Counted from the first letter of the stretch, positions 1 through 33,017 are shown. The stretch is 33,017 nt of DNA from Acidimicrobiales bacterium (GCA_052032035.1 JBPEXC010000060.1:1-33017); one strand, 5' to 3'. Notes: generated by a model from the letters alone, not told the origin. Numbers and translations are program-made.

Positions 1-1704
1 TCCCCGATCGGCAAGGACCTGCGTCGCTACCTGATGGGCGGCATCGGCGTGCACCACGCCGGCCTGCTCCCCAAGTACCGGCTCCTCGTCGAGAAGCTGG
101 CCCAGGAGGGGCTGCTCAAGATCATCTGTGGCACCGACACCCTCGGCGTCGGCGTCAACGTGCCGATCCGTTCGGTGCTGTTCACCCAGCTCTACAAGTA
201 CGACGGCACCTCGACCCGCACCCTCAACGTGCGCGAGTTCCAACAGATCGCCGGCCGGGCCGGCCGCAAGGGGTTCGACGACCGCGGCACGGTGTGGGTC
301 CAGGCCCCCGAACACGTGGTGGAGAACCTGCGAGCAGAGGCCAAGGCGGCGGAGAAGGGCAAGAAGAAGGTCGTCAAGAAGAAGCAGCCCGACGACCGCT
401 ACGCCCACTGGACCGAGGACACCTTCACCAAGCTGATCAACGGGTCGCCGTCGTCGCTGCGGTCCAGCTTCGACGTCACCCACCAGATGGTGATGAGCCT
501 GCTCGACCGCCCCCGCGCCGCGGATGGCACCGACGGCTGCGACGCCGTGCGGCGCCTCATGACCGACAACCACGAGCCGCGCCGTCGACAGCGGGCCCAC
601 ATCCGGCGCAGCATCGCCATCTACCGATCCCTCGTCGAGGCCGAGCTGCTCGAGTTCCCCGACGAGCCCGACGAGCTCGGTCGCCGGGTCCGGGTCAACT
701 TCGACCTCCAGGACGACTTCGCCCTCCACCAGCCGCTGTCGCTCTGGGCCCTCACCGCGATCGACGAGCGGCTCGCCGAACAGGACGAGGCCGGCGTCGA
801 GGACGACCTGCCCCTGGCCCTCGACCTGGTGACGATCATCGAGTCGATCCTGGAGAACCCGGGCGTGATCATCGCCGCCCAGGTGAACCTGGCCAAGAGC
901 GAGGCGATGGCCGAGATGAAGGCGGCCGGCGTCGAGTACGAGGAACGCATGGAGCGACTCGCCGAGGTCGAGCCCCCGAAGCCGAACGCCGAGTGGCTCT
1001 ACACCAGCTTCGACCGCTGGCGGGTCCATCACCCGTGGGTCGGCAGCGACAACGTCCGCCCCAAGTCGGTGGTGCGCGACCTCTACGAGCAGGCGATGAC
1101 CTTCGGCGAGTTCGTCAACCACTACGGGCTCAAGCGCAGCGAGGGCGTGGTGCTCCGCTACCTGTCCGACGTCTACAAGGCGCTGCGCCAGAACATCCCC
1201 GACGCGGCGGCCACCGAGGACCTCGACGACCTGATCGAGTGGCTGGGCGTGCTCGTCCGCCAGGTCGACTCGAGCCTGATCGACGAGTGGGAGCGGATGA
1301 CCGACCCCACCGAGCAACCCGACGACGTGGAGGAGGTCCGCCCGCCGGCCGCCGACGACATCACCGCCAACCCCCGGGCGTTCCGCACGATGGTCCGGAA
1401 CCGGCTGTGGCGCTGGGTCGAGAACCTGGCCTTCAAGCGCAACTACGCCGAGTTGGGCGAGCTCGACGAAATCGTCGCCGCCATGACCCCCTACTGGGAG
1501 ACGTACGACTCGATCGGCATCGACGGCGACGCCCGCTCGGGCACACGGTTCCACTTCGACGCCGCCACCGGTCGCGCCACCCAGATCCTCGCCGACCCCG
1601 ACGGCCACGACGAGTGGCGCATCACCGCCGTGGTCGACCTCGAGGCGTCTCGCGACGAGGGCCGAGCGGTCGTCGTGCTAGAGGACGTGGCCCCACTCGC
1701 CTGA
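1..1704 (+). CDS. Ski2/HelY-like SF2 helicase, C-terminal part (DUF3516-type), 5'-truncated by the window
   Basis: Frame is open from base 1. Motifs GIGVHHAGLLPKYR, GTDTLGVGVNVP and motif VI QIAGRAGRKG. C-terminal 'YGLKRSEGVVLRYLSD...DSSLIDEWE' resembles actinobacterial DUF3516 helicases. Confidence 0.9.
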   Translation, partial: SPIGKDLRRYLMGGIGVHHAGLLPKYRLLVEKLAQEGLLKIICGTDTLGVGVNVPIRSVLFTQLYKYDGTSTRTLNVREFQQIAGRAGRKGFDDRGTVWVQAPEHVVENLRAEAKAAEKGKKKVVKKKQPDDRYAHWTEDTFTKLINGSPSSLRSSFDVTHQMVMSLLDRPRAADGTDGCDAVRRLMTDNHEPRRRQRAHIRRSIAIYRSLVEAELLEFPDEPDELGRRVRVNFDLQDDFALHQPLSLWALTAIDERLAEQDEAGVEDDLPLALDLVTIIESILENPGVIIAAQVNLAKSEAMAEMKAAGVEYEERMERLAEVEPPKPNAEWLYTSFDRWRVHHPWVGSDNVRPKSVVRDLYEQAMTFGEFVNHYGLKRSEGVVLRYLSDVYKALRQNIPDAAATEDLDDLIEWLGVLVRQVDSSLIDEWERMTDPTEQPDDVEEVRPPAADDITANPRAFRTMVRNRLWRWVENLAFKRNYAELGELDEIVAAMTPYWETYDSIGIDGDARSGTRFHFDAATGRATQILADPDGHDEWRITAVVDLEASRDEGRAVVVLEDVAPLA

Positions 1705-2766
1705 TTCGCGCAGCTCGGTGACGATCTTCTTCACGTCCTGGGCCCGATCCTTCGGCACGACGAGGGTGGCGTCGCCCTCGTGGACGACGACGACGTCGTC
1801 GAGGCCGATGACGGCGGTCAGCCGTCCCTCGGAGATGACGATGTTGTTCGACGCGTCGAGGAGCCGGGCGTCGCCCTTCACCACGTTGCCGGCATCGTCG
1901 GCCGGCAGGTGGTTGGCCACCTCGGGCCACGAGCCGACGTCGTCCCAGGAGAAGTGACCCTCGGCCATGACGATGTTGTCGGCCTTCTCCATCAGGGCGT
2001 AGTCGATCGAGATCTTCTCGAGCGGCTCGAAGCCGGCGGCCAGGGCGTCGGCGAAGCCGGGGGTGCCGACGGCGGGCACGAGGTCGTCGATGAAGGCGGC
2101 CAGCTCGGGCCGGTGCGCGGCGAACGCGGCCTGGAGGTGCTCGGCCTTCCACACGAACATGCCGGAGTTCCACCAGAACGACCCGGTGGCCAGGTACTCC
2201 TCGGCGGTGGCGACATCGGGCTTCTCGACGAACCGGATCACGTCGCGGACCGCCACGTCGCGCTCGCCCTCGAGCACGGCACCCGACTCGACGTAGCCGA
2301 ACGCGGACGACGGATGGGTCGGCTTGAGGCCGATCGTGACCAGGACGTCCTCGGCGGCCGCCAGCTCGAGGCCGGTGGCGAGGGTGGCGCGGAACAGCTC
2401 CAGGTCGCCCATCACGTGATCGGCGGTGAGGATGCAGAACACACCCTCGGGATCGCGACCCTTCACCACGGCGGCGGCCAGGGCGACCGCGGCGGCGGTG
2501 TCGCGCCGGACGGGTTCGCCGATCACGTTCTCGGCCGGCAGGTCGGGGGCGGCGGCGATCGTCGGCGCCACCAGGTCGGCGCTGGTCAACACCAGCACCC
2601 GCTCCGGCGGGATGAGGCCCTCGAGCCGGTCGACGGCCATGCCGAGCATCGGCCGCTCGCCGAGCAGCCCGAGGAGCTGCTTGGGCCGCTGCATCGTCGA
2701 GGCCGGCCAGAAGCGCTCGCCGTAGCCTCCGGCGAGGATGACTGCGAAGGCGTGATCGAGGTTCAC
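1678..2766 (-). CDS. manC: mannose-1-phosphate guanylyltransferase (no PMI cupin domain)
   Basis: AVILAGGYGERFWP..RPKQLL, EPVRRDTA, FVEKPD, WNSGMF, ISIDYALMEK, WDDVGSW. GTG start at 2766 overlaps the upstream stop; the longer 830-aa ORF call is spurious upstream of this. Confidence 0.92.
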   Translation of the reverse strand: MNLDHAFAVILAGGYGERFWPASTMQRPKQLLGLLGERPMLGMAVDRLEGLIPPERVLVLTSADLVAPTIAAAPDLPAENVIGEPVRRDTAAAVALAAAVVKGRDPEGVFCILTADHVMGDLELFRATLATGLELAAAEDVLVTIGLKPTHPSSAFGYVESGAVLEGERDVAVRDVIRFVEKPDVATAEEYLATGSFWWNSGMFVWKAEHLQAAFAAHRPELAAFIDDLVPAVGTPGFADALAAGFEPLEKISIDYALMEKADNIVMAEGHFSWDDVGSWPEVANHLPADDAGNVVKGDARLLDASNNIVISEGRLTAVIGLDDVVVVHEGDATLVVPKDRAQDVKKIVTELRESGEWGHVL

Positions 2767-3992
2767 CGGTTGCTCCTGAGTGCGTCGAAGAGGGATTCGT
2801 AGGCCTCGGCCTGCGCGGCCGGGGTGAGGCAGGACTCCAGATGGGCACGGCCCGCCCGACCCATCGCCTCCATCCTGGCAGGATCGGCGAGCAGCGCCTC
2901 CAACGCCGAGATGAACGCTGCGGGGTCCTCGGGTGGCACGCTGACGCCGCCACCGGCCTCGTCGAGGGTGAGGGCCACCTCCGACCCCTCGTCGATGGCG
3001 GCGAGGCACGGCCGGCCGGCCGCCAGGATCCCGTAGAGCTTCGACGGCGTGCTCGAACGAGCCAGCCCCCGCTTCAACAGGACGAGGTGGAGGTCGGCCG
3101 AGCCGAGGACGTCGCTGACGGCCTCCCGGGGGGCGAAGTCGGACACGGTGACGTTGGACCGTCGGGCCGCCCAGGCGTCGACGGCGGGTCGTGCCGCCCC
3201 CTCCCCGTTGATCACGAAGTGGATCCCCGGCCGGTCGGCGAAGTGGTCCGACGCCGCCTTCACCAGGTCGAACGCCTGGCTGAGGCCGACGTTGCCGGAG
3301 TACATCACCACGGTCTTGCCCTCGAGCCCGTGGGCTCGGCGGTAGTCGGTCGCCCCCTCGACCACCCGCACCCGCTCGGGGTCGACGAAGTTCTTGATGA
3401 TGTGGACGCGCTCCCCACCGCCGTCGAGCTTCGCCCGAACGTTGGCCGCCTGGTCCTCGCTCAGCACGGTCACGGCGTCGGCCCGCCGGTAGAGGGTTCG
3501 CTCGTAGCGACGGGCGGCGGCGATCACCTTCGGGTTGGTGAGGGCCCCGAGGTCGACGGCGACGTCGGGGAAGATGTCCTGCACGTTGAACACGAACGGC
3601 GCCCGGTAGCGGGCGGCGGCCAGCCAGCCCGCCTCGCCGAGGAAGATCGGCGGCGACATCGCCATGACGACGTCGGGCCGTGGCCGGCCGAGCGAGCAGG
3701 CGGTCAGCAGCCCGGTGAAGCCCACGAAACCGGCGGCCCGGGCGACCAGGTCGTTCTTGTCGGTGGGGAACGGGTAGACCCGCACGATCGAGCCGAAGTC
3801 GGTGGTCTCGGTCCGGACCGGCCTGCCGGTCCAGGCGGGGTCGACGGCGTGGTCCTTGTACCACGGGAGACTGGTCACCACGTCGATCTGGTGGCCCCGG
3901 TCGGCCAGGGCGTGGACGAGGCGACTCATCACCTCGCCGGTGGCGGCGTGGAGGTCGGGTTCGAAGTGGGGGCAGAGCAGCAGGAGTCTCAT
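2763..3992 (-). CDS. glycosyltransferase family 4 (WbuB/WcaI-like)
   Basis: Start MRLLLLCPHFEPD; SPPIF, VQDIFPD, MYSGNVGLSQ, PSKLYGILAAGRP motifs; ATGA overlap with the upstream gene. Confidence 0.88.
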   Translation of the reverse strand: MRLLLLCPHFEPDLHAATGEVMSRLVHALADRGHQIDVVTSLPWYKDHAVDPAWTGRPVRTETTDFGSIVRVYPFPTDKNDLVARAAGFVGFTGLLTACSLGRPRPDVVMAMSPPIFLGEAGWLAAARYRAPFVFNVQDIFPDVAVDLGALTNPKVIAAARRYERTLYRRADAVTVLSEDQAANVRAKLDGGGERVHIIKNFVDPERVRVVEGATDYRRAHGLEGKTVVMYSGNVGLSQAFDLVKAASDHFADRPGIHFVINGEGAARPAVDAWAARRSNVTVSDFAPREAVSDVLGSADLHLVLLKRGLARSSTPSKLYGILAAGRPCLAAIDEGSEVALTLDEAGGGVSVPPEDPAAFISALEALLADPARMEAMGRAGRAHLESCLTPAAQAEAYESLFDALRSNR

Positions 3993-5074
3993 GCGAGCCC
4001 CCGACGATACGCGGCCGCCAGCGCCGCTCCTGCCTCGCCCCAGCCGAACCGGGCGGCCCGGTCGCGCCCGGCCGCGACGAGACGGGCGCGCTCGGCGGGA
4101 TCGTCGAGGACGCGCCCGATCGCCGTCGCCAGGGCCGCAGGCTCGCGAGGCGGCACCAGGATCGCCGCATCGCCTGCGACCTCGGGCATGCAGGTGGCGG
4201 TCGTCGCCACCACCGGGCATCCCCGCGCCATCGCCTCGACGATCGGGTTGCCGAAGCCCTCGTACTCCGAGGGGAACACCAACGCCTCGGCGCGGTGGTA
4301 GAGGGCGTCGAGCTCGACCTCCGGCACGCGGCCGAGGGCCTGGACCGGCACGTCGAGGTCGGCGGCGCGGGCCCGCACCGTCGGCAGTTCGGGACCGGGC
4401 CGCCCGGTGAGCACGACGCCGAGGTCGGGGTGCTGTGCTCGCACCCGGGCCACCGCCTCGATCAGGTCGACGTGTCGCTTGTGGGGGTAGGCGATCGCCG
4501 GGAGCAGGACGAAGCGGCCGTACCGCTCGGCGGCGGCCAACGCTGCGGCGTCGGGGGCCGCCGGGGCATCGTGGCCGTGGGGCACGACGACCACCCGATC
4601 GACGTCGCCGTCGAGCAGCTCGACCACCCGCTCGGCGGTGAACGCGCTGGGACAGAGCACGAGCCGGGCCCGGCGGACCGAGGGGCGCAGGGTCGAGCGC
4701 AGCCACGCCAGCTTGGCGGCCGAGAAGTTCTCCGGCATCTCGAGGGGCTGGAGGTCGTGGATCGTGAGCACGGTCGGCGTCGACGTCACGAACGGCACCA
4801 CGCCCCCGGCGTGGTGGACGAGGTGGTCGTGGCGTGCCGCCCACGCCAACCACGAGTGTTCGGCGGCGATCCGGTCGAGTTTGGAACGCGGCGTCCACGG
4901 AGGGTGCACGATCTCGTGGCGTTCGCCGAGCTCGGGGTGGGCGGCGACCAGATCGGGTCGGCAGTAGAGCCGGAGCGGCTCGTCAGCGTCGACCGCGCTC
5001 AGGAGCCGGACGGTGTACTCCTCGCTGCCGCCGACCACGCCGGTGACCAGCCACAGCAGGTTGACCCCGATCAC
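3989..5074 (-). CDS. glycosyltransferase family 4
   Basis: VLTIHDL, YPHKRH, FPSEYEGFGNPIVEAMARGCPVV (EX7E motif). Confidence 0.9.
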   Translation of the reverse strand: MIGVNLLWLVTGVVGGSEEYTVRLLSAVDADEPLRLYCRPDLVAAHPELGERHEIVHPPWTPRSKLDRIAAEHSWLAWAARHDHLVHHAGGVVPFVTSTPTVLTIHDLQPLEMPENFSAAKLAWLRSTLRPSVRRARLVLCPSAFTAERVVELLDGDVDRVVVVPHGHDAPAAPDAAALAAAERYGRFVLLPAIAYPHKRHVDLIEAVARVRAQHPDLGVVLTGRPGPELPTVRARAADLDVPVQALGRVPEVELDALYHRAEALVFPSEYEGFGNPIVEAMARGCPVVATTATCMPEVAGDAAILVPPREPAALATAIGRVLDDPAERARLVAAGRDRAARFGWGEAGAALAAAYRRGLA

Positions 5075-6150
5075 GGGCGCACCTCCTCGAAGACCGCGGC
5101 GTAGCCCTCGGCGGTCGCCCGCCAGGTGGCGGACGCCGCCCGCGTCGAGCCCGCCGCGACCAACGCCGATCGCACCTCGTCGTCGCCCACGACCTCCGCG
5201 ATCGCGGCGGCGATCGACTCGACATCGGTCGGGTCGACCAGGCGGGCGGCGCCGGCGGCCACCTCCTCGGTGGCGGTGCCGGCCGAGGTGACGACCGGGG
5301 TGCCAGCCGCCATCGCCTCGAGGACGGGCAGGCCGAACCCCTCGGCCAACGACGGGAAGACGAACACCGTCGCCGCCGCGTAGAGCGCCCGGAGTTCGGC
5401 GTCGTCGACGAACCCGAGGCGGTGGACGCGCTCACCGAGCGGCGCCAGTACGTCACGCCCGTCGAGCTCCCACCCGTCGGGCCCGACGACGACGAGATCG
5501 ATGTCGAGATGCGTCAGCGCCTCCACCAACCGCTGCAGATTCTTGCGGGGCTCGAGGGTCCCGACCCAGAGCACGAAGTCAGCAGGCAGGCCCGCAGGGA
5601 GCCGGCCGGGCTCGGGGTCGGCCTCTGAATCGATCGCGTCGACGCCCCACGGCACCACCCGCACCCGGGTCGCGTCGGCGCCGTGCCGCACCACCGCGTC
5701 GGCGACCACCGACGACGGCACGACCAACCGGTCGGCCCGGTCGCACGCGACGGCGAACGCCTTCGGATGGAACCAGCGGCCGCGTCGCGACAGGTACTCG
5801 GGGTGGTCGAGGAAGTCGACGTCGTGCACGGTCACCACCAGCGGCGTCCCCGGCGACGACGGTCGCGGCGGCACGACGACCGCCGGCGACCAGATCAGGT
5901 CGTAGGGTCCGCCCACCGCCGCCGGTCGGCCGAGATGGTGCCAGGCCTCGTAGAGCGCCGGACGGGGCAGTCGGTGCTGCCGCACCGGGATCGGGAGCGC
6001 CCGATCATCGCGGTGGGCGGCGGCGATCCCGGTGAGGCGGAACCGGTCGAGTTCGACGAGGGCGTCGAGGGTGCGGGCGAACGCCCGGTGGGTGCCGCCG
6101 GGCACCCGGTGCCAGGCCGACTCCGCGACGACGCCGAGATGTGCGCCCAT
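5071..6150 (-). CDS. glycosyltransferase family 4
   Basis: VVTVHDV, VGTLEPRKNL, FPSLAEGFGLPVLEAMAAGTPVV (EX7E motif). Confidence 0.9.
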   Translation of the reverse strand: MGAHLGVVAESAWHRVPGGTHRAFARTLDALVELDRFRLTGIAAAHRDDRALPIPVRQHRLPRPALYEAWHHLGRPAAVGGPYDLIWSPAVVVPPRPSSPGTPLVVTVHDVDFLDHPEYLSRRGRWFHPKAFAVACDRADRLVVPSSVVADAVVRHGADATRVRVVPWGVDAIDSEADPEPGRLPAGLPADFVLWVGTLEPRKNLQRLVEALTHLDIDLVVVGPDGWELDGRDVLAPLGERVHRLGFVDDAELRALYAAATVFVFPSLAEGFGLPVLEAMAAGTPVVTSAGTATEEVAAGAARLVDPTDVESIAAAIAEVVGDDEVRSALVAAGSTRAASATWRATAEGYAAVFEEVRP

Positions 6151-6156
6151 CGACCC

Positions 6157-7095
6157 CTAGAGCCCGGACTCGGCCCTGAAGTGGTCGATGGTGCGCTGCA
6201 GGCCGGAGGCCAGGTCGACGGTCGGGCCCCACCCGAGTTCGCGGTTGGCGACCGTGAGATCGGGCCGACGCTGGGTCGGGTCGTCGGCCGGCAACGGCTC
6301 GAAGGTCAGCTCGCTGGACGACCCGGTGAGCTCCAGCACCTTGGTCGCCAGTTCGATCATGGTGAACTCGCCGTCGTTGCCGATGTTGACCGGCCCGGTG
6401 TAGTCGCTGTCGAGCAGCCGCAACTGGCCCTCGATCTGGTCGTCGACGTAGCAGAAGCTGCGGGTCTGGCTGCCGTCACCGTAGATCGTGATCGGCTCGC
6501 CCCGCAGCGCCTGCATCACGAAGTTGGTGACGACCCGGCCGTCGTCGGGCCGCATGCGCGGCCCGTAGGTGTTGAACGTCCGCACGATCCGCACGTCGAG
6601 TCCGTGCGCCCGGTGGTAGGCCATCGTGATCGCCTCGGCGAACCGCTTGGCCTCGTCGTACATCGAGCGCGGCCCGTTGGGGTTGACGTTGCCCCAGTAG
6701 GTCTCGGGCTGGGGGTGGACCTCGGGGTCGCCGTACACCTCGCTCGTCGAGTTGAGGTGGAACTTGGCGCCCTTCTCGCGGGCCAGGCCCAGGCAGTTGT
6801 GGGTGCCGAGCGAACCGACCTTCAGGATCTGGATCGGGATCCGGGCGAAGTCGACCGGCGACGCCGGCGACGCGAGGTGCATGACCGTGTCGACCGGACC
6901 GGGGATCCAGATGTGGTTGGAGACGTCCTGCTTGACGAAGCTGAACCCGTCGCGCCCGAACAGGTGCTCGATGTTCTGGGTGCGGCCGGTCTGCAGGTTG
7001 TCGAGGCACACCACCTCGTCGCCCCGCTCGAGGAGACGATCACACAGGTGCGACCCGAGGAAGCCGGCGCCGCCGGTGACGACGACGCGGGCCAT
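6157..7095 (-). CDS. UDP-glucuronic acid decarboxylase (UDP-xylose synthase) family SDR
   Basis: [52 protein letters not shown] at 7095 shares one base with the ugd stop. Confidence 0.88.
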
Positions 7096-8372
7096 CAGCG
7101 CCCGATGCCGCGGTAGTTGAAGCCGCGCCGCTCGAGCTGCGAACGCTCCAGGATGTTGCGGGCATCCACGATGTTGAGCCCCGCCATCCCCTCGGCCACC
7201 TTGTCGAAGTCGAGCCACCGGAACTCGTCCCACTCGGTGAGCACGACCAACACCTCGGCCCCCTCGACCGCCGCATACGGGTCGTCGACGACCTCCATGT
7301 CCGGCACATCGTCGATCTGGTGATCGGTGACCGGGTCGTACGCCCGGATCTGGGCGCCGGCCCCGGCCACCCGCTTGGCGACCTCGATCGCCGGCGACTG
7401 CCGCAGGTCATCGGTCCCGGCCTTGAACGTGAGCCCCCACACCGCCACCTTGCGGCCGGCCGGGTCGTTGCCCAACACGTCGAGCACCTTGCGAGCCGTC
7501 CGATCGAACTGCTCGTCGTTCACCCGCAACACCTCACGCAGGTACGAGAAGTCATAGCCGTGGTCCTCGGCGATCCGAGCCAACGCGATCGTGTCCTTCG
7601 GGAAACAGCTCCCGCCCCACCCCGGACCCGGACGCAGGAACTCCTTGCCGATCCGCTTGTCGTAGCCCATCCCGAGCACGACGTCGTTCACGTCCGCGCC
7701 GACCGCCTCGCACAGGTTCGCGATCGCGTTGACGAACGACAGCTTCGACGCCAGGAACGCGTTCGACGCGTACTTGATCGTCTCCGCCGAGATCGGGTCG
7801 GTCACCATCAACGGCGCGTGCACCTTCGCGTAGAGACCCGCGACCTTGATCGCCGCCTCCTGATCACGCGCACCGATCACGACACGATCAGGCTTCAGGA
7901 AATCGTCGACCGCTGACCCTTCACGCAGGAACTCCGGATTCGACACCACCGCGATGTCGGACCGGCCGATCACCCGGGCGACCAGACCGGTGGAACCCAC
8001 CGGCACCGTCGACTTGTTGACCACCACCGACTCGTACGGCAACACCGGCGCGATCTCCGCAGCCGCGGCCTCGAGATAGGACAGGTCGGCCGACCCGTCG
8101 TCACCCTGCGGGGTCGGCACACACAGGTAGTGGAAGTCGCAGTCCTTCGACGCCTCGGTCGCGCCGACCACGAAACTCAGGTTGCCCGACGCGATGCCCT
8201 CGGCCACGAACTTGTCGAGGTTGCGCTCCACGATCGGGATCTCGCCCCGCTTCAGGCGAGCGACCTTGTCGACGTCGATGTCGGCACACACCACCTCATG
8301 GCCGAGATGGGCGAAACACGCTCCGGTCGTCAGACCGACATATCCCGTGCCGATCACTGCGATTCTGGCCAC
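7095..8372 (-). CDS. ugd: UDP-glucose 6-dehydrogenase
   Basis: [49 protein letters not shown] (catalytic Cys), WGLTFK. GGAGG RBS upstream. Confidence 0.95.
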
Positions 8373-8385
8373 CGCTCATCCTCCG

Positions 8386-8420
8386 AGTCGGGTCGCGTAC
8401 AACGGCGAGGCTACCCGACT
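8386..8420. promoter_or_regulatory. inverted repeat overlapping a putative ugd promoter (-10 TAGCCT on the minus strand)
   Basis: AGTCGGGT (8386-8393) and ACCCGACT (8413-8420), extendable to 11 bp with one mismatch; lies just upstream of the RBS. Confidence 0.4.
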
Positions 8421-8493
8421 GCTCCGCCGCTCCGATTGAGGGACCCTCCCCACCAGACCTCTCCAGCCTGGTGCAACGGCCCTACTGCAAACC

Positions 8494-9954
8494 CTAGCCG
8501 CAGGCGTAGGGATCGATGGCAGGCACGGCCGCCGCCACTTCGGGCTCTGCTGCCGGCTCTGCTGTCTCCTCGGGCTCTGCTGTTTCCTCGGGCTCTGCTG
8601 TCTCCTCGGGCTCTGCTGCTGGCTCTGCTGCTTCCTCGGGCTCCGGTTCCTCCGCCGGGGCCGCGGGAGCGCCGACCCGCACGACCAGGGTGCGGCCCGG
8701 GAGGGTCTCGACCGGTTCGAGCGTGACCGTCCAGCCCGGGTCGGCCGCCGACAGGGCCGCCGCCACCACGGCGGCCGCCTGGGCGCCGTCGCCGCCGTGA
8801 CGGATGACCACCACGCCGTCGTCGACCGCCGCCCCGCTGGCGCCGTCGACATCGAAGCCGGCCGCATCGAGGGCGTCGGCGACCTCGTCGGCCCGTCCCC
8901 CGGCATCGCCGACCACGCTCACCCGGACCGTCGACGGGTCGGTCGCCGCGGTGCCCCGGAACAGCTCGAGCACCGGCTCGGCGTCGACCTCGACCAGGCC
9001 GAGCACCAGATCGGTGCCGACCGTCCGGTCGTAGACCGGCAGGCTGTAGGTGGCCAGCTCGTCGGGATCGAGGGCGTTGAAGCTACGGCCGAGGTCCAAC
9101 AACAGCTGCGGTGTCAGCTCGGAGTCGATCGTGACGTTCTCGAGGCCGACGTCGACGAGATCCGACAGCACCAGCGGGTTGCGGGCGCCGCGGTCGATCG
9201 CCTCCCGCATCAGCGACTGCAGGAACGCCTGCTGGCGGATGATCCGCCCCAGATCGCTGCTCGGGGTGGTGTAGCGCCACACCCCCTCGTCGTCCTGCAC
9301 CTGGTAGTAGCGCGACCGCACATAGGCCAGGGCGGTCTCGGGGTCGAGGGCGTGGCAGCCGGGGGTGAGCACCTCGAACCCGGTCTGGCTCGCCCCGGTG
9401 ACCACGTTCCAGTCGCGAGCCGGCTGGGGGAACGACACGTCGACCGAACCGACCGCCTCCACCAGCCCCTCGAACCCGGCGAAGTCGACGGCGGCGAAGT
9501 GGTGGATGGGGATCCCGAAGTTGGCCTCGATCGTGTCGATCAGGGTGGCGGCCCCGCCGACGCCATAGGCGTAGTTGATGCGCTGGGAGATCCCGGTGTC
9601 ACCGATCTCGACCCACAGGTCGCGGGGGAACGACACCATCGCCGCGGTGCCGGCGACCTCGTCGAGGTGGACGACGATGATCGCGTCGGCGAGCCGCTGA
9701 TCGCCCCGGTTGGTCTGGATCGGGTCGTCGGGGTCGAGGCCGGCCGAGGAGTCGTAGCCGACGAGGAGGAAGTTGACGATCCGCTCCCCCGGTTCCGCGT
9801 CATCGCTGGTCGACAGGGACCCGGCCAGCTCCACCCGTTCGATGCTCTGCACCTGGCCGTAGCTCTCGTGCAGCACGTAGGCGAGCCCGAGCGCGGCGAC
9901 CACGCTCACGACGTTCAACGCCAACAGCGCCCGTTCGAACCAGCTGCGCCTCAT
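8494..9954 (-). CDS. LCP (LytR-CpsA-Psr) family glycopolymer transferase with LytR_C-like domain and acidic tail
   Basis: N-terminal TM helix; NFLLVGYDS, ADAIIVVHL, SFPRDLWV, RINYAY, VDFAGF, ALAYVRSR, SDLGRIIRQQAFL. Confidence 0.9.
   Translation of the reverse strand: MRRSWFERALLALNVVSVVAALGLAYVLHESYGQVQSIERVELAGSLSTSDDAEPGERIVNFLLVGYDSSAGLDPDDPIQTNRGDQRLADAIIVVHLDEVAGTAAMVSFPRDLWVEIGDTGISQRINYAYGVGGAATLIDTIEANFGIPIHHFAAVDFAGFEGLVEAVGSVDVSFPQPARDWNVVTGASQTGFEVLTPGCHALDPETALAYVRSRYYQVQDDEGVWRYTTPSSDLGRIIRQQAFLQSLMREAIDRGARNPLVLSDLVDVGLENVTIDSELTPQLLLDLGRSFNALDPDELATYSLPVYDRTVGTDLVLGLVEVDAEPVLELFRGTAATDPSTVRVSVVGDAGGRADEVADALDAAGFDVDGASGAAVDDGVVVIRHGGDGAQAAAVVAAALSAADPGWTVTLEPVETLPGRTLVVRVGAPAAPAEEPEPEEAAEPAAEPEETAEPEETAEPEETAEPAAEPEVAAAVPAIDPYACG
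8540..8653. repeat. coding tandem repeat (12/18-bp units) encoding AEPEET/AEPA in the LCP C-terminus
   Basis: Core GGCTCTGCTG at 8543, 8555, 8573, 8591, 8609 and 8621 (spacing 12, 18, 18, 18, 12). Confidence 0.9.
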
Positions 9955-10595
9955 GTCAGGCCACGCACCACCATCGCCACCAGGGTGCCGCGTTCCACAC
10001 CGACCGCGGGGTCGGCGACCTGGGCGATGTTCGACACCCCGCGGGGCGAGCCGGCCGGGAGCGTCTCGCGGGCCAGCGGGAAGGACAACCCGGTCGTCGT
10101 CACCCCCTCGGCCGCGCCGCCGATCGGGAGCAGGCTGACCAGCGAGCCGGCCGGGGCGTCGAGCTGGCGCCGGTGGTGGACGACCCGAACGCTGGCCCCG
10201 TCGAGCTCGGCGTCGACCGTGACCCGCGCCCAGCGCGGGTCGGCGAGCAACAGCAGGTTGGCCAGCTGGTGGTCGGGGCGGCCGCCGTCGAGGCCGGTGA
10301 CGACGATGCGATCGGCCGCGGCGTCGAGCGCCCGCAGCATGGCCAGTTCGAGGTCGGTCTCGTCCTTGGCGGCCGGGTGTTCGTCGATCGTCACCCCGGG
10401 GTCGACGCGGAGCTCCGCGAGGGTGTCGATCGAGACCGAGTCGAGGTCGCCGACGACCACATCGGGTCGGATGCCGAGCTCGACCGCACGATCGGCCCCC
10501 GAGTCGGCGGCGATCACGAGATCGGCCGCGGGGAGCCGGGCCGCGGTCGGCGCATCGAGACGGCGCCCGCCGGCGAAGACGAGGACCGTCGTCAC
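9951..10595 (-). CDS. thiN: thiamine pyrophosphokinase
   Basis: IAADSGA, PDVVVGDLDS, KDETDLELA, GGRPDHQLAN, VSLLP, GVSN motifs; GTG start overlapping the yceH stop. Confidence 0.9.
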   Translation of the reverse strand: MTTVLVFAGGRRLDAPTAARLPAADLVIAADSGADRAVELGIRPDVVVGDLDSVSIDTLAELRVDPGVTIDEHPAAKDETDLELAMLRALDAAADRIVVTGLDGGRPDHQLANLLLLADPRWARVTVDAELDGASVRVVHHRRQLDAPAGSLVSLLPIGGAAEGVTTTGLSFPLARETLPAGSPRGVSNIAQVADPAVGVERGTLVAMVVRGLT

Positions 10596-11167
10596 GGGCC
10601 GCTGATCCCCAGCGCCTCCTCGATGGCGGCGACCCGAGCCTCGAGCGCGGCGAGCCGGTCCTCGCGCGATGCTGGCGGCTCGGGTTCGGTGCCGTCGCCG
10701 AGGAGGTGGGCCCAACGGTTCTGGCTCTGACCCGGCCCGCGACCCAGGTCGCGCACCAACTGCCGGGCCTCGAGGCCGGCCAGCACGTCGCCGACCGACT
10801 CGAGATCGGGGAACGGGTGGGCCCGTTCGGTGCGGGTGCGGAGCTCACCCGGACTCTGCGGGCCGCGCAGCATCATCACCGCCAGCACCGCGAGTTCCCC
10901 GTCGTCGAGATCGAGGGCCTCGTCGAGGACGTGCTTGTGTTTGTCGGCCCGTCCGCCGTGCACCGTGCGGGCGAGTCCCTCCGCCCGGAGTTCCATCATC
11001 GCCTCGGTCACCTCCCGCTCGGCGAGGGAGGTGACCGGGTCGCGACTGGTCTTCTGGTTGCAGGCGTTGACGAGGGCGTTCGTGCTCAGCGGGTAGGCGT
11101 CGGGCGTGGTCGCCGCCTTCTCGAGCAGCGAACCGAGGACGCGAACCTGGACGGGCGACAGCTCCAT
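10592..11167 (-). CDS. YceH/DUF480 family protein
   Basis: RVLGSLLEK..TTPDAYPLSTNALVNACNQKTSRDPV, LRGPQSPGELRTR, RWAHLLG; C-terminal coiled coil. Confidence 0.9.
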   Translation of the reverse strand: MELSPVQVRVLGSLLEKAATTPDAYPLSTNALVNACNQKTSRDPVTSLAEREVTEAMMELRAEGLARTVHGGRADKHKHVLDEALDLDDGELAVLAVMMLRGPQSPGELRTRTERAHPFPDLESVGDVLAGLEARQLVRDLGRGPGQSQNRWAHLLGDGTEPEPPASREDRLAALEARVAAIEEALGISGP

Positions 11168-11179
11168 CCCCCTACTTCA

Positions 11180-12370
11180 TCATGTGAAGGCCGACTGGCC
11201 GGTGATGGCCTGTCCCATCATCAGCGTGTGGATCTCGTTGGTCCCCTCGTAGGTGTAGACCGACTCGAGGTTGTTCATGTGGCGGGCGACCGGGTACTCG
11301 GTCGTGATCCCGTTGGCGCCGAGCACCGACCGGGACTCGCGGGCCACCTCGAGGGCCATGCGGACGTTCTGCCGCTTGCCGAAGCTGACCTGGGCGGGGC
11401 CGAGCGTGCCGGCGTCCTTGAGTCGGCCGAGGTGGTAGGCGACGAGGGTGCCCGACTGCACGGCGGTCATGAAGTCGACGAGCTTCTGCTGGGTGAGCTG
11501 GAAGCGGCTGATCGGGCCGCCGAACTGCTCGCGGGAGTTGGCGTAGTCGAGGGCGGCCTCGTAGCACGCCCGGGCGGCGCCGACGGCGCCGAACGCGATG
11601 CCGAAGCGAGCCTCGTTGAGGCAGCTGAGCGGACCGCGCATCGAGGCGACGCCGGGGAGCACGGCCTCGGCCGGGAGCCGGACGTCCTCCATGATCAGTT
11701 CGCTCGTGACCGAGGCCCGCAGCGACACCTTGCGCTCGATCTTGGGGGCGCTGAACCCGTCGACGTCGGTGGGCACCACGAAGCCACGGATGCCCTCGTC
11801 GGTGCGGGCCCACACCACGGCGACATCGGCGATCGAGCCGTTGGTGATCCACATCTTGGCGCCGTTGAGGATCCAGTCGCCGCCCGGCTCCTGCTTGGCG
11901 TTGGTCCGCATCGAACTCGGGTCGGAGCCGGAGTCGGGCTCGGTGAGGCCGAAGCAGCCGATGGCGTCGCCCGCCGCCATGCGGGGCAGCCACTCCTGCT
12001 TGTGCTCCTCGGAGCCGTAGGCCCAGATCGGGAACATCGCCAGCGAGCCCTGCACGCTGACGAAGCTCCGGAGGCCGGAGTCGCCGGCCTCGAGCTCCAT
12101 GCAGGCGAGCCCGTACATGAAGGCGGAGGAGCCAGAGCAGCCGTAGCCCTCTAGGTGCATGCCGAGCAGGCCGAGGTCGCCACAGGCCTTGGCGACCTCG
12201 GCGTGGGGGAAGTCGCCCTGGTCGAACCAGTCGCCGACGTCGGCCAGGATCTGCTCGTCGACGTAGCGGCGAACCGTGTCGCGCAGCAGGATCTCGTCCT
12301 CGGCGAGGAGGGAGTCGGTGGCGAGGAAGTCGCGCGGGTTCTCGGACTTGGGTCCCAGGGGTTGAGCCAT
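11180..12370 (-). CDS. acyl-CoA dehydrogenase (glutaryl-CoA dehydrogenase-like)
   Basis: DSGLRSFVSVQGSL, GCFGLTEPDSGSDP, GAKMWITNG, CLNEARFGI, REQFG, NLESVYTYEGT. Confidence 0.9.
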   Translation of the reverse strand: MAQPLGPKSENPRDFLATDSLLAEDEILLRDTVRRYVDEQILADVGDWFDQGDFPHAEVAKACGDLGLLGMHLEGYGCSGSSAFMYGLACMELEAGDSGLRSFVSVQGSLAMFPIWAYGSEEHKQEWLPRMAAGDAIGCFGLTEPDSGSDPSSMRTNAKQEPGGDWILNGAKMWITNGSIADVAVVWARTDEGIRGFVVPTDVDGFSAPKIERKVSLRASVTSELIMEDVRLPAEAVLPGVASMRGPLSCLNEARFGIAFGAVGAARACYEAALDYANSREQFGGPISRFQLTQQKLVDFMTAVQSGTLVAYHLGRLKDAGTLGPAQVSFGKRQNVRMALEVARESRSVLGANGITTEYPVARHMNNLESVYTYEGTNEIHTLMMGQAITGQSAFT

Positions 12371-12490
12371 GGGCGGGGATGATAGGCAACCGGCGGCGAA
12401 CAGCGATAGCCGCGAGAAGTTCACCTTGCCGCCCGGTCGGTGCCGCGCGGCGTTCAGCCGTCGGTCGACCAGGGGGTTCAGCATGGCGTC

Positions 12491-13675
12491 ATGCGCGTGC
12501 TCATCTCGGCCGAGAGCTTCGAACCGTCGATCAACGGGGTCACCAACTCGGTGCTCCGCATGGTGCGGCACCTGCGGGCCCGTGGCCACGTGGTCGAGGT
12601 GGTGGCACCTGCGCCCGGCCCCGACCGCACCGTCGGCGACGTGCCGGTGACGCGGGTGCCCGGCGCCACGATCCCGTTCTACGGGTCGATGACCTTCGGG
12701 CTGGCCGGGTCGCGCGCGGTCGACGAACTGCTCGAGCGGTTCCGACCCGACGTGGTGCACCTGGCGGCCCCCGTCGTGCTCGGCGCCCGGGTCGGCGAGC
12801 GGGCGGCGGCCCGCGGCGTGCCCGTCGTGGCGATCTTCCAGACCGACATCAGCGGCTTCGTCCGGCAGTACGGGCTGTCGGCGATGTCGGGGCCGGTGTG
12901 GGCGTGGCTGCGGCGGGTCCACCGCAACGCCGGCCGGACCCTGGCCCCGACCGAGACCGTGGCCGACGAGCTCGAACGGCGGGGTTTCGGTGAGGTGGCG
13001 GTGTGGGGGCGCGGCGTCGACCACGGCCAGTTCGACCCCGCCCGCCGCAACCGACGACCCGACGACGACCGGGTGCGGGTCGGCTACGTGGGGCGGCTCG
13101 CCAAGGAGAAGCAGCTCGACCACCTCGCGCCGCTGGCCGAGCTGCCGGGCGTCGACCTCGTCGTGGTCGGCGACGGGCCCGAACGCGACGCGCTCGAGGC
13201 CCTGATGCCGAACGCCACGTTCACCGGCTTCCTCGGCGGCGACGACCTCGGCGAGGCGGTGGCGTCGCTCGACGTGTTCGTCCACACCGGCACGCACGAG
13301 ACGTTCTGCCAGTCGATCCAGGAGGCGATGGCCGCCGGCGTGGCGGTGGTGGCGCCGGCGTCGGGTGGGCCCCTCGATCTCGTGCGGCCCGAGGAGACCG
13401 GGGTGCTCTATCCCCCGGCCCGCCCCGCCGAGTTGGTCGCGGCGGTCGCCCGGTTGGCCGGCGACGCCGCGCTACGGGCCCGCTTCGGTGCAGCGGCCCG
13501 CACCCGGGTGGCGAGCCGCACGTGGGAGGCGATCGGCGACGAGCTGATCGGCCACTACGAAGCGGTGATCGCAGCCCGCAGCTTGTCGGCCATGGCGTCG
13601 AGTTCGTCGGCCATCGGCGAGGTGTCGGCATTGCGGAAGTCGAGGTTCGCCATCGAGGCCAACGGCACCACGTGA
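12491..13675 (+). CDS. GT4 glycosyltransferase, MgtA/PimB/SQD2-like (probable glycolipid synthase)
   Basis: ESFEPSINGVTNSV, PDVVHLAAP, FQTD, WGRGVD, YVGRLAKEK, HETFCQSIQEAMAAG. Confidence 0.85.
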   Translation: MRVLISAESFEPSINGVTNSVLRMVRHLRARGHVVEVVAPAPGPDRTVGDVPVTRVPGATIPFYGSMTFGLAGSRAVDELLERFRPDVVHLAAPVVLGARVGERAAARGVPVVAIFQTDISGFVRQYGLSAMSGPVWAWLRRVHRNAGRTLAPTETVADELERRGFGEVAVWGRGVDHGQFDPARRNRRPDDDRVRVGYVGRLAKEKQLDHLAPLAELPGVDLVVVGDGPERDALEALMPNATFTGFLGGDDLGEAVASLDVFVHTGTHETFCQSIQEAMAAGVAVVAPASGGPLDLVRPEETGVLYPPARPAELVAAVARLAGDAALRARFGAAARTRVASRTWEAIGDELIGHYEAVIAARSLSAMASSSSAIGEVSALRKSRFAIEANGTT

Positions 13676-13956
13676 ACGTGGGTGTGGGGCACCTCGAAGC
13701 CGGCGATCATCAACCCGATCCGCTCGCAGGGCACCACCGACTTCTGGGCCCGCCCGACCCGGTGGGCGACCGCCATCAGGTGCTGGGCGAGCTCGGGGTC
13801 GAGGTCGGTCCACTGGTCGATCTCGGCCTTGGGGATCACCAGCGTGTGGCCCGGGTGGAGCGGCCGGATGTCGAGCATGGCGATGCAGTGCTCGTCGTCG
13901 TGGAGGATCCGCCCGGGGATCTCGCCGTTGATGATGCGGGTGAAAATCGACGCCAT
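13555..13956 (-). CDS. HIT family protein
   Basis: SIFTRIINGEIP, DIRP..PGHTLVIPK, GFEVPHTHVHVVP (histidine triad). Confidence 0.92.
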   Translation of the reverse strand: MASIFTRIINGEIPGRILHDDEHCIAMLDIRPLHPGHTLVIPKAEIDQWTDLDPELAQHLMAVAHRVGRAQKSVVPCERIGLMIAGFEVPHTHVHVVPLASMANLDFRNADTSPMADELDAMADKLRAAITAS

Positions 13957-13982
13957 GGCCCGCACGGTAGATCATGGGGCCC

Positions 13983-14765
13983 ATGAGCTCCGAGCCTGCC
14001 GTTCTCGCCACGACCGCCGACGGGGTGTGCACCCTCACCCTCAACCGGCCGGAGGCCAAGAACTCGCTGTCGGTCGAGCTGGTCGGCGCGCTGTACGACG
14101 CCCTCGCCGCCGCCATCGCGGAGGAGTCGACCCGGGTCGTCGTCCTCACCAACGCCGGCAACACCTTCTGCGCCGGCGCCGACCTGAAGGCCTCGCGACC
14201 CGGCGTCGGCGCCGGCAGCGGGCCGACGTTCGTCGACGTGTTCAAGCTCATCCAGGCGTCCCCGACCCCGATCGTCGGCCGCATCGACGGCCACGCCACG
14301 GGGGGCGGCGTCGGTCTGGTGGCGGCCTGCGACCTGTCGGTGATGCGCGACGACGCCAAGATCGGTTTCACCGAGGTGCGCCTCGGCGTGGCGCCGGCGG
14401 TGATCAGCGTGGTGTGCCTGCCCAAGATGCGGCGCAGCGATGCCAGCGAGCTGTTCCTCACCGGCCGCCGCTTCACGCCGAGCCACGCGGCGGAGGTCGG
14501 CCTGATCAACCGGGCCGCACCGGCCGACGAGATCGACGAGGTGGTCGACGGCTGGGTCGGCGAGCTCGTACGAGGCGGACCGGTGGCCCTCGGCGCCGCC
14601 AAGGACCTGCTGACCCGGATCCCGGACATGGACGACGACAAGGCGTTCGACTGGACCTCGGTGCGCAGTCAGGAGCTGTTCGACGGCCCGGAGGCCCAGG
14701 CCGGGATCGCCGCCTTCCGCGACCGCACCGACGCTCCGTGGGTGCCCGAGAAGTACCGCGCATGA
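13983..14765 (+). CDS. enoyl-CoA hydratase/isomerase family protein
   Basis: LTLNRPEAKN, FCAGADL, GGGVGLVAACD, FTEVRLGVAP. Alternative ATG at 13974. Confidence 0.9.
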   Translation: MSSEPAVLATTADGVCTLTLNRPEAKNSLSVELVGALYDALAAAIAEESTRVVVLTNAGNTFCAGADLKASRPGVGAGSGPTFVDVFKLIQASPTPIVGRIDGHATGGGVGLVAACDLSVMRDDAKIGFTEVRLGVAPAVISVVCLPKMRRSDASELFLTGRRFTPSHAAEVGLINRAAPADEIDEVVDGWVGELVRGGPVALGAAKDLLTRIPDMDDDKAFDWTSVRSQELFDGPEAQAGIAAFRDRTDAPWVPEKYRA

Positions 14766-15754
14766 GGTTCGGGGTCCTCGACCAGTCGCCGATCCCGGAG
14801 GGTGCCGACGCGTCGGTGGCGCTCGCCAACACCATCGACCTCGCCCGCCACGCCGAACGCCTCGGCTTCGAGAGCTTCTGGGTGTCGGAGCACCACAACT
14901 CGACCGGGCTCGCCGGCGCCGCCCCCGAGATCCTGATCGGGGCGATCGCCGCGGCCACCGAGCGGATCCGCGTCGGCTCGGGCGGCGTGATGCTCACCCA
15001 CTACGCGGCGCTCAAGGTGGCCGAGACCTTCAAGGTCCTGGCGGCGCTGTACGGCGACCGCATCGACCTCGGGGTCGGTCGGGCCCCCGGCTCGGACCAG
15101 TACACGATGTTCGCCCTGTCGACCTCGGAGCGGCTGCGCCCGGTCGACAGCTACCCCGATCAGGTCGCCGAGCTGGTGGCGTGGCTCGACGACACGATCC
15201 CGCCCCAGAGCCCGTTCGCCGGCCGGGTCCGGGCCGTCCCGGGGGCGACGGTCGCCCCGATCCCGGTGTGGCTCCTGGCGTCCAGCCCCGACTCGGCCCG
15301 GTTCGCGGCCGAGCTCGGGCTGCCGCTGGCGTGGGCGCACTTCTTCGGCACGATGGACGGCGCCCCGCTGGTCGACGACTACCGCCGCTCGTTCCGGCCG
15401 TCGGCCCGCCACGCCGAGCCGACGGTCAGCGTGACGACGACGGTGATCTGCGCCGAGACCGACGACGAGGCGGAGCGGTTGGCCACGAGCGTGCAAACCT
15501 GGCGCAATCGCGGCCTGTCGGGTCCGATCCCCCCGCCGGCGGCATCAGGCACCGACGTCGAACCGAGCGGTCCGCTCACCGTGCAGGGTCGGGAACGCCC
15601 GGCGATCATCGGCAACCCGCAACGGTGCGCGGCCGAGCTGGTCGAGCTGGGCGAACGGTTCGGGGCCGACGAGGTGCTGGCCGTGACGATCGTGTGGGAC
15701 CACGCGGCGCGGGTCCGCTCCTACGAGCTGCTGGCGGGCGCCCTGGGGCTGTGA
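14762..15754 (+). CDS. LLM class flavin-dependent oxidoreductase (luciferase-like monooxygenase)
   Basis: MRFGVLDQSPI, WVSEHH, RIRVGSGGVML, RIDLGVGRAPG; ATGA-coupled to the hydratase. Confidence 0.9.
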   Translation: MRFGVLDQSPIPEGADASVALANTIDLARHAERLGFESFWVSEHHNSTGLAGAAPEILIGAIAAATERIRVGSGGVMLTHYAALKVAETFKVLAALYGDRIDLGVGRAPGSDQYTMFALSTSERLRPVDSYPDQVAELVAWLDDTIPPQSPFAGRVRAVPGATVAPIPVWLLASSPDSARFAAELGLPLAWAHFFGTMDGAPLVDDYRRSFRPSARHAEPTVSVTTTVICAETDDEAERLATSVQTWRNRGLSGPIPPPAASGTDVEPSGPLTVQGRERPAIIGNPQRCAAELVELGERFGADEVLAVTIVWDHAARVRSYELLAGALGL

Positions 15755-15759
15755 CCCGT

Positions 15760-15942
15760 TCAGTCCGGCTGCGGGTAGATCGAGGGGGGCGGTCCGGCCA
15801 GGCCGGGACCCTCGCAGACCCAACACGTCGAGTCGATCGTGCCGGTCCACGCCACCTCACATCGGAGGCAGCTCATCCGCAGACCGGCCCGTCGGTAGCG
15901 GGGCAACGCAGGCGTCGTCGGCGCGAGTGTCTGAGCGGGCAT
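15760..15942 (-). CDS. small hypothetical protein with CxxC...CxxC (putative zinc ribbon)
   Basis: Fills the gap between two real genes; CLRCEVAW...CWVC; -10-like GATGGT 6 nt before the ATG. Confidence 0.55.
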   Translation of the reverse strand: MPAQTLAPTTPALPRYRRAGLRMSCLRCEVAWTGTIDSTCWVCEGPGLAGPPPSIYPQPD

Positions 15943-15996
15943 GCCCTCACCATCGGCGCGAACCGATCCGACGTGAGGAAGGCAACAGCCGGGTGA

Positions 15997-16263
15997 CTAG
16001 AGCAGGCCGGCGTGCGCGATCCAACGCTCGACCTGGGCCTCCGACGGCACCCGGCGCACGAGGCTGCGGCGGGTCGAGCGGATGGCGTGAGCGTTGGCGT
16101 CGACCAGGGCGGCGGTGAGGTTGCTGGCGTTGCGGCGACGGAGGTCGATGACCGAGTCGACGCCGGCGGCGGCGAGCAGGTCGCTGTACTCGGCCCCGAT
16201 CCCCCGCACCCGCATCAGGTCGGCTCGACGTGCGGGATCGTGGGTCGCCTCAGCTCCAGCCAT
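15997..16263 (-). CDS. DUF4332 (helix-hairpin-helix) domain protein
   Basis: ADLMRVRGIGAEYSDLL..AGVDSV..L.RRN...RRVPSEAQVERWI; -10 TAGCCT 7 nt before the ATG. Confidence 0.8.
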   Translation of the reverse strand: MAGAEATHDPARRADLMRVRGIGAEYSDLLAAAGVDSVIDLRRRNASNLTAALVDANAHAIRSTRRSLVRRVPSEAQVERWIAHAGLL

Positions 16264-16279
16264 CCGCCGGAGGCTAGCG

Positions 16280-17440
16280 TCACGTCGTGCCGGTGAGCGC
16301 CTTGAACTCGTCGGCCTGGGCGAAGGTCGCCAGCATGCGATCTCGGCCGTATCCGTCGCCGAGCTGGCCGATCCAGAACGCCCGGCCCGTCGCATCGGCA
16401 CGACGGCCGAACACCGACAGGTAGGCGAGATCGACGAAGGTCGCGTCGTCGACACCGGCGAACGTGGCCCACTCCTCCGACTCGAGGAAGGCGGCGGCGA
16501 CGTCGACCAGGCTCACGCCGGCCTGACGGCGGGCGACCCAGAACTCGAACCCGCTGGTGTCGGGCTGCCGGTTGAAGGCGGCGACGTAGAGCCGCACGAT
16601 CTCGCCCTCGACCCCGGAGCGCCCGGCCCACGGGGCACCGACCGAGACCGGCTGCACCGTGCGTACGGTGACCGTCGCCAGCTCGCCGGCGACCGAGGTG
16701 GTGGCGCCGTCGGGCAGGGTCACCCCGTCGATGCGGGCGACCGGGCGGTAGGTGAAGGTGTCGATGCCCCGCCAGTCGCGGGCGGGCCGGTAGGTGCCGG
16801 TGGCGGCGTCGAAGGTGCCGCGACGGGGTCCGTCGATCACGAGCACGGTGTTGACCGCGTCGCGGTTGACCTCGGCGCGATCGTCGTTGCCGAGCAGGTC
16901 GATGGTGACGGTGGTGCCCCCGAGCACGACGGCGAGGTCGTCGGCGGCGTCCGGTCCGGCGAGGAAGGTGGCGTCCGCGCCGCCGGAGGCGCCGGTGAAG
17001 TCGACGTCGGTGAGGCGGGCGCCGGTGAAGTCGGCACCGGCCAGGCGGGCGTAGTCGAGATCGGCCCGTCGCAGGTCGGCGCCTCGCAGGACCGTGCCCT
17101 CGAGGTTGGCGGCCACGAGGTCGGCGTGGGCGAACACCGCCCCGGTGGCGTCGGCCGACGACAGGTCGGCCCCCACCGGGAAGGCGTCGCGCAGGTTGGC
17201 CCGACGCAGGTTGGCGCCCGACAGGTCGGCCTGGAACAGCGCGGCGTAGCTGAGGTCGGCGTCGGCCAGGTTGGACCGTCGCAGGTCGGCGCCGTTGAGC
17301 TGGGCGAAGGACCGGTTGCAGCCGACCCAGTTGACTCCTGCGCCCGCCGCGTCGCTGCACGCCGCCGCGGCCGGCGACGCGGGCACCAGCGAGGCAGCGA
17401 CGATCGCCAGCGAACCGAGGGCAGCAGGAAGCGCACGCAT
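16280..17440 (-). CDS. secreted pentapeptide-repeat protein with Ig-like and DUF4214 domains
   Basis: Signal peptide ending AAA; about 20 A(D/N)Lxx repeats; AADD..VTIDLLGND..DTFTY (Big_9-like); RLYVAAFNRQPD.SG..FW and Y..VFGR.AD..G..FW (DUF4214-like). Confidence 0.85.
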   Translation of the reverse strand: MRALPAALGSLAIVAASLVPASPAAAACSDAAGAGVNWVGCNRSFAQLNGADLRRSNLADADLSYAALFQADLSGANLRRANLRDAFPVGADLSSADATGAVFAHADLVAANLEGTVLRGADLRRADLDYARLAGADFTGARLTDVDFTGASGGADATFLAGPDAADDLAVVLGGTTVTIDLLGNDDRAEVNRDAVNTVLVIDGPRRGTFDAATGTYRPARDWRGIDTFTYRPVARIDGVTLPDGATTSVAGELATVTVRTVQPVSVGAPWAGRSGVEGEIVRLYVAAFNRQPDTSGFEFWVARRQAGVSLVDVAAAFLESEEWATFAGVDDATFVDLAYLSVFGRRADATGRAFWIGQLGDGYGRDRMLATFAQADEFKALTGTT

Positions 17441-17450
17441 CTGCGCGACG

Positions 17451-17876
17451 TTAGGTCGCGGCGTAGCGCTCGGCTTCGATGGTGATGAAGATGTCGGCGA
17501 GGTAGCCGTAGGCGGCGGCCCACGCGTCGACGATCGAGGCGTCGAGTTCGCCGAGCACGTCGGTCATCGCGCCGAGCAGCATCTCCCCGACGATCGGGTA
17601 GTGCTCGGGCTGCACGCCGGCGGCCACGTGCTTGGCGGCGATGCCCTCGACGACCGGCACGAGGGTCTCGATCTTGTCGATGTTGGCGGCGTAGGCGATC
17701 ACCGCGTTGGCGAGCCGCTGCTCCTGGCCCGGCGTGGTGTCGGCGAAGAACGCCTTGGTCTCGGGGTACTCGGTGAAGAGCTTCTCGTACATGCGGGTGG
17801 TGATCGCCAACCCGTGCTCCTGCACCACCGGGTGGGTGCTCTTCACGATCGCCTTGGTCTCGTCACTCAGGGTCAT
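17451..17876 (-). CDS. single-domain bacterial globin (Vitreoscilla Hb / flavohemoglobin globin-domain type)
   Basis: ITTRMY (TyrB10), PETKAFF (PheCD1), GQEQRLA (GlnE7), IAAKH (HisF8), PEHYPIVG, AWAAAY; 141 aa with no reductase domain. Confidence 0.93.
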   Translation of the reverse strand: MTLSDETKAIVKSTHPVVQEHGLAITTRMYEKLFTEYPETKAFFADTTPGQEQRLANAVIAYAANIDKIETLVPVVEGIAAKHVAAGVQPEHYPIVGEMLLGAMTDVLGELDASIVDAWAAAYGYLADIFITIEAERYAAT

Positions 17877-17957
17877 CCCCCGATGCAACCAACCCCCCGT
17901 GTCCCCCACGTCGCCCTGCGATCACAGATCCGTGGCGAACTTCTCTCACTGCTGCTG

Positions 17958-18006
17958 CGAGTTCGTGAGCCCCAGCGAACGAACTCGGTTAGCGAGCGAA
18001 GCGAGC
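17958..18006 (+). repeat. two adjacent hairpins with tandem GA mismatches (REP-like element) just 3' of the tRNA
   Basis: CGAGTTCGT-GA-GC-ccca-GC-GA-ACGAACTCG (17958-17987) and GC-GA-GC-GAA-GC-GA-GC (17992-18006). Confidence 0.6.
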
Positions 18007-18010
18007 GGCG

Positions 18011-18084
18011 TGGACCGTACTGGACTTGAACCAGTGACCTCTCGCGTGTGAGGCGAGCGCTCTAGCCAGCTGAGCTAACGGTCC
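18011..18084 (-). tRNA. tRNA-Val (anticodon CAC), CCA not encoded
   Basis: Minus strand GGACCGT TAGCTCAGCTGGCTAGAGC GCTCGC-CTCACAC-GCGAG AGGTC ACTGG-TTCAAGT-CCAGT ACGGTCC A folds as a complete cloverleaf. Confidence 0.97.
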
Positions 18085-19505
18085 GAGGAAGCCGAAACGA
18101 TAGCGCCCCCGAACCCGGGTGGCACCTCCAACCCGAACAGACCTTCCAGGGCGGCCATCGTCTGCAGGACGCTGACGTCGGCGAGGTGGGGGCCGACGAT
18201 CTGGAGGCCCACGGGCAGGCCGTCGGCGGTGGCTCCGGCCCGCACGACGCCGGCCGGGTTGCGGGTGGCGTTGATGCCGTAGGTGAACTCGACCCAGGCC
18301 GGCGTGGCCACCCCGTCGACGGTGCCGCCGATCTCCCCGATCACCGGGGTCTGGCCGGCGCAGGCGGGGGTGAGCAGGAACGGGGCGGTCTCGAAGACGC
18401 GCTCGAGCTGGAGGTTGTAGTGGTGGGCGGCGGCCTGGGCCCGAGCGAGGTCGACGGCGCTGGCGGCGAGCCCGTACTCGATCTGGGACCGCAACGACTC
18501 GTCGATCCGGGCCCAGTCGTCGGTGCCCTTGAGGTGGCCCTGGGCGAGGGCCCGGCTGGCGGCCCACGACACGAGCCACGGCTCGAGCGGGGGTTCGGGC
18601 CAGACGTCGTCGACCTCGACGATCTCGACGCCGGCGCCGGCCAACCGATCGACGGCGGCCGCCATCACGGTGGCGATCTCGGCGTCGACGGTGGCGAACC
18701 CCATCGTGGGCGCCCACGCCACCCGGGCGGGCAGGCGGCTGGCGCACACGGCGTCGTACCACGGGGCGCCGGAGCGGGGCAGGCTGAACGGGTCGCTCGG
18801 GTGGGGGCCGACGCAGACGTCGAGGGCGAAGCCGAGATCGGTCGCCCGGAGCGCCATCGGCCCCTTGACCGAGAACAGCCCGGAACCGGGCGGGTTGGGC
18901 CCGCCGTTGGGCACCCGGCCCTGCGAGGTCTTGATGCCGCTGAACCCGCACAGGGCCGACGGGATCCGGATCGAGCCGCCGCCGTCGGAGCCGGTGGCGA
19001 GCGGCACCATGCCGGCGGCCAGCGCCGCGGCCGAACCTCCCGACGACCCGCCCGGAGAGCGCTCGGGGTTCCACGGGTTGCGGGTGGCCCCGGTCAGTGG
19101 CGACTCGGTGACGCCCTTGTGGCCGTACTCGGGCGTCGTGGTCTTGCCGACGACCACGCAGCCGGCGGCGCGGAGCCGGGCGACGAGCACGCTGTCACCC
19201 TCGGCCGGGGCGTCGCTGCTGAGCACGCTGCCGTAGCGGGTCGGCAGACCGGCGACGTCCTCGAGGTCCTTGACCGCGAGCGGCACCCCGGCGAGGGGGC
19301 CGACCCCCTCCCCCGCGGCGAGGCGGGCGTCGACCTCGGCGGCCTGGCGGCGGGCACCGTCCGCGTCGACGGTGACGAAGGCGTTGAGGGCACCGTCGAA
19401 GGCGGCGATGCGTTCGAGCGCCACCTCGATCAGGTCACGAGCCGACCAGCGTCCGCTCCGCACTCCGGCCGCAAGATCGGCCACCGACTCGGTCCGGAAG
19501 TCCAT
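18075..19505 (-). CDS. amidase signature family protein
   Basis: GVPLAVKDL (Lys), GKTTTPE, PGGSSGGS, GSDGGGSIRIPS (Ser-cisSer-Lys triad), GLPVGLQ. Confidence 0.92.
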   Translation of the reverse strand: MDFRTESVADLAAGVRSGRWSARDLIEVALERIAAFDGALNAFVTVDADGARRQAAEVDARLAAGEGVGPLAGVPLAVKDLEDVAGLPTRYGSVLSSDAPAEGDSVLVARLRAAGCVVVGKTTTPEYGHKGVTESPLTGATRNPWNPERSPGGSSGGSAAALAAGMVPLATGSDGGGSIRIPSALCGFSGIKTSQGRVPNGGPNPPGSGLFSVKGPMALRATDLGFALDVCVGPHPSDPFSLPRSGAPWYDAVCASRLPARVAWAPTMGFATVDAEIATVMAAAVDRLAGAGVEIVEVDDVWPEPPLEPWLVSWAASRALAQGHLKGTDDWARIDESLRSQIEYGLAASAVDLARAQAAAHHYNLQLERVFETAPFLLTPACAGQTPVIGEIGGTVDGVATPAWVEFTYGINATRNPAGVVRAGATADGLPVGLQIVGPHLADVSVLQTMAALEGLFGLEVPPGFGGAIVSASSDR

Positions 19506-19532
19506 GGCCGAACGGTAGTCCCGCGCGGCGGG

Positions 19533-20153
19533 TCACCCCAGGCAGACGGTGATCCCGTTCGCCAGGGCCACCTCGCGCAGGGTCGTCGCCGGGCAGGACC
19601 CGCCCGGCTCGTAGGCGCCGATGACCCGACCGTCGTTGAGCCCGTCGCACGGCACCGCCAGGAGTTGCGGTCCGGGGAGGATGCGCACACAGGCACCGGC
19701 GTCGACGCCGATGTCGGGGCCCGGCACCGTGGTCGGGCCCGACCCGCCCCGGGTGTTGGCGTAGGCGGTGAACACGAAGATGCCGACGAGCAGCACCAGC
19801 ATCGCCAGCACCGGGAACACCCGGAGCATCACGTTGTGGCTGGTCTCGGTCTGTTCGAACTGGGCGTTGCGCCGGGCCTCGAGGATCTCGGGGTCGATCA
19901 GCCGGGGATCGATCCGGATCGTGCGCCCCTCGCGCGCCACCCGGTCGTACTCCCGGCGGCGTTCGGCGTCGCCCAGCACCCGCCACGCCTCGTTGACCGC
20001 CCGCATCGAGTCGGCCGCCCGCTCCTGGGCCTCGGAGCTCTCACCGACGAAGCGGTCGGGGTGCCAACGCCGAGCGGCGTCGTGATAGGCCCGCCGCACG
20101 TCGTCGTGGGCGGCCGACCGGTCGATGCCGAGGGTGTCGTAGTGGCTGGACAT
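19533..20153 (-). CDS. J-domain (DnaJ-like) membrane protein with Cys-containing C-terminal domain
   Basis: HYDTLGI...AY...WHPD...VNEAWRVLGD..RR.EYD; one TM helix; four Cys in the C-terminal domain. Confidence 0.85.
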   Translation of the reverse strand: MSSHYDTLGIDRSAAHDDVRRAYHDAARRWHPDRFVGESSEAQERAADSMRAVNEAWRVLGDAERRREYDRVAREGRTIRIDPRLIDPEILEARRNAQFEQTETSHNVMLRVFPVLAMLVLLVGIFVFTAYANTRGGSGPTTVPGPDIGVDAGACVRILPGPQLLAVPCDGLNDGRVIGAYEPGGSCPATTLREVALANGITVCLG

Positions 20154-20188
20154 GACACCCTCACGATACGGGCGCGAGACTCCCCGAC

Positions 20189-21214
20189 ATGAAGCTCGCA
20201 CTTGGATTGGGTTATTGGTCGTCGGGTCCGCCGCAGGGCGCGACCGAACAGATCGCGGCGGCCGAGGACCTCGGCTTCGATTCGGTGTGGACCGCCGAGG
20301 CCTACGGGTCCGACGCCCTGACGCCGCTGGCGTGGTGGGGCGCGGCCACCGAACGGATCGGGCTCGGCACGTCGATCTGCCAGATCTCGGCCCGCACCCC
20401 GGCGGCGATGGCGATGGCGGCGATGACGATGGACCACCTCAGCGACGGCCGGTTCCGGCTCGGCCTCGGCGTCTCGGGCCCCCAGGTGGTCGAGGGGTGG
20501 TACGGCCAGCCCTATCCGAAGCCGTTGGCCCGCACCCGCGAGTACGTCGAGATCGTGCGGTCGATCGTCGCCCGCGAGGAACCGGTGACCCACGACGGCA
20601 GCCACTACCAGCTCCCCTACGACGGCGGCACCGGCCTCGGCAAGCCGCTCAAGTCGACCCTGCATCCCCGCCGCACCGACATCCCGATCTATCTCGGCGC
20701 CGAGGGCCCCAAGAACGTGGCGATGACCGCCGAGATCGCCGATGGGTGGCTGCCCCTGTTCTTCTCGCCGAAGGACAACGACTTCTACGCCACCAACCTG
20801 GCCGAGGGGTTCGCCCGTCCCGGCGCGCGCCAGACCGCGGAGACGTTCGACGTGGCGGCCGTGATCCCGGTCGTGCCCGACGGTGACGTCGAAGCGGCGG
20901 CCGACAAGGTGCGGCCGATGCTGGCCCTTTACGCCGGCGGCATGGGCGCCAAGGAGGCCAACTTCCACCTCAACGTGTTCGCCCGGATGGGTTGGGCCGA
21001 CGTGTGCGAGAAGATCCAGGACCTCTACCTGGCCGGCGACAAGAAGGCGGCGATCGCGGCCGTGCCGACCGAGATGGTCGAGGACGTCGCCCTCGTCGGA
21101 CCGCCGGAGAAGATCCGCGACGACCTGGCGAAGTGGGACGAATCGGTGGTCGACACCGCCGTGGTGTCGGGGCCGCCGGCCCTCCTCGAACTGATGGCGG
21201 GCGTCGTCGGCTGA
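20189..21214 (+). CDS. LLM class F420-dependent oxidoreductase
   Basis: WTAEAYGSDA, ARTPA, GRFRLGLGVSGPQVVEGWYG, GAEGPKNV, EIADGW. Confidence 0.9.
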   Translation: MKLALGLGYWSSGPPQGATEQIAAAEDLGFDSVWTAEAYGSDALTPLAWWGAATERIGLGTSICQISARTPAAMAMAAMTMDHLSDGRFRLGLGVSGPQVVEGWYGQPYPKPLARTREYVEIVRSIVAREEPVTHDGSHYQLPYDGGTGLGKPLKSTLHPRRTDIPIYLGAEGPKNVAMTAEIADGWLPLFFSPKDNDFYATNLAEGFARPGARQTAETFDVAAVIPVVPDGDVEAAADKVRPMLALYAGGMGAKEANFHLNVFARMGWADVCEKIQDLYLAGDKKAAIAAVPTEMVEDVALVGPPEKIRDDLAKWDESVVDTAVVSGPPALLELMAGVVG

Positions 21215-21224
21215 CGTCGCAGCG

Positions 21225-22013
21225 TCAGCCGAGCTCGGCGCCCGACTTGGCGATCATCGCGTCGAGTCGGGCGTCCTGCCGTTCGGCCACGCCGACCACG
21301 AGCCGGGCCGCCAGGAAGGCGGCGACGGCGCCGGTGACGCCGGAGGCGGCCAGGCACATGGACCGATAGAGGGTCGACTCGAAGCCGAGCGAGATCACGA
21401 GCAGGTACTCGTGGAGCACGAACGTGGTCACCCAGATCGGGGCGAAGTGGGGCAGGCCGTCCTCGTGGCCGGTGGGCTGCGAGCTCGTGCGCCACAGCAT
21501 GTCCATGCACGCGTAGTGGACCCGGGGCCAGAACAGCTGGACGTAGACGAGCATCGCGCCGGCGATCAGCAGCAGGAGCGGCGCCGCCGACGGGATGGCG
21601 CCGGCGAAGGACAGGACGGCGACCAGCAGGGGGAAGACGAAGACCTGCTTCTTCACCATCGACCAGAACTCGATGCGGGGGCTCTTGCCGAGATTGCGGA
21701 CGTTGCCCCGCACCCGGACCCACCACACGATCGTCACCATCCACAGCAGCACGGTCTCGAACTGGATGGCGACCAGGGCCGCCGAGATCAGCCGATCCTG
21801 GGTGTCGCTGCGCGTGGTGGCGGCCGACATCAGGCCGGCCAGGGTCATCGCCAGCCCGAGGGGGATGTGGATGAGCAGCATCGTGGCCAGGGCCCGACTC
21901 AACGAGTAGACCGAGTCGTAGCCGTCGATGATCTCGACGATCTTCTCCGCCCGCCGGTTCTGCATCCGGCTGCGGTTCCGCGAGATCGACTGGGTTCGTG
22001 AACCTGCGCCCAT
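21225..22013 (-). CDS. hypothetical integral membrane protein (possibly DUF4328-like)
   Basis: About 5-6 hydrophobic segments; fills the gap between known genes; codon use like its neighbours. Confidence 0.65.
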   Translation of the reverse strand: MGAGSRTQSISRNRSRMQNRRAEKIVEIIDGYDSVYSLSRALATMLLIHIPLGLAMTLAGLMSAATTRSDTQDRLISAALVAIQFETVLLWMVTIVWWVRVRGNVRNLGKSPRIEFWSMVKKQVFVFPLLVAVLSFAGAIPSAAPLLLLIAGAMLVYVQLFWPRVHYACMDMLWRTSSQPTGHEDGLPHFAPIWVTTFVLHEYLLVISLGFESTLYRSMCLAASGVTGAVAAFLAARLVVGVAERQDARLDAMIAKSGAELG

Positions 22014-22065
22014 GGATCATTCATCGGCGCAGGTCAGCGCGACTTGAGCGCCGCGCAACCCGGGG

Positions 22066-22926
22066 TCAGGTCCCGACCGCGAGGCCCGCCGCGAGCAACA
22101 CCCCGGTGGCGAGCTGGGCCTTGCCGGTCTGCCCGAGGACCGGGATCAGGGCTGCGCCCATCGCTCCCGACCGCACGGCCCGCACCGCCGGCACCGCGAC
22201 CGCCAGGCCGAGCAGGCCCACGAGGGCGGGCGGCCGCCACAGGGCCGACGCCGCGATCCCGACGGCCACCCCGACGAAGCACAGCAGGAACGCCGTGCGG
22301 GTGGCCGGGTCGCCGAGGCGGACGGCGAGGGTCGACTTGCCGGCGACCGTGTCGCCGGGGATGTCGCGCAGGTTGTTGATGATCAGCAGGGCGACGGCGA
22401 GGAGGCCGACCGGCACCGAGACGACGATGGCGAGGGCGTCGACCGATTCGGTCTGGACGTAGGCCGAGCCGACGGTGGCGACGACGCCGAAGAACACGAA
22501 GACGAACACCTCGCCGAGGCCGAGGTAGCCGTAGGGGCGGGGTCCTCCGGTGTAGGCCCAGCCGGCGAGCATCGAGGCGACGCCGACGACGAACAGCTCG
22601 GGGCCGACCGCCAGGGCGAGGGCTCCGCCGGCGACGCCGGCGACGGCGAACGCTCCGAGGGCCGCCTTCTTGACCGCACCGGCCGAGGCGAGGCCGCTGC
22701 CGACGAGGCGGGTCGGGCCCACCCGGTCGGTGTCGGTGCCCCGCTCACCGTCCGCGTAGTCGTTGACGTAGTTGGTGGCGACCTGGAGGGCGAGGCTGAC
22801 GACGAGGGCGGCGAGGGCGCGCCAGGCGGTGAAGGTCGGCAGGGCGGCGGCGGTGCCGACGGCCACGGGCACCACCGCAGCGGGCAGGGTGCGGGGCCGG
22901 GCCCCCAGGATCCAACGGTTGGTCAC
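22066..22926 (-). CDS. menA: 1,4-dihydroxy-2-naphthoate polyprenyltransferase
   Basis: WILGARPRTLPAA, NYVNDYADG.RGTD..RVGP.R, YTGGP.PYGY.GLGE, NNLRDI.GD...GK.TLAVRLG. Confidence 0.95.
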   Translation of the reverse strand: MTNRWILGARPRTLPAAVVPVAVGTAAALPTFTAWRALAALVVSLALQVATNYVNDYADGERGTDTDRVGPTRLVGSGLASAGAVKKAALGAFAVAGVAGGALALAVGPELFVVGVASMLAGWAYTGGPRPYGYLGLGEVFVFVFFGVVATVGSAYVQTESVDALAIVVSVPVGLLAVALLIINNLRDIPGDTVAGKSTLAVRLGDPATRTAFLLCFVGVAVGIAASALWRPPALVGLLGLAVAVPAVRAVRSGAMGAALIPVLGQTGKAQLATGVLLAAGLAVGT

Positions 22927-24275
22927 GACGGGTCCTGCTCGGCGAGCAGCCGCTCGACCAGTCGTTCGAGTCCGGCGACGCGGCTGCCCTTGACCAGCAC
23001 GGCATCGCCCTCACCGATCGCCCCGACGGCGGCGAGTGCGCCCTCCATGTCGGCATCGAGGTCGGCGACGTGGCGCGCCGCGCCGCCGTAGGCGGGGGCA
23101 CCGACGGCGATCACGTCGATCCCGACGGCGGCGGCCTCGGCCGCGATCGCCGCGTGTTCGGCCTCACCGTCGTCGCCGAGTTCCCCCATCACCCCCATCA
23201 CCGCCACCCGCCGACCGGCGACGTCGACCGCTCGGAGGGCCTCGAGGGCGGCCCGCATCGAGGTCGGGTTGGCGTTGTAGGCGTCGTCGAGCACGAGGGC
23301 CCCGGCCGCCGTGGTGGTGACGTCCATCCGGTGGGCCGACAGGGTGGCGGCGGCGATGCCGTCGGCGGCGGCTTCGAGGGGCACGCCCACGATGCCGGCC
23401 ACGGTGAGGGCGGCGGCGGCGTTGGTGGCCATGTGGGCGCCGCTGACCGGGACGGTGACCCTGACCGACCCCCACGGGGTGTCGAGGGTGGCGGTCGGCC
23501 GGGCCAGGGCGTCGAGGCCGACGTCGACGATGCGGACGTCGGCATCGGCGTGGTGGCCGTAGGTGAACACCGCGGCCCGGGTGCGGGCGGCCATGGCGAG
23601 GACCCGGGGGTCGTCGTGGTTGAGCACGGCGGTGCCGGCCTGGCCGAGGGCCTCGACCAGTTCGCCCTTGGCGGCGGCGACCCCGTCGAGGTCGCCGAGC
23701 AGTTCGGTGTGGGCCGACGCCACCCGGGTCACCACCGCGATGGTCGGCCGCGCGATGCGGCACAGGTGGGCGATGTGACCGAGCCCGCGGGCGCCCATCT
23801 CGCAGACCGCCACCTCGGTGTCGCCCGGGGCGTTGACCAGCGTGAGCGGCAGACCCAGCTCGTTGTTGAACGACGCCGGGTTGGCGTGGGTGCGCTTCGT
23901 GGCGGCGCAGGCGGCGGCGATCAGGTCCTTGACCGAGGTCTTGCCGACGCTGCCGGTGACCCCGACGACCGGCGCCGGCGTGAGCCGGTCGCGAGACGCG
24001 ACGGCCAGCAGGTTCAGGGCCTCGGTGGTGTCGCGCACCTCGATGCGGGGCCCGTTGGCGACGTCGCCCCGGGAGGTGAGGTAGGCGCCGGCCCCGGCGG
24101 TGAGGGCGGCCTGGGCGAAGTCGTGGCCGTCGCGGTCGGCGACGACGGGCACGAACAGGGCGCCGGGTGCCACCGAGCGGGAGTCGATCGTGGCGCCGGT
24201 GACGGTGACGTCGGGGCCGTGGAGGGTGCCGCCGACCGTGGCGGCGAGGGCGGAGGCGAGGAACTGCACGATCAC
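22923..24275 (-). CDS. murF: UDP-N-acetylmuramoyl-tripeptide--D-Ala-D-Ala ligase
   Basis: IDSR, DGHDF, GVTGSVGKTSVKD, SFNNELGLPLT, EMGARG.GHI, DDAYNANPTSM, MGELG, VLVKGSR. Confidence 0.95.
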   Translation of the reverse strand: MIVQFLASALAATVGGTLHGPDVTVTGATIDSRSVAPGALFVPVVADRDGHDFAQAALTAGAGAYLTSRGDVANGPRIEVRDTTEALNLLAVASRDRLTPAPVVGVTGSVGKTSVKDLIAAACAATKRTHANPASFNNELGLPLTLVNAPGDTEVAVCEMGARGLGHIAHLCRIARPTIAVVTRVASAHTELLGDLDGVAAAKGELVEALGQAGTAVLNHDDPRVLAMAARTRAAVFTYGHHADADVRIVDVGLDALARPTATLDTPWGSVRVTVPVSGAHMATNAAAALTVAGIVGVPLEAAADGIAAATLSAHRMDVTTTAAGALVLDDAYNANPTSMRAALEALRAVDVAGRRVAVMGVMGELGDDGEAEHAAIAAEAAAVGIDVIAVGAPAYGGAARHVADLDADMEGALAAVGAIGEGDAVLVKGSRVAGLERLVERLLAEQDPS

Positions 24276-24304
24276 CGTTCTACCGGGGAAGTACCCTCCG
24301 GCGG

Positions 24305-25381
24305 GTGACCGAACCCGGCAAGATCCGCCTCGTCGTCCTCTTCGGAGGTCAGTCGGCCGAGCACGACGTGTCGTGCACCACGGCCACCCACGTGATCACG
24401 GCCGCCGCAGCGTCGGGCCACTACGAGATCGAGCCGGTGGGGATCACCCGCGACGGCACCTGGGTGCGGGCCGAGGCCGCGGCCGAACTGTTGGCGGCCA
24501 AGGAGGCCCTGCCGCCGGCGCTGTCGCCGGACGGGCCGGCCGTCGAGCCGGGGGCACTGCTCTCCCCCGTCGGCGAGACGGCGACGGTCGCGCTGCCGTT
24601 GCTGCACGGCCCCCTCGGCGAGGACGGCACCGTCCAGGGACTGTTCGAGCTGGCCGGCGTGCCCTACGTGGGGTCCGGGGTCCTCGGCTCGGCACTGGCG
24701 ATGGACAAGGTGAAGGCCAAGGAGGCGATCGCCCACGCCGGGATCGCCCAGACCCGGTGGCGGCCGCTGTTCGAGCCGACGTGGGACGGCGATCTCGACG
24801 CGATCGTCGACGACCTCGGCCTGCCGGCGTTCGTGAAGCCGGCGAACATGGGCTCGTCGGTCGGGGTGTCGAAGTGTCGGACCGTCGAGGAGTTGGCGGC
24901 CGGCATCGAGGCGGCGTTCCGGTACGACGAGTGGGTGGTGGTCGAGGAGGCGGTGACGGCTCGGGAGATCGAGCTGGCCGTGCTCGGCAACGTCGAGCTG
25001 CGGGTGTCGGTGGCGGGCGAGATCCTGCCGGCGGCCGACTTCTACGACTACGACGACAAGTACCTGGCCGGCAACAGTTCCGAGGTCATCCCCGCCGTGC
25101 TGCCCGACGGTACCGAGGCCGAACTGCAGCGCCTGGCGGCCGACGCGTTCCGGGTGCTGCGGTGCGAGGGGTTGGCCCGGGCCGACTTCCTCTACGAGGA
25201 GGGCGGCCGCGGTCCGCTGCTCAACGAGCTCAACACGATGCCGGGCTTCACCCCGATCTCGATGTACCCCAAGCTGTGGGCGGCGTCGGGCCTCGACTAC
25301 CCCGACCTGATCGACGAGCTCGTCCGCCTCGCCGTCGAGCGGCACGGCCGACGTGCGAGCAAGCGCATCACGACTCGCTGA
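24305..25381 (+). CDS. ddl: D-alanine--D-alanine ligase
   Basis: LFGGQSAEHDVS, LHGPLGEDGTVQG, MDK, FVKPANMGSSVG, FYDYDDKY (Tyr omega loop), NELNTMPGFT. Confidence 0.96.
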   Translation: MTEPGKIRLVVLFGGQSAEHDVSCTTATHVITAAAASGHYEIEPVGITRDGTWVRAEAAAELLAAKEALPPALSPDGPAVEPGALLSPVGETATVALPLLHGPLGEDGTVQGLFELAGVPYVGSGVLGSALAMDKVKAKEAIAHAGIAQTRWRPLFEPTWDGDLDAIVDDLGLPAFVKPANMGSSVGVSKCRTVEELAAGIEAAFRYDEWVVVEEAVTAREIELAVLGNVELRVSVAGEILPAADFYDYDDKYLAGNSSEVIPAVLPDGTEAELQRLAADAFRVLRCEGLARADFLYEEGGRGPLLNELNTMPGFTPISMYPKLWAASGLDYPDLIDELVRLAVERHGRRASKRITTR

Positions 25382-25400
25382 GGCGGCCGCCCCGGCGCGG

Positions 25401-26645
25401 ATGGGGCCCGACTTCCGGCGGCTCGTCGCCTCGTCGTGGAGTTCCAACCTCGGCGACGGGATCGCGATCGCCGCCGCGCCCCTGCTCGTCGCGTCGCAGA
25501 CCGACAGCGCCTTCCTGATCGCTGCCGCCCTCGGCCTCCAGCGACTGCCGTGGGCCGTGCTCGGGCTCTACGCCGGCGCCATCGCCGACCGGGTCGACCG
25601 GCGGCGCCTGATCGTGGCGGCCAATTTGGCACGCGTCGTGGTCCTGGCGGTGCTGTCGGCGGCGTTGCTGGGAGACGCGGTGAACGTGGCGGTGGTGCTC
25701 GCCGCGGTGGCGTTGCTCGGCACGGCGGAGACGTTCGCCGACGTGGCCTCCGGCACGCTGCTGCCGATGATCGTCGACGCCGACGACCTCGGGGTGGCCA
25801 ATGCCCGCCTCGGGTTCGGCCGGATCACGCTCAATCAACTGGCCGGGCCGGCGATCGGCGCCTTCCTGTTCGCCGCCTCGAGCGCCCTGCCGTTCCTGAC
25901 CCAGGCCACCACCGTCGCACTCGCCGCCGTCGTCGTCGCCAGGATGGCGATCCCGGCCCCGGTCACGCGACCGAACCCGACCTCGGTCCGGGCCGACATC
26001 GTCGAGGGCGCCCGCTGGGTGTGGTCGACGCCGCCGATCCGCACGCTGACGATCACGATCATCGCCTTCAACATCACCTTCGGGGCGCTCTCCGGCGTGC
26101 TGGTGCTGGCCGCCCGCCAGCGCCTGGGACTGGCCGACTCCGGTTTCGGGCTGCTGCTGTCGACCAGCGCGGTGGGCGGCGTGCTCGGCACGATGATCTA
26201 CGGCCGGCTCGAGCGCTCCCTCGGACGCACCTGGATCCTCCGGGTCGGGCTGCTGGTGGAGACGCTCACCCAGCTCGCGTTCGCCTGGTCGACGAGCGTG
26301 GCGGTGGTGTTCCCGGTCTTCTTCGTGTTCGGGATCCACGAGGCCGCGTGGGGCGCGACGGTGGCCACCATTCGGCAGCGGCTGGTGCCCGAACACCTCA
26401 TGGGGCGGGTCGGGAGCGTCTACTCGGTCGGGCTGTTCGGCAGCCTCGTGGTCGGGTCGACCGTGGGCGGGCTCATCGCGGACCGCTGGGGCGTCACCGC
26501 GCCGATGTGGTTCGGCTTCGCCGGCTCGGCGGGGTTGCTGCTCGTGCTCTGGCGACCGCTCGCCGCCCTCGTCACTCCAGGTCCGGATCGTCCTTCGGCG
26601 GCCGGTACAGCCGGCCCAGATAGCAGTCGAGGCCATAGGCAGTGA
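25401..26645 (+). CDS. MFS transporter (DHA3/H+ antiporter-like)
   Basis: SNLGDG, GAIADRVDRRRL (motif A), about 12 TM helices, RQRLVPEHLMGRV. Alternative GTG start at 25353. Confidence 0.88.
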   Translation: MGPDFRRLVASSWSSNLGDGIAIAAAPLLVASQTDSAFLIAAALGLQRLPWAVLGLYAGAIADRVDRRRLIVAANLARVVVLAVLSAALLGDAVNVAVVLAAVALLGTAETFADVASGTLLPMIVDADDLGVANARLGFGRITLNQLAGPAIGAFLFAASSALPFLTQATTVALAAVVVARMAIPAPVTRPNPTSVRADIVEGARWVWSTPPIRTLTITIIAFNITFGALSGVLVLAARQRLGLADSGFGLLLSTSAVGGVLGTMIYGRLERSLGRTWILRVGLLVETLTQLAFAWSTSVAVVFPVFFVFGIHEAAWGATVATIRQRLVPEHLMGRVGSVYSVGLFGSLVVGSTVGGLIADRWGVTAPMWFGFAGSAGLLLVLWRPLAALVTPGPDRPSAAGTAGPDSSRGHRQ

Positions 26646-27879
26646 GCGACTCGCCGAGCGGTTTCGACGGACCGTCGACCTCGGGTGGCTCGGCCTCGAG
26701 CGGCTTGGAGACCTTGGGCGGCGGCTTCCATCGGGTGCCGTCGAGGGTCACGACCATGAACAGCCCCGTCAGCTCCGGATGTCGTCGGAGACGCAGGTCG
26801 GGATGCTCGTGCAACGTGCGATGGTGGTGGCCGCAGATCATCGCCAGGCCGTCGACGCTGGTCTGCTGACGGTCCTCCCAGTGGACGACGTGGTGAGCGT
26901 GGAGGCCGGTGGTGACACCGCACCCGTCGATCACGCACTCGGGCTGCATCGTCGCCAGCACCTGTCGCATCCAGCCGGGTGCCAGGCGGGTCTCGTGCGA
27001 CACCCAGACCGGGTGCCCGCCACGCCGCAGCATCCAGCGGGCTCGGATGCGTTCGTCGAAGATCCGATCGAGTTCGGCGTCGGTGATCGGCGTGCCGTCG
27101 GGCGCCGCCACACCGTCGCTGCCCCCGGACTCCTCGAACTCGTCGAGGTCGATCGTGACCATCGCCAGGAAACGCTCGTTGACCGCCCCACCGCCGTTGG
27201 CGAGGAGGTGCCACAGCGCCTCGGCCATCGTGGCGTGGTGCATCGTGCCGTCGGGCTTGCGATGGGACAGCTCGGCCCGGGTCTGCGCCAACTGTTCCCG
27301 GATCGCGGCGCCGTGCGCGTCGGTCCAGCGGCCGTTCATGACGAAGCCGCCCTGGTGGTGGCCGACGAGGCTGACGTGGTCGACGATCTCCTGCGGGGGC
27401 GGTTCGGGATCGTTGAGCCGGCGGGTGTGGGCACACGTGCGCTGGAGCTGGCCGACGGACAGGTCGTTGGCGTAGCGGACGAGATCGGCCTCGGTCTCGC
27501 CGTCGCTCGACCGGGTGATCACGTCGGCGGCCGTGAGACCGAGCTCGCCGTTGGCGAACGCCGCCGACAGCGCCGGTCGCTCGGCTGCACCCCGCCCGAC
27601 CGTCAGGTACCTCGTGGCCTCGGAGGTAGAGAGGTGGAGCTCGTGGGAGATCCGGTGCTCGACCGACCGGAAGCCGAACCCGGCGCCGGACGGGTCGTCG
27701 TCGAGCGCCTCGGCCAAGTCGGCGACCGCGTCGGACAGCTCGGCCTGGAGGGCGTTGATCTGGCCGGTGATCCGTCGGGCTCGGCGCGACAGCAGCTCGA
27801 CCCGGTCGACGCCCGAACCCGCCGAGGCGCCGCCGGCGTCGTCACCAGCTCCGTTGTCGTAGAACCCCGCCGAATCCAT
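26572..27879 (-). CDS. DUF222 (13E12 repeat-like) protein with C-terminal HNH-type domain
   Basis: N-terminal 'GFRSVEH...L.LSTSEATR' helical region; C-terminal CVIDGC...HAHHVVHW...LAMICGHHH..LH. ATG at 27879 follows a -10-like box; the ORF track start is 27891. Confidence 0.82.
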   Translation of the reverse strand: MDSAGFYDNGAGDDAGGASAGSGVDRVELLSRRARRITGQINALQAELSDAVADLAEALDDDPSGAGFGFRSVEHRISHELHLSTSEATRYLTVGRGAAERPALSAAFANGELGLTAADVITRSSDGETEADLVRYANDLSVGQLQRTCAHTRRLNDPEPPPQEIVDHVSLVGHHQGGFVMNGRWTDAHGAAIREQLAQTRAELSHRKPDGTMHHATMAEALWHLLANGGGAVNERFLAMVTIDLDEFEESGGSDGVAAPDGTPITDAELDRIFDERIRARWMLRRGGHPVWVSHETRLAPGWMRQVLATMQPECVIDGCGVTTGLHAHHVVHWEDRQQTSVDGLAMICGHHHRTLHEHPDLRLRRHPELTGLFMVVTLDGTRWKPPPKVSKPLEAEPPEVDGPSKPLGESLTAYGLDCYLGRLYRPPKDDPDLE

Positions 27880-27886
27880 GGTCCCC

Positions 27887-27908
27887 ATCATGACGAGGGG
27901 GTGTGACA
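27887..27908 (-). promoter_or_regulatory. PafBC/RecA-NDp-like promoter candidate
   Basis: Minus strand TGTCAC-N10-CATGAT-N7-ATG; spacing matches the mycobacterial TGTCGG-N10-TANNNT motif, with mismatches. Confidence 0.45.
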
Positions 27909-27909
27909 G

Positions 27910-29079
27910 TCACGAGGCCACCCTGGTGGCGAGACAGACGGCGCCGGCGACGGCGAGCACGGCGGCGGCGATCGAGATCGCCGTGATGCCACCGGCGGCC
28001 CACAACGTCGTCGCCCCGACGCTGGTGACCGCACGACCGGCGGTGAGGGTGATCCCCGCCCACCCGACGACCTCGGCTCGCCGATCGGTCGACAGCTCGG
28101 TGATCATCACCATCAGGGCGATGAAGCCGACCTCGAAGGCGACGATGCCGGCGGTGAGCAGACCGAGGCCGACGACCCGGTCGTCGCCGGCGAGCGGAAG
28201 GGCGGCGAACAGCGGGGCGAGGGCGACGAGCCCGACCAGCGCCGTGCGGCGGCTGCCGAAGCGATCGGCCCAGGCGGTCACCGCCGCCGTGCCGACGAGT
28301 TCGCCGAGGCCGAGCACCACCACGGCCCCGCCGATGCCCTCCACCGAGAGGCCGAGCTGCTCCTCCATCCAGATGCCGTGGGCGACCATCACGAGCTGGT
28401 GGGAGCCGGACACGAGGCCCAGCACCACCATCGCCGGCAGCACGGTCTTGGGAAGGGGTCCGAGGTCGGCCGACGGGGCGGCGACCCGCTCGGCCCGGGG
28501 CACCGCAGATCGGACCACCACGACGGCCACCACAGCGGCGACGGCGGTGACGACGAAGGCCTCGCGCCACGACCACGCGTCGATCACCAACCCGATCACC
28601 GGGGTGCCGACGAGGAGCGAGAGGGCCCACGCGAACTCGGTGGCACCGATCACGCGACCACGCCGTTCGAACGGCACGACGGCGCCGATCCACGAGATCA
28701 TCGCCAGGTCGTAGAGCGGCTTGCCGAAGCCGATGAGTGCGAAGCCGAGCCCGAACCACCAGGCACCGCCGAGGACGACCAACGCGGCGCCGCCGGCGAC
28801 GATCGTGAGGCCGGTGACCATCGTGTTCCGGTAGCCGAGCCGGTCGGATCGACCGCCGAGCCACGACGCCGGGATGCCGAGCAGGAGTTGGATCGACAGC
28901 ACCACGCCCGCCGCGCCGAGCGAGAGGCCGGCGCCCCGGGCGATGGCGGGCAGGAACGAGAGCGGGAAGCGGAGGGCCACGTTGGTGACCCACCGTCCGA
29001 ACGCCAGCGCGGCGACCGGCCGGCCGACCGAGGGCGCGTCGAGCGCCTCGACGGCGGAGTCGGTCGGTGCGGCGCTCAC
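27910..29079 (-). CDS. MFS transporter
   Basis: [10 protein letters not shown] and WADRFGSRR motif-A repeats; about 12 TM helices; GTG start after -10-like CATGCT. Confidence 0.85.
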
Positions 29080-29120
29080 CCCAGCAGCATGCCGACATCG
29101 GCGAGGTGTATCGTTGGTGT

Positions 29121-29312
29121 ATGGCGCGCACGAACATCGACATCGACGACGAGCTCTGCCGGCGCGTGATGCAGCGCTATCACCTCCGCACCAAACGAGA
29201 GGCGGTCGACCTCGCGCTCCGTCGGCTGGCCGAGGAACCGCTCGCCGACGCCGACGCACGATCGCTCCGCGGATCGGGCTGGGAAGGTGACCTCGACGAG
29301 ATGCGTTCGTGA
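29121..29312 (+). CDS. vapB: VapB antitoxin (ribbon-helix-helix)
   Basis: [12 protein letters not shown]...[13 protein letters not shown]...[10 protein letters not shown]; GTGA overlap with the PIN gene. Confidence 0.9.
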
Positions 29313-29704
29313 TCCTCGTCGACACCTCGGCCTGGGTCGAGTTCCTCCGAGACACGGGCTCCCCGGTCTGCCAGGCGGTCGACGACCTGCTCGCCGACGA
29401 CCTCGCCGTCTGTGATCCGATCTCGATGGAGGTGCTGGCCGGGGCCCGCAACCAACGGCACCTCGGCGACCTCCGTCGCCTGCTCGCCCGCTGCACCGTG
29501 CTCCCCACCGAACCGGCCGACTTCGAGACCTCCGCCGCCCTCTACCGGACGTGTCGGACCAAGGGCGAGACGGTCCGCAAGCTGATGGACTGCCTCATCG
29601 CCGCCGTGGCCATCCGCCACGGCGCCGCACTCCTGCACGCCGATGCGGACTTCGGCGCCCTCGAACGACACGCCGGACTGGTGGTCCACCCCCGCTCGGC
29701 GTGA
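29309..29704 (+). CDS. vapC: VapC PIN-domain ribonuclease toxin
   Basis: [33 protein letters not shown] (acidic PIN residues present). Confidence 0.92.
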
Positions 29705-29708
29705 GCGA

Positions 29709-30290
29709 CTACGGCTCGAGGGCGGCGCGGAGGAAGTCGAGGACCGTGCGGCGCAGGCGGGCCGCGGTGCGCAGGTCGAGATCGAGGCCGACCGCCCGGA
29801 GCACGCCGGCGTCCGCCACCACGCCGGTGACGGCGGCGTAGACGCTGACCAACAACAGCGCCGGGTCGGCCCTGCGGAACACCCCGGCCTCCATCTGCTC
29901 GGCCAGCGACGCCACCGCCCGGTCGATCAGCGGCTGCAGCTCGGCCAGCACCGCATCCGAATGGGGTGGACCGACGCGGGTCACCTCACGCAACAGGCCC
30001 AACAGCTCCGGCCGCCGCACCGCCAGATCGAACGCCGCCCGCACCGCGGCCTCGACCCGAGGCCACCCGAGCGCCGGCCCGTCCATCGCCCCGGCCAGCG
30101 TCGCCCCGAGCTCGGCCGCCCCGGCGGAGAACACCGCCGCCAGCAGTCCGTCCTTGGAACGGAAGTGGTAGAGCACCGCCTGCTTGGTCACGCCGAGCTC
30201 ACGCGCCAGGTCGTCGAGCGACGTGGCGGCGACGCCCCGCTCGGCGAAGGCCGCCGACGCAGCCTCGATCGCACGCTGCTTCGTCGCCAT
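29709..30290 (-). CDS. TetR/AcrR family transcriptional regulator
   Basis: AFAERGVAATSLDDLARELGVTKQAVLYHFRSKDGL HTH. Confidence 0.93.
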   Translation of the reverse strand: MATKQRAIEAASAAFAERGVAATSLDDLARELGVTKQAVLYHFRSKDGLLAAVFSAGAAELGATLAGAMDGPALGWPRVEAAVRAAFDLAVRRPELLGLLREVTRVGPPHSDAVLAELQPLIDRAVASLAEQMEAGVFRRADPALLLVSVYAAVTGVVADAGVLRAVGLDLDLRTAARLRRTVLDFLRAALEP

Positions 30291-30323
30291 GGCCGCCGAT
30301 CCTAGCTATCCTCGGACCGTTCC

Positions 30324-30337
30324 TGACCGATTGGTAA
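30324..30337. promoter_or_regulatory. putative TetR operator in the divergent promoter region
   Basis: Imperfect palindrome TGACCGATTGGTAA, AT-rich against the background, downstream of a plus-strand -10 (TATCCT, 30307-30312); minus-strand -10 TAGGAT precedes tetR. Confidence 0.55.
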
Positions 30338-30363
30338 AGAGCCCCCGAGAGGCCGCACCTCCC

Positions 30364-32715
30364 ATGATCGCCGAACAGCTCGCCGGACAACGCATCGCCA
30401 TCACCGGCGGCACCGGGTTCCTCGGCACCGCCCTCATCGAACGGCTGATGCGGCAGGTCCCCGACTGCGAACTCGTCCTCCTCGTGCGCCCGGGCAAGCG
30501 GTCGACCCCGACCGAGCGGGCCCGCCGCGAGATCTTCCGCAACGACGCCTTCCACCGCATGATCACCGAGCGGGGCGAGACCCCCCGCAAGGCGCCGACG
30601 TTCTGGGACGAGGTCGAGCGCCGCGTCACCGTGATCGCCGGCGACGTCTCCAGCGACGGCCTGGGCCTGAACGACGACGACCGCGCCATCCTCGCCGGCT
30701 GCGACACCGTCATCCACTCGGCCGCCACCGTCAGCTTCGAGGCCCCGCTCGACGGCGCCATCGAGGTCAACCTCCTCGGCGCCACCCGCATCGCCGAGAC
30801 CCTCCAGAGCCTGGAGGTCACCCCCCACCTCGTCGCCGTGTCGACCTGCTACGTCGCCGGCAACCGCCGCGGCTCGGCCCCCGAACAGCTCCTGACCGAC
30901 TCGCCGTTCCACATCGACGTCGACTGGCGAGCCGAGGTGAAGGCCGCCCGCCGCACCCGCAGCGACTTCGACGCCGAGAGCCGTAGCGCCGAACGCCTCG
31001 AGGAGTTCCGGGCCCGAGCCCGCCACGAACTCGGCGCCGCCGGCACGCCCCTGCTCGCCGCCAAGACCGAGCAGTACCGCCAGCGCTGGGTGACCGAGCA
31101 GCTCGTCGAGGCCGGCCGGGCCCGCGCCGCCTCGCTGGGCTGGCCCGACGCCTACGCCTACACCAAGGCCCTCGGCGAGCGAGCACTCGTCGAGTCCAAG
31201 GCCGACGTGCCGGTGTCGATCGTGCGCCCGTCGATCATCGAGTCGGCCTGGGCCGAGCCGGTCCCGGGCTGGATCAAGGGCTTCCGCATGGCGGAACCGA
31301 TCCTGATCTCCTACGCCCAGGGCCTGCTGCGCGAGTTCCCCGGCGTGCCCGAGGGTGTCGTCGACGTCATCCCGGTCGACATCGTGGTCGCCGCCATCGT
31401 CGCCGTCGCCGCCAAGGGCCCGAGCGACGACGGGTCGGTCCCGGTCACCCAGGTCGCCTCCGGCACCCGCAACCCGCTCCACTACCGCACCCTGGTCGAC
31501 CTCGTGTCGGGCTGGTTCACCGAGCACCCGCTCTACGACAAGAAGGGTCAGCCGATCGCAGTCGCCCCCTTCAGCTTCCCCGGCCGCGGCGCCGTCGAAC
31601 GCCAACTCGACCGAGCCCACAAGAGCCTCGACCGGGCCGACAAGGCCCTCAAGCTGCTCCCGCTCCGGGGCAAGCAGGCGCTGATCAACGCCGACGTCGA
31701 GGACAAGATGGAGCAGGTCGAGCGGGCCAAGACCTACGTGAAGATCTACGGCGCCTACGCCGAGTGCGAGGCCCTCTACGGGGTCGAGAAGCTCCTCGAA
31801 CTCCACGAGTCGCTCGACCCCGCCGACCAGGAGGCTCTCGCCCTCGACCCCGGCATCGTCGACTGGCGCCGCTACGTCACCGAGATCCACCTGCCCTCGG
31901 TCGTCGAGCACGCCAGGGTGAAGACCTCGGGCGAACGCAGCGACCCCGACGCCCGCGTCAAGCGGCTCCGCAAGCGGGTGCTCGCCCCCGAGCGCCACAT
32001 CGCGGCGTTCGACCTCGAGAACACGATCATCGCGTCGAACGTGGTGTTCTCCTACGCCTGGCTGGCCACCCGCAACATGACGCCGGGCGAGCGAGTGCGC
32101 TTCACGATGAAGACCCTGCAGGAGGCCCCCGGCCTGCTCGCCCTCGACCAGCGCGACCGCACCGACTTCCTGCGCCACTTCTACCGCCGCTACGACGGCG
32201 CGTCGGTGGCCGAGATGGATCGGCTCGGCGCCGAGCTGCTGAGCGACCACATCCTGACCAAGGCGTTCCCCGCCGCGGTCCGCCGGGTCCGCAAGCACCG
32301 CGAGCTCGGCCACCGCACCGTGTTGATCACCGGCGCCCTCAACATCGTGGTCGACCCGCTGCGGCCACTGTTCGACGACGTGATCTGCGCCGAGATGTCG
32401 GTGCGTGACGGCCGCTACACCGGCGAGCTCCTCGCCGTGCCGCCCACCGGCGAGATCCGGGCCCAGGCGCTGCGCGACTACGCGGAGGCCCACGACCTCG
32501 ACCTCGCCGAGTCGGTGGCCTATGCCGATTCGTCGTCGGATCTCCCCCTGCTCGACGCCGTCGGGTTCCCCGTTGCCGTCAACCCCGAGACCCGCCTCGC
32601 CTCCATCGCGGTGAAGCGCGGCTGGCTCGTGGAGTACTGGTCCAAGGCCCAGGGCGGTTCCGACCGCGCGCTCCCCCTCGGCCCCCTCCCCTCGCTCCGC
32701 CGGAGCAGGAAGTAG
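30364..32715 (+). CDS. fatty acyl-CoA reductase (male-sterility/extended SDR) fused to a C-terminal HAD-IB phosphatase
   Basis: ITGGTGFLG, IHSAATVSF, VSTCYV, YAYTK, VRPSIIES, DVIPVD (FAR). From about 32011: FDLENT, LITG, AYADSSSDLPLL, AVNP (HAD-IB). Confidence 0.88.
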   Translation: MIAEQLAGQRIAITGGTGFLGTALIERLMRQVPDCELVLLVRPGKRSTPTERARREIFRNDAFHRMITERGETPRKAPTFWDEVERRVTVIAGDVSSDGLGLNDDDRAILAGCDTVIHSAATVSFEAPLDGAIEVNLLGATRIAETLQSLEVTPHLVAVSTCYVAGNRRGSAPEQLLTDSPFHIDVDWRAEVKAARRTRSDFDAESRSAERLEEFRARARHELGAAGTPLLAAKTEQYRQRWVTEQLVEAGRARAASLGWPDAYAYTKALGERALVESKADVPVSIVRPSIIESAWAEPVPGWIKGFRMAEPILISYAQGLLREFPGVPEGVVDVIPVDIVVAAIVAVAAKGPSDDGSVPVTQVASGTRNPLHYRTLVDLVSGWFTEHPLYDKKGQPIAVAPFSFPGRGAVERQLDRAHKSLDRADKALKLLPLRGKQALINADVEDKMEQVERAKTYVKIYGAYAECEALYGVEKLLELHESLDPADQEALALDPGIVDWRRYVTEIHLPSVVEHARVKTSGERSDPDARVKRLRKRVLAPERHIAAFDLENTIIASNVVFSYAWLATRNMTPGERVRFTMKTLQEAPGLLALDQRDRTDFLRHFYRRYDGASVAEMDRLGAELLSDHILTKAFPAAVRRVRKHRELGHRTVLITGALNIVVDPLRPLFDDVICAEMSVRDGRYTGELLAVPPTGEIRAQALRDYAEAHDLDLAESVAYADSSSDLPLLDAVGFPVAVNPETRLASIAVKRGWLVEYWSKAQGGSDRALPLGPLPSLRRSRK

Positions 32716-32718
32716 CCC

Positions 32719-33017
32719 ATGCCCTCCTCTCGTCGCCCCAACCCCCGCCCTGGCTTCGTCCTCGAGGTCGACCGCCAGACCCCTCCCCTGCTGTTCCACC
32801 ACGGCGAGGGGTTCCGGATGGAGAAGCTGCCGGTGGGCCGCAGCCGCGTGATCTACCCGGCCGAGCCGCTGGAGGGCCTCGCCCATCCCGACCACGAGAT
32901 CCGGCAGGCCCTGCTCCACCCGATCGAGGACGACCCGTTGCCCTCGCTGCTGAAGCCGGGCATGAAGCTGACGATCGCGTTCGACGACATCTCGCTGCCC
33001 CTGCCTCCGATGCAGCG
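32719..33017 (+). CDS. lactate racemase (LarA/DUF2088) domain protein, 3'-truncated
   Basis: My translation: MPSSRRPNPRPGFVLEVDRQTPPLLFHHGEGFRMEKLP...IRQALLHPIEDDPLPSLLKPGMKLTIAFDDISLPLPPMQ. 'AL.HP....PL......KLTIAFDD' resembles the LarA N-terminus. Not in the ORF track because there is no stop in the window. Confidence 0.75.
   Translation, partial: MPSSRRPNPRPGFVLEVDRQTPPLLFHHGEGFRMEKLPVGRSRVIYPAEPLEGLAHPDHEIRQALLHPIEDDPLPSLLKPGMKLTIAFDDISLPLPPMQ

Follow-up and report, generated by a model that had tools for sequence, protein, structure and literature searches.

A possible TetR-gated, nickel-dependent glycerolipid-tailoring module built on a fatty acyl-CoA reductase-phosphatase fusion and a LarA homologue in Acidimicrobiales

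What might a LarA homologue do when its gene lies directly behind one for a fatty acyl-CoA reductase (FAR)? The question is raised by the end of a 33,017-nucleotide stretch of DNA (the window), which is the entire contig G000:C504 of an Acidimicrobiales MAG. A sequence-only reading of this region described a divergent TetR gene, a fusion of a FAR with a HAD phosphatase, and the start of a LarA-family gene, all of which we find in that arrangement. It also proposed an ether- or alkyl-lipid pathway, which is one possible reading. Our tentative interpretation is that a TetR-repressed operon begins here, in which tetR diverges from genes for FAR-HAD, a LarA homologue (LarAH) and a PlsC-type acyltransferase. 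The cluster is kept in many actinobacteria and suggests a lipid pathway not described before.

The FAR-HAD gene (30364..32715, plus strand) codes for 783 amino acids when counted from the ATG at 30364, where homologue alignments begin; the ORF is open from a TTG at 30184. Pfam, NCBIfam and PDB 7eoz matches confirm that the protein joins a complete FAR-type reductase to a HAD-IB phosphatase, as had been claimed. The reductase part (30400..31914, plus strand) consists of a Rossmann NAD_binding_4 or 'male sterility' domain (PF07993, aa 13-345, E 1.8e-56, 191.6 bits) followed by a FAR C-terminal region that extends to about aa 517. We consider this part complete because it matches the 532-aa PDB chain 7eoz, named 'fatty acyl-CoA reductase' (E 4.6e-53; best stretch aa 244-517). 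The motifs G15xxG18xxG21 and Y264xxxK268 are conserved in an alignment of 71 sequences, and PF03015 'Sterile' is annotated on many homologues. Judged by its NAD_binding_4 domain with GxxGxxG and YxxxK motifs and its FAR C-terminal domain, the protein is predicted to belong to the alcohol-forming class. It resembles the bacterial alcohol-forming FARs (PDB 7eoz; M. tuberculosis FCR1/FCR2) in its full-length homology to 7eoz, its Rossmann motif and its YxxxK, but adds a C-terminal HAD-IB domain and a genomic tie to LarAH, an MDR dehydrogenase and an acyltransferase.

The HAD-IB domain (32002..32553, plus strand; aa 547-730; Pfam E 4.5e-29) scores 115.9 bits with TIGR01490 against a cut-off of 98.3 and matches PDB 3fvv (E 1.2e-15). 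It carries motif I as FDLENT (D550, E552, T554) and motif IV as YADSSSD, and its score and catalytic motifs are those of a predicted HAD-IB phosphatase. Across 71 Acidimicrobiales sequences, conservation of each FDLENT residue is 98% or higher; motif I in other families reads D-x-[D/E]-G-T, and in every family examined the acid is D or E. Fused FAR-HAD homologues number more than 5,000 at E<=1e-30. The HAD-IB and PlsC acyltransferase fusions of Actinomycetota likewise combine a TIGR01490-type HAD with glycerolipid acyl transfer, whereas here the HAD is joined to a reductase and a gene of its own encodes the acyltransferase. Several loci have a HAD-acyltransferase fusion paralogue 5-10 kb from the operon, in which motif I is D-x-D-x-T in contrast to the D-x-E-x-T of Acidimicrobiales FAR-HAD.

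FAR-HAD ends with its stop codon at 32715 and LarAH begins with an ATG at 32719, which confirms the 3-bp spacer seen previously. The first 99 codons (32719..33017, plus strand) precede the contig end. The operon indeed continues past the window edge, as the rest of LarAH (aa 114-537) resumes on contig C169 (G000:C169:2-1273). The 99-aa fragment matches Lar_N (E 6.5e-07) and NF052592, the model for LarAH groups 14, 15 and 16 (LarAH_14_15_16; 117.5 bits, E 5.3e-34), and the 99%-identical full protein of genome G001 (537 aa) reaches 871.2 bits with NF052592, for which the curated cut-off is 740. PF09861 matches the full-length orthologue with E 1e-34. An AlphaFold model of LarAH has a pLDDT of 88.4, and its top 19 PDB matches by Foldseek are all LarA-family chains. 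Thus, the Lar_N domain and the modelled two-domain LarA fold indicate membership in the LarA superfamily.

The best structural matches are the single-histidine enzymes 9q3k and 9q3j (TM 0.82-0.85). LarA_Sp and LarA_Bw (PDB 9q2u, 9q3k, 9q3j; Protein Sci 2025, PMC12611868) have the two-domain fold in common with LarAH (Foldseek E 1.4e-32), and a phmmer comparison gives E 1.7e-37; LarAH is closest to the single-histidine structures 9q2u and 9q3k. By HMMER alignment rather than by superposed structure, K208, H224 and D90 are equivalent to Lys195, His211 and Asp73 of LarA_Sp, which are the lysine that tethers the NPN cofactor, the nickel-binding histidine and the NPN-binding (ribose) aspartate shared by LarA_Sp, LarA_Bw and LarAH. 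K208, H224 and D90 are invariant in 22 sequences, and H132 and D89 are likewise invariant. As in LarA_Sp and LarA_Bw, one catalytic histidine is kept and the second is replaced by asparagine (VNIN, N197/N199), in the alignment position of Asn185 of LarA_Sp. At the carboxylate-binding Arg/Lys position (Lys76 of LarA_Sp), LarAH has Leu93. LarAH therefore lacks both features of two-histidine racemases and epimerases, namely His174 of LarA_Lp and an Arg75-type carboxylate binder. The substrate-site residues Tyr307 and His401 of LarA_Sp are retained as Y369 and H467, whereas His306 is replaced by Pro368, Lys76 by Leu93, and identity to LarA_Sp and LarA_Bw is only 20-24%.

Groups 14 and 15 of LarA homologues are described as lacking His174 (PMC12611868, section 2.1), and the full-length orthologue of LarAH, which passes the NF052592 cut-off, likewise has no equivalent residue. 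The group-14 enzyme of Frankia sp. was assayed on seven soluble hydroxyacid reactions only, and is reported inactive in all of these racemase and epimerase assays (PMC7583248). The loss of the second histidine, the single-histidine structural neighbours and the inactive Frankia enzyme argue for non-racemase chemistry, and the expectation that LarAH would not group with proven racemases is borne out. The accounts of LarA_Sp, LarA_Bw and the single-histidine subgroups in PMC12611868 and PMC13524815 assign no reaction or function to them.

There are no lar biosynthesis genes within the 33-kb window, as the sequence-only reading stated for larB, larC and larE. However, their lack is no hint of non-nickel chemistry, as this genome carries larE-larB-larC on contig C442. 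LarE (292 bits) and LarB (239.6 bits) each exceed the respective cut-off, and the contig end truncates LarC at its N-terminus. Among 34 sampled genomes that carry LarAH, LarC is found in 30 and LarE in 31. Because larBCE co-occur with LarAH, and LarAH is the only Lar_N-family match in 30 of 33 genomes, its sequence is most likely that of a true nickel-pincer enzyme. In most relatives checked, it is the only candidate client of larBCE. Matches over cut-offs for LarB, LarC and LarE are absent in three LarAH-positive genomes (G035, G005, G002), of which G035 is an assembly of 5 contigs with 98% completeness.

An acyltransferase and/or a dehydrogenase had been predicted downstream, and genes of both kinds occur in the cluster. 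On C169, and on the 99%-identical contig of G001, LarAH is followed by an acyltransferase gene with overlapping stop and start codons. The protein is 68% identical to its orthologue in G009, which scores 71 bits with PF01553; TIGR00530 gives 48.8 bits on the source genome's own acyltransferase, below the cut-off of 102.95. NHHSHxD and PEGGRS motifs are conserved in a 63-sequence alignment. With PF01553, HX4D and PEGGRS, this gene, which is outside the window, is predicted to code for a PlsC/AGPAT-type enzyme. In one family, 3 of 4 loci have plsY (PF02660) as the gene directly upstream of FAR-HAD.

Among 80 species-representative loci, LarAH is in the cluster in every case; 79 have FAR-HAD upstream of it and 79 have the acyltransferase downstream, with one cut contig accounting for each missing gene. 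A Zn-MDR dehydrogenase is located inside the operon of many relatives, occupying the position between FAR-HAD and LarAH in 34 of the 80 loci and in 8/8 loci fetched from other families. This MDR is a single-copy orthologue that lies either inside the operon or elsewhere in the genome. In the family of the source genome, the polyol-type MDR would have moved to another place and would still work with the operon. Gene content, conservation, intact catalytic motifs and NPN biosynthesis genes are all direct observations.

The TetR-family gene (29709..30290, minus strand; 193 aa; PF00440 TetR_N, E 2.7e-15) diverges from the operon, and for most of the 80 related loci tblastn finds a homologue in the equivalent divergent position. 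The palindromic site proposed upstream exists, but the obvious imperfect palindrome at 30296-30315 was rejected as the conserved operator. The conserved site is GACCGATTGGTA at 30325..30336, with the consensus TACC-N4-GGTA. A [T/G]ACC-N4-GGTA sequence is present in 55/55 tetR/FAR-HAD intergenic regions examined, with two copies in 7 of these, and the relaxed pattern occurs 3 times on the plus strand and 0 times on the minus strand of the window. The TetR_N helix-turn-helix and a palindrome conserved between divergent genes fit a repressor with its operator. TetR bound to TACC-N4-GGTA would hold the operon off until a lipid-like ligand arrives.

We tentatively favor a model in which these genes form a TetR-gated, nickel-dependent module for glycerolipid tailoring. 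The FAR domain would convert fatty acyl-CoA to an aldehyde or alcohol, the acyltransferase (PlsY in one family) would acylate a glycerol-phosphate backbone, and the fused HAD-IB domain would then remove the phosphate. MDR and the single-histidine LarAH would act on a secondary alcohol of the backbone through hydride chemistry mediated by NAD and NPN. Known aerobic ether-lipid synthesis passes through keto/alcohol steps of acyl- or alkyl-DHAP, to which this last step would be akin. The product would be a neutral glycerolipid derived from a fatty alcohol, with an alkyl or alcohol-containing chain. We infer every substrate and product of this route.

The HAD gene stated for the Myxococcus elb cluster proved real, as ElbB is described as a HAD-like phosphohydrolase. 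The DUF2088-like gene also suggested for that cluster is putative; ElbC is described only as having no assigned function (PMC9131029). In the Atlas, a 471-aa Lar_N cluster is commonest in Myxococcota (score 0.92), an observation that serves as a lead only. We compared the operon by published descriptions with the M. xanthus elb operon (ElbB HAD; ElbD FAR-ACS-ACP-AGPAT; ElbE NAD-dependent enzyme) and with MXAN_1675 (FAR and GNPAT-like). As described, elb shares with our operon a FAR reductase, a PlsC/AGPAT acyltransferase, a HAD phosphohydrolase and an NAD-dependent dehydrogenase. However, the operon has no ACS domain, and no AMP-binding or ACP domain was found in its proteins. In addition, its HAD is fused to the FAR rather than standalone, its dehydrogenase is a Zn-MDR rather than an SDR-type epimerase/dehydratase, and it carries a nickel-pincer LarA homologue, which counts as a difference by descriptions only. 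Identity as an elb-type cluster was rejected, since there is no ElbD-type ACS-ACP-FAR-AGPAT megaprotein. One of the 8 loci from other families has an AMP-binding gene upstream.

Within the cluster itself there is no ether-forming enzyme of the AGPS, ElbD, PlsA or Ger type, which counts against the favored model. A bolder version of the model, which we consider quite doubtful, is that LarAH enzymes of group 14 are the first of the nickel-pincer type that act on a lipid and are not racemases. In this redox-neutral 'hydrogen-borrowing' route, hydride stored on NPN would come from transient oxidation of the FAR-made fatty alcohol or of C2 of a lyso-glycerophosphate, the carbonyl would condense or exchange, and the hydride would then be returned. 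The outcome would be an alkyl (ether) glycerolipid or an inverted backbone stereocenter, made without AGPS, ElbD or PlsA/Ger. If true, bacteria would have a third way to make ether or stereo-inverted lipids, one that depends on nickel and is spread across Actinomycetota.

A rather unlikely alternative to the glycerolipid-tailoring model is a neutral storage or surface lipid with no ether bond, for which FAR makes fatty alcohols and the acyltransferase-HAD pair makes mono- or diacylglycerol or alcohol esters. The role of LarAH and MDR would then be confined to making or modifying a polar acceptor or head group, for example a polyol, a sugar acid or a glycerate-type compound. Two genomes of genus g6 (G006, locus L021, and G019) keep FAR-HAD and the acyltransferase and lack LarAH. 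MDR was not found in G006, and LarE gives no match above its cut-off in either of the two. Thus, the nickel enzyme is not needed for whatever FAR-HAD and the acyltransferase do; the same absences also count for a coupling of the parts in the favored model. The nearest named families of MDR (IolM, idonate 5-dehydrogenase and threonine dehydrogenase, all with scores far under cut-offs) have sugars, sugar acids and amino alcohols as substrates, in line with a polyol or sugar-acid substrate. Against such a product, no PlsC-type enzyme is known to be a wax synthase, the leucine at the carboxylate-binding position argues against a free acid substrate, and no conserved sugar kinase, transporter or glycosyltransferase is present in the loci compared. 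A polar, non-lipid substrate for LarAH and MDR is nevertheless quite possible, because a protein named LarAH15 is described as a D-gluconate/mannonate 2-epimerase (PMC11770544) and NCBI names the NF052592 family 'NPN-dependent hydroxyacid isomerase'. [quoted passage not shown]

The same NCBI name would suit LarAH and MDR as a soluble epimerase/dehydrogenase pair for hydroxyacids or sugar acids, linked to FAR-HAD through gene-order history rather than a common pathway. All characterized LarA-family reactions are described as racemization or epimerization of 2-hydroxy acids (PMC13524815, PMC12611868). We nevertheless judge this very unlikely in view of how strongly the gene pairing is conserved, as had been anticipated. 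Besides the 79 of 80 loci above, FAR-HAD and LarAH are both present in 78 of 300 other genomes sampled phylum-wide, and in 72 of these 78, from several families, they are linked (one contig, one strand, within 8 kb; spacing mostly 1.2-1.4 kb). LarAH at orthologue level without FAR-HAD occurs only in G177 and G244, both incomplete genomes, and the two genes decay jointly in G016 and G027, where both carry many stops. The stop/start overlap of LarAH with the acyltransferase gene and the reported inactivity of the Frankia enzyme on soluble hydroxyacids (PMC7583248) weigh against such a pair as well.

Least probable of all is a route in which LarAH and MDR act at C2 of a 2-hydroxy-fatty-acyl thioester that FAR reduces to a long-chain 1,2-diol for acylation, as it fits LarA chemistry at a 2-hydroxy carbon, the lost carboxylate-binding residue (the thioester has no free carboxylate) and the adjacent FAR and acyltransferase, but the cluster has no fatty-acid 2-hydroxylase and the route gives no role to the conserved phosphatase domain or the plsY neighbor.

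We found no literature that links LarA enzymes to lipid genes; the neighborhood of Frankia LarAH14 is possibly COG-listed in PMC7583248 Table S1. In about one in four genomes of a phylum-wide Actinomycetota sample, an orphan single-histidine LarA subgroup is tied to a dehydrogenase, a FAR-HAD fusion and either an acyltransferase or plsY, which narrows the question of its function to a few lipid substrates that can be tested. The association also suggests that nickel supply may influence the membrane or storage lipids of Acidimicrobiia that are abundant in the sea and in soil. An alkyl-lipid product would also bear on the bacterial origin of ether-lipid biomarkers.

We regard the operon at the right end of the window as a previously undescribed, lipid-linked form of nickel-pincer LarA system, one that suggests definite candidate substrates. 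The sequence-only reading had placed here a TetR regulator, a fatty acyl-CoA reductase fused to a HAD-IB phosphatase (FAR-HAD) and a LarA-domain gene starting 3 bp later, and all are present according to ORFs and domain matches. The TetR gene (29709-30290, minus strand) matches PF00440 and is separated by a 73-bp intergenic region from the FAR-HAD ORF of 783 aa, which runs on the plus strand from an ATG at 30364 to a stop at 32715 and has Pfam, NCBIfam and PDB matches. The LarA homologue (LarAH) begins 3 bp after FAR-HAD, also on the plus strand, and leaves the contig end at 33017 as a 99-aa fragment that matches Lar_N and NCBIfam NF052592. We consider the observation confirmed because domain and family matches (NAD_binding_4, TIGR01490, Lar_N and NF052592) identify the ORFs.

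A site of the form [T/G]ACC-N4-GGTA occurs in 55 of 55 tetR/FAR-HAD intergenic regions, with two copies in seven of them. The window copy of this putative operator (GACCGATTGGTA, 30325-30336) is located 27 nt before the FAR-HAD ATG. The palindromic site noted upstream exists in a conserved form, whereas a more visible palindrome at 30296-30315 is not conserved.

The window spans the entire contig C504 of a metagenome-assembled genome (MAG) of 3.69 Mb in 546 contigs, which is 79.6% complete and has about 72% G+C. Its nearest named contigs are all from Acidimicrobiales/Acidimicrobiia MAGs and two Aquihabitans isolates. The sequencing runs that carry DNA of this stretch are metagenomes from marine sediment and seawater, and no RNA runs are listed among them. 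A VapB (PF09957)/VapC PIN (PF01850) toxin-antitoxin pair (29067-29704) has tetR on one side and an MFS transporter gene on the other. This pair, a DUF222 protein (26572-27891) and two MFS genes part ddl (24209-25378) from tetR. Because ddl is much nearer tetR in most relatives, the intervening genes look like insertions in the window.

The operon can be followed past the contig edge in a genome of the same genus (G001), where the locus is 99% identical to that of the window and lies on one contig. LarAH is 537 aa long in this relative and scores 871 bits against NF052592 (cut-off 740). In the window's own genome, LarAH residues 114-537 are found on contig C169, where tblastn places a PlsC-type acyltransferase directly 3' of LarAH with an overlapping stop and start. 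This acyltransferase is 68% identical to a Pfam-confirmed protein of another genome (G009), with NHHSHxD and PEGGRS conserved. The genes farther 3' (nitroreductase, 5'-nucleotidase and GntR) are not conserved along with the cluster. A match to sigma-70 regions 2, 3 and 4 in G001 (locus L016, 8179-8832, minus strand) is on the opposite strand to the acyltransferase/nitroreductase region and overlaps the acyltransferase ORF.

The FAR-HAD fusion is present in 36 of 40 relatives of the same order (two of the 36 degraded), and LarAH is present in 33 of the 40, or 34 of 41 when the window's own genome is counted. In these relatives, LarAH is nearly always beside FAR-HAD or 1.1-1.5 kb away. At G016:C25:35435-39122 and G027:C13:605731-610973, many stop codons or frameshifts interrupt both genes, and LarC and LarE are still found in these two genomes despite the damage. 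Among 80 species-representative loci collected with a LarAH profile, FAR-HAD lies upstream and the acyltransferase downstream of LarAH in 79, the remaining one being a cut contig in each case. A polyol-type Zn-MDR dehydrogenase (MDR) sits between FAR-HAD and LarAH in 34 of the 80, and the loci usually include a divergent TetR gene and, upstream, ddl.

Across the phylum, 300 further genomes, sampled evenly, were searched. FAR-HAD and LarAH occur together in 78, and in 72 of these the two genes are on the same contig and strand, at most 8 kb apart (68 of 74 once G127, G265, G187 and G121, which are marked as unpublished, are set aside). Within this sample, FAR-HAD is found without a LarAH orthologue in four genomes, two of them less than 75% complete, and orthologue-level LarAH is found without FAR-HAD in only two, which are 71% and 75% complete. 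Eleven more genomes carry only a distant LarA-family paralogue (at most 44% identity); 10 are without FAR-HAD, and the other, G192, is one of the four that have FAR-HAD but no LarAH orthologue.

Loci fetched from other families have MDR directly after FAR-HAD in eight of eight cases, and four of the eight preserve the full order FAR-HAD, MDR, LarAH, acyltransferase. This four-gene order is probably ancestral. In a family with 22 carriers among 22 genomes, plsY (glycerol-3-phosphate acyltransferase, PF02660) is immediately upstream of FAR-HAD in three of four loci, and no PlsC-type gene was found nearby in the loci of this family. A PlsY-FAR fusion in one locus (L108) was ruled out, as the long ORF upstream of FAR-HAD carries no PlsY domain. 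The lysoplasmalogenase family YhhN was dropped as a partner; it is beside TetR in one locus only (L112), and a search of the window's own genome (80% complete) gave no member of it.

The first part of FAR-HAD is a complete fatty acyl-CoA reductase, with NAD_binding_4 at aa 13-345 and with G15xxG18xxG21 and Y264xxxK268 conserved in an alignment of homologues. Homology to PDB entry 7eoz, 'fatty acyl-CoA reductase', extends up to aa 517 (E 4.6e-53). The HAD-IB phosphatase domain follows at aa 547-730, and its TIGR01490 score is above cut-off. Motif I of this domain is FDLENT, and each of its residues is conserved in no fewer than 98% of the 71 Acidimicrobiales sequences aligned. Other families have D-x-[D/E]-G-T, so that Asp or Glu is retained at the acid/base position. 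Two leads come from the Atlas: FAR+HAD fusions of about 791 aa form a further cluster that is commonest in Acidobacteriota, and Myxococcota are the phylum in which a 471-aa Lar_N cluster is most frequent. The literature consulted discusses both Acidobacteriota and Myxococcota as producers of ether lipids.

Residue equivalences for LarAH were taken from a HMMER alignment to the single-His LarA homologue LarA_Sp (PDB 9q2u; E 1.7e-37). D90 corresponds to Asp73, H132 to the catalytic His115, K208 to Lys195, which tethers the nickel-pincer cofactor (NPN), H224 to the Ni ligand His211, and Y369 and H467 to the substrate-site residues Tyr307 and His401. The position of the second catalytic histidine is Asn (N197/N199), the Arg/Lys position for the substrate carboxylate is Leu93, and LarAH differs from LarA_Sp in having Pro368 in place of His306. 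Across 22 sequences, with identities as low as 52%, these site residues vary little or not at all. An AlphaFold model of LarAH (pLDDT 88.4) best matches single-His enzymes (9q3k, TM 0.85), followed by true racemases. We take LarAH to be a hydride-shuttling nickel enzyme that lacks the racemase dyad.

LarAH groups 14 and 15 are described as being without the equivalent of His174 in section 2.1 of PMC12611868. PMC7583248 reports no activity for a Frankia group-14 enzyme in seven racemase/epimerase assays, and PMC13524815 gives single-His LarA homologues no known reaction. A Phytophthora protein called LarAH15 is presented as a gluconate/mannonate 2-epimerase in PMC11770544.

The absence of larB, larC and larE from the window had been offered as a clue to LarAH function, and this does not hold, since the genes sit elsewhere in the same genome. 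Contig C442 carries larE (292 bits) and larB (239.6 bits) together with the beginning of larC, whose end is on contig C262. In the relatives sample, 34 genomes are LarAH-positive; LarC is over cut-off in 30 of them and LarE in 31. Because no other Lar_N match accompanies LarAH in 30 of 33 genomes, it is likely the sole client of the cofactor pathway in genomes with one such match. One distant locus has a LarE-like gene after the acyltransferase. No LarB, LarC or LarE over the cut-offs was found in G035, G005 and G002, which all have intact LarAH and FAR-HAD; G035 is 98% complete in five contigs. In these three genomes, LarAH either does without the cofactor or receives it by a different route.

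MDR has a single close match per genome, which is inside the operon in G039, G037, G028 and G031 and outside it in G001, G009, G024, G035 and the window's genome (partial, C322:8139-8981). The relocated MDR adjoins a radical-SAM/SPASM gene and a small ORF in the same arrangement in three genomes (G001:C42, L122 4553-7558; G024, L120; G009, L121), and the group is divergent from genes for a Fer4_16 protein, a GT4 glycosyltransferase and an SRPBCC protein. The genus of G006 and G019, which has small genomes, retains FAR-HAD and the acyltransferase. LarAH and a LarE match over cut-off were found in neither genome, and MDR was not found in G006. Because this genus keeps the core pair without LarAH (and G006 without MDR), the pattern suggests two modules: a core of FAR-HAD and acyltransferase, and an accessory hydride-chemistry pair of MDR and LarAH.

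That the accessory genes can be missing and yet the core pair kept also favors a rival explanation that is in play, namely that the MDR-LarAH pair acts on a polar substrate. The resemblance of MDR to polyol and sugar-acid dehydrogenases and the carbohydrate gene context of the structures nearest to LarAH likewise argue for it. Taken as a whole, the gene set points to tailoring of a glycerol-phosphate-based lipid with fatty-alcohol input. It combines FAR and phosphatase domains with a glycerolipid acyltransferase (or plsY), a dehydrogenase of secondary-alcohol type and the nickel enzyme, and a HAD-acyltransferase paralogue lies nearby. We hold the glycerolipid-module reading tentatively, at somewhat under an even chance, and a specific ether-lipid outcome is less probable again. 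The Myxococcus ether-lipid operon elb has a parallel repertoire according to the review PMC9131029, where ElbB is a HAD protein, ElbD a FAR-ACS-ACP-AGPAT protein and ElbE an NAD-dependent enzyme. However, the architecture of our operon differs, and it does not count as an elb cluster because an ElbD-type multidomain protein is missing. A purely coincidental linkage of the genes is very improbable.

The constituent families are known and carry generic annotations ('HAD-IB family hydrolase', 'fatty acyl-CoA reductase' and 'hydroxyacid isomerase'). Targeted literature searches returned no paper that ties LarA-family enzymes to genes for FAR, acyltransferases or ether lipids, and none about ether lipids in Acidimicrobiia; Table S1 of PMC7583248 may nevertheless list this gene context as COGs.

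About 16 kb upstream of the operon, the window carries genes for a 763-aa acyl-CoA dehydrogenase, a HIT-family protein and an enoyl-CoA hydratase (11183-14762), and the dehydrogenase has a long N-terminal extension without a Pfam match. A protoglobin gene (PF11563) lies between MDR and LarAH in three of four loci of one carrier family (L108, 7670-8323; L109, 10678-11265; L114, 5920-6516), and a globin gene is also present in the window (17454-17921).
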